From the IMG/VR virus record IMGVR_UViG_3300045988_060465, positions 1 through 48,878 of that record: a stretch of DNA of 48,878 nucleotides; one strand, 5' to 3'. Source of the stretch: a virus. Of this stretch, positions 1-48,878 are shown piece after piece; positions within the stretch are counted from its first letter, which is position 1, and every line of letters begins with the position of its first letter. The notes beneath the pieces are model-generated. The model saw only the letters and a program-made list of their open reading frames with translations, did not search any database and was not told the DNA's origin. The position numbers and the translations under genes were made by a program.

Positions 1-99
1 GCAAGCGCATATATATTTATGCCTTTATTCCATAAACAATTTAAAATCATGCAAAGAGTTATAAAAGAGTTATAATTATTTATGCAAGAAGAAAAAAGA
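1..99. repeat. Terminal direct duplication; bases 1..99 are identical to 48780..48878
   Basis: Exact 99-nt identity between the window start and end. Most likely a circular-assembly overlap of a complete genome. Confidence 0.9.
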
Positions 100-261
100 C
101 AATAAAAAAGCTAGTTAAACATTTAATATTTTAACTAGCATAATAGAATTATAATAATAAATAATGCAATAAATAATAATATAATCAATATCCAATATTT
201 AAAGATAAATGCAAGAAGTAATATAAACACAAGTATAGTTGTTAACTGATCTATCATCTAA

Positions 262-597
262 CTAATACCACTCTTTTATATCACTATTAATTGTATAGCT
301 TTCGCAATTGTATTGTTTTTCTTCGTCGTCCCATTCATCTAAATAAATAGTTATAGGTATATGTATTACATCCACATAACCATATATATTATGACATTCA
401 ATAATTATATAACCTTTTATAGTTTCAATGCTTCCATCTTTTTCAATCATGTCTAAACACTCATTAATATTATAGGTTCCGATGCCATCTTTACGTGAAT
501 AACAATAATCGCTATTTTCACATAGATTATAAGCCGTACCTATAATATCGTAAGTACTTATAAACTCTTTAAACTGTTTCAGCTTTTCAAATTCCAT
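262..597 (-). CDS. Hypothetical protein, 111 aa
   Basis: ORF in the dominant minus orientation, last gene before the terS-upstream noncoding region. No recognisable motif. Confidence 0.4.
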   Translation of the reverse strand: MEFEKLKQFKEFISTYDIIGTAYNLCENSDYCYSRKDGIGTYNINECLDMIEKDGSIETIKGYIIIECHNIYGYVDVIHIPITIYLDEWDDEEKQYNCESYTINSDIKEWY

Positions 598-972
598 AAT
601 ATTTTACTCCATTTCTTTTAGCTCATCATATAAACTACAACTTAACGGCATTTCATTAATAAATAAGCGGTAGCACTATGTTTGATAGGCCTAGAAAAAG
701 GCCCATAATTAATAGATCAAAACAAATATAGAAGTAGAATTTAAGAAGCGCAAGAAGTATTATTTTGAATGCGCTCATCTTGTCTAACTGCTTTCTTGTT
801 ACCATTGAAACACTACACCCCTTTTATATTTCAAGCCTAATGTTTCACGAACTTTTTTTTCAATCTCTCTTTTTGAATAACAAAAGAAAACACAGTTATA
901 ATAATAATCATAATTAATAACACGTGTACCAGAAGTGCAATAACTTACATTAAATATTGTCATTTTCAGCAC

Positions 973-1479
973 CTACCAATCAATTTTAATACTAGTCAGT
1001 ACATAGTCCCAACTAGTTCCATAGTGTTGTACACCCCAAAGATACATATCAAGTTTTTCATTATAATAAACTATTTCATCAATGTCTTGTAGCAGTCTAG
1101 CGCCCCAACCATCCACAATGAACCACTGAAATACCTCCGGTTCGTCGTCTTGTTCGTTTTCTAATTCTTCTATCTTTTCATTTATTTTATCTATTTCATT
1201 TTCAATAATTTGTGATGGGCTATTTTCGTTTTCTTCTTCTAACTCTTCCCTTTTTTCTTCTAGTTCTTCTATCTCGTCCGTGTTGTCAATAGTACCGCTT
1301 ACTTGCTCCCATGAACCTATATCATATGTCAATGAAATTATATCATTGTTTAACACGGCATCGAAACATTTCGACAATGTAGCATAGTCTACGCGCCCAT
1401 TCTCTAAACCGTATTCACTAATAGCATTTCCATAATAGTATTTTTGATTTTTCATTTTCTTTTTTAGCCCTAGTTCCAT
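973..1479 (-). CDS. Hypothetical acidic coiled-coil protein, 168 aa
   Basis: ORF downstream of a near-consensus minus-strand promoter at 1653..1681, with an E/D-rich central segment. Function unknown; the position just before terS is where late regulators often sit. Confidence 0.45.
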   Translation of the reverse strand: MELGLKKKMKNQKYYYGNAISEYGLENGRVDYATLSKCFDAVLNNDIISLTYDIGSWEQVSGTIDNTDEIEELEEKREELEEENENSPSQIIENEIDKINEKIEELENEQDDEPEVFQWFIVDGWGARLLQDIDEIVYYNEKLDMYLWGVQHYGTSWDYVLTSIKIDW

Positions 1480-1486
1480 ATATTTA

Positions 1487-1495
1487 TGGTATAAT
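1487..1495 (+). promoter_or_regulatory. Extended -10 element TGGTATAAT on the plus strand
   Basis: TGnTATAAT overlapping the start codon region of the minus gene 973..1479. It would drive a short plus-strand RNA that ends at the 1563..1611 terminator. Confidence 0.35.
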
Positions 1496-1562
1496 ATGAA
1501 AGCTATATATCTTGAGGGCCTTTTACCTCGTTTCTATTAATATATATATAGCTTTTGTAATT

Positions 1563-1611
1563 GCATGATCGTGTAAGCTGCTAAACTTTATAACACGATC
1601 GTGCTTTTTTT
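1563..1611 (+). terminator. Rho-independent terminator on the plus strand
   Basis: 12-bp stem gcatgatcgtgt/acacgatcgtgc (one G-U pair) with a 20-nt loop, followed by TTTTTTT. Confidence 0.55.
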
Positions 1612-1652
1612 ATGTCTTATTTTTGGTAGTCACCCCTTTTCTTTACACTGTT

Positions 1653-1681
1653 ATTATACCATGATACCTATATAATATCAA
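1653..1681 (-). promoter_or_regulatory. Sigma-A type promoter on the minus strand (TTGATA-17-TGGTATAAT)
   Basis: The reverse complement reads TTGATA, 17 nt, TATAAT with a TG extension. It drives 973..1479. Confidence 0.6.
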
Positions 1682-1699
1682 GCTTTTTTTCACTTTTTG

Positions 1700-1714
1700 T
1701 TCACGAATCGTGAA
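1700..1714. promoter_or_regulatory. Perfect 15-bp palindrome TTCACGAATCGTGAA, a candidate operator
   Basis: Exact dyad about 25 bp upstream of the -35 of the 1653..1681 promoter. TCGTGAA/TTCAC half-sites recur at about 1762 and 1914, and six ACAAAAT repeats lie at 1774..1850. Confidence 0.4.
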
Positions 1715-1945
1715 TATAATAGCGGATATTTTCGTACTACACCGTGTTTTTGTCTACAAATCGTGAACAATTTACAAAATGCAAAATATACAAAATACAA
1801 AATTTTTCGCCGATTCAGGACTACAAAATACAAAATTTATTTTTTATATTGACAAAATTTTCTTTTTGGAACACTTAAAATGCCCTTTATTTAAAGGAAA
1901 TGCGTTTATTTTTGTTCACAAATGATTATTAAAGCAAATAAAACA

Positions 1946-2736
1946 ATAAAAAAACCCATCAAAATTCATTAGAACTTGATAGGTAAATGAAACCAGTAAT
2001 AATAGTGTATATATCTTCTTCTTATAGGGTTTGGAAGGCTCTGTGGAGGACGTAGCTCCTTTTTCTTCTTTCCCCCCGAGGTCAAAACCCCTCTTTATCT
2101 CCCCCGAACCTCTTTCCTATTATATATATGTCGAGGGACTAAGATATATCGCTTTTTCAAAGATCAATCGTTTTAAAATATGCAGAATTACTTATAATAT
2201 AGGCTCTGTGTGCTCAATACAGAACCTTTTAAACCATACAATCGACAAGATATAGAATTAATAAAGAATTTCTAAAGGAGTATGAAATGAAATATCTGCC
2301 TATTCATTTCAGTAGTAGTATATGACTACGTGACAATTTATGAACCAACCTAAACCAATTTTGTGTAAACATTATGGAACTTATCGTGTTTATTACGCAT
2401 ATATGACTGTATGGACGTTTCTATATCTCTGAATTTACTTGTTTTTCTTCTTTTCCCCGACATCTGTTGTGATATAAGGGGTTATTTACACGTGTGCCAT
2501 TGCGATTGTAGGGGCTATTGCGTTCCTGGGGGCCATTGAAAACGTAGGGGATATTTTCTATTGAACCTCTAGGGGCACAAATTCTATTGCAACCTACCCC
2601 GTCAATTAAATATTGCACTTACACCTTTATAATATCCTCAGATTTCTCTGAGGCACTCTCAATAAAGAGTAAGTAGAAGTAAAAAATGTCTCGTTAGAAA
2701 GTGGCAATATTTGGTCTTTTTAGGTACTTCCTAACT
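1946..2736 (-). ncRNA. Candidate large structured noncoding RNA of about 790 nt
   Basis: Its own extended -10 promoter at 2743..2773, and a terminator (8-bp stem plus U7) at 1946..1983. There is no credible ORF on the transcribed strand. Patches of 50-55% GC sit in a 33% GC genome. Five iterated CAATRG...CCCCTA units and G-tracts give many potential long-range pairings, and there is a perfect 7-bp hairpin at 2639..2656. Confidence 0.4.
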
Positions 2737-2742
2737 ACATAT

Positions 2743-2773
2743 ATTATACCATTTTTAAGTGCGGACGTGTGAA
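2743..2773 (-). promoter_or_regulatory. Minus-strand promoter TTCACA-19-TGGTATAAT
   Basis: The reverse complement contains TGGTATAAT (extended -10) with TTCACA upstream. It starts the noncoding unit immediately after the terminator of the RHH gene. Confidence 0.5.
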
Positions 2774-2789
2774 AAAACCTATAAAAAAA

Positions 2790-2807
2790 GGCTATTTGTT
2801 GTTAGCC
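2790..2807 (-). terminator. Short hairpin plus U-tract terminator after the RHH gene
   Basis: ggcta...tagcc stem with the stop codon inside it, followed by UUUUUUU on the minus strand. Confidence 0.35.
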
Positions 2808-2995
2808 TCTTTCTTTTCTCTTTCTAAATCTTTTAAGATCAATTGTCTTACGTAATCTGCCTTGCTTGGCACTGAATTTAACTTTTCTAGAATCTCTTTA
2901 TTGTTCTTTGTCACGTATTTCAAGCAAATTTGACTTACGTTCTTTTTAGCATACTTATTGTTTGCTCTTAATCTTGCTTCACTGCTTTTTGCCAT
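2792..2995 (-). CDS. Small ribbon-helix-helix-like DNA-binding protein, 67 aa
   Basis: Pattern of N-terminal basic strand, helix, and KADYVRQLILKDL second helix, typical of Arc/CopG RHH proteins. Confidence 0.35.
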   Translation of the reverse strand: MAKSSEARLRANNKYAKKNVSQICLKYVTKNNKEILEKLNSVPSKADYVRQLILKDLEREKKEANNK

Positions 2996-3009
2996 AGTTT
3001 ACACCCCCT

Positions 3010-3231
3010 CTATTCCATAACATCAATGATATTTGACTTCGGCTGCCAAATACCTCGAACAAAAATAGCTTCTTCGTCCTCTGCTTCAACTTTATCGGTT
3101 TCGATAGTGGTTTCGTGGACGTTATTTCTGTAATATTCCACGTATTTTCCTAAATATTCAGGATTATCACAATACCTTCCGTTATGTCCGTAAACATAGC
3201 CATGTTCTTTTTCCCATTGTTCCTTAGTCAT
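3010..3231 (-). CDS. Hypothetical protein, 73 aa
   Basis: Small ORF in the early operon. Confidence 0.4.
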   Translation of the reverse strand: MTKEQWEKEHGYVYGHNGRYCDNPEYLGKYVEYYRNNVHETTIETDKVEAEDEEAIFVRGIWQPKSNIIDVME

Positions 3232-3257
3232 TTTCTTTTCCTCCTACTTTCTATTGC

Positions 3258-3506
3258 TTAATAACAGTTCTTTTCTTCCCATTCTGCGATTTCATCTGCA
3301 TCATCAATGATTTCGCCATCTTCGCAAACTAGCATTGTTTCTCTTGACCCATAATCGACAATCTGATAATTGTTAGGCAGTTCGTCTGCCCATAAATCCA
3401 CACCAAATAATTCAACATTGAAATCGTCTTTATATAATACGTTTGCTACTGCTTCTACGATTCCTGAATTTGTAAAACTGTGATACCCAATATGTACTTG
3501 CTTCAT
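3258..3506 (-). CDS. Hypothetical protein, 82 aa
   Basis: Small ORF downstream of the promoter at 3550..3586. Confidence 0.4.
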   Translation of the reverse strand: MKQVHIGYHSFTNSGIVEAVANVLYKDDFNVELFGVDLWADELPNNYQIVDYGSRETMLVCEDGEIIDDADEIAEWEEKNCY

Positions 3507-3549
3507 GTTATGCCCTCCTAAGTACCTAAGTACTTTTCTTTACACACAT

Positions 3550-3586
3550 AGTATATCATACCATGATACCTATGTAAATAATTAAT
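3550..3586 (-). promoter_or_regulatory. Minus-strand promoter (TTTACA-17-TATACT / TGGTATGAT)
   Basis: Shares an identical 16-nt box ATAGGTATCATGGTAT (3558..3573) with the promoter at 1653..1681 (1656..1671). Confidence 0.45.
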
Positions 3587-3742
3587 TTAATAAATTTTTA
3601 AATCCTTTTGCATAATAAAAAAGGCTAATTCCACATTCGCCTTTTAAACGTGTTTTTAGCCTTTTCTTTATTTACCCTAACAAATACTCATCTCAATCTA
3701 TTTCGCTTGTTAGAATCACTTCTAGACGTGTTTAAATTGATT

Positions 3743-4036
3743 TTAAGAAGTTTTCCTTCTTTTTCTACGCAAATTATAGTCTTTATCAATCAAAATCTGA
3801 AATATCATTGTTCTGTCAACTAGATATTCAATTCCATCACTATTGAAACCAACGATCTTACACCACCAGCGATTGAAGGTATAAGGTTTAGTCAATACAA
3901 TTTGTACTAATTCAGTTTCATCAAACAAAGTTGCCATTGCCACATCACCTGCTCTTAAACCAATATTGCCATGGTAATTAAACCATCCTCCGCAGGTTTC
4001 TTTGAAATGCTCGTATTCCGTATCTCTTTTAGGCAT
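3743..4036 (-). CDS. Hypothetical protein, 97 aa
   Basis: ORF immediately downstream of the PemK-like gene. Confidence 0.4.
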   Translation of the reverse strand: MPKRDTEYEHFKETCGGWFNYHGNIGLRAGDVAMATLFDETELVQIVLTKPYTFNRWWCKIVGFNSDGIEYLVDRTMIFQILIDKDYNLRRKRRKTS

Positions 4037-4046
4037 TATACAATCC

Positions 4047-4379
4047 TTAAATAATTCCTATTTGAGTTAATAATGCACATTTTACTTCTTTTGCTTCTTG
4101 CCAATCTAATTGCTTGATATGCCACTTAACATTTTCTCTATTGATCGTTAAGATTTGTTCCGCTTTTGCCATTCCGTACTCATATCCTGTATCAATCATT
4201 ACATGGCATGGCAAATCTGTTCTTTTTAAATTGCTAGTAATTGGAATTACATTTACTGTTTTACTCCCTTTATTCTGAATATCGTTTGAAATAACGATAC
4301 AAGGTCTCCTTTTATAAAGAATCGTATTACTATATTTTGGCAAGTCACACCAATAAATGTTATTGTTTAGGATTTTCAT
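4047..4379 (-). CDS. PemK/MazF-family toxin-like protein, 110 aa
   Basis: IYWCDL...KRRPCIVISND...VNVIPITSN...LPCHV...AEQILTI...L pattern matches the PemK/MazF fold signature. GGAGG RBS 7 nt upstream. Confidence 0.6.
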   Translation of the reverse strand: MKILNNNIYWCDLPKYSNTILYKRRPCIVISNDIQNKGSKTVNVIPITSNLKRTDLPCHVMIDTGYEYGMAKAEQILTINRENVKWHIKQLDWQEAKEVKCALLTQIGII

Positions 4380-4488
4380 AATGATAACCTCCTATCCTTC
4401 CTAATTTATCCTCTAAATTTCTGTTATGCTGCTTCAACCCGTATATTTTTCTATCTCTCTCGATTAAAGCCTGTTTAATTAATACCAT
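4360..4488 (-). CDS. Candidate 42-aa partner ORF overlapping the toxin start
   Basis: ATG ORF MVLIKQALIERDRKIYGLKQHNRNLEDKLGRIGGYHYENPKQ whose stop overlaps the toxin ATG by 20 nt. Weak RBS and no recognisable antitoxin fold. Confidence 0.2.
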   Translation of the reverse strand: MVLIKQALIERDRKIYGLKQHNRNLEDKLGRIGGYHYENPKQ

Positions 4489-4585
4489 ATCGTCATATGC
4501 TTCATATAATCCGTTGTCTTTCAGGGCTTTTTCTACATTTGTGAACTACTCGGCTACAAGTAACCGAGAATTCCTGCCTGATTTC

Positions 4586-4828
4586 TTAAAACTTGTCTCT
4601 ACATGATTCATTGCTATCTTCTTCATTCCAATCCATTCCATATACATCATCTACTGTATCATCTACTGCATCATCCTCATTTTCCTTGATTGGAACACGT
4701 ACAATTTTAGTTCCAATTCTATGTGTAAATAAGATGCACACTGCCCAAATTGGATGAACATGAATTACCATGTACGCAGTAAATATCATTACCGCTATAT
4801 TGTGAATTGCCATACTTAAATACATCAT
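4586..4828 (-). CDS. Small membrane protein, 80 aa
   Basis: Two hydrophobic segments and an acidic C-terminus. Confidence 0.4.
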   Translation of the reverse strand: MMYLSMAIHNIAVMIFTAYMVIHVHPIWAVCILFTHRIGTKIVRVPIKENEDDAVDDTVDDVYGMDWNEEDSNESCRDKF

Positions 4829-5100
4829 TTTGCTATTTTCTCCTTCACATATGTAGCTTTCAAATCTTCTACTTCGACCCCTTCTTTACTCCATGCAGCA
4901 TCCCAAATTTCATTTAATAATGAATCTACAACATTGCATGAATCACTGTTATTAACATCAGGAACACTGATTTTCAATTTAATCATTACGTCTGTACTTT
5001 CTTTAGGCTTATTTCGTTTCTTCAAACCCATCATATCCATACCCCCTATGTTGATATTTGTATTTTCTAACTTCATATTCGGCTTTATTGAGATCATCAA
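4825..5100 (-). CDS. Hypothetical protein; the true start is probably an internal Met near 5031-5040
   Basis: The track ORF overlaps 5009..5212 by 92 nt. Internal ATGs follow a GGGG RBS. Confidence 0.3.
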   Translation of the reverse strand: MMISIKPNMKLENTNINIGGMDMMGLKKRNKPKESTDVMIKLKISVPDVNNSDSCNVVDSLLNEIWDAAWSKEGVEVEDLKATYVKEKIAK

Positions 5101-5212
5101 TCAATCTACCATTTTCAAGTTGTAATTCATTGATTCGTTCTGAAACAACTAAGGAATAAAGAAGCATTGAAGCTATTCCACCTATAAATACTCCTGCAAA
5201 GAAATAAATCAT
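5009..5212 (-). CDS. Hypothetical single-pass membrane protein, 67 aa
   Basis: N-terminal transmembrane helix plus a coiled coil. Confidence 0.35.
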   Translation of the reverse strand: MIYFFAGVFIGGIASMLLYSLVVSERINELQLENGRLIDDLNKAEYEVRKYKYQHRGYGYDGFEETK

Positions 5213-5418
5213 CCAACCACCTCACATTTTGCTAGGATGTCTCCAATTAATTCATTATCATCAATTCCTTTAAAATATCCTTTTTCCTTCATCCCATTTA
5301 AAGAATTAAATACTTTAAAACTGTATACATCTTTTGAATACTCTATGAAATCATTGTGTTCCACTTTTAATGAATATCCTAATTCTTCAAACATTTCCTT
5401 AGCACTCATCATAGCCAA
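5209..5418 (-). CDS. Hypothetical protein, 69 aa
   Basis: Small ORF with ATGA coupling to the next gene. Confidence 0.4.
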   Translation of the reverse strand: MAMMSAKEMFEELGYSLKVEHNDFIEYSKDVYSFKVFNSLNGMKEKGYFKGIDDNELIGDILAKCEVVG

Positions 5419-5882
5419 TTCAACTCCTCACATTGTTTATTGATCGCTCTTAATTCAGCAATCGTAATTTCTTTTTGCTCCATAAACCATGAAGCACATA
5501 CTGTTTTTGTATCTAAATCAAATTCAATTAATGCCTCGTCTACATTTTCTGTATGCCTTTCAAATTTGATACATCCATCTTCGATACGCTTTTTATAATC
5601 CAAATCCTTGAACATCTGCTCAGCAGTTTTTTCTTTGTGTTCCTCATCAATTCTTTGGAATGGTGCCCAAGCAACAATAGATTTGCAAGAAACGAACGCT
5701 TCATCATCTTCATCTCTTTCTGAATCATAGAAAGATATATATTCACCAAACTCTTTATGCTCGTCACTATAATAGCAAACCCCATATTCACCTAAAAAGC
5801 ATCCATCTTTATACTTTACTAAATACAAATCACTAAACAGTGGTTTTGATTCGCTAAACATTTTCCATGTGTTCATCTTCAT
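5409..5882 (-). CDS. Hypothetical protein, 157 aa
   Basis: ORF in the early operon. Confidence 0.4.
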   Translation of the reverse strand: MKMNTWKMFSESKPLFSDLYLVKYKDGCFLGEYGVCYYSDEHKEFGEYISFYDSERDEDDEAFVSCKSIVAWAPFQRIDEEHKEKTAEQMFKDLDYKKRIEDGCIKFERHTENVDEALIEFDLDTKTVCASWFMEQKEITIAELRAINKQCEELNWL

Positions 5883-6300
5883 TTTCTCCTTCTAACTTCT
5901 GTCCACAAAACGGACAACGAGGGTAATATTTGTTTCCATGATACGTTGGAATAGGCACAACTCCATGCTTACACGTTGGGCAACATAACATCATATCGCC
6001 ACACGGCCAAAACTCAATATCTATTGGTTTCTTTGGTGTTTCTTTATCCATAAAATCCTTCAATAATTGAAAATATGCCTTGGCACGGTCAGTTTCTTCT
6101 ATATCTGCTGCTTTGCACGTAATTTGATGTTCTTTTTCAAGAACTTGCAACAATTCTTGGTATTTATTCATTTCATCATCCACTAATTCGACATCATCAT
6201 AATCGTGATTTTTAATTTTTCTTAATGCTTCTTCTTTAGAACTTGCTTCTACATTTCCAACATAAGTACATTTTCCATTTGCATAAAATTTATAATTCAT
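5854..6300 (-). CDS. Hypothetical protein with a C-terminal zinc ribbon
   Basis: CCPTC...CPFCG motif. Confidence 0.4.
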   Translation of the reverse strand: MNYKFYANGKCTYVGNVEASSKEEALRKIKNHDYDDVELVDDEMNKYQELLQVLEKEHQITCKAADIEETDRAKAYFQLLKDFMDKETPKKPIDIEFWPCGDMMLCCPTCKHGVVPIPTYHGNKYYPRCPFCGQKLEGENEDEHMENV

Positions 6301-6592
6301 ACGCTTTTATCTCCTTTTTTAATTCGTCAATAGCTTCTTTAACAAACTTCAAATCCATATCATAGTCACTAACTAAATCTGCCATTCTACAGTTTGAATA
6401 GCCTTGTAACGCACCCTCTAAAGTTGAGTGAAAAGAAACAGATTTCTTGACTTCCGTTACATTCCCATCTTTGCTTTCTTGAAGTACATATTTAGACAAG
6501 ATGTAGCTTTTTCCATCAGATGTAATTACGTATCCGTTCTTTAAATTAATCATTGTTATTGCTCCTTTCTTTGATAATCCTATAAAGCACAC
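6290..6592 (-). CDS. Hypothetical protein, 100 aa
   Basis: ORF. Confidence 0.4.
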   Translation of the reverse strand: MCFIGLSKKGAITMINLKNGYVITSDGKSYILSKYVLQESKDGNVTEVKKSVSFHSTLEGALQGYSNCRMADLVSDYDMDLKFVKEAIDELKKEIKAYEL

Positions 6593-6594
6593 AT

Positions 6595-6759
6595 TTATTC
6601 ATGTTTAATATATCTTTTATCTTTCACTTTCCCGCATTTCAAACACACAAGATACTGAGTCTCACCACTGATACAATGAAACATCTCATTCTTTACGCAC
6701 CAAGTAAATTCATGCTTACAGAATAATCTTTTAAAAAACAATTTAATTTTGTTTATCAT
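6595..6759 (-). CDS. Unlisted small zinc-ribbon ORF, 54 aa
   Basis: GGAAGGAG RBS, then an ATG and CxH...C...CxxC. It fills a gap in the 60-aa ORF track. Confidence 0.3.
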   Translation of the reverse strand: MINKIKLFFKRLFCKHEFTWCVKNEMFHCISGETQYLVCLKCGKVKDKRYIKHE

Positions 6760-6799
6760 ATGAACTCCTTCCTATTTATCAATGCATCAATTTTTTTCT

Positions 6800-7171
6800 T
6801 CAATCATCTGTATCTTCTTCTTTATCTTTCACTAATTCCTCGTATTTATCGGCTATAAATCCATCCATATCTTGTTTTGTGAACCCTAGATTTAATAAAT
6901 CATCTTTATAATTCATTCCATAATTCCATGAATCTATATCTAAATATTGCTCTAGTGAATAGTTCTCAACATCTAAAAATCTACAATTACGTTCTAGAAT
7001 GTGTTTCTTATACTGCTCTATTTTTTCGGCCAAATCATTTATTTCTTTTTTGGCTTGTGCAACATCTTCACTATGTGATTCTTGTTCCTCTTTTAGCCTT
7101 CTTTTTAAATACTCGTTGTTACTTTTTAACAAATCATATGTTTCTAGTGACATTTGAACAAACGCTTCCAT
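6800..7171 (-). CDS. Hypothetical coiled-coil protein, 123 aa
   Basis: ORF. Confidence 0.4.
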   Translation of the reverse strand: MEAFVQMSLETYDLLKSNNEYLKRRLKEEQESHSEDVAQAKKEINDLAEKIEQYKKHILERNCRFLDVENYSLEQYLDIDSWNYGMNYKDDLLNLGFTKQDMDGFIADKYEELVKDKEEDTDD

Positions 7172-7210
7172 TAAAATTCATCCATGTTCATATATCTTAA
7201 ATCTCCTTTC

Positions 7211-7708
7211 CTAGTACCCCTTCGCTAACCTTTCTTTATTGATCTCATTCTTGCGAATATATTCGTTGTAGATTTCCCCAAACGAATATCCTAAATGCAA
7301 TCCTAATGCGATTACGTAAGCTAATACGTTATCATCTCGTGTTAAATTGATTGCACAACTAAATGCATATGCCTGTCCAAAACCTAAATCCGTTTTTAGC
7401 TTGTTGTAATTCCACTTAACGTCCTCATCCATATAACATCCTGTACCAAACTTGATTTCGTACATCAATGCAAAGTGAACAACATCAATATATTCTTCAA
7501 ATACCTTAGCTTCGTCTTTAGGCTCTTGCGTGAACTTCCACCAACACCAATCTGATTTCTGAGCGTGCATCAATTCTCCTAATTCATCAAACAACGCACT
7601 TTCTAATTGAGTTTTAGAAACATAGTCTACATTATGTTTCTTAAATACTTCCTCATCATATGCTTTCTGTCTTTCAAGCATATCTTTAATCATTTCTGTA
7701 CTTGTCAT
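7211..7708 (-). CDS. Dimeric (all-alpha, MazG-like) dUTPase family protein
   Basis: ELGEL...WKF...EEYIDVVHFAL core resembles dimeric dUTPases of Firmicute phages, with a C-terminal ...AKGY. Confidence 0.5.
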   Translation of the reverse strand: MTSTEMIKDMLERQKAYDEEVFKKHNVDYVSKTQLESALFDELGELMHAQKSDWCWWKFTQEPKDEAKVFEEYIDVVHFALMYEIKFGTGCYMDEDVKWNYNKLKTDLGFGQAYAFSCAINLTRDDNVLAYVIALGLHLGYSFGEIYNEYIRKNEINKERLAKGY

Positions 7709-7720
7709 TTGGTTCTCCTT

Positions 7721-8167
7721 TTATAACACAATGTTTTCAATCAATGCTCTTTTTTCAAGAACAGATAAATATAATCCCATGTATTTTTGTTGCTCTCTTA
7801 ATAGTTCAAGTGGGCAATCATGTTTTGTTACTTCTTTTCCAAGCATTGTTTCTACTTCAATTTTGTTGCAGAAATTCTTCAATTTCTCATATCTGATTTT
7901 TACTTGACGATATTCTGCTACAAATCTTTCTTTGTAATCTTCAGAGTTCATTAACTCTACTGTTTCTTTTAATTCCATGTTGTTTTTCTCCTTTTTTTCT
8001 TTGATTTTTCTAATCTCAATTGACGCTGGGTAAATTTGCAAAGCTTTTTGCTTAATTTCAAAAGATTTTTGATTTCTAATCTTATTCCAAACTTCTTTTT
8101 CTGAATCAGCTTCTACGATTTCCGATAATTGAGCGAATATATTTGATTTGAATAAATATTTTGCCAT
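7721..8167 (-). CDS. Hypothetical protein, 148 aa
   Basis: ORF. Confidence 0.4.
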   Translation of the reverse strand: MAKYLFKSNIFAQLSEIVEADSEKEVWNKIRNQKSFEIKQKALQIYPASIEIRKIKEKKEKNNMELKETVELMNSEDYKERFVAEYRQVKIRYEKLKNFCNKIEVETMLGKEVTKHDCPLELLREQQKYMGLYLSVLEKRALIENIVL

Positions 8168-8177
8168 GTTTTTCTCC

Positions 8178-8890
8178 TTAAAATAATGTGCTTGTTTCTA
8201 CTGCAATTCTTTTCTTTGCAATTTGACAATATTCTTTAGATATTTCATATCCTACATATTTTCTTTTGTTAAGCTCTGATGCGATAGCAGTTGTTCCTGT
8301 TCCTAAGAATGGGTCAACAATCGTATCTCCCTCAACACTGAAATTTTTAACAAACCAATCTGCAATTTCGTATTTCATTATTGCTCCATGCCCTTTAAAG
8401 TGTTTTTCATTAACTGAGCTATGCACAATATTTTTGATTGACCCATAGGCTCTAAATTCCTCTGCCTGTTCATTTAAAACAAAGAAATATTCAACTGCAT
8501 TACATACTGATGTAAGTATGTTTCCGTTCTCATCTTTAATCTTGTTGATACTTGGTTGAGGGTTTGTTTTCTCCCAAATTACAATTCCTTTTAATTTATC
8601 TGCGAAATATCCAATGTATTTATAAACATCTTTTTTGTTGAAATATGTTGCTTGAATATTCACAATTACATCTTTCTTGCACACTCTTAACAACTCATTC
8701 GTTACATCAACGATCATCTTGTAATAATTGTTTTTAACATCATCATAATGAGCGTACTTGTCATTTCTTACCCTGTTATATGGAGGGGATGTAATCGCAA
8801 CATCAAATTGATTGTCTTTAATTTCTTTCAATCCTTTTAAACAATCTTGATTATAGATAACCCCCCCGTTAGATTTATCTGTTTCTCCAT
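8178..8890 (-). CDS. N6/N4 DNA methyltransferase (beta class). The ATG at 8890 is out of frame with the body because of a G7 tract; the track ORF 8178..8831 starts at an internal TTG
   Basis: Motif IV DVAITSPPY and motif I IVDPFLGTGTT. The upstream frame encodes the expected N-terminus ...YNQDCLKGLKEIKDNQFDVAITSPPY. AAAGGA-7nt-ATG (8888..8890) becomes in-frame if the tract 8861..8867 is G8. Confidence 0.6.
8861..8867. repeat. Homopolymeric C7/G7 tract at the 5' end of the methyltransferase gene
   Basis: Seven consecutive C on the plus strand. Its length sets the reading frame between the ATG and the catalytic body. Confidence 0.85.
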
Positions 8891-8924
8891 TTATTTATCC
8901 TTTCCATGTTCTCGACTTAATATT

Positions 8925-9524
8925 TTAAAATAATTTGATTTCCTCAAGTCTTTCTTTTGCAATGTCGAAATACTCACTATCTATTTCACATCCAATAAAC
9001 TCATATCCTAATTCTTTACAAGCTACACCTGTTGTCCCACTTCCCATAAAAGGGTCAATTAACCTCTAAAGGCATTTGGCATGGGTGCTTAGTTTTAACC
9101 TTTGATACATTCTTAACTTGGTTTACATTCCACCAATCGTAAAGCTTGCATCCTAACTTGCCTTCCTCTATTCTCTTTTTGATTCTTTTGTCGTTTGGAT
9201 TTTTATATGGTTGAAGCACTTGCTTGAAATTAGGCTCAACACCGAAGAAAGCAATATCTCTATGTTGCTTTGCGGTATTTGAGTTATATACCCATGAGCA
9301 AACTCTTGTTGGCACATCTCCGTTATACAACGCTATCTTGTATAGCGATTCAGGATAATGTATTACAACGTATGGAGTGTTGTTTGTCTTAAACACTTGA
9401 TTTAATAAATATAAATACTCTTGTTCACTCATTTTGTCTTTGTATGTATTGTAGTGATAACCAACATTGAATGGAATTGTTCAGACTTGAGATAATCCAA
9501 ACAATTCACGTTATACAATTTCAT
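8925..9524 (-). pseudogene. Decayed DpnA-like DNA methyltransferase carrying at least two frameshifts
   Basis: Three frame pieces: MKLYNVNCLDYLKSEQF (from ATG 9524), then ...[38 protein letters not shown] (9055..9480), then [32 protein letters not shown] (8925..9065). DPPY is degraded to IPFN. Confidence 0.55.
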
Positions 9525-9727
9525 TTCAAAAATTCTCCAATGTAAATTTCTCCCTTGATAACATACACATTCTTGTAGTTTTGCTTTGTTACCCCTAGAA
9601 AGTCTTTACCAGGCTTTTTAAAAGCCAGTTTCCCATCTTTTGTACAGTATTTGTATTTGTTAGAACTATCATCATCACATCTTTGAACACTGTACATAAG
9701 TTCATCATCATATCTTTTCGCAATCAT
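9521..9727 (-). CDS. Hypothetical protein, 68 aa
   Basis: ORF. Its TGA stop overlaps the ATG of the decayed methylase (ATGA). Confidence 0.4.
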   Translation of the reverse strand: MIAKRYDDELMYSVQRCDDDSSNKYKYCTKDGKLAFKKPGKDFLGVTKQNYKNVYVIKGEIYIGEFLK

Positions 9728-10129
9728 CTAGAATGGCATCCCTTCGTCATTATCATAATGTTCAGGATATGATTGATAATTTACTTGATTTGTAAATGGT
9801 ACTGTTTGTGGTATTGTAGCGTTGTTTAAAGCCAATTCTACGTCCATAACGTACACGCTAATCTTATACACTTTCTGATTCTCTTTGTTCGTGTATGAGC
9901 TTTTTTGAAGCTTTCCATCAACTGCGATATGTTGCCCTCTGAATCCATATTGATTAATATGTTCTGCATTTTCTCCCCATGCAGTGCAATCGAAGAAAGA
10001 TTTAAACTCTTGTCCGTTCTTTCCTTTCTCCTTAACTTCAATTGAGAAGTTACATAAGCTTTGTCCTGTAGCAGTTTTCTTTAAAACAATATCGCTACCG
10101 ATTTCACCTGATAAAATAACTCTGTTCAT
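9728..10129 (-). CDS. ssb: Single-stranded DNA-binding protein
   Basis: OB-fold SSB pattern and an acidic C-terminal tail ...DNDEGMPF. Confidence 0.75.
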   Translation of the reverse strand: MNRVILSGEIGSDIVLKKTATGQSLCNFSIEVKEKGKNGQEFKSFFDCTAWGENAEHINQYGFRGQHIAVDGKLQKSSYTNKENQKVYKISVYVMDVELALNNATIPQTVPFTNQVNYQSYPEHYDNDEGMPF

Positions 10130-10144
10130 TTCTTTTCAACTCCT

Positions 10145-10789
10145 TTATACAAATTCAACACCTATTGAATTAGGTCTGATTCCTTCTATCATCTGATACA
10201 TATGTGATTTAGAAATGAAATTCTTTCTAGCACACTCGGCAATTGAAGAATAGACTGTATCGCCTATTCTCACTTTCTTCTTGTTTCTCAATCCCTGAAT
10301 CTGAGCTAGTTTGATAACTCTTAGGTTTTCGATTTTCATTTCGCCGTCCCAAACGATAGAATCATTCTTTTCTATTTCCCCAACGAAAGCTTTGTAGGCT
10401 TCAAACAATACATTCAAGTATCGTTTCCCTTCTTTAAAGTTCACTACAACTCTGTATATTGATTCCGTTTCCTTTTTAGCTTTCATTTCCCTTTGTTTTC
10501 CTTTTAGATCAACAGAAACAACTCTTAAATAACTTGTAATGTAATATCTGATTCCTGTTTTACTTTCGCCTAGTAGTTGGAATTGCTCAGCATCTTCGCT
10601 TGTTACCTTTCTTCTTTCTTCCTCATCCGTTTCAACAGGAAGAAGAATACATCCTTTGTAGGTTTCCTCGTTCCGAACCATTTTGGAGAACTGAGCATTT
10701 GTAATGCACAATTCCCTCATTACTTCTTTTGAAGATACGATTCCACGTACAACTGATATATCGTTTTTTTCCAACATATAATATTGCAC
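10145..10789 (-). CDS. Hypothetical DNA-binding protein with a NUMOD-like C-terminal HTH
   Basis: C-terminal IGDTVYSSIAECARKNFISKSHMYQMIEG resembles NUMOD1-type HTHs. No nuclease motif was seen. Confidence 0.3.
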   Translation of the reverse strand: MQYYMLEKNDISVVRGIVSSKEVMRELCITNAQFSKMVRNEETYKGCILLPVETDEEERRKVTSEDAEQFQLLGESKTGIRYYITSYLRVVSVDLKGKQREMKAKKETESIYRVVVNFKEGKRYLNVLFEAYKAFVGEIEKNDSIVWDGEMKIENLRVIKLAQIQGLRNKKKVRIGDTVYSSIAECARKNFISKSHMYQMIEGIRPNSIGVEFV

Positions 10790-10807
10790 TTACTACCCCT
10801 CCATTTC

Positions 10808-11389
10808 TTATCCGTTATTCATCAAATCTCCCAACATTTTCATGCCTTCCTCCTTTTTTGGAGGTGCAGGCAATTGATCGTGTTGTTGATACATTTCAAA
10901 ACTGATTTGACCTGAATTTAATAACTGTACTTCTTCTTCACAAATCTCTTTATACGCTTGCAAAAATCTATCTCGGTAATATTGCAAGTCTTTTTTATTG
11001 CTCCACGCAATATCTCTTAACAGATAGCTCCCTCCGAGTGCTTTCTGAATGTTTCTAGGCAGTTTATCGTAGTTGACCTTACTAGTATGAGGGCCACACT
11101 TAGCGTTCCTTAAAACGATTTCCCAAGCCTCTCCACACTCTTTAGTTTTTCCAATAGCAGTTTTATTAATTCTTGTTTTTACTTGTGCTACATTTGGAGC
11201 AAACTCTCTTGTATCACTTTGGATAATTTGATTGACTGCATTTGCCACAACTAAGTATTCATAATCCTTAAAAGATACTTGCCAAAGTTTTAAATAGGCT
11301 TGCGTATCTTCCTGAGTCATATGTTTGTAGCTCATAGGATAATTGATTCTTAGCACCTGTAAGATTCTTTCAGTTTCTTCTAATGTCAA
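10808..11389 (-). CDS. G39P-like helicase loader/inhibitor domain protein
   Basis: N-terminal ...LRINYPMS...YLKLWQVSFKDYEYLVVANAV... parallels the SPP1 G39P N-domain. Located directly after the replisome organizer. Confidence 0.45.
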   Translation of the reverse strand: MTLEETERILQVLRINYPMSYKHMTQEDTQAYLKLWQVSFKDYEYLVVANAVNQIIQSDTREFAPNVAQVKTRINKTAIGKTKECGEAWEIVLRNAKCGPHTSKVNYDKLPRNIQKALGGSYLLRDIAWSNKKDLQYYRDRFLQAYKEICEEEVQLLNSGQISFEMYQQHDQLPAPPKKEEGMKMLGDLMNNG

Positions 11390-12117
11390 AATGCATACCC
11401 CATTTCTTTTCTCGTCAATTGTCTTTGACCGCCATTGTTATTGTTCTGCAACTTGTAGAATGTTAGCCAATTGTGCATGATGCTCTGATTTACAATAGCA
11501 ATCTTTGTAACATCATCTACTGCCAATTTATCTAATTCATTTAAAGACAATTTCATAGCTCTAACAGTCAAAGGTTTTCTTGCTTTAGTACGCATATCTA
11601 CAAAGTCATGCAATGCATCTTGCAAATCTTTGCTTTCTGTATACTCTGCAATAATTGATTTAACTGTTTCTGACTTTTGTTTCTTTTTTCCCTTATATAT
11701 ATCTGTATTATTAAATGTATTATTAATACTTGTATTATTATCCGTATCGTTTTTGATACTAGATGAGGTATCGTTTTTGATACTAGGGTCGTAACACTTC
11801 TGAACTGAGGTGGTATCAATTTTTATACCACTATCAATACTTAGGATTCGTTTATCGACTTCCTTTGAATTTGGCTTGTATGTCAATGTTCTATAAACAT
11901 ATCCTTTAGTCACTAACGAGTTTACCCAACGCTTAACACTTAGGACGGATACTCCATATAGTTCTGCAAAATATTGATTAGATGCCCAACAATATCCTTT
12001 TTCGTTGCATAACGCAGTGATTTCTCCGTATAGTAATTTTGCGTTTGGAGCTAAATCTTTATCGTATCTTACGTTTGCTGGAATAATCGCATAATATGAT
12101 CTTTGTTGTTCTTCCAT
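11386..12117 (-). CDS. Phage replisome organizer (DnaD-like N-terminal domain) protein
   Basis: N-terminal YYAIIPANVRYDKDL...KLLYGEITAL...GYCWASNQYFAELYGVSVLSVKRW pattern. Internal low-complexity linker encoded by DNA iterons. Confidence 0.55.
   Translation of the reverse strand: MEEQQRSYYAIIPANVRYDKDLAPNAKLLYGEITALCNEKGYCWASNQYFAELYGVSVLSVKRWVNSLVTKGYVYRTLTYKPNSKEVDKRILSIDSGIKIDTTSVQKCYDPSIKNDTSSSIKNDTDNNTSINNTFNNTDIYKGKKKQKSETVKSIIAEYTESKDLQDALHDFVDMRTKARKPLTVRAMKLSLNELDKLAVDDVTKIAIVNQSIMHNWLTFYKLQNNNNGGQRQLTRKEMGYAF
11744..11786. repeat. Two direct 19-bp iterons GTATCGTTTTTGATACTAG with a 24-bp period, candidate ori
   Basis: Lie inside the replisome organizer gene, next to the AT-rich TATTATTAA repeats (11701..11740) and the inverted repeat GTGGTAT/ATACCAC (11810..11832). 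Confidence 0.5.
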
Positions 12118-12129
12118 TCATCACACCTC

Positions 12130-12660
12130 CTAACATTCTGTACCTATGTACTTTGTATGGAAAACGTAAGCAACTGCCATTGCTTGCCATATGTCTTTCT
12201 TGAATCCGTAGAAATATCCAGGCTCTTTTTTTGTTCCTTTTCCTTTGTTTGGAGTGTCTTTAGCAAACAAATCAATCAGAGCTTGAATAATATTACTGTC
12301 TTTCGCCTTCATAGAGTGGCATAGAAGCATTTTTTCTTCTTTCCTATATACAAACTCCACTTCCCACAAAAGCTTCAAACAATGCTCTTTAAATCGCCCT
12401 ATCCATACACACGTATCAAATACAGATGCACCAACTACCATCCCATAAGAAGCAATCATTTCAATAGCTACATATCGAATATCGTATGTTAACTTGAAAC
12501 GAGTAAGTAATTTCATCAATTCATGATTTTCAACTTTTCCTTTTTCTAGGACTTCGCTTAAATCATCTGCAACAACTACATATGCACTCTCTATATTTCC
12601 TGGGTCAATTCCAATGAAAGCCATTTTAAGCACCTCCAATTTCAAACTTAGTAGCATCAA
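12130..12660 (-). CDS. RuvC-like Holliday junction resolvase
   Basis: N-terminal AFIGIDPG motif and a downstream AIEM acidic residue. Confidence 0.55.
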   Translation of the reverse strand: MMLLSLKLEVLKMAFIGIDPGNIESAYVVVADDLSEVLEKGKVENHELMKLLTRFKLTYDIRYVAIEMIASYGMVVGASVFDTCVWIGRFKEHCLKLLWEVEFVYRKEEKMLLCHSMKAKDSNIIQALIDLFAKDTPNKGKGTKKEPGYFYGFKKDIWQAMAVAYVFHTKYIGTEC

Positions 12661-13105
12661 GTTTTTTCTTTTCTGAATTCATCTTAGCTTCAATACTCTC
12701 GTAAGCAGTTTTGAAACGCTTTAAATCAGAATCAACTTTTGCAAACTTAGTTCTTTCCTCAGAAACTTTTTGACCTGCTAAAGCTTCAAAGTATTTAATA
12801 CTAGGCGCTTTTCCGTCATGTTCACGTTCCCAAGTACTACGTTCTACATAAATAGCTTGATTCGTCTTGTTTTCAATGTTTGCTTTAAGAATGTTTGAAC
12901 TTTCCTGTAATCTAGCAATCATTTCACCAATTAAGAACATTTGATTTGCGAGGTTTTCAATGTTCAATGCCATTTCCATTACTGTTTCTGCATCTGAAAT
13001 ATAAGCATCAACCAAGATTGAAAGTTGTTCTTGAATTTCATCATCTTTCCAATGTTTGATTTTGAATGGGTTGTATTTAAACAATAGTTCATTTTGACTT
13101 AGCAT
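12626..13105 (-). CDS. Hypothetical coiled-coil protein, 159 aa
   Basis: ORF. Confidence 0.4.
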   Translation of the reverse strand: MLSQNELLFKYNPFKIKHWKDDEIQEQLSILVDAYISDAETVMEMALNIENLANQMFLIGEMIARLQESSNILKANIENKTNQAIYVERSTWEREHDGKAPSIKYFEALAGQKVSEERTKFAKVDSDLKRFKTAYESIEAKMNSEKKKLDATKFEIGGA

Positions 13106-13403
13106 TATATTTCACCTCTGATTCATCAATGTTTCCGTAGATACGTTCTAGGTACTTAATTGCAATCTCTCTCAATTTCTTTCCTTTAGGACTTTCTGAG
13201 TCCATGATTCTATGACAACGTTGGCAAGCACAGACTAGGTTTTTTTCAGAACCTAGTCCGCCATTGCTTCTTGAAAGAATTGTATGTGCTAATTCAATGC
13301 GATATGTACTCCCACAAAATATGCACATTTGGTCTCTTTCTTTTACCAACTTTCTAGTTTTTAAATCTATATCTGTAGCTTGGCTACGTTTTGATTTATA
13401 CAA
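13089..13403 (-). CDS. HNH endonuclease
   Basis: CxxC...ELAHTI...N...CxxCH zinc-binding HNH motif. Confidence 0.65.
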   Translation of the reverse strand: MYKSKRSQATDIDLKTRKLVKERDQMCIFCGSTYRIELAHTILSRSNGGLGSEKNLVCACQRCHRIMDSESPKGKKLREIAIKYLERIYGNIDESEVKYNAKSK

Positions 13404-14142
13404 GACTTACACCTTCGGGTTGTAACCCTTGTGGTTCTTCGGGTTGCGAATATGTTTGTGGTTGTACAGGTGCTTGCTCAACAATGTTTGTAGGTTGTTG
13501 GATTGGAGTTTCATCCAATTTCATATCCACATTCATTTCTTCCTCTGAATACATCTGTTGGAAATCGTTAGGGAATGTTTCTCTTAACGCTTGAGTAATG
13601 GCAACTTTACGAATCATAGTTGCGGCTTTCGTACTCCATTGTGAGTTAAGTTTTCCTTCTTTTGTTTTTCCTGCGTATTCTTCAAATGAAACTTCAATGT
13701 GCGTTGGATGAGAAACATTCTTTCTAAATACATCTGCCCATCCACCGACAACTTCTTCACGATCTTTTAAGTAGAAAGCACCTTTTCGGTAAGTTAACTC
13801 ACCACTTTCATTGTTAATTACAATGATTCCAGCATCTAAACCATCAAACTCTGAATTTCTTTCGGCACGTTTCAAGAAAACATCTTTTGAAACGACCATT
13901 TGAGCTGGTGTTGTATTTCCATACTTGATTAAGTAGCAATCTTTAATGAATGGGTTCAATCCTTGTGATTTACACAAATTGATGAAATACACAACTTCTT
14001 GATCTGAGATTTGACCATTTCCATTTACTAGATAGTTTCTTACGATAGCTGGAGATAATTTAACTTTTTCTCCGTTAGCAGAAAATTCTACCAATTGATT
14101 GTCGTTTTTCTTTGAAATATTGTTTTGTAACATAATTAACAT
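13396..14142 (-). CDS. recT: RecT-family single-strand annealing protein
   Basis: GLNPF..DCYLIKYG...Q core typical of RecT. Confidence 0.65.
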   Translation of the reverse strand: MLIMLQNNISKKNDNQLVEFSANGEKVKLSPAIVRNYLVNGNGQISDQEVVYFINLCKSQGLNPFIKDCYLIKYGNTTPAQMVVSKDVFLKRAERNSEFDGLDAGIIVINNESGELTYRKGAFYLKDREEVVGGWADVFRKNVSHPTHIEVSFEEYAGKTKEGKLNSQWSTKAATMIRKVAITQALRETFPNDFQQMYSEEEMNVDMKLDETPIQQPTNIVEQAPVQPQTYSQPEEPQGLQPEGVSLV

Positions 14143-14990
14143 TCTCCTTTTTCTAAAATATTGACTTTCACATCATGTTCTTTAATAAATTGATTCAAAA
14201 TCGGATTAAACGCTTGTAACTCTTCCATAGAGCCTTCAAAACGGAATACGCAGTATCTTCTTACTTGAGATTGACTTTGGCTTTCATGAGCTTCTAATTG
14301 GCTCTGAACAGGTGCTACATTTTCTCTTTCCATTTGAGCTTGTTTAGATTGCTCAATCTGAGCATTTACTTTTTCTTGAAGTTTAGCTTTGGCTTCCTTG
14401 ATCTCATTAATACGTTCTGTAGCTTTGCTTAAATCCAATGTCTTACAGAATAATTGAATAACTTGTTCCGCCTGTAGTTCATCATCAGGTAAAGAAGCTT
14501 CAATAAAAGATAATTGTTCTTCCGCTTTCGAGAACTTGTTATTCAATGATTCTTCAATTTCCTTAGGTTTAACAGACTTGTTCAAATATCTTTCTTCAAA
14601 AACTAAATCAAATGGATATTTGTTGTTCGTCATGTTTAACCATAACTCTTTGATTTGATTACGCTTCAATTCTTTCTCTGCATTATCAATATCATTGATT
14701 CCGTTACCTAATTTGTCCGAAGCAGCTTTGATTGTTTTCTCAACATCCCTAATGTCTTTCTTGTCTTGCAACCACTGAGCGAATACATCATTCTCAACTT
14801 GCTTACGCTTGTCTGAGACAATCTTTACTAAGTTGTTTAATGTAGTTCTGTCAGATTTTGCTTGTTTGTAGTTGTTTTCGTCAACAATATAATCGTAAGC
14901 TTTCAATCCTTCTTGAATTGCAGGCAATAAATCACTTGCATTTGTGTACACTTTTCCGTTTTGTGCACGTACCTCTAAATTAAATTCCAT
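14136..14990 (-). CDS. Hypothetical protein between the exonuclease and RecT, 284 aa
   Basis: ORF. Its position suggests a recombination accessory protein. Confidence 0.4.
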   Translation of the reverse strand: MEFNLEVRAQNGKVYTNASDLLPAIQEGLKAYDYIVDENNYKQAKSDRTTLNNLVKIVSDKRKQVENDVFAQWLQDKKDIRDVEKTIKAASDKLGNGINDIDNAEKELKRNQIKELWLNMTNNKYPFDLVFEERYLNKSVKPKEIEESLNNKFSKAEEQLSFIEASLPDDELQAEQVIQLFCKTLDLSKATERINEIKEAKAKLQEKVNAQIEQSKQAQMERENVAPVQSQLEAHESQSQSQVRRYCVFRFEGSMEELQAFNPILNQFIKEHDVKVNILEKGEC

Positions 14991-15009
14991 ATTTCCATCT
15001 CCTCTTTTT

Positions 15010-15681
15010 CTATATAGACAATGTGATAGGTGGTTCTACATCACCTACGAAGTACCTATCCCATTTTTCTATCATTGCTTGTTTTAGATCGTTCATACTG
15101 TCTAAAGCTTCTTCTTTACGATATGAACGCTCAATAATTCGTGCATCACCATCTGCAAATCTTAGTTCTGCACAATAAATAACAAAGTCAAAATCCGTAA
15201 CAATTAATCCTTCTAACGTTTGGCAATAGTAATTGTCAGGAACTGTTTCGTTTCCTTTACTTCCCCATTTCTGCAAACTCTGAGAATTAATTATCTTAGA
15301 TGTTTTAATTTCTAAGATTCCTCTTGCTCCTGTTTCTTTGTTGTAGATAAGTCCATCAGGACTGTATCTCAAGAACTCATGTTCCTTAGAAACTAATGTA
15401 ACGTTGTCCACGTACTGTACATCCAACTCAGGATGTTTCGCCTGAAACAATGTTCTTAAACAAGGCTCTGCGGTATTTCCATACTCAATTGCATCATTCG
15501 TAATTTGTTGTGAACCAAATTTCTTATCGTGCCACAACTGATTCAATGTTTTCCATGGATTCAAATCCATGAAACAAGCTGCATCAGAACCTCCAATGCC
15601 TCGTCCTCTTTTCTTAAGCCATTCCTCATGACTTCCATACTTTTCAACACTAAACTTTTCAGTGTCTTGATACAGATTCAT
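15010..15681 (-). CDS. YqaJ-like (lambda Exo-type, PD-(D/E)XK) recombination exonuclease
   Basis: GIGGSDAACFMDLNPWKTLNQLW N-terminal motif and PDG...LEIKTSK. Confidence 0.65.
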   Translation of the reverse strand: MNLYQDTEKFSVEKYGSHEEWLKKRGRGIGGSDAACFMDLNPWKTLNQLWHDKKFGSQQITNDAIEYGNTAEPCLRTLFQAKHPELDVQYVDNVTLVSKEHEFLRYSPDGLIYNKETGARGILEIKTSKIINSQSLQKWGSKGNETVPDNYYCQTLEGLIVTDFDFVIYCAELRFADGDARIIERSYRKEEALDSMNDLKQAMIEKWDRYFVGDVEPPITLSI

Positions 15682-15898
15682 TTTTCACCTCTCCCTTTAA
15701 TACGTACTTGGCATATGATGTTTTATCTCCAAACCGATTTTTTGAAGTTTCGGTTTGAGTTTCAATGTCATATCCCAAATCTCTTAAATCCCAAATTCTT
15801 GCACCTAAACGAGTGATTCCATATTCTCTGATAGCTTCTAAAGGAGTGATAGAACCATATTCCTTTAGGCGCTTTATGACTCTTTCTGTTTGAGTCAT
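15659..15898 (-). CDS. Small winged-helix DNA-binding protein, 79 aa
   Basis: IKRLKEYGSITPLEAIREYGITRLGARIWDLR pattern of phage wHTH proteins. Confidence 0.4.
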   Translation of the reverse strand: MTQTERVIKRLKEYGSITPLEAIREYGITRLGARIWDLRDLGYDIETQTETSKNRFGDKTSYAKYVLKGEVKNESVSRH

Positions 15899-15899
15899 T

Positions 15900-16235
15900 T
15901 TACAAACCTCTTATGTACCAATTAGCTATCACAATGAAAGCTAGAGAAACTAAGAAACAAATAAGAGAACAAATGTAATTGAATTTAGCAGCACGATTAA
16001 CCATATGAGTCTGCTTTTGACTTCTAACCGCCATAGAATATTGAGTTTCATACTCGTTATTGGCAAAAGAAGGAAGCGTGATACAATCACCTAACTCAAC
16101 TGCTTTCTTCTTTGCAGTTGATTTAGAACCAGGCTTCTTCGTCTCTTTCTGCTTTGCAGAAGTCGTAACAGTAGTCTTCGTAACTGTACTCATCTTGTTC
16201 TTCCTCCTCATCTTCATCAATAAAACGGTTGTCAT
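15900..16235 (-). CDS. Basic protein with a C-terminal membrane anchor, 111 aa
   Basis: K/T-rich N-terminus and a hydrophobic C-terminus. Confidence 0.35.
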   Translation of the reverse strand: MTTVLLMKMRRKNKMSTVTKTTVTTSAKQKETKKPGSKSTAKKKAVELGDCITLPSFANNEYETQYSMAVRSQKQTHMVNRAAKFNYICSLICFLVSLAFIVIANWYIRGL

Positions 16236-16262
16236 CCAACTCTCTTAAATCATCTACATCCA

Positions 16263-16478
16263 TCATTTCTCACACCCCACTATTTCTTTAAATTCAGGAA
16301 ACATCTTTACGAACAGTTTTGTTGGAACTTTCTTTGTATCTATCACTTTGGATAGATTGGACTTTTTGTAAGCCTCCGATTCGCAAATAAGATTCAACAT
16401 CTTGTATGCGGTTTTCTTAGAAACACCAAGTTCCATGATGTCTCTATACCCAAGCAACACTTTCATTCCTTTACACAT
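16263..16478 (-). CDS. Small HTH protein (Xis/AlpA/MerR-like)
   Basis: LLGYRDIMELGVSKKTAYKML helix-turn-helix. Confidence 0.3.
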   Translation of the reverse strand: MCKGMKVLLGYRDIMELGVSKKTAYKMLNLICESEAYKKSNLSKVIDTKKVPTKLFVKMFPEFKEIVGCEK

Positions 16479-16675
16479 CTTTTCCCAACTTCAAATCCGT
16501 ATCCGTAAATAATTGAAAGCAAGCTTGATACTTCTTTTAAATCTTCATTTCTACATCCGTTTCTGATTAGTACATCAAGAACTCTTTCTTCCGCTTGTAC
16601 TGATTCATGGATTAATCTAATTGAATCTGTACTTCCACAATCCATTCTTCCACTTGGTTCTGCCATTTTATTCAC
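16463..16675 (-). CDS. Hypothetical protein, 70 aa
   Basis: ORF. Confidence 0.35.
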   Translation of the reverse strand: MNKMAEPSGRMDCGSTDSIRLIHESVQAEERVLDVLIRNGCRNEDLKEVSSLLSIIYGYGFEVGKRCVKE

Positions 16676-16689
16676 CCTTTCTTATCGTT

Positions 16690-17378
16690 TTATGCATTTT
16701 TGAATTTATTAATGAAATAAATCTGACCTTTGCCCGTCACTTTTGTTGTTCTTGTAATTCTTGTCGAACCATCAGGATTGTTTATTACTCGTTCTTTAAC
16801 TTCAAACAATCCCTTTTCCATTGCCACTTGAGTTGGCATATTTTTTGAAGTGTCTTTCTTAATCAAATATCCATCATTTCGCATTCTTTCAAATAATCGT
16901 TTTTGACCAATATCTGTTCCATTCTGTTTGATTAATTTAGCTAGGTCACCAATTAGAAGTCAACTACTCCTGACTAAAGTCAGGAGATTCCTGCTCTAAT
17001 TTTTTATTGAAGATTGGCAATTGTTTTATGTGCAATGTCTAATGCACGAGCCATAACCTTTTCAGGACTATTCCAAGCCTTTTCTAATTCGATTAACTTT
17101 CTTCGAATTTCTTTTCCTTTTTCATTGCGTTGTAGCATTGCAATTTCTTTTGCCATATCAAGTGTGATTCGGTAGTCTTGCAATTCTCTAGTTGCTCCGT
17201 TATTAACAACCGTACAATTTTGTACACTTGTAAAATCGACGTTTTCTTCAAATCCGTATTCTGACATTTGCTCAAACCATCTAGAGAATCTTCCTGCAAT
17301 GTTTAATTCTTTGTACAACTCTCTAGCCGACAAAGTTAATTTGTCACCGTTTGTAGTTACATTAAACAATTCGTTCAT
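16690..17378 (-). pseudogene. AntA plus KilAC antirepressor split into two frames
   Basis: 17004..17378 encodes an AntA-type N-domain (ELYKELNIAGRFSRWFEQMSEYGFEENVDFT...ITLDMAKEIAMLQRNEKGK). The KilAC frame is open over 16690..16959 (LLIGDLAKLIKQNGTDIGQKRLFERMRNDGYLIKK...TKVTGKGQIYF). Between them 45 nt are closed in all three frames and centre on a perfect hairpin. Confidence 0.55.
16967..16986. repeat. Perfect 8-bp inverted repeat CTCCTGAC-TAAA-GTCAGGAG in the break of the antirepressor
   Basis: Seen directly in the sequence. Confidence 0.8.
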
Positions 17379-17434
17379 TTATTCAATCTCCTTCTAAGTA
17401 CTCTTGTAGTGTACTTTGATTTTAAAAAAATAAG

Positions 17435-17641
17435 TTAGATAGCTTTTGCGACTTCAATTTTTACAACATCAATTGAAATCTTAGCTAATTCGCATATTCT
17501 TTTTACTTCATCAAAGTAGAAACGTCTTTTTCCAATTTCTTTGTTAGTATAACTAACAGGAGAAATCCCAAGGTATTTAGCCATTTGTTTCTGAGTCATG
17601 TTCAATCCGACTCGGATTTGTTTAATAGTCATTTTCTCCAT
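17435..17641 (-). CDS. cro: Cro-like XRE-family HTH protein, first gene of the early operon
   Basis: IKQIRVGLNMTQKQMAKYLGISPVSY HTH. GGAGGAGG RBS. Divergent from the plus-strand HTH gene. Confidence 0.55.
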   Translation of the reverse strand: MEKMTIKQIRVGLNMTQKQMAKYLGISPVSYTNKEIGKRRFYFDEVKRICELAKISIDVVKIEVAKAI

Positions 17642-17655
17642 CCTTAACCTCCTCC

Positions 17656-17702
17656 GTACACTATTAGTTAACTTACACTCATATAGTACTCTATTAGTGT
17701 AC
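17656..17702. promoter_or_regulatory. Divergent promoter and operator region with two inverted 12-bp sites GTACACTATTAG / CTATTAGTGTAC
   Basis: The sites (17656..17667, 17691..17702) overlap the minus-strand promoter TTGACT-17-TACTAT. A plus-strand TGATTATAAT lies at about 17790. Confidence 0.5.
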
Positions 17703-17829
17703 TCTAGTCAATAACTTTTTTTATTTTTTTTATAATTATGTTATCTTTCAGTGCACTTTATGATATATTTTATATAGGTATTTAATTTAGTGATTATAAT
17801 TATAATGTATAAACGAAAGAGGTGAGGAC

Positions 17830-18054
17830 ATGAACAAATTTGAATACCAAGGACAAGCATTAAAGGAATTGAGGAACAAAGCTAATTACACAATGTTAGA
17901 AGTAGCGGAAAGAAGGGGTAAAACAAAATCATGGCTTTCAGAAATCGAAAATGGTAGAAAAAATGTCTACTTTGAAGATGCTAAATGGTTGTGTAATTTG
18001 TATGGTGTCTCACTACAACACTTAGCCGATTTAATAGATCAATACCAAAAATAA
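17830..18054 (+). CDS. CI-like XRE-family HTH repressor, 74 aa
   Basis: The only credible plus-strand gene. LKELRNKANYTMLEVAERRGKTKSWLSEIENGR HTH. Adjacent to int and divergent from the cro-like gene. Confidence 0.5.
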   Translation: MNKFEYQGQALKELRNKANYTMLEVAERRGKTKSWLSEIENGRKNVYFEDAKWLCNLYGVSLQHLADLIDQYQK

Positions 18055-18184
18055 TAAATGATAGATGATGATATAAATAATTTGTATTGTTTTGGTAGCA
18101 CAAAACGTCCGCATTAAAACATGATAAACTTTAAGTGCCTGTAAATAGGCAACTGTATTTTCATCTCTCTCTATTTCATGGAAT

Positions 18185-18216
18185 GCACACTCGCTAAAGG
18201 GTGTGTTTTTCTTTTT
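18185..18216 (+). terminator. Terminator after the CI-like gene
   Basis: cacac/gtgtg stem followed by TTTTTCTTTTT. Confidence 0.4.
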
Positions 18217-18222
18217 GCAAAC

Positions 18223-18251
18223 AAAAAAAGCACTAGAAATTAATCTAGTGC
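18223..18251 (-). terminator. Bidirectional hairpin terminator overlapping the int stop codon
   Basis: gcactaga-aattaat-ctagtgc, an 8-bp stem, with U7 on the minus strand. The int stop sits in the loop. Confidence 0.5.
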
Positions 18252-19340
18252 ATTATCTTTATCCATTAATTTAGCTATTCCTTTATCGGCTTGAGGTAGC
18301 CAATGAGCATAAACACTTAATACAGTGCTTAGATTGTCTCCTAAACGCTTTGCAACGTCATACAAGCTAAAATGTGAGCTTCCATCTCTTACCATATTGC
18401 CAATCATATACGAAGCACATGAGTGTCTTAAATCGTGTATACGAATGATAGGTATTTGTTCTTCGTTGTTCTCGTTTGCAATTTTAATAGCTTCTCTCAT
18501 CCTCGTTCTAACTGTTGTATTGCATACGGGTATATCTATACCGAACACAAATGATTTCTCAGGAACATCCAACATTTCTTTAAATTCTCTATATTCATCC
18601 GATAAAAACTGGGGCATTGTAATTGTCCTATAACTGTTTGGAGTTTTTGGGGTTGTGATTTTATGTAAGTCTTTTGACCATGTTTTTTTAATTGAAATAA
18701 TATTGTTTTCTAAATCCACATCTTCCCAAGTCAAAGCCAATGTTTCACCAATTCTCATCCCCATATAAAATTGATTGTCGAATAGAAGATGATACAAAGG
18801 ATTTTCAACATAAGGAATAAACAAGTTGAATTGTTCCAATGTCCAATACTTCATTTCAACTTTCTTTTCGTTTGGATTTTTAGCCAATTCAACGGGGGAA
18901 CAAGGATTAGTTTCTAAATATCCTTTACGAACTGCAAATCTCAACATCTTATTGATTCTAGATAAATAATTCTTTGCAGTTTCGTATCCTACGTTATTAA
19001 TCATTAATTCCATTGCAACCTCTATATCGTTGGTTGTAATGGATTTTATATTCACATCACCTAAAATATCAATCCATCTTTCAAGCAATCTATTCTGAAC
19101 TCTATAGGTGCTTTCTTTTATTCTCTTTTCTGTATATGCTGCATAGATATTAAGCAATTCCTCAAGTGTGATATTCTTGTATGGGTCTTTCACATTCTCT
19201 TTGAATATGATCTCTGCTTTTACTGCATCTTTCTTTTTTGGAAAGCCACGTTTCTTGTATTGTCTATACTTTCCATTCTTCATTTTGTACGAGCCATAGA
19301 AATACCACGTACCTGTTTTTTCATCTTTTTTTACTGCCAT
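18240..19340 (-). CDS. int: Tyrosine-type site-specific integrase
   Basis: C-terminal HDLRHSCAS...LGD...LSVYAHW with the R..H..R..Y catalytic pattern. Typical N-terminal SAM-like domain. Confidence 0.8.
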   Translation of the reverse strand: MAVKKDEKTGTWYFYGSYKMKNGKYRQYKKRGFPKKKDAVKAEIIFKENVKDPYKNITLEELLNIYAAYTEKRIKESTYRVQNRLLERWIDILGDVNIKSITTNDIEVAMELMINNVGYETAKNYLSRINKMLRFAVRKGYLETNPCSPVELAKNPNEKKVEMKYWTLEQFNLFIPYVENPLYHLLFDNQFYMGMRIGETLALTWEDVDLENNIISIKKTWSKDLHKITTPKTPNSYRTITMPQFLSDEYREFKEMLDVPEKSFVFGIDIPVCNTTVRTRMREAIKIANENNEEQIPIIRIHDLRHSCASYMIGNMVRDGSSHFSLYDVAKRLGDNLSTVLSVYAHWLPQADKGIAKLMDKDNALD

Positions 19341-19418
19341 GTAATTTTCCCTCTTTCTTTAGATAACACTTAAATTTTATAAAAAACTAGTGAAAATAGG
19401 TGAAAAATAAGGCTATTT

Positions 19419-19640
19419 TATGCCAATATCATGCCAATAATATGTATCATACTTTATATAAAGCAATTTTCTTTTTGTTGAATGATATTTATAAGTTTCT
19501 AGCTCTTTATTTTTCTTTATTTTTTATTCATCTAGTTTATTTTATGTTCTCATATTTTCTCATTTTTGGCTACTTTTTATTTGATTGAACCTAAAAAAAT
19601 ATTCCATGTTTTATGCCACGCACTTTATGCCATTATGCCA
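19419..19640. promoter_or_regulatory. Cluster of five TATGCCA repeats, candidate integrase arm-type sites / attP
   Basis: Copies at 19419, 19430, 19612, 19626 and 19634, flanking an AT-rich tract next to the 5' end of int. Confidence 0.4.
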
Positions 19641-19675
19641 AAAACATATTATTGTTTCCTTTCCTTATAATATAT

Positions 19676-19707
19676 AAACAAAAAAGTCTCCCGCTTGGTA
19701 AGGAGAC
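19676..19707 (-). terminator. Rho-independent terminator
   Basis: agtctcc...ggagact 7-bp stem with UUUUUU on the minus strand. Confidence 0.55.
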
Positions 19708-19796
19708 TCTTTTGCATAAGTTTTAGTTATCTTAGAAAGGGTGTGTTCATCCACGAAGAACACATCAATAATATAGCATATAAATTTTAAAATTTG

Positions 19797-19836
19797 TTAA
19801 AAAAACAAAAACCATACCTGATGTGGATGAGGTATG
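19797..19836 (-). terminator. Rho-independent terminator
   Basis: ccatacct/aggtatgg 8-bp stem followed by UUUUUGUUUUUUU on the minus strand. Confidence 0.55.
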
Positions 19837-20369
19837 GAATCGTTTTGGTGACAACTTTTAAAAAGGGGAGCTTTTAGCAATTGTCACATTTTGTTGTTGT
19901 TTATGCTAGTGCCTACAAGAGAAAAGTGAAGATACAATCACACGTCTGCAATCGTCTCTACACAAAAGAGAGCTTCGGCCTTTATCACTCTGCTTTTTCC
20001 TAGCAACATGATTATATCATATCAGTATGAATTTTATATAAAAAGAACCACCTTTCAAGTACTTCTAGAATGTACTCTATTCAGTGGCAAGAAAATAATA
20101 TTTCTTTGTAGTCGACTTGCATAAAAATAATATCAATCAGTCACGCTTGGTATGACTATAGACTGATACTAATAAATCCATATGTCTAACTTGGATTTGT
20201 ACATCAAGCTAACATGGTTCACTTAGAATTTCTCATGTTTGGGCCTTTACTATTATAGCATAGCAAAAACTGCCACACAACTAAATGCGTAGCAGTTTCG
20301 TTTCTCCTTATACCTAATGAATGGTATACGAGATAAAAAGAATATGATCGTATTCCCCTAAGCATAGAT

Positions 20370-20378
20370 ATTATACCA
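20370..20378 (-). promoter_or_regulatory. Extended -10 element (reverse complement ATGGTATAAT) in the lysin-int spacer
   Basis: Same TGGTATAAT box as the other minus-strand promoters, but with a weak -35. Embedded in TATAG-type repeats at 20355..20400. Confidence 0.3.
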
Positions 20379-20454
20379 TAGTATAGATAAGTATAGTATA
20401 GAATGATATTGGTTGCATTGCGCACTCTGCTAATCTATGTGCTTATATTTTAAC

Positions 20455-20488
20455 ACAAAAAAGCAAAGGACGTATAAATCATACGTCC
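20455..20488 (-). terminator. Rho-independent terminator after the lysis cassette
   Basis: ggacgtat-aaatc-atacgtcc perfect 8-bp stem, then UUUGCUUUUUU on the minus strand. Confidence 0.6.
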
Positions 20489-20718
20489 TAGGAAACTCCT
20501 TCTACACTAGTAGACGAACTATTTTATAATTGGCTATCTCGAGCTTGTGTGATATTTAAGGAGCAACACGGTTTTCATTTCCACCAATTATATTTTCGTT
20601 CACGATAGTTCACACTACCATGATTAATTTATGATTGATTTACAACATATAAACCTCTTTTTTGCAGATTTCGTGCAAATACAAGCGTTTCATGTCATAT
20701 TTTGTACATTATGTACGT

Positions 20719-22476
20719 TTATTTGAACAAATTAGCGATTTTTTCAACGATCTTTAGCAACAGTTCAATCAATTTATTGATTCCTGTCACATTGATTTTG
20801 TTTCCATCATCCTTAGAATCATCCTTAGAATCGTCTTTAGAATCATCTTTAGAGTCATCCTTAGAATCTGTATTCGGTTCATCTTTCTTAGGATTTGACT
20901 TATAAAAATCAATATCGTGGAAGATTATATCTTTGTCGATTGGGTTAGCTGCATACTGATGAATAACACCTACACCAGATTGGTCTGATTGAATATTACC
21001 ATCATTCGTACCCCAATTTGCAATCCAAATAGGATATGTTGTTTCTACAAATGTTCCTAGCCAACTAGTACTAGTATAAACACCTGTATAATATCCCTTA
21101 GCACTCATATAGTCGCAGAATACTTTACAAGAGAAAGAACATCTTTCTTTTGTTAAGACACCAGCTTTCTTCTTGTAATTATCTGCATCCTCCATATCAA
21201 ACCATACACCTAATTGAACATTTCTGTCTTTGATTAGATTATATACATACTCTGCTTCCGCTCTAGCTTGACTATCATCTAACGCATAATCATAGCAGTA
21301 CACACCATAAGGAATCTTTAATTGTTCACATTTATCTGCAAAGTATTCAAACTTCTTATCAGTGTATTCTCCATATGAAGCACGCAAAATAACAAAGTCA
21401 TATTTAGATAAATCAATATCAGAACTGTTGTGTTCTGAAATATCAATTCCATATCCCTTAACATTCTTAGTGTAATCTGTTGTAGTTGGCTTAGAAGGCT
21501 CTTTTGTATCTTCCTTAGTATTTGTATCAGGTGCTCTGAATTTCGCCCACATTTGGCTTCTATCCTCTGTCGCAGATACCGCCACAAAGACTTTTCTATC
21601 TCCTTCTTTTCCGACAACGTATCTATGGCCATTCGTTACACACTTCCAATAATATCGAATCTCATCTCCTGAATTGCATTGGCCAAAGATTTCTCCACTT
21701 GGATTGTCGTAGTGTTTATGCACACCATCAACAATGAATGTGGCAATACCATCTTCCTGAGTTAATTCAATGTCTTTTGTTTCAGGAGCACCGATTGTGG
21801 CCCATGGTTCAACACCATATGATTCACTACCGCTAACTGCTGCAAAACATCTAACTCCATTTGTATGAATCCATGAAATCCATCTATGCCCATTTCCAAT
21901 CCATTTTTCTGTATAGACTTGCTTTTCGCCTTTTACAAATGTTCCGTAAGAAGCACCTGTTGGAGTATCTCTATGGATAACGATAGCAGTATCATTTTCA
22001 AATGTTGCCATTCCATTCTCTTTAATCAATTGAGAAGCATCATATGTAGAAGCATTTGTGTAGAATTTAGGTCTTAAATATCCCCAAATAGCACCTTGAT
22101 AGTTTAATGGCCACAACATGGCTTTAGGGTTGCCTAAAACGTTCTGAGAGAGTGCTCTACCTTCCCAATAGATAAATATATGTCCATACCTTGCATCACC
22201 GCCTACAGACACTCCTACGTCACCGTTTTGGGGAGCACCTGTAACAACATCAAAATAGCTTAAAACACCATTATTTGCTCTGTTAAACCACCAATCTTTG
22301 GCATGGCCACGTGCAATACATGGCTTCCCTCCCCATGCCATCAATCCTTGAATTAATGAAACACATTGTCCACCATATGGTTCTTCGCCTTGAACATAAC
22401 TAATGTTCATTATTTGCCCTTTATTGTTAAAAACCTTATTGATAGCATAGTTATAAAACTCTTGTGGAGTTCCCAT
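20719..22476 (-). CDS. Endolysin with CHAP, two SH3b-like repeats and a GH25 muramidase domain, plus a C-terminal acidic repeat and amphipathic helix
   Basis: N-terminal GGQCVSL...YGHIFIY (CHAP Cys/His). Two about 60-aa repeats G(M/I)ATF...G.F. in the middle. GIDISEHN...DFVILRASYG...GVYCYDY...GVWFDMED (GH25). C-terminal (DSKD)5 then GINKLIELLLKIVEKIANLFK. Confidence 0.75.
   Translation of the reverse strand: MGTPQEFYNYAINKVFNNKGQIMNISYVQGEEPYGGQCVSLIQGLMAWGGKPCIARGHAKDWWFNRANNGVLSYFDVVTGAPQNGDVGVSVGGDARYGHIFIYWEGRALSQNVLGNPKAMLWPLNYQGAIWGYLRPKFYTNASTYDASQLIKENGMATFENDTAIVIHRDTPTGASYGTFVKGEKQVYTEKWIGNGHRWISWIHTNGVRCFAAVSGSESYGVEPWATIGAPETKDIELTQEDGIATFIVDGVHKHYDNPSGEIFGQCNSGDEIRYYWKCVTNGHRYVVGKEGDRKVFVAVSATEDRSQMWAKFRAPDTNTKEDTKEPSKPTTTDYTKNVKGYGIDISEHNSSDIDLSKYDFVILRASYGEYTDKKFEYFADKCEQLKIPYGVYCYDYALDDSQARAEAEYVYNLIKDRNVQLGVWFDMEDADNYKKKAGVLTKERCSFSCKVFCDYMSAKGYYTGVYTSTSWLGTFVETTYPIWIANWGTNDGNIQSDQSGVGVIHQYAANPIDKDIIFHDIDFYKSNPKKDEPNTDSKDDSKDDSKDDSKDDSKDDGNKINVTGINKLIELLLKIVEKIANLFK
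20806..20868. repeat. Five tandem copies of a 12-nt unit (ATCCTTAGAATC and variants) encoding (DSKD)5
   Basis: Seen directly. Lies at the 3' end of the endolysin gene. Confidence 0.85.
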
Positions 22477-22488
22477 TTTTCATCCTCC

Positions 22489-22890
22489 TTAGTTTTTTTC
22501 TAGCAGAAAGTCTTGAATCTCATCTCTAGTTTCTTGGAGTTTGTCTTTATCGTTTTCAGAAAGCATATTGTTGATGATCGCAATGTTTGCTTTTAGTGTT
22601 AAATTACCACGTTGCTTATCTTCTTCTAATCTTTCTTCATGTTCTCCTAATCTTCGAGAGTGTTCATTCAATTCTTTCTTAATCCCTTCTTGTGTGATAA
22701 CTAAGCTTTCGATTGATTTTATTCTCTCATTGTCTCTTACTAACCATTCTTCGTGTTTTCTAACGGTTTCTTTTAAATCGTCATTAGGTTTCTTTAGCTC
22801 TTTAATAATCTTTACTACTCCCCAAGCGGAAGCAATGAAACCTAGAAGCCATAAAACATATTCTAAATCAATAGTGATTACTTTTCCCAC
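22489..22890 (-). CDS. Lysis-cassette membrane protein (second holin or holin partner), 133 aa
   Basis: Single N-terminal transmembrane helix plus a charged coiled coil. Lies between the holin and the endolysin. Confidence 0.4.
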   Translation of the reverse strand: MGKVITIDLEYVLWLLGFIASAWGVVKIIKELKKPNDDLKETVRKHEEWLVRDNERIKSIESLVITQEGIKKELNEHSRRLGEHEERLEEDKQRGNLTLKANIAIINNMLSENDKDKLQETRDEIQDFLLEKN

Positions 22891-23309
22891 TATTTTTCAC
22901 CTTTGACGTTGATTTTATCAATTCCGTTGTCTAATTGAATCTTAACGTATTCTTCAATTTCATCAAAAGTACTTTGAACAATTTCACTAATCATTTCTTT
23001 TGTGATAATTCCATGCAAAGCATCAGGAACAAGATCGTATAGTTTACTAACAACTTCTTCAAACTTTTTACCGCCAGCATTAGTTGTATCTTTGTAGTTG
23101 TTCTCTGCTTCTTTAATGTAAACTACTGCTTGTGCAGTGATTTTAGCAATCACTTCTTGAACTTCTTTTGCTTTGGTTTTAGCTTTGGTACTGAATTTAA
23201 AATATAAAGCTAATCCACCGCAAACTAAAGTAGCAGCAGTCTGTAATAAAGTTAAAAAATCTTGTACATTCATAAATTTACACCTCCAAAAATATTTCAT
23301 CTCTCTCAT
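22890..23309 (-). CDS. Holin (LL-H-like, single N-terminal TM with a long cytoplasmic tail)
   Basis: TM helix LLQTAATLVCGGLALYF followed by a charged C-terminal domain. Positioned upstream of the endolysin. Confidence 0.5.
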   Translation of the reverse strand: MREMKYFWRCKFMNVQDFLTLLQTAATLVCGGLALYFKFSTKAKTKAKEVQEVIAKITAQAVVYIKEAENNYKDTTNAGGKKFEEVVSKLYDLVPDALHGIITKEMISEIVQSTFDEIEEYVKIQLDNGIDKINVKGEK

Positions 23310-23387
23310 ATTTTCTGAGGTACTGTTTTATGGCATCTCAATTATATAATGAAAAGAAAAGGACGTACATTAACGCCCTATAACTTA

Positions 23388-23690
23388 TACAATACATTTT
23401 GTGTGATGTAATTTTACATTGTTCTTAGATACTTTAGCATAAATCATTGTTGTAGCAATGCTTTCATGCCCTAAAATAGCTTGGACTTCCTCAATACCCA
23501 TACCTCTATTTAATCCATCCGAAGCGGTTGTATGTCTAATGAGGTGAGGGAATACTCTACGTTCAATACCAGCAAATTCTCCAAGTTGTCCTATTCTTTT
23601 TCAATCCCAAATTTTGATAATCTCTTATACGGACCTGTCCATTAATCGCATTATCAAACGGATGTCCACCTCATTTATATAATAAAATAA
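23388..23690 (-). pseudogene. Remnant of a second, unrelated tyrosine recombinase (C-terminal catalytic fragment, frameshifted, no start)
   Basis: Translation ...KRIGQLGEFAGIERRVFPHLIRHTTASDGLNRGMGIEEVQAILGHESIATTMIYAKVSK carries the box II H.LRH...LGH...Y signature. It differs from the resident int. Confidence 0.6.
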
Positions 23691-23712
23691 AACTAGCTTA
23701 TGAGCTAGTTTT
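23689..23712 (-). terminator. Hairpin at the stop codon of the receptor-binding protein gene
   Basis: aaaactagct-tatg-agctagtttt, a 10-bp stem, with the RBP stop in the loop and a U/A-rich tail. Confidence 0.4.
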
Positions 23713-25713
23713 TTCTAAAATAATTGAAATACACATGTCAACATGCAATTGCCCTGCAACAGGTGTGTCTGTTTTAAGTTTAGCGAAATATGGTAAATAT
23801 TTAATTGTTATTCTAGTATATGTAAGTTGTGGATCATCTTTTGAGGTTGTGACTGTTACATTATCATCTAGCATAAAATAAACATAATCTATTAATTCAC
23901 CTGTACTTTTGTTTTTTAATTTACATGTGTTATCACTTAAATATGATCTCTTAACTGTATAACCTTCTAAGTCTAAATCCCTAACAAAAATGCTATTGCT
24001 ATAATAAGGCGCATCTACTAAATAATCAACATCATATTTAAAATAATAGTCTAATTTTTTAACATTTTTATCTTTGCTTTCTGTTAACACATAATAGTGA
24101 TCTGTTCCATCTTCAATAAGTGAAACATTATTTTCAACGGTTGGTGTAGGCTCTGTTGTCCAAGGGAATATATTTTCGCTCGTATCACTATATTTCTGTT
24201 GAATTTCAACTAAATTAACTTTACCTGTACCGCTGTTGATAATAGGTTTTGTGTCCATGATATTGTTTTCAAGCCATAAACTACACTCTAAATTCGAATC
24301 ACAGATAGATTTTACACTAAGTTCGGAGTTAATAATATTCAAATTAAAATACATATTTGAGACTGAGCTTGAAACTTTTAATATAGTTTTACTAGTCAAA
24401 TTCGATATTTTACAATTATTAAATATAACAGTCATAGGTGCAGCTTCATTATCATCTTCTACGGAAATTAAACATGTTGCTTTACTCAATACAAATATAT
24501 AACAGTTATTAAATGTTAAATTATCATTTGTAGTAAATATTCTTTGTGTTGAATCATTTCTAGTTACTTGAATAATACAGTTATTAAAAACAAAACCATA
24601 ACCTAAACTACCATTTATCATGTTTTCGCCGTGTGAACCGTTTTCATCATAATAAAATGAAGTGTTATCAAATAAATACATTTTACTATTATAATTACCT
24701 GTGCCATGAAATAAATTAGTATTAATAAATTGGCAATTTTTTAATAATGTAGTTTCACGAGAACCTATTAATGTTTCAAACATAATATATAAGTCATCAA
24801 ATACACAATAATTAAATGTTGTATTACATAATTCCCTAACAAACTTCTTATTACTAAAACCGTAAGTATCACGATAAAAACGAACCCCATACACATAACA
24901 ACCACTTAAAGTATCACAAAATTCATTATCAAGTAATTTTATTTGTGAGTGAATACCAATAATATTAACTGCTATAATGTCATTTAATTTACTTTCAATT
25001 ACATATGTTTTATTACTTAATAATACGTATTTTCCTGTTTCCATTGCCTTAGCAAAACAAGTATTAAATGCTGAACTATCGTTAGTAGTACCGTCACCAA
25101 TAGCACCGAATTCTTCTGGTGTAACATACACATTTTCAATATTTACTGTACGGTTTTCATCAGGCGGTATCGTTACGTTATTAACCTTGATTGCTTTAAT
25201 AGGTATTAATTGATCTACAACTTCTTGCTTAATATATCCAGCATCATTTTGAAGCTCAGATACATTTTTAGGAATTTCAGTTTTCTTTGCATAAACACTA
25301 GCTAAATCTAAATTTACAATATAATCAACAGGACTAATCGTATTTCCATCTAATTTAATAGTTGTGATAGGCACTTGAATAGCAATGTTTTTGTCGTTGT
25401 CTTTGGCAATGTTTGTCCCGTTTACAGAAATTGTCTTTACGAATTGATTTAGAATTTCCATTAAATCCAATTGATTAGAAATATCGCCAATCATATTTCC
25501 CCATTTGATTTTCAGATTCGCATGGTCATTGATTACTTGAATTTCTTTTCCATTGTAGATATAGAATAATCCTTTTGAATCAACATACGCATGGTCTCTA
25601 CTTGGATTAGTAATATCATCTACAGAATCAACGATTTCTAGCCAAAATTCGCAATCACCGTCTTTTAAAGGGAATACTACTGCCATATCTTTGTTACATA
25701 CTACAGGTTGCAT
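23698..25713 (-). CDS. Receptor-binding tail fiber/spike with a pectate-lyase-like right-handed beta-helix domain
   Basis: VTPEEFGAIGDGTTNDSSAFNTCF...GKYVLLSNKTYVI matches the pectate_lyase_3 N-cap. Very N-rich beta-helix repeats. Last large tail gene. Confidence 0.65.
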   Translation of the reverse strand: MQPVVCNKDMAVVFPLKDGDCEFWLEIVDSVDDITNPSRDHAYVDSKGLFYIYNGKEIQVINDHANLKIKWGNMIGDISNQLDLMEILNQFVKTISVNGTNIAKDNDKNIAIQVPITTIKLDGNTISPVDYIVNLDLASVYAKKTEIPKNVSELQNDAGYIKQEVVDQLIPIKAIKVNNVTIPPDENRTVNIENVYVTPEEFGAIGDGTTNDSSAFNTCFAKAMETGKYVLLSNKTYVIESKLNDIIAVNIIGIHSQIKLLDNEFCDTLSGCYVYGVRFYRDTYGFSNKKFVRELCNTTFNYCVFDDLYIMFETLIGSRETTLLKNCQFINTNLFHGTGNYNSKMYLFDNTSFYYDENGSHGENMINGSLGYGFVFNNCIIQVTRNDSTQRIFTTNDNLTFNNCYIFVLSKATCLISVEDDNEAAPMTVIFNNCKISNLTSKTILKVSSSVSNMYFNLNIINSELSVKSICDSNLECSLWLENNIMDTKPIINSGTGKVNLVEIQQKYSDTSENIFPWTTEPTPTVENNVSLIEDGTDHYYVLTESKDKNVKKLDYYFKYDVDYLVDAPYYSNSIFVRDLDLEGYTVKRSYLSDNTCKLKNKSTGELIDYVYFMLDDNVTVTTSKDDPQLTYTRITIKYLPYFAKLKTDTPVAGQLHVDMCISIILEKTSS

Positions 25714-25714
25714 A

Positions 25715-26182
25715 TTATTTTCCTCCAGCTTTCATAATGTCTGCGAAGCAAGATGCACAAGAAGTAATTTCTACGCCTAAGAATTTGGTACAAGCTTCAA
25801 TAAACTTCTTGTTAATCTCCAAAGCGATATTCAATAATTCAGGGTCTCTATCCGAAGCTTGATATGCTTCAAATGCAGTGTACATAGCCATACTTAAATG
25901 TTTAACTAAACACCACTGTTCTCTATCCCCTTTGCCACCAAAAGAATTGTATAGATAAAGCATTTGAGAACGTCTGATGTTGGCATAATCATCAATTTCA
26001 TCCTTTAGTGCTTCAATCTTTTCTAAATTATCAGGAATTTCTTCTTCACTAATTAATCCGTTTTCAACCTCAGAAATACGTTTTTCTAATAAGGTTTTAG
26101 CGTGTAGTTCTGCACTTGCAATTTGTGTAAAACTACGGATAATATCTTCTCCAATTCCCGAAGTGCTATATTTGTTTTCCAT
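25715..26182 (-). CDS. Hypothetical tail accessory protein, 155 aa
   Basis: ORF with TAGATG coupling to the upstream small ORF. Confidence 0.4.
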   Translation of the reverse strand: MENKYSTSGIGEDIIRSFTQIASAELHAKTLLEKRISEVENGLISEEEIPDNLEKIEALKDEIDDYANIRRSQMLYLYNSFGGKGDREQWCLVKHLSMAMYTAFEAYQASDRDPELLNIALEINKKFIEACTKFLGVEITSCASCFADIMKAGGK

Positions 26183-26362
26183 CTACACAACCTCCTTTTT
26201 GTATGCTTTGATAGATAATCTAGCAGACTGTTGTTTTTGTTTTCTTTTAAAGTCAATTTGTTGACTGTTCAATTTCAATAGCGATATGGCAGACTGCCAA
26301 TCTCTATGATTTTGTTTTACATGATTTGATAGGTTTTCAATCCTTTGTTCATATCTATTCAT
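26183..26362 (-). CDS. Unlisted small ORF, 59 aa
   Basis: AAGAGG RBS, then ATG. The stop abuts the next start codon. It fills the 26183..26371 gap. Confidence 0.4.
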   Translation of the reverse strand: MNRYEQRIENLSNHVKQNHRDWQSAISLLKLNSQQIDFKRKQKQQSARLSIKAYKKEVV

Positions 26363-26371
26363 AGATACCTC

Positions 26372-26866
26372 TTATCTGTTTACATGACTATATTTAAGAT
26401 AATTAACTAACGTACAATCAAAATTACCATTTCCTGTTACTTTGATTGTTTTATATCCTGGGTCTAATATTCTATTTCTCTCATCCTCTGAAAGATACCC
26501 ACAAGCTTTAAGAACATCAAAATTAGAATATTGCCCAGGCCATAGTCCATTGCCTGTAATCCATGCTCCGTTGAATTGCTGCTTGAAATATGGTGTCATG
26601 TCTATTCCTTCAATCTCAACATTAAAGTTTGTAGCAGTAGAATTATCTATTACTAGTTTAAACTCAAAACGCTCATAATAAATCAAATCCTGAGAAATTG
26701 ACATTCCTATTACCGCTGGTTTAGAACTTGAACATCCCCATCTAGGGAACTCATACCCATAAAAATCAACTGTGTGGTTTCTACGTTGAATGGAATTGTA
26801 TCTTCCTTTTTCTTTCAAATCATAGACACTATCAGCTAATATATTTATCGCCTTACTAATATCCAT
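26372..26866 (-). CDS. Hypothetical tail/baseplate protein, 164 aa
   Basis: ORF between the Tal and the RBP. Confidence 0.4.
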   Translation of the reverse strand: MDISKAINILADSVYDLKEKGRYNSIQRRNHTVDFYGYEFPRWGCSSSKPAVIGMSISQDLIYYERFEFKLVIDNSTATNFNVEIEGIDMTPYFKQQFNGAWITGNGLWPGQYSNFDVLKACGYLSEDERNRILDPGYKTIKVTGNGNFDCTLVNYLKYSHVNR

Positions 26867-26868
26867 AA

Positions 26869-29160
26869 CTACTCACTCTTTCCGTCTCTATCTGTTCTTA
26901 GGAATTTCTCTAGTGTCAATGTATCTATTTCAATTCCTGTTTTATCTATTTCTCTTTGTAGACTTGTGATATAGAACCAATCGTCTTGTTTTAGAATACG
27001 TTTCATGTATCTATTACAACTTCCCAATTGCAATAAATTGAGATCATAAATAAATCTGATTCTATCACCTACGTTTACTTCTTTAGGCAATGCTTCACAA
27101 GAAGTGTTGATAGAAAACTTTCTTCTTGCGTTAATTAGTTTTCTACAGGCACAATCATATACGACCTTGGCCGCATAAATTCTATCGTTATCAGTAATGA
27201 TAGTTGTTCCGTTTGTAGACTCAGGGTCAATGCTCTGTTGTACATAAACACTCTTTACTCTGAAAATACCAATGATATTTGATGTACTGATTGTTGTCGT
27301 ATTGCAATATGGATAAGGTTGGTTTTGACCAAAGAAATTAGCTCTACCATTACCAGCATCAGAAACGTACATTGCAACGTGTGATGTAGGTGTGTCACCA
27401 CTTCTACCGAATATGCACCAATCACCAAATTGAGGTGTACTAACATAATCAAAGTACTGAGAATAACCTAATTCATCTCTGTTATACCAAATGTAATCTG
27501 CATATCCATCACCGCCAATAGCTCTTGTTGGGTCTGGATAATTCAATGTCTGTAATGCTTTCTTCCATGCATCTACACATTGATATGGTTGTTCAACAGG
27601 AACACCATCCATGTCGATAGATTGACCATTCCATGTGTTAATAAAATTCTGAGCGTTCCAAGGACGGGATTGTGTTTTATCTGTATCTGTTGTAGTACCG
27701 TTATCATCTTGTTCCCAATCAGGAATCAAACCATAAATACGTTGAGCAAATTCAATACGCTTTTGATACTGTAAATCAATAGATGTATCACCACGTTCAT
27801 AATCCGCCATAAAAGCCATTACCATGTAATTCATATCTGCTTCCATGTGTGACCATTGTTGAAATGTGATGTTATAAGAAGAAGTAGGAATCCAAGGGCC
27901 ATTTGTAGCGTTTGTTGACCATTCTTCAACTAACTTAGCTACTTCCCCTTTTCCGTACATTGTGTAGCTTGTATATCCATGAGAGCCTAACCAATTTGTA
28001 ATTCGTGTGTATGGTGTCCATTGAACCAATCCAAATCCTTTTTGAGAATCAGGAACATCACCCATTTGATACAAGTTAGGGTTTAAGGTTGATTCTACGT
28101 GACACGAACCACATAAAGCAGCAATAGCAGATTTGCTCCAAATGTCTTTTAAAGAGTGCCACAAGGCTTTAGCGTTGTTTATTTCCTCTGTATCCGTCAA
28201 AAATCTTTGCTCTTTAGGAATGACCCATTTATAGTCCTTAGAGTCTTTTGTCATATCCTCTAAGCTAAATGGTGATAAATCATCAAATGCAAATGTTCCT
28301 TCAATGAATACACCACTTTCATATCCAACTGATTCCGTATCAATAATGGAATATTCCAATTGATTGTTAGGAGCTAATTTAGGAAAGTCTACATATTCAT
28401 AATCACGCTCGTTATTTATGTTTGACCTCAAAATAACTACAGGAAACTTAGGGTTCTGCAAGCTTTTATCGTTATACACTTCTCTCAGAGATAAAGAGGA
28501 CATACCACTATCAGACTTATTAGCATAAACTGTAGCAAGGTTAATAACATCTGAAAAATCGGTTTCCATTGTTGGCTCACCAATGATTCTGTAATTTCTT
28601 CCTAATGTTGGTTTATTGGAAAGCATAACGGGTTGCTTCTTTCCAAAATATCCAACTTCAACTTGCTTATCATTCGTAAACGGTACTCTCCAATAAACAG
28701 ATGGTGTCAATTCACAAGTTTTAGTAAGTGCATCTAATTTAGATTGTCTAGAATAAACGTAGTCAATCTTTTCACTATCAATCTCAGTTTCAAAATTCAT
28801 CTTCCACTGAGTCGAATAATACATATCTTCACTTTCGTATACGTTCTTTATAAGAGCGTTTTTAACCGCATAATTTGTTGGTACTTGCCTATATGTCCAT
28901 TCGTTAATTACGTGCGTTAGAGATATGTTTAAACCACTTACAGAGGGTTTGTAGTCGGTAATCATTCCGTAGAAAACTCCACAATCCATAATTACTCGCA
29001 TTTCTTTTCTTCCTGAGATTAAATCGTAGTATTCGTTAGGAATTGTGATTTGCATTTCAGGTACTGTCATCAACTCATTTGAAAAACTGATTGTGCTTAA
29101 AGCTTCTCTGAATCTTTTCTTAACTTTTCCAAATTCTAATATTTCAAAGTAAGGAATCAT
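26869..29160 (-). CDS. Tail-associated lysin (Tal) with a prophage tail endopeptidase N-domain, a lysozyme-like domain and C-terminal CHAP
   Basis: ALCGSCHVESTLNPN...GFGLVQWTP (tail lysozyme-like). C-terminal QCVDAW...GDWCIFGRSGDTPTSHVAMYV (CHAP Cys/His). Confidence 0.65.
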   Translation of the reverse strand: MIPYFEILEFGKVKKRFREALSTISFSNELMTVPEMQITIPNEYYDLISGRKEMRVIMDCGVFYGMITDYKPSVSGLNISLTHVINEWTYRQVPTNYAVKNALIKNVYESEDMYYSTQWKMNFETEIDSEKIDYVYSRQSKLDALTKTCELTPSVYWRVPFTNDKQVEVGYFGKKQPVMLSNKPTLGRNYRIIGEPTMETDFSDVINLATVYANKSDSGMSSLSLREVYNDKSLQNPKFPVVILRSNINNERDYEYVDFPKLAPNNQLEYSIIDTESVGYESGVFIEGTFAFDDLSPFSLEDMTKDSKDYKWVIPKEQRFLTDTEEINNAKALWHSLKDIWSKSAIAALCGSCHVESTLNPNLYQMGDVPDSQKGFGLVQWTPYTRITNWLGSHGYTSYTMYGKGEVAKLVEEWSTNATNGPWIPTSSYNITFQQWSHMEADMNYMVMAFMADYERGDTSIDLQYQKRIEFAQRIYGLIPDWEQDDNGTTTDTDKTQSRPWNAQNFINTWNGQSIDMDGVPVEQPYQCVDAWKKALQTLNYPDPTRAIGGDGYADYIWYNRDELGYSQYFDYVSTPQFGDWCIFGRSGDTPTSHVAMYVSDAGNGRANFFGQNQPYPYCNTTTISTSNIIGIFRVKSVYVQQSIDPESTNGTTIITDNDRIYAAKVVYDCACRKLINARRKFSINTSCEALPKEVNVGDRIRFIYDLNLLQLGSCNRYMKRILKQDDWFYITSLQREIDKTGIEIDTLTLEKFLRTDRDGKSE

Positions 29161-29168
29161 ATTTACTC

Positions 29169-29885
29169 CTAACTACCAATTTTGCCTTGTCCTACCCATT
29201 TACCATTTTTTCTGATTCTACTTGACCCTTGGTTTTCTTTGTTCGCTTTATCGGCACTGTACTTGCCAATAGTAACCCAAGAGTCTTTAACTCTCTTTTT
29301 AAACCATCCTGTAGCTCTATCCAACGAATAGAATATGCCACCTTTTCTTACTGCCCATGGTCTGAAATCAGGGATAACCTGTTGAATAGAATATATATTC
29401 TCGTAAGGGAATGTAGCATCTTCACCTCTTAATTCAACTTTAACATGTGTTGTATCTGTTGGAAGTTGTAGCTTACCGCTCCATTGACTATTTTGTGCCA
29501 CTGTTTCCCAACCTGATGAATAAGCCAATGACCATGTATCGGCATGAGAGAATATTACTTGATTGTAAATCTCTCTCCATGATGCTTTGTTGTTGTTAGA
29601 AACACTAATGATCAAAATATAGTTGTATCTTCCACCATACTGTACATACTTTCCGTTACCTGTATATTGACCAGCATCCGTTACACCATATCCAACTAAA
29701 TCTAACGTGAATGCAACACCATAGTTTCCATCATCTGAAAAGTTGATACCTTTTCCATACCCTTTAGCATGGGCGGTAGCAAGAGGAAATCCAAAGTCTG
29801 CGGTATCGCCTGGATTCCCACCTAATATTACATTTGCATATGGCCCTGTGTTATCGTAAGCTCCATGAAAGTTTTGCCATGCCAT
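29169..29885 (-). CDS. Hypothetical Gly/Tyr-rich tail protein, 238 aa
   Basis: ORF between the Dit and the Tal. Confidence 0.4.
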   Translation of the reverse strand: MAWQNFHGAYDNTGPYANVILGGNPGDTADFGFPLATAHAKGYGKGINFSDDGNYGVAFTLDLVGYGVTDAGQYTGNGKYVQYGGRYNYILIISVSNNNKASWREIYNQVIFSHADTWSLAYSSGWETVAQNSQWSGKLQLPTDTTHVKVELRGEDATFPYENIYSIQQVIPDFRPWAVRKGGIFYSLDRATGWFKKRVKDSWVTIGKYSADKANKENQGSSRIRKNGKWVGQGKIGS

Positions 29886-30487
29886 TAAACACCACCAGCC
29901 AAATCATTCTCAGAACTTCCGTTATTAGTACGGATGTATGAGTTTCCATCAGGAGTACCACCAAAGATATTGATATTACCTGTTGCAATACTTCTTCCGT
30001 CATTGAATTTTCCTTCAAATACAGTATCTCCTGTTTGCTTCCATGCACCACTGTTTTTAAGGTTCGTAAGAATCTTTTCGACCGCACTGTACATATCTCC
30101 AACGCTGCCTTCGATACCACCAACCTTATTTTGTAATGCTCTGATAGCATTCCAAATCTTTTGGATTTCTGCCCATAGTTTCTCGATTTCTTCCCATTGC
30201 CCACAATCAGAACAAATCATTACATCCATGATACTGATTAGGTTCTTTTCCAAATCTTTGATAGCTTCTTTTGTATCGCAAACATCATATGTATCAATCT
30301 TTTCTAGCAATCCGCCTAATAAGCAATCGTTCATATCGTGCATATCTGTACAGTTATTGTGGCCCTTGTTTTCAAAACCTTGGTTTACTTTAAGATTTGC
30401 ACAAATAGTATCTGTTACACCTTTTTGAATGAAATTACTGCTCGTAGCTTTTAAAGAATCGCAAGCAGAACAAACATCTTTATTCAT
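29885..30487 (-). CDS. Tail protein with an N-terminal 8-Cys domain (paralog of 30501..31346)
   Basis: Cys at positions 6, 9, 29, 46, 55, 70, 92 and 95: C-x2-C-x19-C-x16-C-x8-C-x14-C-x21-C-x2-C. Confidence 0.45.
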   Translation of the reverse strand: MNKDVCSACDSLKATSSNFIQKGVTDTICANLKVNQGFENKGHNNCTDMHDMNDCLLGGLLEKIDTYDVCDTKEAIKDLEKNLISIMDVMICSDCGQWEEIEKLWAEIQKIWNAIRALQNKVGGIEGSVGDMYSAVEKILTNLKNSGAWKQTGDTVFEGKFNDGRSIATGNINIFGGTPDGNSYIRTNNGSSENDLAGGV

Positions 30488-30500
30488 TTATGTGTACCTC

Positions 30501-31346
30501 CTAATCTCTACAGATAACAAAATTCACCTTGTTATCATTTACAAAACGAGTGTGTAGAGATATTTCATCATCTTCTAGCCAATCAACATAAATAGAAAGG
30601 AATTGCAACCAATTTGTTGTTTCTCCAGCTTTTACTGTTCCACTCATGCTTAATTCCACTGTTTTGTTAATATCTTCTTCAAATGAAGCATTTGTGATTT
30701 TTTGATATACCAACGATCCACTCTTATTAGGAACACGAATTGAAACAGTTGGAGCTGAGCCAGCGGAAACTCCCGTCATTTTATAAGAGTAGTGTTTCAA
30801 TGTAACACTGTTGAATTTGTATGTAGCACTCTTATCTTTGTTAGGCTTCATACAGAAATCTACTTTTCCTGTAATAACTCCGTCCGCTACTTTCGTATAT
30901 TCACTTGTGTGAATCCAATCTGAATATCTGAATGTGAAATTACCTTGTCTGTCAATTTCAACACTCAATTCAGGTGTAGACTGTTGAATCGTGTATTGTG
31001 TTTCGATTGCCAAGTTTTGAAGTTGAAGATTATACAACTGGTCTTGCAATCCACACATCCAACAAATCATAGCTGCTTTCATGTTGTAATCATTGTTAGC
31101 ATATTGACTCATGAATAATTTCCAATCACACAAATCAAATCCATCTATGATGTCATATAAGCCCTTTGTAAGGCAATCGTTGGCATTTTCCATGTCTGTA
31201 CACGTATTATTGCCATTCTCAGGATTTAAGCCTGTATCGCTTCCTAAAGACGTACAGATTGAATCTGTAACACCATTTTGGATAAACTCTGCACTGCTAT
31301 CTTTTAGTTTTCCACAAGCAGTGCAATAACTTTTAACATTTGCCAC
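30501..31346 (-). CDS. Tail protein with an N-terminal 8-Cys domain (paralog of 29885..30487)
   Basis: Cys at positions 8, 11, 31, 49, 58, 73, 95 and 98, with the same spacing as its neighbour. The flanking residues FIQ.GVTD.IC and NCTDM...NDCL are shared. Confidence 0.45.
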   Translation of the reverse strand: MANVKSYCTACGKLKDSSAEFIQNGVTDSICTSLGSDTGLNPENGNNTCTDMENANDCLTKGLYDIIDGFDLCDWKLFMSQYANNDYNMKAAMICWMCGLQDQLYNLQLQNLAIETQYTIQQSTPELSVEIDRQGNFTFRYSDWIHTSEYTKVADGVITGKVDFCMKPNKDKSATYKFNSVTLKHYSYKMTGVSAGSAPTVSIRVPNKSGSLVYQKITNASFEEDINKTVELSMSGTVKAGETTNWLQFLSIYVDWLEDDEISLHTRFVNDNKVNFVICRD

Positions 31347-31357
31347 TGCAAGCCTCC

Positions 31358-32455
31358 TTAATTTGTAAGTTCATCAACATCTATATATACACAAGCCATC
31401 TTACAACATGAGCCTGTGACAACTAATCTATTCATTCCATGATGTACTGTGAATCCAAATTCATCTTCGATAACTAGATTATCTAAATCTACTTCCTCTG
31501 ATGCACAACATCCATCCGCAGTAAAGTATAAGTTCCAACTTGAATCAAGTGTTAAAATTCCATCATATTCGCCTAGAATCATCATTTTGTTTCCGTTGAT
31601 TTCAATTTCAGGGTTTTGGAATTTACCATCTAGAATCAATTTTACTTTGTCGGTATCTAACACTGTTCCACTGTAGAATCTTCCAGCAATTGACTCAACA
31701 CAATAATCTTTTTTACAGATTTTGTTTTTAATCAAATCATCACCGAAAATCTGTTCACCTTTGATGCAATCGTAGACAATCTTGTATGAATTGCCACAAT
31801 TCATAAAATCTTCCAATGCTTTAGTACCCATTACGCATAAAGATGTTTCCTCTGTAATGTCTCCACAATCACATAAACACGAATTGCAGGTTTCCATATC
31901 AGAGGGGCAAGCAACACAACATGATAAACATTCTTGAGCATCTCTGAAATTCTCACAATCAAGGATATTACATACAGAATAAGGAACTAAGAATGTTTTC
32001 TTCGTGTCTGCAATATGCCAAACACCTTCCCAAAGTTTGAAATCAATATCCATTGATAAATAGCCTTGGTATTTTTTGTAATCTTCACTAAATCCTGTGA
32101 CATAGGCCCATGCCCAAATCAATTTGTTATCTTGAATTGCCCATAACCTACCAGGTTTAAGCAAATTCAAATTGAAATAGTCACGTAGGAATCTTCTATC
32201 TTCATCATGAAAATGTTCATAATTAAAATTCAATGTTAAGGACAAGTCACCTTCCGTAAGAAACTGTTGATTCTTTTGGAAAGCAACATAACTACCATGT
32301 CCGTAACTATATTCTTGCGTTGCAGTCTTTGTATCTTGCTTTAGAGAGGCAGAGGAAATCTCCTCCGCACTGTCTATTACAAGATCATTGAACTGAACGT
32401 ATGTTTTTAATGGGTTTAAGTTATAACAAGTCATTATGCCAAACCTCTCAAGCAT
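31358..32455 (-). CDS. Distal tail protein (Dit)-like with a Cys-rich C-terminal extension
   Basis: Position right after the TMP and an N-terminal Dit-like pattern. The C-terminal roughly 200 aa carry about 20 Cys, including three CC pairs. Confidence 0.5.
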   Translation of the reverse strand: MLERFGIMTCYNLNPLKTYVQFNDLVIDSAEEISSASLKQDTKTATQEYSYGHGSYVAFQKNQQFLTEGDLSLTLNFNYEHFHDEDRRFLRDYFNLNLLKPGRLWAIQDNKLIWAWAYVTGFSEDYKKYQGYLSMDIDFKLWEGVWHIADTKKTFLVPYSVCNILDCENFRDAQECLSCCVACPSDMETCNSCLCDCGDITEETSLCVMGTKALEDFMNCGNSYKIVYDCIKGEQIFGDDLIKNKICKKDYCVESIAGRFYSGTVLDTDKVKLILDGKFQNPEIEINGNKMMILGEYDGILTLDSSWNLYFTADGCCASEEVDLDNLVIEDEFGFTVHHGMNRLVVTGSCCKMACVYIDVDELTN

Positions 32456-35400
32456 CTACCTACTTTGATAGCCTGCCTTCTTTCGTTTCCTTCGTTGAAA
32501 GCGATACTGTTATTCGTAACACGATTATCGTTATTGTTGATAGTCACATTCTTATTAACAACGCTTCCAACATGAGAACCATATCTAGTAGACAATTCTT
32601 TGAACGCACCTTTCAAATCCATGTTATTTACTTTATCCATGAAACTTTGACCTGCGTTCTTAACTGCACTACGTTTCATTACATACTCACCAGGAGTCAA
32701 CATAGCAGGTACTGTATCTGTTCCACTAGGTTTCATAACAATTGGTTGTCCGCCTCGTTTTAAGTAAACTGGGCCACCTTTAGCAAACTTAAAGTTTTTT
32801 CCTTGTGATTCATTGCCTCTGTTTACTGTAGGAGTATTTGTACCACCTGTATTAATGTTTCCTGATTGATTGTTGAACGCATTTTTAAATGCACTTCCTA
32901 AGTATTGTCCTAAATCTGTGAATCGTGTTGAATATCCATACATCATAGTAATCTGATTAGATATTGAACTAGACATATTAGAGATACCTTCACTAAATCC
33001 ACTTACAACATCTCTTCCAAACTTCTTACCTACTGATTTGAAGCTTTTCTTCTTCAATGAAGCTTTGGCATTATCAATCTTAGTTCCAAATGAACCTTCA
33101 ATATCAATGCTTTTGAAACCTTCAATAATTCCATTGGCCATATCTGTACCAGAGGTATTAAATTCAGATTTCATATTTGATAAAGTCGTGGCCATGTTAT
33201 GGAATGAAGTAACGATTGAGTTTACTTCTGTAACAACACTTGTAGTGGCTTCTCCAACTTTTAATCCCTTAACATTGTCTAGGAATGTTTGAATACCTGT
33301 TGTGACTTCTCCAATCTTAACGAAATCTAGATTTAATCCAACGATAGAATTTAAGCTTTCACACGTTTTTTTCAACTTAGAAACAGTCTTATTAACTGTG
33401 TCCATATTCTCTAGATTTTCAGTTAATCCTTTGTTGGTTGCCATTTCATTCACTGCATTTCCAATACTTTTGATATTGGCTCTCAGTGTTTCAAAGTCGA
33501 AATCAGTTGAATAGACGTTCAAAGTTCCAAACTTGAGGATTATATCGCCTAAAGTTGTAATCGCCTTTAGTGCGTTATTAAATAGCTTAGAATCAGGCAT
33601 TTGTCTCAAGTTATAAGACAACATATTTTTGTCTTTTCCTGTTCCAACACCAGCTACAGAAATATATCCAATCGCTTGAGAAATACTAGTGATTGTCTTT
33701 TTAATATCCTCTGCATTTGGTAAAGGATTGTTTGTAATCGTTGCTTGCAAGTTTCCAAATTCAGGAACAATCTGTTCCAAAATCTTCAATGTATCTAGGA
33801 ACTCTTGAGCATTTGTAGAGTTTAAATTAGATTTAATACTCTTTGTAACATCAGGAAACACAATCTTCTTCATTTCACTAACAACACTAGCTACATTCTT
33901 TAAAATGCTTGTACAATTCTCAACGTTAATTGAACTTCCGTTGATACTAGACATTTTAGAAAGGCTAGAAGCCATTGTTGTATAGTTCTTAACGATACTG
34001 TTTGCATCTGCAATGTTTGTTGCACTTGATGTGCTAACTGTAGGAAACTCAAAATCATTAATATTCTTGATAACTTCTTGAATATCTTTGAATTGATCGT
34101 TGAAAGAACTACTATCAATACTCATTCCTTGTACTTTTGAAATTGATTCTCCAATAGTAACAAGTTTCTTTAGAATCCTAGTAATATTCCAAGTCTCCAT
34201 GTTTTTCCATAAAGACTCAGAACTTTTAATAACTTGACTCCACCAAGAAGAATATGTTCCTCCGCCTTCAAACATATCTATGACATCCATAATTCCTTGG
34301 ATTTTCTTTTTAAGTCCTCTTGTGTTTGAAGGAACATTCTTATCGACTTCTTGCATAGCCTTAGCACAAGCAATCAACGTACCAGCTAGTCCTGTTGTTG
34401 TTATCATTCCTAGCACTTGAGCCAATGTAGTGATTCCACCCGTTAGGACACCAGCACCACCTTGAATACCTGTAATAAGTGTCATAGAGCCTATACATTC
34501 AAATAAGCCTAATAACTTATCGTTGAATGTGTCGAATCCATCAGGCATAGTTTTATCTAGCTCTTGCATAGCCTTTGCAAATAGCCATAAAGCTCCGCCT
34601 TGACCAACCATCAATGCTAATCCTGTTAAGGCATTGTTCATCTCTAATGCTTTTGAAACTCCTGCATTAATCGTATTAGCTCCCATCATCAATCCCATTA
34701 CAGAGAATAGATTTGTTAATCGCATAGGCAATGTTGTAATGTCATTTGGAACATTCTTTTCAATTTCCTTTATAGCTTTGCAATAAAGAATAATTGTTCC
34801 TGCCCCACCAGCTATGATAGCTAATGAAGATAATTTATTTTTAAATCCTTCTGCATCAAAAGTTTTTGGAGTACCTGTCGCAGTAGTAATCTCATCTGAA
34901 CTCTTGAATACATCTTTAATAGAACTGAATTTACTTCCTAGTTTTCCTAGGAAAGGAATATTGAAACTTTTTCCTTTGAATTTTGAAGAAATGTTTACTA
35001 AATCTCCTAAAAGGCTAATTCCACCGCTTCCAAGTTTCATTAACTTACCAGCATACTTTAATCCAATACCAATTTGGATGTAGTCTGATACGAAACGTCC
35101 TAATCCTTTAGAAAAGCTTCCGTCTCCCATTTCGGTGATTTTATCTTTTGCAAAATCATAGAAATCACCAAGAATAGGCTTGAAGAAATCAATTACACCT
35201 TGGAAATCTCCTAATCCTTCTTTAAAACCACCAACAAAATCTTTGAAACTGAATGTTTTTAAAACGCTCCATAATTCAGTAAACTTTGTTTTTATGAAGT
35301 CTATACCTTCGCCAATCTCTTTTTTATGACCTCTAATGAAGTTTGCTCCTATATCTCCTAAGCCTTCAACTTTTTGAGAAAGTTTGTAGATATTTCCATA

Positions 35401-37017
35401 GATTGTAGCTCCCGTCAATTCTGTTGAAACCTCATCTAATGCACCTAGCCACTTTTCTTCGGCTTTACTAAATCTCTTAGGGATTAAGTCAAAAGCATTA
35501 CCAATTGTGGCTACAGATGATTTAACCATAGTTGCCAACGAATTTAGGCCACCACCACCTTTTTCATCCAATTCAATCAGAGCATCTTCAAATTGTTGTA
35601 ATGAAATAGTTGGATTTGGCCCTGTAAATGCTTCTCTAAACTCCGCAAAAGACATATTAAATTTCTTTGCAATAGCAGTTAAGGCTGGTGTCATACCTGC
35701 ATCTTCCATTGATCTCAATGTACGAGCATCCATTTTAGAACCCATGATTTGAGAATACTGAGTAACCGCATTGTTTACTCCCTCAGAATCTCCACCAAAT
35801 GTCAAAATGGAATCATTAATTGCCGAGAATAGCTTTTGAGACCTATCTAAATCGTGATTGATTGAAGTAAATCTCGTAACATGGCTTAGAGCATCATCTA
35901 AAGTGGTTGGTAGGCCCAAAATGCTTTCATCAAGGTTATCAATCATCTTTTGGATTTTCGTTGTAGAATCGTCTACATCACCTACTACAGTGGATAATGT
36001 TCTTTTCGCAACTTTGATTGTATCGTATCTTTTAACACCATTTGAAAATGCATCACCAATTGCGTTTTGTGCACTCGAAACCAATCTATACAAACTAGAA
36101 TATCCAACACCTTGTACTAAGAATCGTCCAATATCTCCTATTGGATTGTTTTGGAAGTTCTTAGCAACGTTCAACATACTAGAGCCTAGATTTGACATCT
36201 TATTTCCAACATCAAATGTAATCTTACTAGCAGTTTTCAAGGCTTTAGCAGCGTTTTGAAGATTGTTTAGTTTATTCAAGCTATCTTGATAGCCAATAAC
36301 TTGTGACTCAATATCCGCTTTTGTGTTTCTTACATCATTCTCTTTTTCAATGGTTTCGTCTAGCTTTTTATTTGTATCTTCTAACTTAGAAGAATCTGCT
36401 TCTAATTTTATTTTTTCTTTGTCTAAATCTGCGATTGAATCATCAATCTCATCAACCAATTTTTGAGCATCATTTAATTCACTGATGTTCGCTTCAATCT
36501 TAATTTTTTCTTTGTTAAGATTGTTAATTTTCTTTTGAACTTCATCAATTTCAATGCCAACCTCTCGCATATCGTATTTGAGAGCTTCACGTGCACTGTA
36601 TAGGTCTTTAAGCTTAACACTTTTATCGTTTTCACCTAGTGTCATGTCGTTAATGGCATCATGAATTTCGTTGGCATTAGCTTTTAAATCAATATCAATA
36701 GAAAGCTTTTTATTACTCAAGGCTAATAACTCTTTTTTAAGCTCACTAATATCATCTTTAATATCCAATAATTGATTCTTGAAATTAGCTAGATTATCTA
36801 AATCTACTTTCATAGCAAGCTTTTGTCTTTCTAAAGCTTCCTTTTCTTTTTTGATTTCTTCTAATCTTGCTTTAATTTTTTCTAATTCATTGGTGTTAGC
36901 ATCAAATTTGAGTTTTACCTTTTCGATTTCTTTTAACTCTTTTTCAAGTTGCTTTATTCTTGCTTCGGCATCCTTAATGTCAAGGACTAACCTAGCACCG
37001 ACTTCACGTACTGACAT
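32434..37017 (-). CDS. Tail tape measure protein, 1527 aa
   Basis: Size, long N-terminal coiled coil, G/A/I-rich hydrophobic central region, and position after the chaperones. Confidence 0.8.
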   Translation of the reverse strand: MSVREVGARLVLDIKDAEARIKQLEKELKEIEKVKLKFDANTNELEKIKARLEEIKKEKEALERQKLAMKVDLDNLANFKNQLLDIKDDISELKKELLALSNKKLSIDIDLKANANEIHDAINDMTLGENDKSVKLKDLYSAREALKYDMREVGIEIDEVQKKINNLNKEKIKIEANISELNDAQKLVDEIDDSIADLDKEKIKLEADSSKLEDTNKKLDETIEKENDVRNTKADIESQVIGYQDSLNKLNNLQNAAKALKTASKITFDVGNKMSNLGSSMLNVAKNFQNNPIGDIGRFLVQGVGYSSLYRLVSSAQNAIGDAFSNGVKRYDTIKVAKRTLSTVVGDVDDSTTKIQKMIDNLDESILGLPTTLDDALSHVTRFTSINHDLDRSQKLFSAINDSILTFGGDSEGVNNAVTQYSQIMGSKMDARTLRSMEDAGMTPALTAIAKKFNMSFAEFREAFTGPNPTISLQQFEDALIELDEKGGGGLNSLATMVKSSVATIGNAFDLIPKRFSKAEEKWLGALDEVSTELTGATIYGNIYKLSQKVEGLGDIGANFIRGHKKEIGEGIDFIKTKFTELWSVLKTFSFKDFVGGFKEGLGDFQGVIDFFKPILGDFYDFAKDKITEMGDGSFSKGLGRFVSDYIQIGIGLKYAGKLMKLGSGGISLLGDLVNISSKFKGKSFNIPFLGKLGSKFSSIKDVFKSSDEITTATGTPKTFDAEGFKNKLSSLAIIAGGAGTIILYCKAIKEIEKNVPNDITTLPMRLTNLFSVMGLMMGANTINAGVSKALEMNNALTGLALMVGQGGALWLFAKAMQELDKTMPDGFDTFNDKLLGLFECIGSMTLITGIQGGAGVLTGGITTLAQVLGMITTTGLAGTLIACAKAMQEVDKNVPSNTRGLKKKIQGIMDVIDMFEGGGTYSSWWSQVIKSSESLWKNMETWNITRILKKLVTIGESISKVQGMSIDSSSFNDQFKDIQEVIKNINDFEFPTVSTSSATNIADANSIVKNYTTMASSLSKMSSINGSSINVENCTSILKNVASVVSEMKKIVFPDVTKSIKSNLNSTNAQEFLDTLKILEQIVPEFGNLQATITNNPLPNAEDIKKTITSISQAIGYISVAGVGTGKDKNMLSYNLRQMPDSKLFNNALKAITTLGDIILKFGTLNVYSTDFDFETLRANIKSIGNAVNEMATNKGLTENLENMDTVNKTVSKLKKTCESLNSIVGLNLDFVKIGEVTTGIQTFLDNVKGLKVGEATTSVVTEVNSIVTSFHNMATTLSNMKSEFNTSGTDMANGIIEGFKSIDIEGSFGTKIDNAKASLKKKSFKSVGKKFGRDVVSGFSEGISNMSSSISNQITMMYGYSTRFTDLGQYLGSAFKNAFNNQSGNINTGGTNTPTVNRGNESQGKNFKFAKGGPVYLKRGGQPIVMKPSGTDTVPAMLTPGEYVMKRSAVKNAGQSFMDKVNNMDLKGAFKELSTRYGSHVGSVVNKNVTINNNDNRVTNNSIAFNEGNERRQAIKVGRCLRGLA

Positions 37018-37246
37018 CTTCGGACTCCTTCACTAAATCTGTTTTCTGCATGAAATGAACCGCATATCTGTCAATCTGAGGTATTTTCTTTTGAGAATTT
37101 TTATTTGCCTCGTTAATTTCATTCCATGTTTTATCGCTTTGTAGATTTGCGTAGTACCCAAAGGCTACAACTAATTCAGAAACACCCCAATGGTCTAATA
37201 TCTCATTGGGGCGTATTTTTAGAATTTTACCGACATAATGAGCCAT
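37004..37246 (-). CDS. T segment of the G/GT tail assembly chaperone
   Basis: The -1 frame is open from about 37348 through to 37004, overlapping the last 8 codons of G. Putative slip site GTT TTT ATC AAA TAA. Confidence 0.45.
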   Translation of the reverse strand: MAHYVGKILKIRPNEILDHWGVSELVVAFGYYANLQSDKTWNEINEANKNSQKKIPQIDRYAVHFMQKTDLVKESEDVST

Positions 37247-37323
37247 AGTTGAATAAAGATTTAGTTCTGCAACATAAGACTTTGCTTTTTTTACTGAATC
37301 CTTTTTATCATCCCCCTTATCAA

Positions 37324-38034
37324 TTATTTGATAAAAACTGTTTCTACCTCATTAAATAATTCAGGATATTTGATAATTAGGCTAATCATGCAAGTTAAAA
37401 CTGAATATTGCATCATGTGATCTTCATAAAATTCATCTAATCCTAAGAAAATTGCAACAACTTTATAAAGTCCATCAACTAAATTTGTAGAGGATTGAGC
37501 GTATAAATGGAAAATCTGTTCATTTGCTTCATTCATATACGCTTCATAAATCTGAACCATAGTCTTGTTCACTTCTTCATCATCTGCATCTGTTGTAACG
37601 ATTCCATCTTTTCCTTTAATGAATTTGTGACCGTAATATTCCTCGATTTCTTGGAATTTTTCTTTATATGGGTCTAGGATTTGTTCTGCATCCAATAACA
37701 ATGGTTTTACTTCGATTAAAGCTTCTACCATCTTCATATCTTGTCTAGGAGATAATGTTAGATTTTCAAACTTCTTATCGAACATAACGTATTGCCCTAC
37801 TCTTTTAGCGTTCTCAGGAACATCAATTTTATGTTCTTCGATTTCTTTTTCAGTGAATCTAAAACTCACTTCAATATCAATTGTTTTAACATCTGTCTTA
37901 TTTGCATCACCAACAACTGCAATTTCACCACCATTGCCATAGACTGCGTGAGGAGTATCATCCTCACGAGCTACTTTTAACTTTTCAATCATGGCATTTA
38001 ACTGTGTTGGTTCTAAAATCTTTTGTTCTTCCAT
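37324..38034 (-). CDS. Tail assembly chaperone (G-like), acidic
   Basis: Acidic protein directly upstream of the TMP, with a frameshift partner downstream. Confidence 0.55.
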   Translation of the reverse strand: MEEQKILEPTQLNAMIEKLKVAREDDTPHAVYGNGGEIAVVGDANKTDVKTIDIEVSFRFTEKEIEEHKIDVPENAKRVGQYVMFDKKFENLTLSPRQDMKMVEALIEVKPLLLDAEQILDPYKEKFQEIEEYYGHKFIKGKDGIVTTDADDEEVNKTMVQIYEAYMNEANEQIFHLYAQSSTNLVDGLYKVVAIFLGLDEFYEDHMMQYSVLTCMISLIIKYPELFNEVETVFIK

Positions 38035-38053
38035 CTCATTTGCCTCTCAATTT

Positions 38054-39460
38054 CTATAAATTAGCGTTAGCTTTGTTTACTACATAAACTTCATACCAGT
38101 TTCCACGAGTATCTTTCTTGAACGCTAAACTAAATTCAAACGCTCCATCATCAGGGATACCCATTGGGAATGAAGTGATTTTTGCATTGTGGTAAGTAAA
38201 TACTTCCGCAGTTCCATCACTTCTATAACGAGTGATTGTAACTTTAGCTCTCTTATTCTTTAAGCTATCGTTGTTTGCTACATAATGTTGCAATACATCA
38301 ACAGTCATTGGATAAGAAATCTTTAATGTTTTACCTACTAAGTTTTTGTTGAAGTAAATTTTTGAACCTTCAATATCTAAACTTGGATTGATTTTACTGT
38401 TCAATACTTGGTATTGAGACTCATCTAAGTTAGCCAACAATGGAGTGTTGATTCGGTTCAAAGTAGAATCTGTAATATTGCATTGGTCGCTCAATGCTGC
38501 ATAGATAAATCCACATTCTTCAACAAAGTGGTCTGCAATATGGATTGAACCATATTCAGGATGTTCTTTATCTGCTTCAATAACTACTTCCTGAGTACGC
38601 ATCATAAAGCCTTGAGATTTATCTCCTTTGCCAATGAATGGGTTCATAGTTAAGTAGTTAGATGTTAATTGAGTACCTGTAAATGAACGCTCAATAGAAG
38701 CAGAATCATCATCATAAGAATCGTCAAAGCAACTTGTATCTACAGGGTCTACAGTATCGTCACCATCAAATCCTGATAAGCAGCTTACTTTAATATCGTT
38801 GTTAGAATCTAAGTCTGCAAATTCTTCAAAGAAAGAAATTGAAGAAATACCAATCAAGATACTATCTGCTGATTTATCTGTTAATGCTACTTCAATACTT
38901 AAACGGACACCTGATGTACTTGCTTCCCATCCTTTTCCACTTTTTTTTGTTGGAACAGTAGATAGGTCAATCTGTACAGGGTAGAATCCTTCTTTATCTG
39001 CTTTTAAAGTACTTGTATACTCATCTGCATTAGTCATTTCATGATCTAAAACATCTGAAATCTTTGTTGTGATTGTGTAAGTACCTGCTTGAGGAACATT
39101 TACGTAGTAGTAAACAACACCTGCTGCAATGTCTAATGCATTTTTCAATGCTTTAAATACCGCACCACTTGTGTGTACTTTGTTTCCTTCTCCACCTTCT
39201 GCATCCGTTTCTTTAGAAGTGATGAACAATGTACCTGTATTCTTACATCCGAATGATTCACAAACGTTGATTAAATCAGGTGCAATAGTACGTGATGTAT
39301 AAGCACTAGAAGTACCTGTAATCTTTTCAAATTTACGAGTATTGATTTTTAAACAAGAATCAATATCACTCATGATAGTAATATCAATTTCTTGAGTTTT
39401 AGTTAATTTAGAGACACTTAATTTGTCACTAATGATTTTGTTAATGTTACAGTTAGACAT
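38054..39460 (-). CDS. Major tail protein, 468 aa (large; probably with a decoration domain)
   Basis: The gene between the connector proteins and the chaperones. No sheath or tube pair is present, so the phage is a siphovirus. Confidence 0.5.
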   Translation of the reverse strand: MSNCNINKIISDKLSVSKLTKTQEIDITIMSDIDSCLKINTRKFEKITGTSSAYTSRTIAPDLINVCESFGCKNTGTLFITSKETDAEGGEGNKVHTSGAVFKALKNALDIAAGVVYYYVNVPQAGTYTITTKISDVLDHEMTNADEYTSTLKADKEGFYPVQIDLSTVPTKKSGKGWEASTSGVRLSIEVALTDKSADSILIGISSISFFEEFADLDSNNDIKVSCLSGFDGDDTVDPVDTSCFDDSYDDDSASIERSFTGTQLTSNYLTMNPFIGKGDKSQGFMMRTQEVVIEADKEHPEYGSIHIADHFVEECGFIYAALSDQCNITDSTLNRINTPLLANLDESQYQVLNSKINPSLDIEGSKIYFNKNLVGKTLKISYPMTVDVLQHYVANNDSLKNKRAKVTITRYRSDGTAEVFTYHNAKITSFPMGIPDDGAFEFSLAFKKDTRGNWYEVYVVNKANANL

Positions 39461-39621
39461 TACTTTTGCCCTCCCATTGTAGCTTTTAGTACACGCTCCA
39501 TAGCACGCTCTGCTTTAGCACCGCCTAATTGATTTAAAGCGTTTAGTTTGCGTGAAACAAATGCTTGAACATCTACTTTCTGTTCAGGAGTCTTTTTAGC
39601 TTTTACAACTTTTTCTTCCAT
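39460..39621 (-). CDS. Unlisted small ORF, 53 aa
   Basis: AAGGAG RBS at 8 nt spacing. The stop overlaps the major tail protein ATG (TAATG). Confidence 0.4.
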   Translation of the reverse strand: MEEKVVKAKKTPEQKVDVQAFVSRKLNALNQLGGAKAERAMERVLKATMGGQK

Positions 39622-39633
39622 TTTTAATCTCCT

Positions 39634-40089
39634 TTATTTAACTTTTGCATCAAATCTAGATACCGCTCTAGCAACAAAATCATTTGCCTTTCTAGGTGGC
39701 ATCTTAATTTTGTGTGCAAAGTGTTTCTTTCCCATTTCATCTACCCAAACGAACGGCCTTCCGTTTTTACGTACTAATGTATAAACTCGTTTAGTTCCAT
39801 TCTGTACCATTGGGGAGTAATCAACGTGAGAAGGGTTTCTAGAATCTTTTTCTAGTTTGTCTGCATCTACACCGATTAGATATTCGGTATTAGATACTTT
39901 TTCTTTCGTGATTGAATCCTTTAAAGCACCTGGCCTATATTCATTCCATGGCATACTTGTCATTTCTTGAGCATAGAATCTACTCCCTCTTGGAGCTTCA
40001 TCTCGCATAGTTTCTTCTAATTCACTAGCCAATCCTTCAAAATCTTCTTCACACGCTTCTATAACATCTTCTAAGAAGTCTTTTAGCAT
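39634..40089 (-). CDS. Head-tail joining protein (HK97 gp10-like)
   Basis: Size, position and composition. Confidence 0.35.
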   Translation of the reverse strand: MLKDFLEDVIEACEEDFEGLASELEETMRDEAPRGSRFYAQEMTSMPWNEYRPGALKDSITKEKVSNTEYLIGVDADKLEKDSRNPSHVDYSPMVQNGTKRVYTLVRKNGRPFVWVDEMGKKHFAHKIKMPPRKANDFVARAVSRFDAKVK

Positions 40090-40092
40090 TTC

Positions 40093-40353
40093 CTACACCT
40101 CGATAAAGGGGTAATAAAGTTTTCCTCCATAGACGTATTTAAAGCCTTTTAGGAATACACCATCTTCATACGATACTTCCTCAACTTTGTTCATAAGGAA
40201 GATTTTTACTAGGCCACTAGGTAAACACATACGTTTTGAATATTCATAAGATGTGTTTGATTTGGCTTTCGCACCGCATACAGGGCATCCGTTTTTCTTT
40301 GTGGAACTTTTCATTCCAATATATTTAATTCTCATACTACTGTACCAACCCAT
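40093..40353 (-). CDS. Small connector protein with a CPVCG zinc-ribbon-like motif
   Basis: ORF. Confidence 0.35.
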   Translation of the reverse strand: MGWYSSMRIKYIGMKSSTKKNGCPVCGAKAKSNTSYEYSKRMCLPSGLVKIFLMNKVEEVSYEDGVFLKGFKYVYGGKLYYPFIEV

Positions 40354-41045
40354 GTGTCTTTTGAATTACATACTGACAAGATACCTAATTGCTCTGAATA
40401 AGCTTTTGTAATATGCTCACGAACATACATACTAATTGAAATCTGAGCATCAGAATTTTCTTCTGAAATAAGAACATCACTACCATCTGTTTCTTCACAC
40501 GTGCTACAACCACATTCGCATCTATTCATTGCGATAACAAATTGTAGGAAGTCGCAGAATACAGGCAATAGACATTCAGGTATCGTTTCGTATCCAGCTA
40601 CATAACTGACAACGATTTTAGATAATTCATCACATCCACAATTGCACACATCTTTGTAGTCGATATTAGATAAATCAACGTACACGATACTGTCGTATGG
40701 GTTATAAGAAAAATCTTTATCAACTTCTAGTTTGTGAGTAGTAAATGTAATTCTTTCTCTAGTGATAACAGATACTTCAATCGTTGTTGGGTCAATCATT
40801 GGATAGAATAGCGGTATACGTACAATTCCTGAATCGCAACCACATTTCTTAAATTCACCAACATCAAAGACTTCCTCTCTTTGAGATGAGAGGAAAGTCT
40901 CACAAGGATGATTTTTCCAACAAGTGATGGTACTAATTAAATCAATTAGTTCTCCAACATTCTTTTCAAGCTTATCTGCTTCTAAATCGCTTTCCTTTAT
41001 GCACGAACAATAGTTTTTCAATTGTTCGATAATTTTTTCGTACAT
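40332..41045 (-). CDS. Cys-rich head/connector protein (16 Cys in 237 aa)
   Basis: CSC, CGCDSG, CNCGCDE and CECGCSTCEE clusters. Lies immediately after the major capsid gene. Confidence 0.4.
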   Translation of the reverse strand: MYEKIIEQLKNYCSCIKESDLEADKLEKNVGELIDLISTITCWKNHPCETFLSSQREEVFDVGEFKKCGCDSGIVRIPLFYPMIDPTTIEVSVITRERITFTTHKLEVDKDFSYNPYDSIVYVDLSNIDYKDVCNCGCDELSKIVVSYVAGYETIPECLLPVFCDFLQFVIAMNRCECGCSTCEETDGSDVLISEENSDAQISISMYVREHITKAYSEQLGILSVCNSKDTWVGTVV

Positions 41046-42307
41046 TATTCACCAATGTTGATTGGTACGATAGTTGTTGGTTTTAATACAAGGTCTAATC
41101 CGTTTAATGTATCTCCTAATGCAGCTGCTGACATTGGAATACCTTGGATAACCATTAATCTGTTTGCGTCTGTTCCAAATGCACATCCAAAGTTGTAGTA
41201 GTAATCACATTGAGTACCACATCCTTCAGATTGAGTATCTGTAGCACCGAATGTATGACGTTGGAATTTTTCAGATGGTTGGAAAGTAGTTCCCATTACC
41301 AAACCTACTGTATTTCCTTCTAATACCCATACATCACCTGTACCTTTTGTAATATCACATGGAACTAATTTATCTGCGATAAATCCATGTCCTTTAAATG
41401 CGACTTCTCCAGTTTCTTTGTTACGAGTCCATCCATCAGGATATTCTCCGTTGAATTTACCTGGAACGATAACAGATTTAATACCTTCAAGTACTAATGG
41501 GTGACAAGCGAATTTATAATCGCCATCTCCTAATGCTGCTAAACGTAATGCAACTGAATCAAATGCAGATAATACGTTTGTACCTACGATTTTGATAACT
41601 GCTTTATCTTCCATTACTTCCAATAATCCATGGAATGGTTTCAATGTAGCAGTACCTGTAGCCATTGTTCCTAAGATTACGTTAATAGCAGTGAAGTATG
41701 CCATTGAAATTAAATCCATACGTTTCTGAGCTTCTTTAATAGTTTCTCCTTCACGTTGGAAATAGCAAACCATGTCATTAGCTTTGATTTTACGTGTTTC
41801 ATTTACTAAGCTATCCATAATAGGCTCGCAACTCTTTAAACACAATAATGCTAATGGTGCATTGCTACCGCATTTAGCTAAATCTAATGGAACCCAGCAA
41901 CATTCACCTTGTGTTGATTTAGGTTCTGTTGTTCCGTATGTGAATGGCAACTGAATATAGAATTTGCCATCTTCTTTTTTTGTAACGCTCCATGCTCCTC
42001 GGTTCATAGCACCTTGCATCTTACGTGAAGCTGGTGTGTTCATTAACCAAGAAACTAATGGGAACACGTTTTGGAATGGATTGGCTGGTGAGTTATCTGA
42101 ATAATAAGTACCGATACCAACTGTTCCTGCATTTGATTTAGAAGCATTTGCTGCTAAATTCTGTCTTGCTTTCTCATAATCAATATAAGCTCTTGAGAAT
42201 GATGTTAAATCCTCGATATTAGAACTTAGACGTTCTACCATTCCTGGTGTAACTGCCATTTTTTCTAATAATGTGTTATCAGGATTTGTAAATAATAAAT
42301 CTAACAT
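41045..42307 (-). CDS. Major capsid protein
   Basis: 420-aa ORF after the scaffold, ATGA-coupled to the next gene. Confidence 0.55.
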   Translation of the reverse strand: MLDLLFTNPDNTLLEKMAVTPGMVERLSSNIEDLTSFSRAYIDYEKARQNLAANASKSNAGTVGIGTYYSDNSPANPFQNVFPLVSWLMNTPASRKMQGAMNRGAWSVTKKEDGKFYIQLPFTYGTTEPKSTQGECCWVPLDLAKCGSNAPLALLCLKSCEPIMDSLVNETRKIKANDMVCYFQREGETIKEAQKRMDLISMAYFTAINVILGTMATGTATLKPFHGLLEVMEDKAVIKIVGTNVLSAFDSVALRLAALGDGDYKFACHPLVLEGIKSVIVPGKFNGEYPDGWTRNKETGEVAFKGHGFIADKLVPCDITKGTGDVWVLEGNTVGLVMGTTFQPSEKFQRHTFGATDTQSEGCGTQCDYYYNFGCAFGTDANRLMVIQGIPMSAAALGDTLNGLDLVLKPTTIVPINIGE

Positions 42308-42317
42308 GGTTTACCTC

Positions 42318-43409
42318 CTATCCCCACATATCTCCGCTAACTTTAGAAGTTGAAGTTAATTTTTCTTCTTTCTTTTCTTTATCGTTAGCTTGTCCTGAGA
42401 TCAAACTAGACAATCTGTCTAATGTGCTTTCTGCTTTCTTTTCAAATTCTGTTTTTTCTTTCTTAGAACTTTTTAATTTTTCTTTTAATTCTGCATTTTC
42501 TGTTTCTAATGTTTCAACTTTTGCACTTAAAGTTTCAAAAGCATCCATGAATTTGTTGATTTTTTCCATGTCGTCCTTAGACATCTCAACAGTTTCCAAA
42601 GTTTCTTCGCCTTTTTTAGCTTCTTCTTCGTTTTCTGCTTCATCTGTCTTGCTTTCAGGTGCTTTTTCTTCTTTAGAAGGTTCTTTTTTTTCTTTTTCTT
42701 CCTCTTTGTTTTCTAAAGCTTCATTCTTCTTTTCTTCTTTATTTTCAGAACTCAACTTTAAAATCTTTTCCCATAGGTTCATTTCTGAGTCTCCTTTACT
42801 GTTTAAATTTTCGCCTGTACTGTTTACATTGGCTGGATTTGCAACAACTGAGAAACCAGCAATCTCAATTTCGTTGTAGAATGGTGCATTAAATTTAAAT
42901 GACGATTCAAGATCGAGTGTCCCTCTCAGTTCTGCACTAATACTCAATGGTATTTCTTGTTTCAATAAATCTTGCACTATGTGCAATTCCCTATTTAGTT
43001 TGACGTTTACATCAAGACCTTTTCTTCCATTCCCAATATCGACAACTGTTAAATCATCTTTAGTCCATGTACCTAAGTTTAAAGGGAGTGATGTAATGTC
43101 AATGTGAGCTAAGTTGATATATCCTACATAATCAGAACTCAAGCTATCGTAGAATGCTTGTACTGCCCCTTTTTTGATGTATAGACGAATATCATCTCCA
43201 CCCTCATATGTTATTGCCCCCTCGTCAATAAGACGTGTAGGTTTGTTTTCTACATACCCTGATGATAGGTTCACACTGACATAATGGTTTTCTTTATCTA
43301 CGCTAGATAAAGTGATTGCATTGTCATAAAATGCTTTTCCTTTTTTTCTGCGATCAAGGCTATCTTTAATGCTTGCTACATATGTTGGAACTCTTTTCTT
43401 TTGTGGCAT
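42318..43409 (-). CDS. Scaffolding protein (globular N-domain plus a highly charged coiled-coil C-terminus)
   Basis: C-terminal KEEKK/E-rich helix. Position before the capsid gene. Confidence 0.5.
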   Translation of the reverse strand: MPQKKRVPTYVASIKDSLDRRKKGKAFYDNAITLSSVDKENHYVSVNLSSGYVENKPTRLIDEGAITYEGGDDIRLYIKKGAVQAFYDSLSSDYVGYINLAHIDITSLPLNLGTWTKDDLTVVDIGNGRKGLDVNVKLNRELHIVQDLLKQEIPLSISAELRGTLDLESSFKFNAPFYNEIEIAGFSVVANPANVNSTGENLNSKGDSEMNLWEKILKLSSENKEEKKNEALENKEEEKEKKEPSKEEKAPESKTDEAENEEEAKKGEETLETVEMSKDDMEKINKFMDAFETLSAKVETLETENAELKEKLKSSKKEKTEFEKKAESTLDRLSSLISGQANDKEKKEEKLTSTSKVSGDMWG

Positions 43410-43849
43410 TATTTCTTAGTCTCCGTTTCTACTACGATTACGGGCTTATAGAATAATTTCTGAATCCTTCCACCACATGAATTACATTTCTTGACTTCGT
43501 ATGGAATCTTTGCTCCTTTTAATATTTCTTCCATTGTGGAATCATATCTTTTTTGAATAGTTTTGTTTCTAAGTGCTTCTAACAAAACTTTATCTTCGGG
43601 AATCTTGTATTTCTTCTTAGGCTCAAGAACTACATATCCGTATAGCAAAGTACCGCTATCTAATTTTGAATAAACGTCAATTTGCGTTTTTTCTTCTATT
43701 ACATCAAGAAGTTTCAAATACTGTTTTGCGTTCTTTGCTGCTTCTTCCAATGCGAACTCATGTCTACCATTTTGCTTTAAGAAAGTATTTCTTTCTTCTA
43801 GGGAATCGAACCAAGTAACACCGTTAATAGTTTGTACGTTGTTTTGCAT
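43409..43849 (-). CDS. Hypothetical head morphogenesis protein, 146 aa
   Basis: ORF between the portal and the scaffold. Confidence 0.35.
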   Translation of the reverse strand: MQNNVQTINGVTWFDSLEERNTFLKQNGRHEFALEEAAKNAKQYLKLLDVIEEKTQIDVYSKLDSGTLLYGYVVLEPKKKYKIPEDKVLLEALRNKTIQKRYDSTMEEILKGAKIPYEVKKCNSCGGRIQKLFYKPVIVVETETKK

Positions 43850-43860
43850 GGTATCTCCTT

Positions 43861-44154
43861 CTAAGCATCATGGCATTGATCGTCTGTATACTTTGTTTCT
43901 GTTTGTTCTGAGCGTTCTACTTTTGCTACATTGCAGAATAAGAATGAAGTATAAGTTGTTACTGTTTTTTGATTAGGTGTTTCACCTGTTGTCGTAATAA
44001 CTGGCCATTCAAATCCAATAGCTCCGTCTTGGTCATTCAATTTGTTATGCCAAGCAGTGTTAAAAGCAGTTGCATCTTTTCCTGTTAAAGTGATAGGGTC
44101 TCCGTACCCTTCTTTAAAAGTGATTTTTACAGTGAAACTACGTTTAATTGACAT
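43861..44154 (-). CDS. Hypothetical protein, 97 aa
   Basis: ORF. Confidence 0.35.
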   Translation of the reverse strand: MSIKRSFTVKITFKEGYGDPITLTGKDATAFNTAWHNKLNDQDGAIGFEWPVITTTGETPNQKTVTTYTSFLFCNVAKVERSEQTETKYTDDQCHDA

Positions 44155-44295
44155 TTATGTATCTCCTTTCGTTAATTTGCATATAAAAAGGCAATACCTC
44201 GAAATATGCAAAAATCTATATAGACAGTGAAAACTGTTTATACCTTTTGTTTATTTCCAAATATTGCCTTGTTTTTTTCTACTTTTTACTTCTAA

Positions 44296-44880
44296 TTAAA
44301 ACTCTAATGTATCTTCTACTTGTTTTGCTGGGTTATTACCAATCAATTTAAGAATCTTGACCATTGATTCTTTGTTCAATTTGCCTTTGAACTCGTTGAT
44401 AAAGTCTGCATCTGAAATATTTCTTTGACCAATTAAGAATAAATCAGCATTTCCTTTTGAATCTTTCTTAGCTCCAATCTGATATACATGAATTGTTGTT
44501 GTATATACACGTCCACTTGCCTGTTCTTTACAAGCTCTGTAGTCTGTTACGACTTCGTAATATACATCTTTAACAGTTTCTTCCTTCTTTGTTTTTTCAT
44601 TGAGACTAGTTTTTACGATTTCTACTTTTCTATATCTGTTCTCAAAGAAAGAAGTTGGAACTGCGATTGCACTGGCTTTTGTTTCCAAATACCCTAATCC
44701 ATCAGGTCGCATAGGTCTTTCACCAAATTCAACCTCTTTACCTTGGATTTTCTCTTTTACCAATCCAATTTTGTTGATTCTCTGTGCATCTTCAAATGAA
44801 TATAACGGAGTTCCATTCAAACTTCCTAGGGGTGTTACCTCATTTTCAGATAAGATACTTTTTAAAATATCCATTTCCAT
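44296..44880 (-). CDS. Hypothetical minor head protein, 194 aa
   Basis: ORF immediately after the portal. Confidence 0.35.
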   Translation of the reverse strand: MEMDILKSILSENEVTPLGSLNGTPLYSFEDAQRINKIGLVKEKIQGKEVEFGERPMRPDGLGYLETKASAIAVPTSFFENRYRKVEIVKTSLNEKTKKEETVKDVYYEVVTDYRACKEQASGRVYTTTIHVYQIGAKKDSKGNADLFLIGQRNISDADFINEFKGKLNKESMVKILKLIGNNPAKQVEDTLEF

Positions 44881-44897
44881 TTTATTTTCTCCTCTCG

Positions 44898-46319
44898 CTA
44901 TAGCGTTTTCTCGATAGAATCCATCATTCTAGTAACTGATTCCATCATGTAATTCTTTGTGCTCTTGTCTAACGCTTCTGCTCCGTTGACAATAGCACCT
45001 ACGATTTGAGTAACTGACAAGGCTAATTTATATGTCTTTGCAGACTTGTCTTGTTGTTCTTTCAATTCGTATTTATCAAAATAAACCTTTGGTACACCTA
45101 ATTTCTCACTTAACATAGGAGAAATCTGAGTGGCGAACCTTTCTCGCATTGGTACGATTGTATTTGTCATGGCATTATCTATGATTCTTTCCATAGATAC
45201 GTTTCCTGATACATCCCCTAAACCAATCAATTCAGGAGTAAGACCGAAACACTGACAAATAATAGAACCTTCCTTCATTTGAAGGTATTCTAAGAACTCC
45301 GTACCTTTTGTAACACGAGGCAAGTGATCCATCTTTTCAAAAATAGAACTTGCAAGGATTACATTGTCTGATTTTGAATTTCTGATTTCCTGACCTAAAC
45401 GTTTAGCTTCAATTCTTGCTTTGTCGGCTCTGTCTGCTTTAGAACTTGATGATTCGTCTAAAACTTGGGAAGCCGATAAATCAATCGTATCTCCTTTGGC
45501 AAATCCATCTTTCAGCCAAAAAATCAAACGTCCAGGGCCATCATACTGAATATCGTAATTCAAACGCTCGTAAACCGTACCTAATAGCTTTAGGCGTTGT
45601 TTGTCACGCAATAAACAAGATAATCCGTTCTCATGGTCTGTTCCGTTTCTTAAATTGCAGAAATTATCAGGGATTTCTACAATGATTGTTCCGTCTTTTG
45701 ACATTAATTTGCCTGTTTTAAGGAATAACGCTTCGTCAAAGTCGATTTCCTTTGTTCCTAATGAGATAGGTTCTTTATCGTCTGCCGACATAGCATAACA
45801 GATAGGAACTCTAAAGCCTTTATATTCATCATCTTCACGCATGATAGAAACATAGTTGCGATAATTCTCTGTAACAATCCCCTTATCTTCGTCTAGCCAA
45901 CGAATACCGCATTTTCCGTACAGTAAGGACTGCATAATAGCATTTTGAAGTACAGAATAGTTTGTAACACCTTGTACATTGTGTTTGTAAAGGAATGGCA
46001 TAAGAACATTCTTGTCTAAATTCTCATCACCTGTTGTGATACCGTTTGAGAATATAAAGTCAATAACCTTACCGATAACATATGGTAGCGTTGGTAGATT
46101 GTCTATCATCCAATCAATCTCATCAAACTGATTCTTAAAGTCTGTCTTTACAAATCCGTTGATGCAATCTGAATTGCAGTTCAACATAGCTTCCATTACC
46201 TTTTCGGCTTCGGTTTCTGCATTAGAACTGTGAATATTGTGCGAAATGTTAGGTGACACATAGGTATTGGATGCTAGTTTAACTCTATCCTTTTGTCTTT
46301 TCTTTGTTCTTCGACTCAA
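44898..46319 (-). CDS. Portal protein
   Basis: 473 aa, directly downstream of terL. Confidence 0.6.
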   Translation of the reverse strand: MSRRTKKRQKDRVKLASNTYVSPNISHNIHSSNAETEAEKVMEAMLNCNSDCINGFVKTDFKNQFDEIDWMIDNLPTLPYVIGKVIDFIFSNGITTGDENLDKNVLMPFLYKHNVQGVTNYSVLQNAIMQSLLYGKCGIRWLDEDKGIVTENYRNYVSIMREDDEYKGFRVPICYAMSADDKEPISLGTKEIDFDEALFLKTGKLMSKDGTIIVEIPDNFCNLRNGTDHENGLSCLLRDKQRLKLLGTVYERLNYDIQYDGPGRLIFWLKDGFAKGDTIDLSASQVLDESSSSKADRADKARIEAKRLGQEIRNSKSDNVILASSIFEKMDHLPRVTKGTEFLEYLQMKEGSIICQCFGLTPELIGLGDVSGNVSMERIIDNAMTNTIVPMRERFATQISPMLSEKLGVPKVYFDKYELKEQQDKSAKTYKLALSVTQIVGAIVNGAEALDKSTKNYMMESVTRMMDSIEKTL

Positions 46320-46330
46320 ATTAGCACCTC

Positions 46331-47974
46331 CTAATCGTTCTCTGCATACGCAAGTATTTCACTGCTTAGATTATACATTAAACAACTGCGGACAGAAAGT
46401 ACTGAGGAATCTAGGGCATCAGGAGAGTGTCCTAAGCGTTGTTTTATCTCTTCTTTAGGAATAATGGCTATCTTCTTATTATTCTTCGATACAGTCCTTG
46501 TAGCAAGCAATTCAGGCTTTAATCTTTTTGCGACTTCCGTTGTGAAAGTCAATTTCTTACTGTCCATTAGCTGCTGAAAGTCTAAATACATTTCCGCTCT
46601 TAAATTAAATGCATAAACCGCACTGTAATGTCTTGCCTTGATACGTGTTTTTGTTGGCCCTCCTTGGAAATTGACACCCTCAAGGATAAATCCTAGCTTA
46701 TCTGAGTATTTTGACAACCCTTCGGTCAACCAAGTACCGAAACCAACGTCAACACAAACATATTTGATGTTTAATGTCTCGATAATCTTAACAATCTTGG
46801 TAATAATCTTCTCAGATGTGACTCCTTGAACCCAAACACCCTCTTTAAGATTGTAAATTGTCTCGATTTTGCAGTTTCCGTATCTATTTTGAGAACATAA
46901 AGCAACATCTATACCGTCTTTTCCTGTATAAGCCGAGTCAATACCTAGGAAAAACCGCTTTTTATAGGAACTATCGACTTTATCATCGTCTAAAGTCATG
47001 GTTTTGAACATACTTTCGTCTGAAAATTCCTCTAATTCGCACACTAAATAGCGTTGGCAAGTACTTCTATTCTTGTAAAAATGAGAATTTAGAATCTGAG
47101 ATGCACTTTTCATACGATCTTCTTCGTAAGCAGTACGTACATCCATCCAAACAACTAATGTTCCTTCGGGGTATTTGTCGTTTGTCATGCAATCGTAGAA
47201 CTCTCCTCGTTTGTGAGGGTTGGAAATAGCGATTTCAAGCTCTTTTGAACCGTCAACACTTGAAAATTCCCTTCGTCCTATCTCGGCATACGCATCTTCA
47301 CTGACTTGGGCTGCTTCGTCAATAATATAATCTCCACCCTTACCGATAGCGTTGTTGTTTTTCTTCGGGTCTACACTGTTTCCACCTAATGTAACGATTT
47401 CTACACATCCTCCACCCTTGAAGGAGATTTTAGTTTTGGAAGTAGAAGTCTGCAATTTTTCAATCTTGTTTCCTGAATCTAATACAGAACTCTGAATAGA
47501 CTCGTCTGCATTTTGTAAATGTCCGATGACTTTGGACATGATGATAGTAGCGGTTTCTCCCGTTGCGGCCGCAATTCGTACTTGATGCCCTTTATACGCA
47601 CGATAAATAGCAATCATACCTAAAGTCCAGCTTTTCCCATACTGAGAAGTAGTAATTGCATAGATTGTATCGTACCCTTCTACAACCGCACCGAACAACA
47701 TAGCTTGTGTAAAGTGAAGATTGACTTGAAAATATGTCAAAGCCTCTCTTGCACCGATAACCGCAAGTCTAAAAGCTTCTTGTCTAGAAATATTTAATCG
47801 TTTGTAATGTTCGGGGATATACCCTCTCGTCCAATTCTTTAATTTATACTTGGGGGTAGCTCCCTTCAACAACCTAACAACTTCTTCTTGGCTCTTATTA
47901 ATAGCTTTAGCTTCTTTTAAGTCCTCTACATCCTTAAAATACTGTTCCGTAACACTAAGAGTCTGTTTCTTCAC
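46331..47974 (-). CDS. terL: Terminase large subunit
   Basis: Walker A-like SQYGKSWT, Walker B IIDEAAQ, and a C-terminal RNaseH-like nuclease region LGIDSAYTGKDGIDVAL. Confidence 0.8.
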   Translation of the reverse strand: MKKQTLSVTEQYFKDVEDLKEAKAINKSQEEVVRLLKGATPKYKLKNWTRGYIPEHYKRLNISRQEAFRLAVIGAREALTYFQVNLHFTQAMLFGAVVEGYDTIYAITTSQYGKSWTLGMIAIYRAYKGHQVRIAAATGETATIIMSKVIGHLQNADESIQSSVLDSGNKIEKLQTSTSKTKISFKGGGCVEIVTLGGNSVDPKKNNNAIGKGGDYIIDEAAQVSEDAYAEIGRREFSSVDGSKELEIAISNPHKRGEFYDCMTNDKYPEGTLVVWMDVRTAYEEDRMKSASQILNSHFYKNRSTCQRYLVCELEEFSDESMFKTMTLDDDKVDSSYKKRFFLGIDSAYTGKDGIDVALCSQNRYGNCKIETIYNLKEGVWVQGVTSEKIITKIVKIIETLNIKYVCVDVGFGTWLTEGLSKYSDKLGFILEGVNFQGGPTKTRIKARHYSAVYAFNLRAEMYLDFQQLMDSKKLTFTTEVAKRLKPELLATRTVSKNNKKIAIIPKEEIKQRLGHSPDALDSSVLSVRSCLMYNLSSEILAYAEND

Positions 47975-48464
47975 TGTTATCTTCCTCCTCGTGTTCTATT
48001 ACCTCGGCATCTAAAAACTCACTTCCCATGTTGATTCCTAATATATCGTTGATTCTTTCCTCCGCAATCGCTCTTTTCTGTTCAACAGTAATATTATTGA
48101 CACTTCCAACATTTAAAATATTGCTCTTTCCTATGCCATCCATTCTATTCAATTCCTTTAAACAACCCAATCTGTCTTTCATGTCCTTTTCTTCGTCTTG
48201 AATGTTATCGCTAAGCCATTGTCTACGTTGCTCTACTGTCATAACACTTCTTTGATCTCTCTTTTTTACCCTCTCATGTATGACATTCCTAAATAAAGGA
48301 CTGTTTAATATCTTATATCCCTTGTTATAAGCACTCTTATCGCTTAAATCAGGACGAATCTTTTGCATGGACTTCGTAATATTCCCACTCTTTGAATACT
48401 CGTCAAAGAATCTTTTAGCCTCATCCTCACGCTTTAATTCTGAAACACTCTTTGCCCTTGGCAT
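47955..48464 (-). CDS. terS: Terminase small subunit
   Basis: 169 aa overlapping the terL start, with a basic N-terminus and acidic C-terminus. Confidence 0.55.
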   Translation of the reverse strand: MPRAKSVSELKREDEAKRFFDEYSKSGNITKSMQKIRPDLSDKSAYNKGYKILNSPLFRNVIHERVKKRDQRSVMTVEQRRQWLSDNIQDEEKDMKDRLGCLKELNRMDGIGKSNILNVGSVNNITVEQKRAIAEERINDILGINMGSEFLDAEVIEHEEEDNSEETDS

Positions 48465-48525
48465 ACTCTCATCCTCTCTTTCTCTACCTCACTACATTAT
48501 AAATGATTTTATTGAGGACGTTTTT

Positions 48526-48567
48526 ACCCCTCGTCTACCCCTCACTTACTACTCGCTTACCCCTCGC
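48526..48567. promoter_or_regulatory. Three TACCCCTC(G/A) repeats (minus-strand GAGGGGTA) 60-100 bp upstream of terS
   Basis: Copies at 48526, 48537 and 48559, phased at 11 and 22 bp. A GT-rich tract follows at 48690..48760. Confidence 0.45.
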
Positions 48568-48779
48568 AAAAATACATGAACTCATTTTTTTCAAAACTCG
48601 AATTTTCGTTTTCCAAAAAATTTTATCTAAAAAAGGGGGTGGTTTGCTATTATTAGTAATTATTCGTGTTAGCACTCTCTTGTGTATAGTGCTAGGTGTA
48701 AAAAGTGTGGTTTGGTCGAGAGGGAAGCCATGGGGTGTGTATGGTCGTCTTTTCCTGTTGCGTTTTTCAAATCATGACC

Positions 48780-48878
48780 GCAAGCGCATATATATTTATG
48801 CCTTTATTCCATAAACAATTTAAAATCATGCAAAGAGTTATAAAAGAGTTATAATTATTTATGCAAGAAGAAAAAAGA
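48780..48878. repeat. Second copy of the 99-nt terminal duplication
   Basis: Identical to 1..99. Confidence 0.9.

What the first reader, a model, noticed from the sequence alone, without database searches (positions are those of the whole stretch)
1946..2807. Candidate large structured ncRNA with GC-rich iterated repeats
A 1.3-kb stretch between the early and late modules has no credible ORF. Even so, it carries a consensus-like promoter (reverse-complement TTCACA...TGGTATAAT at 2743..2773) placed directly after the terminator of the upstream RHH gene. It also has a clean intrinsic terminator 790 nt downstream (8-bp stem plus U7, 1946..1983). The transcribed strand shows 50-55% GC patches in a 33% GC genome. 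It has five degenerate CAATRG...CCCCTA(C/G) units (2460..2600), further G-tracts (GAGGGGTT and CCUCGGGGGG at 2040..2110) that could pair with the C-tracts, and a perfect 7-bp hairpin (2639..2656). Its size, phage context and GC enrichment recall ROOL/GOLLD-class ornate RNAs, but I cannot confirm membership. An alternative reading is a protein-binding iteron array, for example for packaging or ori.
Basis: partly seen in the sequence, partly recalled or inferred. Interest (0 to 1): 0.75.

Follow-up and report, generated by a model that had tools for sequence, protein, structure and literature searches.

The report
Conserved long noncoding RNA, gut phage
A gene-free 0.8-kb stretch of a human-gut (Holdemanella) phage looks like a separately transcribed, strongly conserved non-coding RNA gene matching no described RNA family, though only a few hairpins are supported, transcription is unmeasured and its job is unknown.

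Summary
Window 1480-2791 is a 1.3-kb gap with no ORF in a complete 48.9-kb temperate siphophage, whose prophage relative sits in a Holdemanella MAG.

I recovered 84 distinct copies from human-gut viromes and metagenomes. Across them, 2791-1690 is as conserved as codon position 2 of the flanking genes (column identity 0.92-0.96, against 0.77 at codon position 3). No reading frame is conserved.

Two 5' hairpins show two-sided covariation. One of them always carries a GNRA loop. All one-sided changes are G-U-compatible on the minus strand only. This supports a minus-strand RNA of about 0.79 kb.

It is not ROOL or GOLLD, because Rfam finds nothing in the window or in relatives. A large ornate fold is not supported either. 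Only local hairpins recur, and the G-tract/C-tract pairings are compatible with the data but unproven.

The repeat array is a hypervariable mosaic of cassettes. In 26 of 84 copies a NUMOD4/HNH homing endonuclease gene sits just upstream of it.

My best reading is a new, clade-restricted family of phage long ncRNA at the early/late junction. Its function is inferred, not shown.

The parts
2783..2814 (-). Intrinsic terminator of the upstream 67-aa gene (2792-2995). It can act in both directions and insulates the RNA unit from early transcription.
   Evidence: The terminator scan lists it on both strands. It is conserved in relatives.
2743..2773 (-). Promoter of the RNA. Extended -10 TGGTATAAT at 2751-2743. 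A -35-like TTCACA at 2773-2768 sits at a 19-nt spacing. Predicted start is near 2736-2738.
   Evidence: 4 copies of TGGTATAAT against 0.7 expected. Column identity is 0.95 over 2791-2745. The start site is inferred.
2693..2735 (-). P1: a 10-bp hairpin that begins 2-4 nt after the predicted 5' end, with a conserved 23-nt loop (..AGACCAAAUAUUGCC..).
   Evidence: Three pairs change on both sides. It is 100% paired in 57 sequences, and at least five haplotypes are all paired. Mean pair probability is 0.96.
2636..2670 (-). P2 (ACUC/GAGU, 2670-2667 with 2658-2655, variable loop) and P3 (7 bp, 2653-2647 with 2642-2636, GNRA loop).
   Evidence: In P3 the pair 2647:2642 is G-C in 30 and A-U in 27 sequences. 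Loops are GAAA, GAGA or GCAA.
2593..2609 (-). Polymorphic insertion site of a 218-aa NUMOD4 + HNH_3 homing endonuclease gene. The gene is absent from this window and present in 26 of 84 relatives, on the RNA strand with its own ribosome-binding site.
   Evidence: Fourteen of the 25 copies with the canonical start keep a full-length frame.
2462..2600 (-). Hypervariable cassette array. (Y)GCAAYRG anchors are conserved. The C-rich spacers exist as 2-4 alternative alleles that are reshuffled among phages. It is flanked by G-tracts at 2600-2597 and 2458-2455.
   Evidence: (79 haplotypes among 84 copies). It is not coding.
2201..2461 (-). AU-rich, nearly invariant core. Hairpins: H3 (2329-2312), H4 (2310-2284), H5 (2227-2201). 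Candidate long-range helices: 2414-2405 with 2243-2234, and 2461-2455 with 2136-2130.
   Evidence: Column identity is 0.94 over 2461-2140. H4 shows A-U to G-U in 15 sequences. The H5 stem is invariant while its loop is 4 or 9 nt. H3 swaps GUAGU/ACUAC for GUUGA/UCGAC. The long-range helix shows G-U to A-U in 17 sequences.
2026..2136 (-). G-box and polypurine 3' domain. UCGGGG-purine boxes lie at 2107-2096 and 2079-2068, with a third at 2460-2449. CCUCC and CCUUCC tracts lie at 2049-2045 and 2038-2033.
   Evidence: The boxes are found only here. Column identity is 0.96. The helices are 97.7% compatible with pairing, but the only changes are G-C to G-U.
1947..1984 (-). Intrinsic terminator of the RNA: stem 1983-1976 with 1962-1955, then U7.
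   Evidence: 99.8% paired; mean pair probability 0.91.
1653..1945 (-). Conserved control region downstream of the RNA. It holds the palindrome TTCACGAATCGTGAA (1700-1714) with two degenerate copies, ATTTTGTATTTTGTA repeats (1773-1838), and a second strong promoter TTGATA-17-TGgTATAAT (1681-1653) facing the 168-aa gene and, about 2.9 kb further on, terS.
   Evidence: Column identity is 0.93 over 1945-1690 and falls to 0.74 downstream of this promoter's -35 box (1689-1480).

Best explanation
The interval is the body of an independently transcribed non-coding RNA gene of about 0.79 kb on the minus strand. It starts near 2736 and ends at the terminator 1984-1947. It belongs to a clade of temperate Holdemanella (Erysipelotrichaceae) siphophages found repeatedly in human-gut metagenomes and sits between the early and late gene blocks.

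The RNA is modular:
- a 5' domain of three hairpins, one at the very 5' end and one GNRA-capped;
- a hypervariable cassette array with conserved GCAAYRG anchors;
- a nearly invariant AU-rich core with a few hairpins;
- a G-box/polypurine 3' domain;
- an intrinsic terminator.

Inferred mechanism, not shown. The 5'-terminal hairpin and the 3' terminator make the transcript stable. It then acts in trans as a scaffold or decoy. It would present repeated, mostly single-stranded motifs (GCAAYRG loops, SD-like purine boxes, a CUCCUUU anti-SD-like box) to a protein or nucleic-acid partner around the early-to-late switch or in the lysogen.

It is a new RNA family, not a ROOL or GOLLD relative.

The stated confidence is for the whole statement. 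I put about 0.8 on it being a functional minus-strand RNA gene and about 0.2-0.25 on the trans-acting scaffold or decoy role.
For: Shown by tool results:
- No conserved ORF in any frame.
- An extended -10 promoter and terminators on both sides.
- 84 distinct copies, with 2791-1690 at column identity 0.92-0.96 and 67-79% invariant sites. Codon position 3 of the neighbouring genes gives 0.77 and about 20%.
- P1 and P3 covary: 4 pairs and 83 cells with two-sided changes, 0 of 500 shuffles as high, and slid controls at 27 or fewer. They are also the top mutual-information pairs.
- P3 retains a GNRA loop.
- All one-sided changes are G-U-compatible on the minus strand only.
- The minus strand folds better than its shuffles (z -1.69, 0 of 20), while the plus strand does not (z +0.36).
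- Hairpin stems stay fixed while loops change in length or sequence.
- In the 26 copies that carry it, the homing endonuclease gene lies on the same strand just after the 5' domain. It may be expressed from the same promoter, which is inferred.
- The prophage copy in a Holdemanella MAG shows the position relative to terS.
Against: - There are no expression data, so transcription and the RNA ends are inferred.
- Only the first 100 nt or so show two-sided covariation. The core is too invariant to test, and no long-range structure is predicted consistently.
- The core has genome-like GC of about 0.30, which is unusual for a stably folded RNA.
- A 660-nt gene insertion is tolerated inside the transcript.
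- One natural variant lacks the array and one lacks the 3' domain.
- The trans-acting scaffold role has no direct evidence and no partner has been identified.
Confidence: 0.45

Rival explanations
1. An RNA-primed or transcription-activated replication origin. The transcript forms a persistent R-loop at its purine- and G-cluster-rich 3' part. It would prime or open the adjacent AT-rich repeat region (1690-1945), as with ColE1 RNA II, the phage T4 R-loop origins, or the RNA-based prophage origins of mycobacteriophages.
For: - G-clusters and polypurine boxes lie on the non-template strand.
- They are followed by a terminator, then AT-rich direct repeats and palindromic boxes.
- The 5' stem-loops resemble the RNA I target region of RNA II.
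- A conserved plus-strand TATAAT at 2628-2633, read directly from the sequence, together with the bidirectional terminator, could give a countertranscript.
- There is precedent for phage RNA-based origins of about 0.4-0.5 kb (PMC7157519).
Against: - The phage has an integrase and a conventional replication module: an HTH_36 protein next to a G39P-type loader (the presumed initiator), plus SSB. The origin is normally expected inside that module.
- The plus-strand promoter has no acceptable -35 box and was not found by the scan.
- An R-loop role does not explain the hypervariable array or the 330-nt invariant core.
Confidence: 0.15
2. A cis-acting leader of the late operon. A constitutive promoter makes a terminated leader RNA, as with lambda PR'-tR' 6S RNA or StxS. 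Late genes would be expressed when a phage factor, or the 5' hairpins themselves (as with HK022 put), make RNA polymerase read through the terminator.
For: - It lies immediately upstream of the late block, in the same orientation as all genes.
- It has a strong promoter, a terminator, and hairpins directly after the start site.
Against: - A second near-consensus promoter with its own operator-like sites sits between the terminator and the first downstream gene. Read-through is therefore not needed.
- A leader does not need 0.8 kb of near-invariant sequence.
- No Q-like or other antiterminator was recognised among the neighbours.
Confidence: 0.15
3. A purely DNA-level element: a dense block of protein-binding sites (iterons, operators, or packaging or partition sites) with no functional RNA.
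For: - There are repeats, palindromes and three strong promoters within 1.3 kb.
- Conservation extends over promoter and operator DNA as well.
Against: - Compensatory changes and a G-U-only substitution pattern point to RNA pairing on one strand.
- The repeat array is the least conserved part, is irregularly spaced, and is not linked to the clade of the adjacent small protein.
- terS is Terminase_2 (SPP1-like). In that type the pac site lies at terS, which is 2.9 kb away (the pac location is established knowledge).
- Continuous 95% conservation over 1.1 kb is more than binding sites require.
Confidence: 0.1
4. A member of the ROOL/GOLLD class of ornate, multimer-forming phage RNAs.
For: Phage context, a size of about 0.8 kb, local GC enrichment, and a GNRA loop.
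Against: - No Rfam match in the window at gathering score or at E<=10, and none at gathering score in five relatives.
- No tRNA neighbours.
- Few helices, little covariation, and an AU-rich core.
Confidence: 0.02

Closest known systems
ROOL (RF03087) and GOLLD (RF01998) large prophage-associated RNAs
   Same: A long non-coding RNA encoded by phages or prophages of Bacillota, with no known function. It is an independent unit inside the phage genome.
   Different: There is no sequence or structure match and no tRNA association. It has far fewer helices, an AU-rich invariant core, a hypervariable cassette array, and is confined to one narrow phage clade.
Lambda PR'-tR' 6S RNA and its derivative StxS in Shiga-toxin phages
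   Same: A constitutive-looking promoter plus a terminator just upstream of the late genes. A short-stop transcript of this kind can act as a regulatory RNA in the lysogen.
   Different: It is four times longer and conserved at the nucleotide level throughout. A second promoter follows the terminator. No Q-type antiterminator was found.
ColE1 RNA II, and the RNA-based prophage origins of cluster A mycobacteriophages (Wetzel et al. 2020, PMC7157519)
   Same: A non-coding transcript of about 0.5 kb with 5' stem-loops and a G-rich segment, next to AT-rich DNA.
   Different: This phage integrates and has a protein-based replication module. No antisense partner or origin activity has been shown.
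Decoy or sponge RNAs such as CsrB/RsmZ (recalled from my own knowledge)
   Same: One short motif in many copies, partly displayed in hairpin loops. An example is the CAAUAGAAA loop of the first array hairpin.
   Different: The motif (GCAAYRG) matches no known binding site. The copies sit in a hypervariable region, and no partner protein is known.
Free-standing HNH homing endonucleases of phages (I-HmuI, Seg and Mob types; recalled from my own knowledge)
   Same: A NUMOD4 + HNH_3 gene is present or absent at one fixed intergenic site, and many copies are decayed.
   Different: This applies only to the insertion, which is absent from this window. Here the host site lies inside a putative RNA gene, not between protein genes or in an intron.

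Membership tests
ROOL / GOLLD (also OLE, HEARO, raiA and every other Rfam 15 family) | Match to the family covariance model at or above the gathering score | tested here: not met
   There were 0 matches in the whole window. At E<=10 in 1400-3100 there were only four chance-level hits (mir-711, STnc430, mir-4000, MEG8_3), all far below gathering score. There were 0 matches in five relatives.
ROOL / GOLLD | Many covariation-supported helices forming an ornate multi-domain fold | tested here: not met
   Two-sided covariation appears only in P1 and P3. Only six local hairpins are predicted consistently across 57 copies.
ROOL / GOLLD | Frequent neighbourhood of tRNA genes in prophages | tested here: not met
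   ARAGORN finds no tRNA or tmRNA in the 48.9-kb genome.
Group I intron carrying a homing endonuclease | Ribozyme core and an interrupted host gene | tested here: not met
   There is no Intron_gpI hit. No reading frame is restored by removing the region. The endonuclease gene is free-standing.
ColE1-type RNA II primer / RNA-based phage origin | Constitutive promoter, 5' stem-loops, and a G-rich RNA segment upstream of the origin | tested here: met
   Sequence features are present. This is a resemblance only.
ColE1-type RNA II primer / RNA-based phage origin | An antisense RNA I against the 5' stem-loops, and demonstrated origin activity | tested here: inconclusive
   There is only a lone plus-strand TATAAT at 2628-2633, read from the sequence, with no -35 box. 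The scan did not list it. Origin activity cannot be tested with these tools.
Iteron-type origin or centromere-like repeat array | Regularly spaced, conserved repeats matched to a cognate binding protein | tested here: not met
   Spacing is 18, 18 and 33 nt. There are 79 haplotypes among 84 copies. There is no association with the clade of the adjacent 67-aa protein. The motif is not enriched elsewhere in the genome.
Lambda-type late leader (PR'-tR') | The only promoter for the late operon, plus a Q-type antiterminator gene upstream | tested here: not met
   A second strong promoter lies at 1681-1653. No antiterminator family was found among the neighbours.
Protein-coding gene (including small or recoded ORFs) | A reading frame kept open in relatives | tested here: not met
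   Each frame across the array is open in only 8-9 of 84 copies. Stop codons of all three types occur in every frame. Indels are not multiples of three.

The most novel reading that the evidence does not exclude
This is the founding member of a new class of large functional phage RNA found in many human-gut metagenome assemblies. Its invariant core and G-box domain would carry out a defined job, such as priming or licensing replication, or titrating a host or phage factor at the lysis-lysogeny or early-late decision. Its cassette array would be under diversifying selection, for instance as a decoy against a sequence-specific host defence or as the target zone in an arms race with the adjacent homing endonuclease.
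Probability: 0.3. Interest if true: 0.8.

Novelty: new member of a known kind. Interest (0 to 1): 0.55.

Why it matters
Large bacterial and phage non-coding RNAs are rare, and almost none has a known function. This candidate has several practical advantages:
- It comes from a phage clade seen in many human-gut assemblies. The neighbouring 168-aa protein alone has 2,688 relatives in metagenomes.
- Its promoter and terminator are clearly defined.
- Its strand is identified by substitution patterns.
- Natural presence/absence variants exist for an inserted gene and for two RNA domains.

These features make it a tractable case for asking what a phage long ncRNA does at the early/late boundary. If the array is under diversifying selection, it would also be an unusual example of a hypervariable module inside a conserved RNA.

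Tried and rejected
- **Rfam.** Searched at gathering score and at E<=10 in the window, and at gathering score in five relatives. Nothing was found.
- **Cultured phages.** DNA similarity to cultured phages gave no match. The closest cultured terL is Lactococcus P087-like at 27% identity.
- **Coding potential.** This included the 65-codon frame across the array, whose NxPY-like repeats looked suggestive. It was rejected because each frame is open in only 8-9 of 84 copies.
- **Stop-codon recoding.** Rejected. All three stop types occur in every frame, and the late genes read normally.
- **cos site at the G-rich segment.** Unlikely. terS is Terminase_2 and lies 2.9 kb away.
- **Long-range G-tract/C-tract helices and the 330-nt domain closure.** They are compatible with pairing but show no two-sided covariation.
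- **Antisense targets elsewhere in the genome.** Only a duplicated promoter segment turned up.
- **Co-variation of array type with the upstream protein or with the endonuclease.** None was found.
- **More distant homologues.** Protein-profile and DNA-pattern scans only returned the same clade.
- **The 'RHH' label of the upstream gene.** There is no Pfam or PDB match. A single-sequence AlphaFold model gives two helices and no strand.

Full report
**Context**

The window is a complete phage genome of 48,878 bp at 33.9% GC. A 99-bp direct repeat joins its two ends, probably an assembly overlap of a circular genome. Nearly all genes lie on the minus strand.

Gene annotation shows a temperate siphophage. 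The block runs from an integrase through an antirepressor, YqaJ/RecT, an HTH_36 protein with a G39P-type loader, SSB, methylases, dUTPase and a MazF-like gene. A 67-aa gene follows at 2792-2995, then the gap 1480-2791, then small genes of unknown function. Across the circular junction come terS (Terminase_2) and terL.

A prophage copy in an uncultured Holdemanella MAG has the same order, with terS about 2 kb after the gap. The element therefore sits at the early/late boundary, about 2.9 kb upstream of terS.

**Checking the observation**

- No frame is open for more than 75 codons, and all stop types occur in all frames.
- The -10 element TGGTATAAT (2751-2743, minus strand) is perfect. It is one of four copies in the genome against 0.7 expected, and three of the four are in this gap.
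- The TTCACA box is 19 nt away from the -10 hexamer, so this is an extended -10 promoter and not a full consensus. The generic scan did not list it.
- The upstream gene ends in a terminator at 2814-2783.
- The RNA terminator (1983-1976 with 1962-1955, then U7) is real and conserved.
- GC reaches 0.49 and 0.44 in two patches.
- The CAATRG...CCCCTA units are far beyond chance, with 3 exact matches against 0.02 expected.
- The 7-bp hairpin is at 2653-2636.

**Relatives and conservation**

Scans with the two flanking proteins, and with DNA patterns from the gap, recovered relatives only from human-gut viromes and metagenomes plus the one Holdemanella MAG. This gave 84 distinct copies of the region. 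There is no match among cultured phages at the DNA level. The closest cultured terL is 27% identical.

In 14 full-length alignable copies, column identity was as follows.

| Region | Column identity | Invariant sites |
|---|---|---|
| 2791-1690, excluding the array (five segments) | 0.92-0.96 | 67-79% |
| Codon position 2 of the two flanking genes | 0.90-0.94 | 63-72% |
| Codon position 3 of the two flanking genes | 0.76-0.78 | about 20% |
| Repeat array (2609-2462) | 0.82 | 33% |
| 1689-1480, downstream of the second promoter's -35 box | 0.74 | 19% |

About 1.1 kb of non-coding DNA is therefore under strong purifying selection.

**Not coding**

Indels are not multiples of three. The one suggestive frame is 65 codons long, crosses the array and shows NxPY-like repeats. 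It is fully open in only 8 of 84 copies, the same as the two control frames.

**Evidence for an RNA, and for its strand**

RNAalifold, a helix scan and mutual information all pick the same two elements.
- P1 (2735-2726 with 2702-2693) is 100% paired in 57 sequences. Three of its pairs change on both sides, and at least five haplotypes are all paired.
- In P3 (2653-2647 with 2642-2636), the pair 2647:2642 is G-C in 30 sequences and A-U in 27. The loop is always GNRA: GAAA, GAGA or GCAA.

For a nine-helix structure, 83 cells carry two-sided changes, against 33.7 in shuffles. None of 500 shuffles reached that number, and slid controls gave 27 or fewer.

Other helices show only one-sided changes, but every one of them is G-U-compatible.
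- H4: A-U to G-U in 15 sequences.
- The long-range helix 2414-2405 with 2243-2234: G-U to A-U in 17 sequences.
- H5: an invariant 9-bp stem with a loop of either 4 or 9 nt.
- H3: GUAGU/ACUAC replaced by GUUGA/UCGAC.

In one search, 258 of 3,705 cells are G-U. These would be C-A mismatches on the plus strand, so selection acts on a minus-strand RNA and not on a DNA palindrome. The minus strand also folds better than its shuffles (z -1.69, 0 of 20), while the plus strand does not (z +0.36).

**Limits of the structure claim**

Folding each of 57 copies separately and averaging the pair probabilities gives only six consistent elements: P1, P2, P3, H4, H5 and the terminator. They are 97.7% pair-compatible against 56-78% when slid. 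However, they show no two-sided change and do not differ from shuffles, because G pairs with both C and U.

The invariant core has genome-like GC. A large ornate fold is therefore not supported. It is also not excluded, because the core barely varies.

**The array and the endonuclease**

The array (2600-2462) is a mosaic. The (Y)GCAAYRG anchors are kept, while the spacers occur as a few alternative alleles recombined into 79 haplotypes among 84 copies. Individual foldings often put the first anchor in a hairpin loop. That hairpin has AGGGUG paired with CACCC, UGCCCU or CGCCCU, again G-U-compatible. They also often pair the flanking G-tracts with C-rich spacers.

Array type is not linked to the two clades of the upstream protein.

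In 26 of 84 copies, a 218-aa NUMOD4 + HNH_3 homing endonuclease gene lies on the RNA strand with its own ribosome-binding site. It replaces 2608 to about 2593, directly upstream of the array. Fourteen of the 25 copies with the canonical start keep a full-length frame and the other eleven are truncated, as expected for a cycling selfish gene.

One variant lacks the array and one lacks the 3' domain.

**What it is not**

Rfam 15 gives nothing at gathering score in the window or in five relatives. At E<=10 it gives only chance-level hits. There are no tRNAs.

The DNA-iteron reading is weakened by the irregular spacing, the hypervariability, the lack of linkage to the neighbouring protein, and the absence of the motifs elsewhere in the genome.

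**Most likely mechanism and rivals**

The data show an insulated, conserved, non-coding unit whose substitution pattern identifies a minus-strand RNA. Transcription itself has not been measured.

I infer a stable RNA, because it has a hairpin at the 5' end and a terminator at the 3' end. I infer that it acts in trans as a scaffold or decoy through its repeated single-stranded motifs.

Three rivals remain open.
- **RNA-primed or transcription-activated origin.** G-clusters and polypurine boxes are followed by AT-rich repeats and palindromes at 1690-1945. There is a precedent in mycobacteriophages (PMC7157519).
- **Terminated leader of the late operon.** This is weakened by the second strong promoter at 1681-1653.
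- **A purely DNA-level control region.**

Expression mapping, deeper covariation analysis and promoter-dead mutants would separate these.

**Verdict**

This is a real and strongly conserved element, best filed as a new family of phage-encoded long non-coding RNA. It is not a ROOL or GOLLD relative, and it has not been shown to be ornate. Its function is open.

Noticed in passing
window 2593-2609 (insertion site); e.g. L014:1298-1954, L031, L016: A 218-aa NUMOD4 + HNH_3 homing endonuclease gene is present at this exact site in 26 of 84 related copies, and eleven of the 25 copies with the canonical start are truncated or frameshifted. The window carries the empty site.
   Followed up: yes
window 1653-1945: Downstream of the RNA terminator lies a conserved control region. 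It holds a perfect 15-bp palindrome TTCACGAATCGTGAA (1700-1714) with degenerate copies at 1747-1767 and 1909-1929. It also holds three ATTTTGTATTTTGTA-type repeats (1773-1838) and a near-consensus promoter TTGATA-17-TGgTATAAT (1681-1653).
   Followed up: partly
window 3533-3590 and 1636-1681: About 40 nt of the second promoter and its initial transcribed region (ATAGGTATCATGGTATRAT...GTGTAAAGAAAAG) are duplicated upstream of the 82-aa gene at 3258-3506. This suggests a shared, phage-specific promoter type.
   Followed up: partly
window 1487-1495 (+) and 20370-20378 (-): There are two further exact TGGTATAAT boxes. One is on the plus strand and points into the gap from the left. It is not conserved in most relatives. 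The other is in the lysogeny region upstream of the integrase.
   Followed up: no
window 1-99 and 48780-48878: A 99-bp exact terminal direct repeat. The window is a complete, circularly closed phage genome.
   Followed up: yes
A single-sequence AlphaFold model (pLDDT 87) shows two helices and no strand, so the RHH label is unverified. Its relatives fall into two clades (60-100% identity), but the C-terminus DLEREKKEA is invariant (the full tail is DLEREKKEANNK in the window).
   Followed up: partly
window 973-1479 (-): The 168-aa acidic protein downstream has 2,688 relatives in public metagenomes. All are unnamed and none has a Pfam domain. It is a widespread gut-phage protein family of unknown function, and in some phages it occurs without this RNA region upstream.
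   Followed up: partly
window 2360-2373: A 12-nt tandem duplication polymorphism (TAATGTTTAYAC, one copy or two) lies inside the otherwise invariant core. A 10-nt insertion polymorphism lies near 2190.
   Followed up: no
L226 and L209 (relatives): There are natural deletion variants. L226 lacks window-equivalent 2600-2478 (the whole array) together with part of the endonuclease gene. L209 lacks 2077-1947 (the G-box domain and terminator).
   Followed up: no
window 4047-4379 (-): A MazF-like toxin gene (PHROG 1936, E 2e-19), with a small overlapping upstream ORF at 4360-4488 that could be its antitoxin.
   Followed up: no

Follow-up and report, generated by a model that had tools for sequence, protein, structure and literature searches.

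Methyltransferase A, an orphan β-class N6/N4 DNA methyltransferase gene carried by a temperate phage, is very likely phase variable by slipped-strand mispairing at a poly-G tract in its 5′ part. As far as can be read from sequence, the gene has the traits of a contingency locus: a homopolymer lies in the 5′ part of the open reading frame (ORF), the length of this homopolymer varies between near-identical phages, and the product is either full-length or truncated. A first-pass annotation of the same DNA had proposed such a slipped-strand, phase-variable architecture, which is now supported by the tract lengths in 41 relatives and by the intact bodies of OFF alleles (dN/dS 0.052). The copy in the window, i.e. 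the whole stretch of 48,878 nt (48.9 kb) that we analysed, has seven G's (G7) and is OFF; this length was taken from an assembly consensus, and individual lengths may be wrong.

The phage and the anatomy of methyltransferase A

All long ORFs of the 48.9-kb window are on the minus strand, and its G+C content is 33.9%. The plus strand is strongly asymmetric in composition (T 37%, A 29%, C 20%, G 14%). PHROG matches in the window include the terminase large subunit, the portal, the tape-measure protein, an endolysin and a tyrosine integrase. Judged by these structural, lysis and integrase genes, the window is a temperate siphophage or a prophage thereof, in line with the first-pass annotation, which had placed the methyltransferase on a phage. 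The same protein was present at 97–100% identity on 17 IMG/VR contigs, on 23 human-gut metagenome contigs and on one 156-kb contig of a Holdemanella MAG, pointing to Holdemanella, a Gram-positive human-gut commensal of the Erysipelotrichaceae, as very probably the host of the phage.

Methyltransferase A sits in the early/replication module of the phage. On the minus strand, the gene order is SSB, a 68-aa gene, a broken methyltransferase, methyltransferase A, a 148-aa protein and a dUTPase-like NTP pyrophosphohydrolase. The main landmarks are:

18240–19340: tyrosine integrase (PHROG match)
9728–10129, minus strand: SSB
8925–9524, minus strand: remnant of a methyltransferase cassette of the DPPF type (cassette B), in three ORF pieces of 31, 125 and 40 aa; PF01555
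8178–8890, minus strand: methyltransferase A gene, from the ATG start through the body
7721–8167, minus strand: 148-aa gene directly downstream of methyltransferase A; phrog_774 (unknown function)

Identical copies of the 148-aa gene on other contigs are annotated as PF21825 (Sequestin). Some relatives have, in the place of the PF21825 gene, a PAPS-reductase-like gene of 296 aa (PF01507) that separates the methyltransferase from the dUTPase-like gene. The genes neighbouring methyltransferase A include no res, hsd or endonuclease partner; methyltransferase A is thus not part of a restriction-modification locus of Type I or Type III, the kind that defines a phasevarion. Elsewhere in the window, a region of ∼1.3 kb (1480–2790) holds no minus-strand ORF of at least 70 aa; its minus strand carries a G6 run at 2072–2077, the second-longest G/C run of the window, and the region also contains a G5 run at 2101–2105. 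An Rfam scan of the whole window, with this region included, matched no RNA family, so nothing points to an RNA element at the poly-G tract.

Within and just upstream of methyltransferase A, the following features were read:

8898–8903, minus strand: Shine–Dalgarno-like AAAGGA, with a 7-nt spacer before the ATG (read from the sequence)
8888–8890, minus strand: ATG start codon, which opens a 237-aa ORF in G8 relatives and at which protein cluster P0001 starts
8861–8867, minus strand: poly-G tract, G7, the only G/C run of at least 7 in the window
8837–8890, minus strand: truncated ORF of 17 codons, MEKQINLTGGLSIIKIV followed by a stop, the product of the G7 allele
8178–8860, minus strand: methyltransferase A body (PF01555, β-class), intact but one base off the ATG frame
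8829–8831, minus strand: TTG taken as the start by the ORF finder, giving 217 aa
8778–8789, minus strand: motif IV, SPPY, toward the N-terminus of methyltransferase A
8289–8315, minus strand: AdoMet motif I, DPFLGTGTT, toward the C-terminus of methyltransferase A

In relatives, the place of AAAGGA is taken by GGTGA, GGAGG or AAGGA, and the spacing is unchanged. From the ATG, the short ORF runs ATG GAG AAA CAG ATA AAT CTA ACG GGG GGG TTA and onward to a stop at 8837. The G7 tract, 24 nt past the ATG, takes up codons 9–11. As the first-pass annotation had described, this ORF reads MEKQINLTGG into the tract one base out of frame, and the methyltransferase frame continues upstream of the TTG without an ATG. 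Indeed, the latter frame is open from 8895 (INGETDKSNGGVIYNQDCLKGLKEIKDNQFDVAITSPPY...) and contains no ATG, GTG or TTG until the TTG at 8831. One added G joins the two frames into a 237-aa protein; the annotation had predicted this fusion, and natural G8 alleles encode exactly the 237-aa fused protein. The in-frame tract lengths are G5, G8 and G11, whereas translation of G6, G7, G9 and G10 alleles ends after 12–18 codons.

The G8-fused protein matched PF01555 (N6_N4_Mtase) over profile positions 2–221 of 221 (1.4e-26; 94.3 bits, cut-off 26.7), and methyltransferase A also matched the DNA methyltransferase family phrog_67 (2.3e-40). By sequence, the best solved relative was the N4-cytosine methyltransferase 8s9m (2e-14), followed by DpnA, CcrM and M.PvuII. 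The SPPY motif probably favours N4-cytosine methylation; together with the closest solved relative, it suggests that the predicted mark is 4mC.

Several lines of comparison bear on the true N-terminus. Homologs in GenBank phages align from residue 11–12 of the fused protein (VIYNQDCL), residue 4 of the solved DpnA aligns to its residue 12, and homologs at ∼57% identity begin with MEFEINKIYNMDCLEGL, just ahead of the IYNxDCL segment. Furthermore, cluster P0001 (237 aa, 669 member sequences) starts at the equivalent of the ATG at 8890. We therefore rejected the TTG at 8831 as the real start: it is CTA in many near-identical relatives, where the first in-frame start is an ATG 143 nt past the tract and beyond SPPY, and a protein starting at the TTG would lack the conserved IYNxDCL segment. 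Gene callers nevertheless systematically mis-annotate methyltransferase A as truncated products of 217 aa or 179 aa. Were the 217-aa, TTG-initiated protein the real product, the ATG, the short ORF and the tract would form a leader peptide that tunes translation, and termination–reinitiation would be geometrically possible, with the stop of the short ORF (8837) only 5 nt ahead of the TTG (8831). We regard this as extremely improbable. In the relatives with CTA, translation could begin in frame no earlier than at an ATG past the catalytic SPPY; a TTG start would do away with 20 residues, among them IYNxDCLxGL, which is conserved in all homologs and aligned to DpnA from residue 4 onward; and the short ORF of G9 and G6 alleles stops elsewhere.

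Runs of C7 or longer are expected by chance ∼0.4–0.5 times per 48.9 kb (assuming independent bases and a plus-strand C content of 20%), so the mere presence of a G7 tract is not significant. What makes it significant is where it lies, which codons it uses and how it compares among relatives. As for codon choice, GGG is the rarest Gly codon of the phage (7.4% of Gly codons) and is used twice by the tract, while GGGGGG encodes none of the 45 Gly-Gly pairs in the long ORFs of the window.

Tract length and selection among relatives

We compared the tract in 41 distinct contexts. Duplicates had been left out, and contigs found by a look-up of the exact 217-aa OFF product had been included; this look-up contributed seven of the G7 and G9 contexts. 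All tract data are consensus sequences of short-read metagenome assemblies, several of them from contigs with only 3–5x coverage. The alleles were distributed as follows:

G6: 2 of 41, out of frame
G7: 9 of 41, out of frame
G8: 10 of 41, in frame
GGGTGGGG (L004), synonymously interrupted: 1 of 41, in frame
G9: 18 of 41, out of frame
G10: 1 of 41, out of frame

In the set without the OFF-product look-up, 11 of 37 contigs had in-frame alleles. A second interrupted in-frame form, TGGGGGG (ACG TGG GGG GTT), was present in the representative of cluster P0001, and in L016 the T after the tract is lost, which shifts the ON length. The first-pass annotation had envisaged G7 and G8 alleles among related phages; what we found ranges from G6 to G10 and includes the interrupted in-frame alleles. 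These comparisons rest on metagenomic relatives. Megablast of the 2.1-kb region against GenBank phages gave no match, and protein matches in GenBank phages were all below 60% identity (best 42%), making that collection unfit for testing tract variation.

The indels of the gene lie in the tract. When gene A was aligned to the window, the number of gaps in most cases matched the amount by which the tracts differ in length, and the body measures exactly 684 nt in 30 of 34 complete cases. Identical bodies were found with different tracts, as exemplified by L014 (G10) and L028 (G9), and the identical 217-aa product is encoded by contigs with either G7 or G9. Phylogenetic signal in tract length is almost absent: the correlation with phylogeny was r = 0.03, and nearest neighbours shared the same tract length in 14 cases compared with 8.2 expected (P = 0.04).

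Homopolymers are classic sites of indel errors and several of the contigs have a coverage of 3 to 5, so the lengths could in principle reflect sequencing or assembly error around a tract that is really G8 everywhere, with the gene intact. This explanation appears quite improbable to us. The modal length is G9 rather than the in-frame G8, which does not fit error around a true G8; with only ∼30% at G8 among the contigs not selected for an OFF product, most consensus calls would be false, some too long and others too short, by as many as 2 bases. Contigs disagree at high coverage as well, L030 (71x) having G8 and L036 (187x) G9. Within one contig, the tracts of different cassettes also depart from the in-frame length independently of each other (see below). 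A6 and A7 runs in the same loci were invariant (e.g. 28/28 and 12/12), these control homopolymers being A/T runs only, with no non-methyltransferase G/C run of like length among them. The G6 run at 2072–2077 was sought as a G/C control, and its exact flanks were found in only one other IMG/VR contig. Error would, moreover, leave the existence of the tract, its rare GGG codons and its recurrence across cassette types unexplained. Finally, L053, which has the gene layout of the window and encodes the identical 217-aa OFF product, has a G7 tract as well, a mild argument against a one-off error at the window copy.

Intact bodies were found in alleles both in and out of frame. Thirty alleles have the 684-nt body without a stop or frameshift, and 21 of these are OFF. 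Across the 30, the pairwise mean dN was 0.0075 and the mean dS 0.142 (ratio 0.052), with 17, 11 and 74 variable sites at codon positions 1, 2 and 3, respectively. The body is thus under strong purifying selection whatever the state of the tract.

This result led us to reject the reading of methyltransferase A as a plain pseudogene, in which a one-off frameshift permanently killed an unneeded methyltransferase. Decay does occur in the island: the neighbouring cassette B of the window has clearly decayed by deletions, L042 has a stop and a large deletion, and L023 has a nonsense codon in motif I. A dead gene is, however, highly unlikely in view of the 21 out-of-frame alleles with intact bodies and their dN/dS, the uniform 684 nt of the 30 intact bodies, which leaves no frame-breaking indel outside the tract, and the interleaving of in-frame and out-of-frame alleles among the closest relatives. 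L023 (Holdemanella MAG NZ_CAKVMR010000001.1, 6001–6711), the only copy that we saw within a long bacterial contig, combines an in-frame G8 with a TTA to TAA change in motif I (DPF-stop-GTGTT). Some copies are therefore decaying, and this lysogen may have silenced an ON methyltransferase by another route.

An alternative to DNA switching, or an addition to it, is recoding: slippage of RNA polymerase on the G run, or frameshifting of the ribosome there, could restore the frame in some of the transcripts, so that every allele would make some enzyme and the DNA length would only tune the dose. Continuous partial expression could also account for the purifying selection on a body that is out of frame in most alleles, and bacterial and viral transcription is known to slip on long homopolymers. 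Still, we judge such recoding very unlikely, as the length polymorphism at the DNA level explains the data by itself and the synonymous, interrupted in-frame alleles indicate that a fixed ON frame is viable. To our knowledge, there is also no case of efficient bacterial slippage on G7–G9.

The tract itself looks selected, as suggested by its rare codons and by its conservation in the sequences compared. Homologs of 82–86% protein identity, which sit in other phage backbones, keep it, and their states are mixed as well (L049, G8 and ON; L050, G7 and ON in its own register; L051, G9 and OFF). The first-pass annotation had allowed for relatives without a homopolymer at this position; down to 82% identity, homologs retain it. 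At ∼57% identity the tract is absent and the N-terminus is MEFEINKIYNMDCL; relative to these homologs, the tract is a short LTGG insertion in a permissive N-terminal tail. Only ∼30% of the alleles are ON, near the one in three expected if tract length drifted freely, so the sampled populations give no positive indication that the ON state is selected.

Methyltransferase cassettes in a mosaic island

Between the 68-aa gene and the PF21825 gene lies a mosaic island, in which one, two or three methyltransferase cassettes occur and their order varies. The cassettes are drawn from at least six types, nearly all of which possess a poly-G tract of their own; besides the tract of A, those of B, C, D and F vary in length. 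The tracts lie toward the 5′ end of the genes, and their positions are not homologous between types:

Cassette B: PF01555, DPPF; in frame at G9; lengths seen 8 to 11
Cassette C: phrog_757, FFPC motif (Pro-Cys), no Pfam hit; in frame at G8 or G11; lengths seen 7 to 11
Cassette D: PF01555, DIPY; in frame at G8; seen as G7 to G9 and as a locked GGGGGGTG
Cassette E: PF05869 Dam; G9 restores VFCNPPY, after which a stop follows; G7, in one contig only (L048)
Cassette F: 35–37% identical to A; in-frame length depends on flanking A's (G8 in L018, AA plus G7 in L019); seen as G6 and G7

Cassette F is also present in a Solobacterium MAG. In related phages, as many as three methyltransferase cassettes follow one another, as in L006 (2990–4910); further multi-cassette contigs are L009, L013, L017, L023, L027, L055, L057 and L059. 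In the ∼300 kb of related loci first scanned and in the further loci read, every G/C run of at least 7 fell within a methyltransferase cassette.

ON and OFF states are mixed within single contigs, with A off next to D ON, or A off next to B ON, and the combinations vary from contig to contig. Such mixtures exclude a run-wide sequencing bias and indicate that the switches are independent. A run-wide bias of +1 had been considered for L006, in which all three tracts are one G over the in-frame length, and was rejected on the mixed ON and OFF states of the other contigs.

The island also bears traces of loss and exchange. Compared with the intact versions in L006, L009, L027 and L057, cassette B of the window has lost ∼44 nt, including its own poly-G tract and the DPPF motif, and a further ∼42 nt following HPCQMPLEV. 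The same broken layout of cassette B is found in L053, while L052 and L058 have a different deletion that starts at the tract. Two proteins are composite: P0006 (290 aa) is a chimera of the N-terminal two thirds of methyltransferase A and the C-terminal part of cassette B, and in P0008 (303 aa) the first part of A is replaced by an unrelated N-terminal half, which we take from its sequence to be GIY-YIG-like. The composition of P0006 and P0008 suggests recombination and insertion within the island.

Taken together, Holdemanella phages and related Solobacterium phages might use a swappable island in which n independent switches would give 2^n epigenetic kinds of virion or lysogen, i.e. a combinatorial, phase-variable methylome that serves bet-hedging against the varied restriction-modification and methylation-dependent defences of the hosts. 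We put this forward tentatively, as a possibility to which we would give somewhat less than even chances. If true, the island could, in lysogens, also act as a prophage-driven phasevarion.

Proposed switch and comparison with known systems

In the switch that we propose, translation would start at the ATG at 8890, with codons 9–11 built from the poly-G, and as the prophage or the lytic phage replicates, slipped-strand mispairing would add or remove G's. Alleles with G8 (or G5 or G11) would yield the 237-aa enzyme, and any other length would yield none. By analogy with bacterial contingency loci, such changes would be frequent and reversible within a lineage, leaving any phage or lysogen population as a mix of ON and OFF. 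Given the position in the early/replication module and the lack of an endonuclease partner, the predicted enzyme most likely methylates phage DNA, and possibly host DNA in ON lysogens. ON phages could methylate their own DNA and thereby escape host restriction-modification of matching specificity. OFF phages, in turn, could avoid Type IV (methylation-dependent) restriction or the cost of methylating the chromosome of the lysogen. That bet-hedging of this kind is the purpose of the switch seems to us close to an even chance, if slightly short of it.

Repeat-gated methyltransferases are well documented in bacteria. They include the Type III mod and Type I hsd phasevarions, the Type IIG cj0031 of Campylobacter, and Type II enzymes of Helicobacter and Metamycoplasma hominis (PMC5909438, PMC7383803, PMC4889913, PMC10305163). 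As in these systems, a simple 5′ repeat in methyltransferase A would slip the ORF in and out of frame, and alleles with different repeat numbers coexist within a species. In contrast to them, the phage enzyme is an orphan PF01555 methyltransferase without a res, hsd or endonuclease partner, it is carried in the early/replication module of a temperate phage, and the host is a Gram-positive gut commensal and not a mucosal pathogen. A further difference is that up to three independently gated phage methyltransferases can lie side by side.

Among phages, the nearest parallel is provided by Campylobacter phages, for which hypermutable polyG tracts in receptor-binding genes have been described (Sorensen et al. 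2021, Cell Rep 35:109214, as cited in PMC11868660). According to that account, these tracts also lie within phage coding genes and give rise to ON and OFF phage subpopulations (PMC11868660). As presented there, the tracts gate the receptor-binding proteins of lytic phages, and hence adsorption, in a host that is itself rich in polyG contingency loci, whereas those of the Holdemanella phages gate methyltransferases and the phages are temperate. Gating of a receptor-binding protein does not apply to the window, whose only G/C run of at least 7 is in methyltransferase A.

Orphan methyltransferases as such are known from phages. Many PF01555 or Dam genes are found in GenBank phages, and the prophage-encoded orphan methyltransferase PamA of S. 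aureus has been described (PMC13076061). Methyltransferase A resembles these phage and prophage enzymes in its family, its early/replication position, the lack of an endonuclease and a presumed role in self-protection from restriction; for this group, PamA included, side effects on host gene expression are possible. Unlike methyltransferase A, the PamA-type examples are not described as repeat-gated, so that the Holdemanella phage would add a stochastic switch to a known type of enzyme. In the open-access literature, we found no description of a repeat-gated phage methyltransferase or of an array of such genes. The mechanism of polyG slippage is known, and it is the phage-borne methyltransferase context for which we found no report.

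Phase variation has been regarded chiefly as a strategy of bacteria, and a 2025 review cites a single study, that of the receptor-binding polyG tracts of Campylobacter phages, as a demonstration of phase variation in phages (PMC11868660). With many natural alleles at hand, including locked-ON ones, the system described here is directly testable. If our reading is true, lysogens that are otherwise genetically identical could differ in their epigenetic state, and for gut phages of a single strain, methylation-based host assignment and epigenetic binning could give varying results. The switch would then constitute a second layer of phage bet-hedging, one that acts after DNA entry rather than at adsorption.

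Follow-up and report, generated by a model that had tools for sequence, protein, structure and literature searches.

A recombinase remnant between the tail fibre and lysis genes of a metagenomic phage and its relationship to RBP-linked Xer-like recombinases

The spacer between the tail fibre and lysis genes of the phage genome analysed here, a stretch of 48,878 nucleotides hereafter called the window, holds a pseudogene fragment of the tyrosine recombinase superfamily. We consider it probable, at roughly 80%, that this is the dead 3' end of a resident, armless Xer-like recombinase whose family, in relatives, switches or flanks fibre-tip cassettes; a derivation from an RBP-cassette recombinase appears well supported by homology and by genomic context. 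Taken alone the relic is a routine pseudogene, and its value lies in pointing to the module that surrounds it. The genes named “integrase” or “XerC/D-like” at the fibre/lysis junction of many gut Clostridia phages are one conserved RBP-linked family, and from sequence comparison this widespread “integrase” family appears to be a fibre-switching enzyme, its members being accompanied either by sites in inverted orientation, as a shufflon, or by sites in direct orientation around a cassette slot. At one and the same junction, near-identical phages hold three host-range options: a tailspike that is hypervariable, which is the option of the window, a recombinase accompanied by a cassette slot, or a diversity-generating retroelement (DGR). 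These observations bear on gut virome annotation, on host range prediction and on phage engineering, and extend to Firmicutes phages a tyrosine-invertase RBP switch so far described from prophages of Actinobacteria.

The remnant and its setting

All genes in this part of the window, and all of the features described here, lie on the minus strand. The tail fibre/RBP gene (671 aa, 23698..25713) has weak PHROG matches to tail-spike and colanic-acid-degradation families; its N-terminal ~193-239 aa are common to sibling phages, the first 579-718 nt of the gene being 91-97% identical among them, and its C-terminal part is tailspike-like and hypervariable. A spacer of 388 bp (23697..23310) separates it from a holin-like gene of 139 aa (22890..23309), the first gene of the lysis cassette, which is probably a holin as judged solely from its position and without a Pfam match. 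Beyond this gene follow a 133-aa ORF, an endolysin with GH25 and SH3 domains (22476..20719) and a resident arm-type tyrosine integrase of 366 aa (18240..19340) with Arm-DNA-bind_4, Phage_int_SAM_3 and Phage_integrase domains. The latter is the actual integrase of the phage and is separate from the relic.

The terminator scan found two intrinsic terminators around the relic. The first is a hairpin (23689..23712) which lies over the fibre stop codon (23700..23698) and has a 10-bp stem, a 4-nt loop and a T-rich tail (fold -12.9 kcal/mol, z = -3.2); it is the hairpin on the RBP stop codon that had already been noticed from the sequence. The second (23360..23379) starts 5 nt past the recombinase stop codon (fold z = -4.2) and is the former recombinase gene's own terminator, kept in both intact-gene and remnant-bearing siblings in the DNA alignment. 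A scan of the spacer region for sigma-70-like promoters gave none above chance.

The remnant itself (23385..23658), delimited by PF00589 and by DNA alignment with siblings, corresponds to approximately codons 244-337 of 337 including the stop codon. Its homology to the intact genes begins at about 23658 and extends as far as the stop codon at 23387..23385, slightly past the peptide given in the original prediction, which had described the catalytic box II of a recombinase with a frameshift and without a start codon. The spacer translates to KRIGQLGEFAGIERRVFPHLIRHTTASDGLNRGMGIEEVQAILGHESIATTMIYAKVSKNNVKLHHTKCIV, with a stop codon before and after it, in one frame and to TGPYKRLSKFGIEKE, ended by a stop codon, in the adjacent frame, and the peptide of the original prediction is thereby obtained without any difference. 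A 71-aa stretch matches Pfam PF00589 with E=1.8e-13 and 51.1 bits (cut-off 27.1), which is far above chance, and the match spans positions 113-171 of the 172 in the profile, thus only its last third. Joining both frames gives an 86-aa reading along which phage recombinases align over 97-99% of its length; as this joined reading aligns end to end with them, the frameshift is genuine. DNA alignment and three-frame translation place it in an A5 run (23597..23601) which has lost one nucleotide, the sibling L034 having A6 and the intact genes GAGAAAAG at this point.

Catalytic residues are still present in the translation between 23439 and 23546, so that the H.LRH...LGH...Y motif proposed from the sequence is confirmed as H-x-x-R-H, LGH and Tyr: the HLIRH residues are His 23546..23544, Arg 23537..23535 and His 23534..23532, the His of LGH is at 23468..23466 and the nucleophile Tyr at 23441..23439. 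The columns H285, R288, H289, H311 and Y320 are invariant in 25 homologues. The relic has no Arg-I (R194), Lys-beta (K218/K221), core-binding domain or start codon, and the complete R-K-H-R-H/W-Y set is accordingly absent. A longer conserved ORF of non-recombinase type over 23385..23658 was sought in the siblings and was not found, and the window copy is a pseudogene fragment, as had been supposed. Flanked by two terminators and lacking a start codon, two catalytic residues and the DNA-binding domain, it is almost certainly inert.

The last 71 aa of the relic are 91.5% identical to intact 337-aa proteins which lie in the same position in sibling phages. Compared with these intact alleles the relic shows a dN/dS of ~0.2 (9-10 synonymous and 7-9 non-synonymous differences), and most of this divergence is likely to be older than the inactivation.

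Sibling phages at the same junction

The sibling set comprised 46 IMG/VR loci, retrieved by means of the holin protein (94-100% identity) and surveyed over ±7 kb. A DNA search with the spacer and with a 24-kb stretch gave no match among GenBank phages. Metagenomes are the only known source of the family; a scan of genome contigs gave no match closer than 50% identity. The distance from fibre start to holin among the siblings ranges from 2.4 to about 6 kb, and three main layouts, here termed types A, B and C, occupy the fibre/holin junction.

Type A comprises the window and 11 further loci, the window-type remnant occurring in twelve loci, and consists of one long fibre gene followed by a terminator and the recombinase remnant. 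Past the shared part of the fibre gene, ~1.3 kb of sequence is different, highly variable and tailspike-like, and the terminator abuts recombinase codon ~244. A truncated gene cannot be ancestral, and type A must therefore descend from a recombinase-bearing ancestor in which the segment from mid-fibre to mid-recombinase was replaced. The 5' boundary of the relic lies at about codon 244 in the window, L001 and L034, and at about codon 265 in L036-L045 and L011; the presence of two boundaries within type A points to a further deletion. An IS element is additionally present in L011.

Type B (11 loci) in its full form starts with a short fibre of 220 aa and a 496-aa FN3 protein, after which comes an RBP of 275-706 aa, in which 48 constant N-terminal aa precede a variable C-terminus. 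The recombinase gene is next; when intact it encodes 337 aa and ends 83 nt before the holin start. The RBP cassette is mostly or wholly gone from L021 and L032, and L014 has a different upstream backbone. Comparison with related phages had been suggested as a check, and seven siblings (L005, L008, L012, L014, L021, L032 and L042) do carry an intact recombinase gene at this position. In others the gene is damaged: L003 and L018 have an in-frame stop codon, L031 has a frameshift and a stop codon, L007 is 5'-truncated and L027 retains the last 51 codons only, and the metagenome gene calls P0002, P0012 and P0016 add more independent recombinase fusions and internal deletions. Intact alleles show dN/dS of 0.11-0.12 at dS 0.53-0.70, and thus the intact gene is under purifying selection, now or until recently. 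Inactivation is frequent in the window's family, which shows the recombinase to be dispensable and counts against its activity there.

Type C (~21 loci) has no recombinase and carries a DGR where it would be. The genes of this DGR encode a target protein of 394 aa, a small protein of 147 aa and a reverse transcriptase, and its template repeat departs from the variable repeat at template adenines only.

These layouts suggest a course of events in which the normal place of the recombinase would be between the distal RBP gene and the lysis genes. In the window lineage a single long gene for a tailspike-like fibre, together with its terminator, would have taken the place of the short fibre and FN3 protein, of the cassette RBP and of the first ~243 recombinase codons, probably by illegitimate or homologous recombination. 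Codons ~244-337 would have been left over, and the 1-nt frameshift would have come later. The module swap at the fibre/lysis junction that had been proposed from the sequence is thus retained, with its direction reversed: it is the fibre that came in and the recombinase that was resident.

Recombination sites and fibre-tip cassettes

Evidence on how such recombinases are used comes from distant relatives. In L047 a 167-aa fibre-tip gene and an ORF of 141 aa convergent with it precede the recombinase and an amidase. The locus contains four sites, at 7147(+), 7880(-), 10207(+) and 10899(-), with the core ATGAAC[T/A]AAATAGCAA[A/G]T. Its arrangement can be written as site1-A; B-site2; rec; amidase; site3-C; D-site4, and that of L049, which comes from a different sample, as site1-D; C-site2; rec; amidase; site3-B; A-site4. 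The recombinase proteins of the two are identical and the four C-terminal cassettes are redistributed. Contig comparison (L047/48/50 vs L049) shows these to be inversion variants, the moved segments being inverted and 99.7% identical with breakpoints exactly at the sites, and two inversions (site1×site4 and site2×site3) turn the one arrangement into the other. The L047 lineage is a multiple-inversion shufflon of fibre tips.

The general site motif TANTNAAYTAAAKRR has 67 exact matches in 1.08 Mb of recombinase-bearing loci, where a rough composition-based estimate gives ~1.5. Nearly all are in one of two positions, a “+” copy in the fibre gene and a “-” copy lying 180-570 nt ahead of the point where the recombinase gene starts, and this pair is found in at least 20 loci from several clades. 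Inverted sites occur in more distant clades only, namely in L047-50, L105, L107, L116, L118, L120, L122-L126, L128, L129, L131, L132 and L134; in the clade of 61-66% identity a recognisable site pair is absent from most loci. In relatives two placements recur, and the family may be supposed to act there on short sites with the core TANTNAAYTAAAKRR, one at the constant/variable junction of the fibre and the other ~200 bp upstream of the recombinase gene. Inverted sites would cause fibre C-terminal cassettes to flip, as in a shufflon, and in the window's family direct-repeat sites would bracket a slot for many RBP C-termini.

In type B loci the motif is found twice in direct orientation. Alignment of the RBP alleles shows that site 1 (GTTAGTCAACTAAAGGAAGATTTA, which codes for GVSQLKEDL) is the exact point at which they cease to be alike, and that site 2 (TAGTTAACTAAATAAGAATTTA), just past the RBP stop codon and ~190 nt before the recombinase gene, is the exact point at which they regain their likeness. 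The centres of the two sites differ consistently (AAAGGAAGA vs AAATAAGAA). Seven unrelated families of RBP C-terminal cassettes occupy the slot in genomes which are otherwise 95-99% identical. Sites within the family are restricted to loci with a full-length or near-full-length recombinase, or to the L027 remnant fused to site 2, and the motif is absent from every type A and type C locus and from the window. Neither inverted site pairs nor minus-strand cassettes nor inverted segments were found in the 46 sibling loci and the window, and as the siblings thus show no signs of inversion, recombinase activity in the window's family is something we infer and do not see; judged by the position of the sites, the enzyme would have acted on the direct pair.

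Two deletion joints terminate at the sites. In L032 site 1 is fused to the sequence just after site 2 and the cassette is gone; this joint retains the entire site-1 centre and may represent a microhomology deletion, not canonical strand exchange. In L027 site 2 is fused to recombinase codon ~287. The exact site-1 23-mer is also present in the fibre genes of three phages whose available flank has no recombinase, and may in part be a conserved coding motif, SQLKEDL. The sharp constant/variable boundary could also come from homologous recombination between conserved flanks. As for cassettes in other phage backbones, c9 alone is common to several loci (L005, L012 and L014); the copy in L014 follows a different N-terminal region, with the joint exactly at the site. 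A 32-nt direct repeat (core AATGTATTGTA), present in the recombinase 3' end and ~4 kb upstream, was considered as a candidate attL/attR pair and this reading was dropped, as the repeat is conserved coding sequence of the FN3 gene in loci with and without the recombinase.

We regard it as a tentative and rather doubtful proposition that the recombinase of the window's family is an integron-like or RMCE-like cassette exchanger rather than an invertase. If it were, cassettes would be excised and swapped between co-resident phages, giving seven unrelated cassettes in near-identical genomes, and the relic in the window would record the loss of the exchanger when a fixed tailspike took over.

Synteny, ancestry and known systems

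The relic is too short to be classified directly, and its membership of NCBIfam NF040815 (XerA-type) rests on its 91.5% identity to the sibling C-terminus. The intact sibling gene (L008:4904-5914) scores 231.8 bits against this model, above the cut-off of 220, and falls short of the XerC/XerD equivalogs TIGR02224 and TIGR02225 (188.8 vs 335 and 177.5 vs 330) and of the integron integrase models TIGR02249 and NF011946 (78 vs 265 and 50 vs 435); “integron integrase” appears in database names because it is in the product name of NF040815. The intact sibling protein has SAM_4 and Phage_integrase domains, with no arm-binding domain, and is thus not of the arm type; having tyrosine-recombinase domains only and no resolvase N-terminal domain, it is not a serine invertase either. 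Its best solved relatives are XerA, XerC and XerD (PDB 4A8E, 1A0P and 5HXY). With the full-length query more than 2000 homologues were found, mostly of 330-331 aa, from phage contigs of ~50 kb and from Lachnospiraceae-type genomes. The 86-aa query had returned short proteins only, which could have been taken for a conserved mini-protein; the full-length query ruled this out, the short homologues having arisen independently by truncation or fusion or being cut off at contig ends.

The order RBP, recombinase, holin/lysin recurs in many lineages, the recombinases of which are 48-66% identical to the sibling gene; it is seen in L047-L050, L051-L054, 80 IMG/VR loci and the Terrisporobacter phage TPELB_ph1. 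Separate integrases downstream of the lysis genes were confirmed in four further lineages, of the tyrosine type in L095, L119 and L121 and of the large serine type in L102. The recurrent order together with these separate integrases indicates that the recombinase is an old, syntenic accessory of these phages. TPELB_ph1 provides a cultured-phage case of the same order, with a 577-aa protein in the RBP position, an intact 331-aa Xer-like recombinase (CDS0023, PP197244.1, annotated “integrase”), a holin, an endolysin and a second integrase on the opposite strand; CDS0023 is 42% identical to the window remnant.

A relic of a second prophage integrase, or of an Xer-type dimer-resolution recombinase, whose adjacency to the RBP gene is coincidental, is an improbable alternative. 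It would account for the fact that in L051-L054 and in many IMG/VR prophage contigs the gene lies at a distance of 1.5-5 kb from the end of the prophage or contig, the lysis cassette being directly followed by host genes (truA, recJ), and it agrees with the database names “integrase” and “XerC/D-like” and with the lack of inverted sites in most loci of the 61-66% clade and in all window-family loci. However, canonical integrases are also present in the window, TPELB_ph1, L095, L102, L119 and L121, the recombinase has no arm-binding domain, and the motif lies at the fibre constant/variable junction in at least 20 loci, with inversion between such sites documented. The suggestion of a moron at this junction does not hold either: in relatives the gene adjoins invertible or exchangeable fibre-tip cassettes.

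The original prediction called the recombinase foreign and attributed the fragment to a past mobile-element insertion, and a fossil of an integrase brought in by such an element or by a moron between the fibre and holin genes now seems very unlikely. The junction is clearly a hot spot, in which siblings hold a DGR, an IS element (L011) and many indels, and the subfamily of the fragment does differ from that of the resident integrase, as had been claimed; their kinship is only remote, the intact sibling protein being 26% identical to the resident integrase over 117 aa with a different domain make-up. Against an insertion, the gene has the same position, orientation and downstream terminator in siblings and in many distant lineages, and neither element cargo at its flanks nor direct repeats of the att kind could be found. 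Moreover, within the phage family the divergence between intact alleles has reached dS ~0.6 under purifying selection, which indicates long residence and not a recent insertion. The recombinase is native, syntenic and intact in siblings (dN/dS 0.11-0.12), and what arrived was the long fibre gene with its terminator, which overwrote the 5' three quarters of the recombinase gene.

Least credible of all is that the remnant is kept for a function, as a homology anchor for RBP swaps, a regulatory or RNA element before the lysis genes or a small peptide: its last ~120 nt hardly vary, not even when remnant alleles are compared with intact ones, and ten type A genomes differ pairwise by 0.29% in the remnant as against 3.3% in the holin gene and 17.8% in the last 600 nt of the fibre gene, but the neighbouring structural gene c8 is equally uniform (0.58%), so that low diversity fits the whole structural module and was set aside as a sign of function; type C keeps the same holin upstream region without the remnant, which is thus unneeded for lysis-gene expression; and the window copy is frameshifted, the 5' boundary varies between type A subgroups, and two terminators surround the relic with no promoter above chance. 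Immediately upstream of the remnant, but in another frame by one position, some type A siblings carry AGGAGGT-ATG, and a -1 frameshift peptide from AGGAGGT-ATG-A6 in these was considered and found to be unsupported; the window does not have that arrangement.

For the resident recombinase of our preferred reading, the closest described system, by layout and description, would be the Rin shufflon of Bifidobacterium prophages, which was presented as the first case of a tyrosine invertase encoded by a phage (Mavrich et al. 2018, Sci Rep 8:12772, PMC6109161); a Rin-type shufflon was later noted in Eggerthella lenta prophages (PMC8778435). Here as in the Rin system an armless XerD-like tyrosine recombinase lies beside RBP genes and is distinct from the arm-type integrase of the prophage, a short repeated crossover site is the point at which variable C-terminal cassettes meet the constant N-terminus of the RBP, and natural variants differ by site inversions (here L047 vs L049). 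A rin gene with an internal stop codon has been reported (PMC6109161), as is likewise the case here in L003 and L018. An armless recombinase beside the RBP gene together with a canonical integrase is found in the siblings and in many lineages, and the window has the relic together with its integrase. The differences are several. The Rin hosts are Actinobacteria, whereas here they are Clostridia (the named relatives being Lachnospiraceae, Mediterraneibacter and Terrisporobacter); the Rin site is the 11-bp TTCCCTAACCC and here it is TANTNAAYTAAAKRR; the recombinase lies here between the RBP and lysis genes, and the invertible region of L047 spans both the recombinase and the endolysin. In addition, the window's family has direct sites around one exchangeable cassette, and the window has only the dead 3' fragment. 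A full-text literature search found no description of a Clostridia-phage counterpart.

In the shufflon of plasmid R64 the tyrosine recombinase Rci acts at sfx sites to exchange PilV C-termini. By description it resembles the present systems in having multiple inversions at short asymmetric sites in coding regions, by which adhesin C-termini are swapped onto a constant N-terminus, but it serves the tip of a conjugative pilus of a plasmid and not a phage fibre, and Rci has a distinct C-terminal extension. The tail-fibre switches Gin (Mu G segment), Cin (P1 C segment) and Min (p15B) are serine invertases. They too provide phase-variable host range through inverted fibre C-terminal cassettes beside the invertase gene, and are alike in layout, with a constant fibre part, convergent cassettes and then the recombinase; however, they rely on a serine resolvase/invertase and a Fis-dependent enhancer, as opposed to the Xer-like tyrosine recombinase found here. 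XerA, XerC and XerD are the best match in sequence and domains, sharing the two-domain armless architecture, but the sibling gene is phage-encoded, lies at the fibre/lysis junction and has an N-terminal extension of ~65 residues, and the sites of its family are within fibre genes and not at a dif site.

The fibre/holin junction in sibling phages

Upstream of the relic, the dead 3′ fragment of an Xer-like tyrosine recombinase gene, the second remnant-bearing subgroup of sibling loci carries an RBS-like stretch (AGGAGGT or TGAGGTGG), followed after 7-8 nt by ATG GAT/AAT AAA AAA GAA TAG; this arrangement is located at about 5640-5700 in L036-L038 and L043-L045 and at about 5660-5700 in L011. The reading frame set by this ATG lies one frame off that of the recombinase, across an A6 run at which a -1 slip would yield a peptide of ~75 aa, although the arrangement as a whole is probably due to chance. 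In L011 an inserted IS element encoding a DDE transposase of 497 aa (L011:4008-5501, minus strand) separates the recombinase remnant from the long fibre gene; the insertion is accompanied by a 46-nt duplication that takes in the 3′ end of the fibre gene together with its terminator.

The same junction is occupied by a diversity-generating retroelement in the sibling locus L004 (2200-5950) and about 20 others (e.g., L009, L010, L013, and L015). In L004 the gene for a DUF6273 protein of 394 aa carries a 123-nt variable repeat (3473-3595) at its 3′ end, and this repeat differs from the template repeat (4148-4270) only at template adenines; a reverse transcriptase of 347 aa (4458-5501) and a small gene of 147 aa are also part of the element.

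Site-1 sequences and a doubled cassette region

The exact 23-nt sequence of site 1, one of the direct repeats bracketing the RBP C-terminal cassette slot, was also found, with different flanks, in three other phages, where it lies within large fibre genes (L149:7573; L152:8919; L157:3760 and 5127; site oriented on the plus strand). No recombinase was found near these copies within the flanking DNA examined; in L157, a further copy resembling site 2 directly follows the fibre gene.

The sibling loci L012 and L014 lie 51.6 kb apart on one 74.9-kb contig (IMGVR_UViG_3300045988_099134), on which the region of cassette, recombinase and holin is present twice. Their upstream tail genes are unlike, as are their RBP N-termini, which join exactly at site 1. 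Either two related prophages lie here in tandem, or the assembly of the contig is chimeric.

Recombinase genes of other lineages

In the more distant relatives L047 and L049, a shufflon with four sites and four fibre-tip cassettes was identified (L047:6994-10920 and L049:7035-10961), the invertible region of which includes the recombinase and amidase genes; two inversions relate these loci, which are natural variants of one shufflon. Several lineages from the clade with 61-66% identity to the sibling gene share a conserved palindromic element of ~60 nt close to the recombinase gene. Relative to the start of this gene, the element lies upstream by about 176-246 nt in L069, L090, L094, L095, L097, L098, L099, and L133, and downstream by about 1180-1313 nt in L116 and L118.

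The cultured Terrisporobacter phage TPELB_ph1 (PP197244.1, 17645-22112; L158) has two genes labelled "integrase". The label is probably a misnomer for the first, which is Xer-like, encodes 331 aa and is flanked by the gene at the RBP position and the holin; the second, of 527 aa, follows the endolysin and is encoded on the opposite strand.

Repeats within fibre and endolysin genes

The conserved N-terminal fibre gene of the sibling L008 contains a tandem duplication of exactly 168 nt (L008:607-942; 99% identical), by which it encodes 276 aa instead of 220 aa. The window's endolysin ends C-terminally in a short DSKDD repeat tract (20719-20800, minus strand), and a SLESS repeat ORF on the opposite strand (20702-20905) is an artefact of this repeat.
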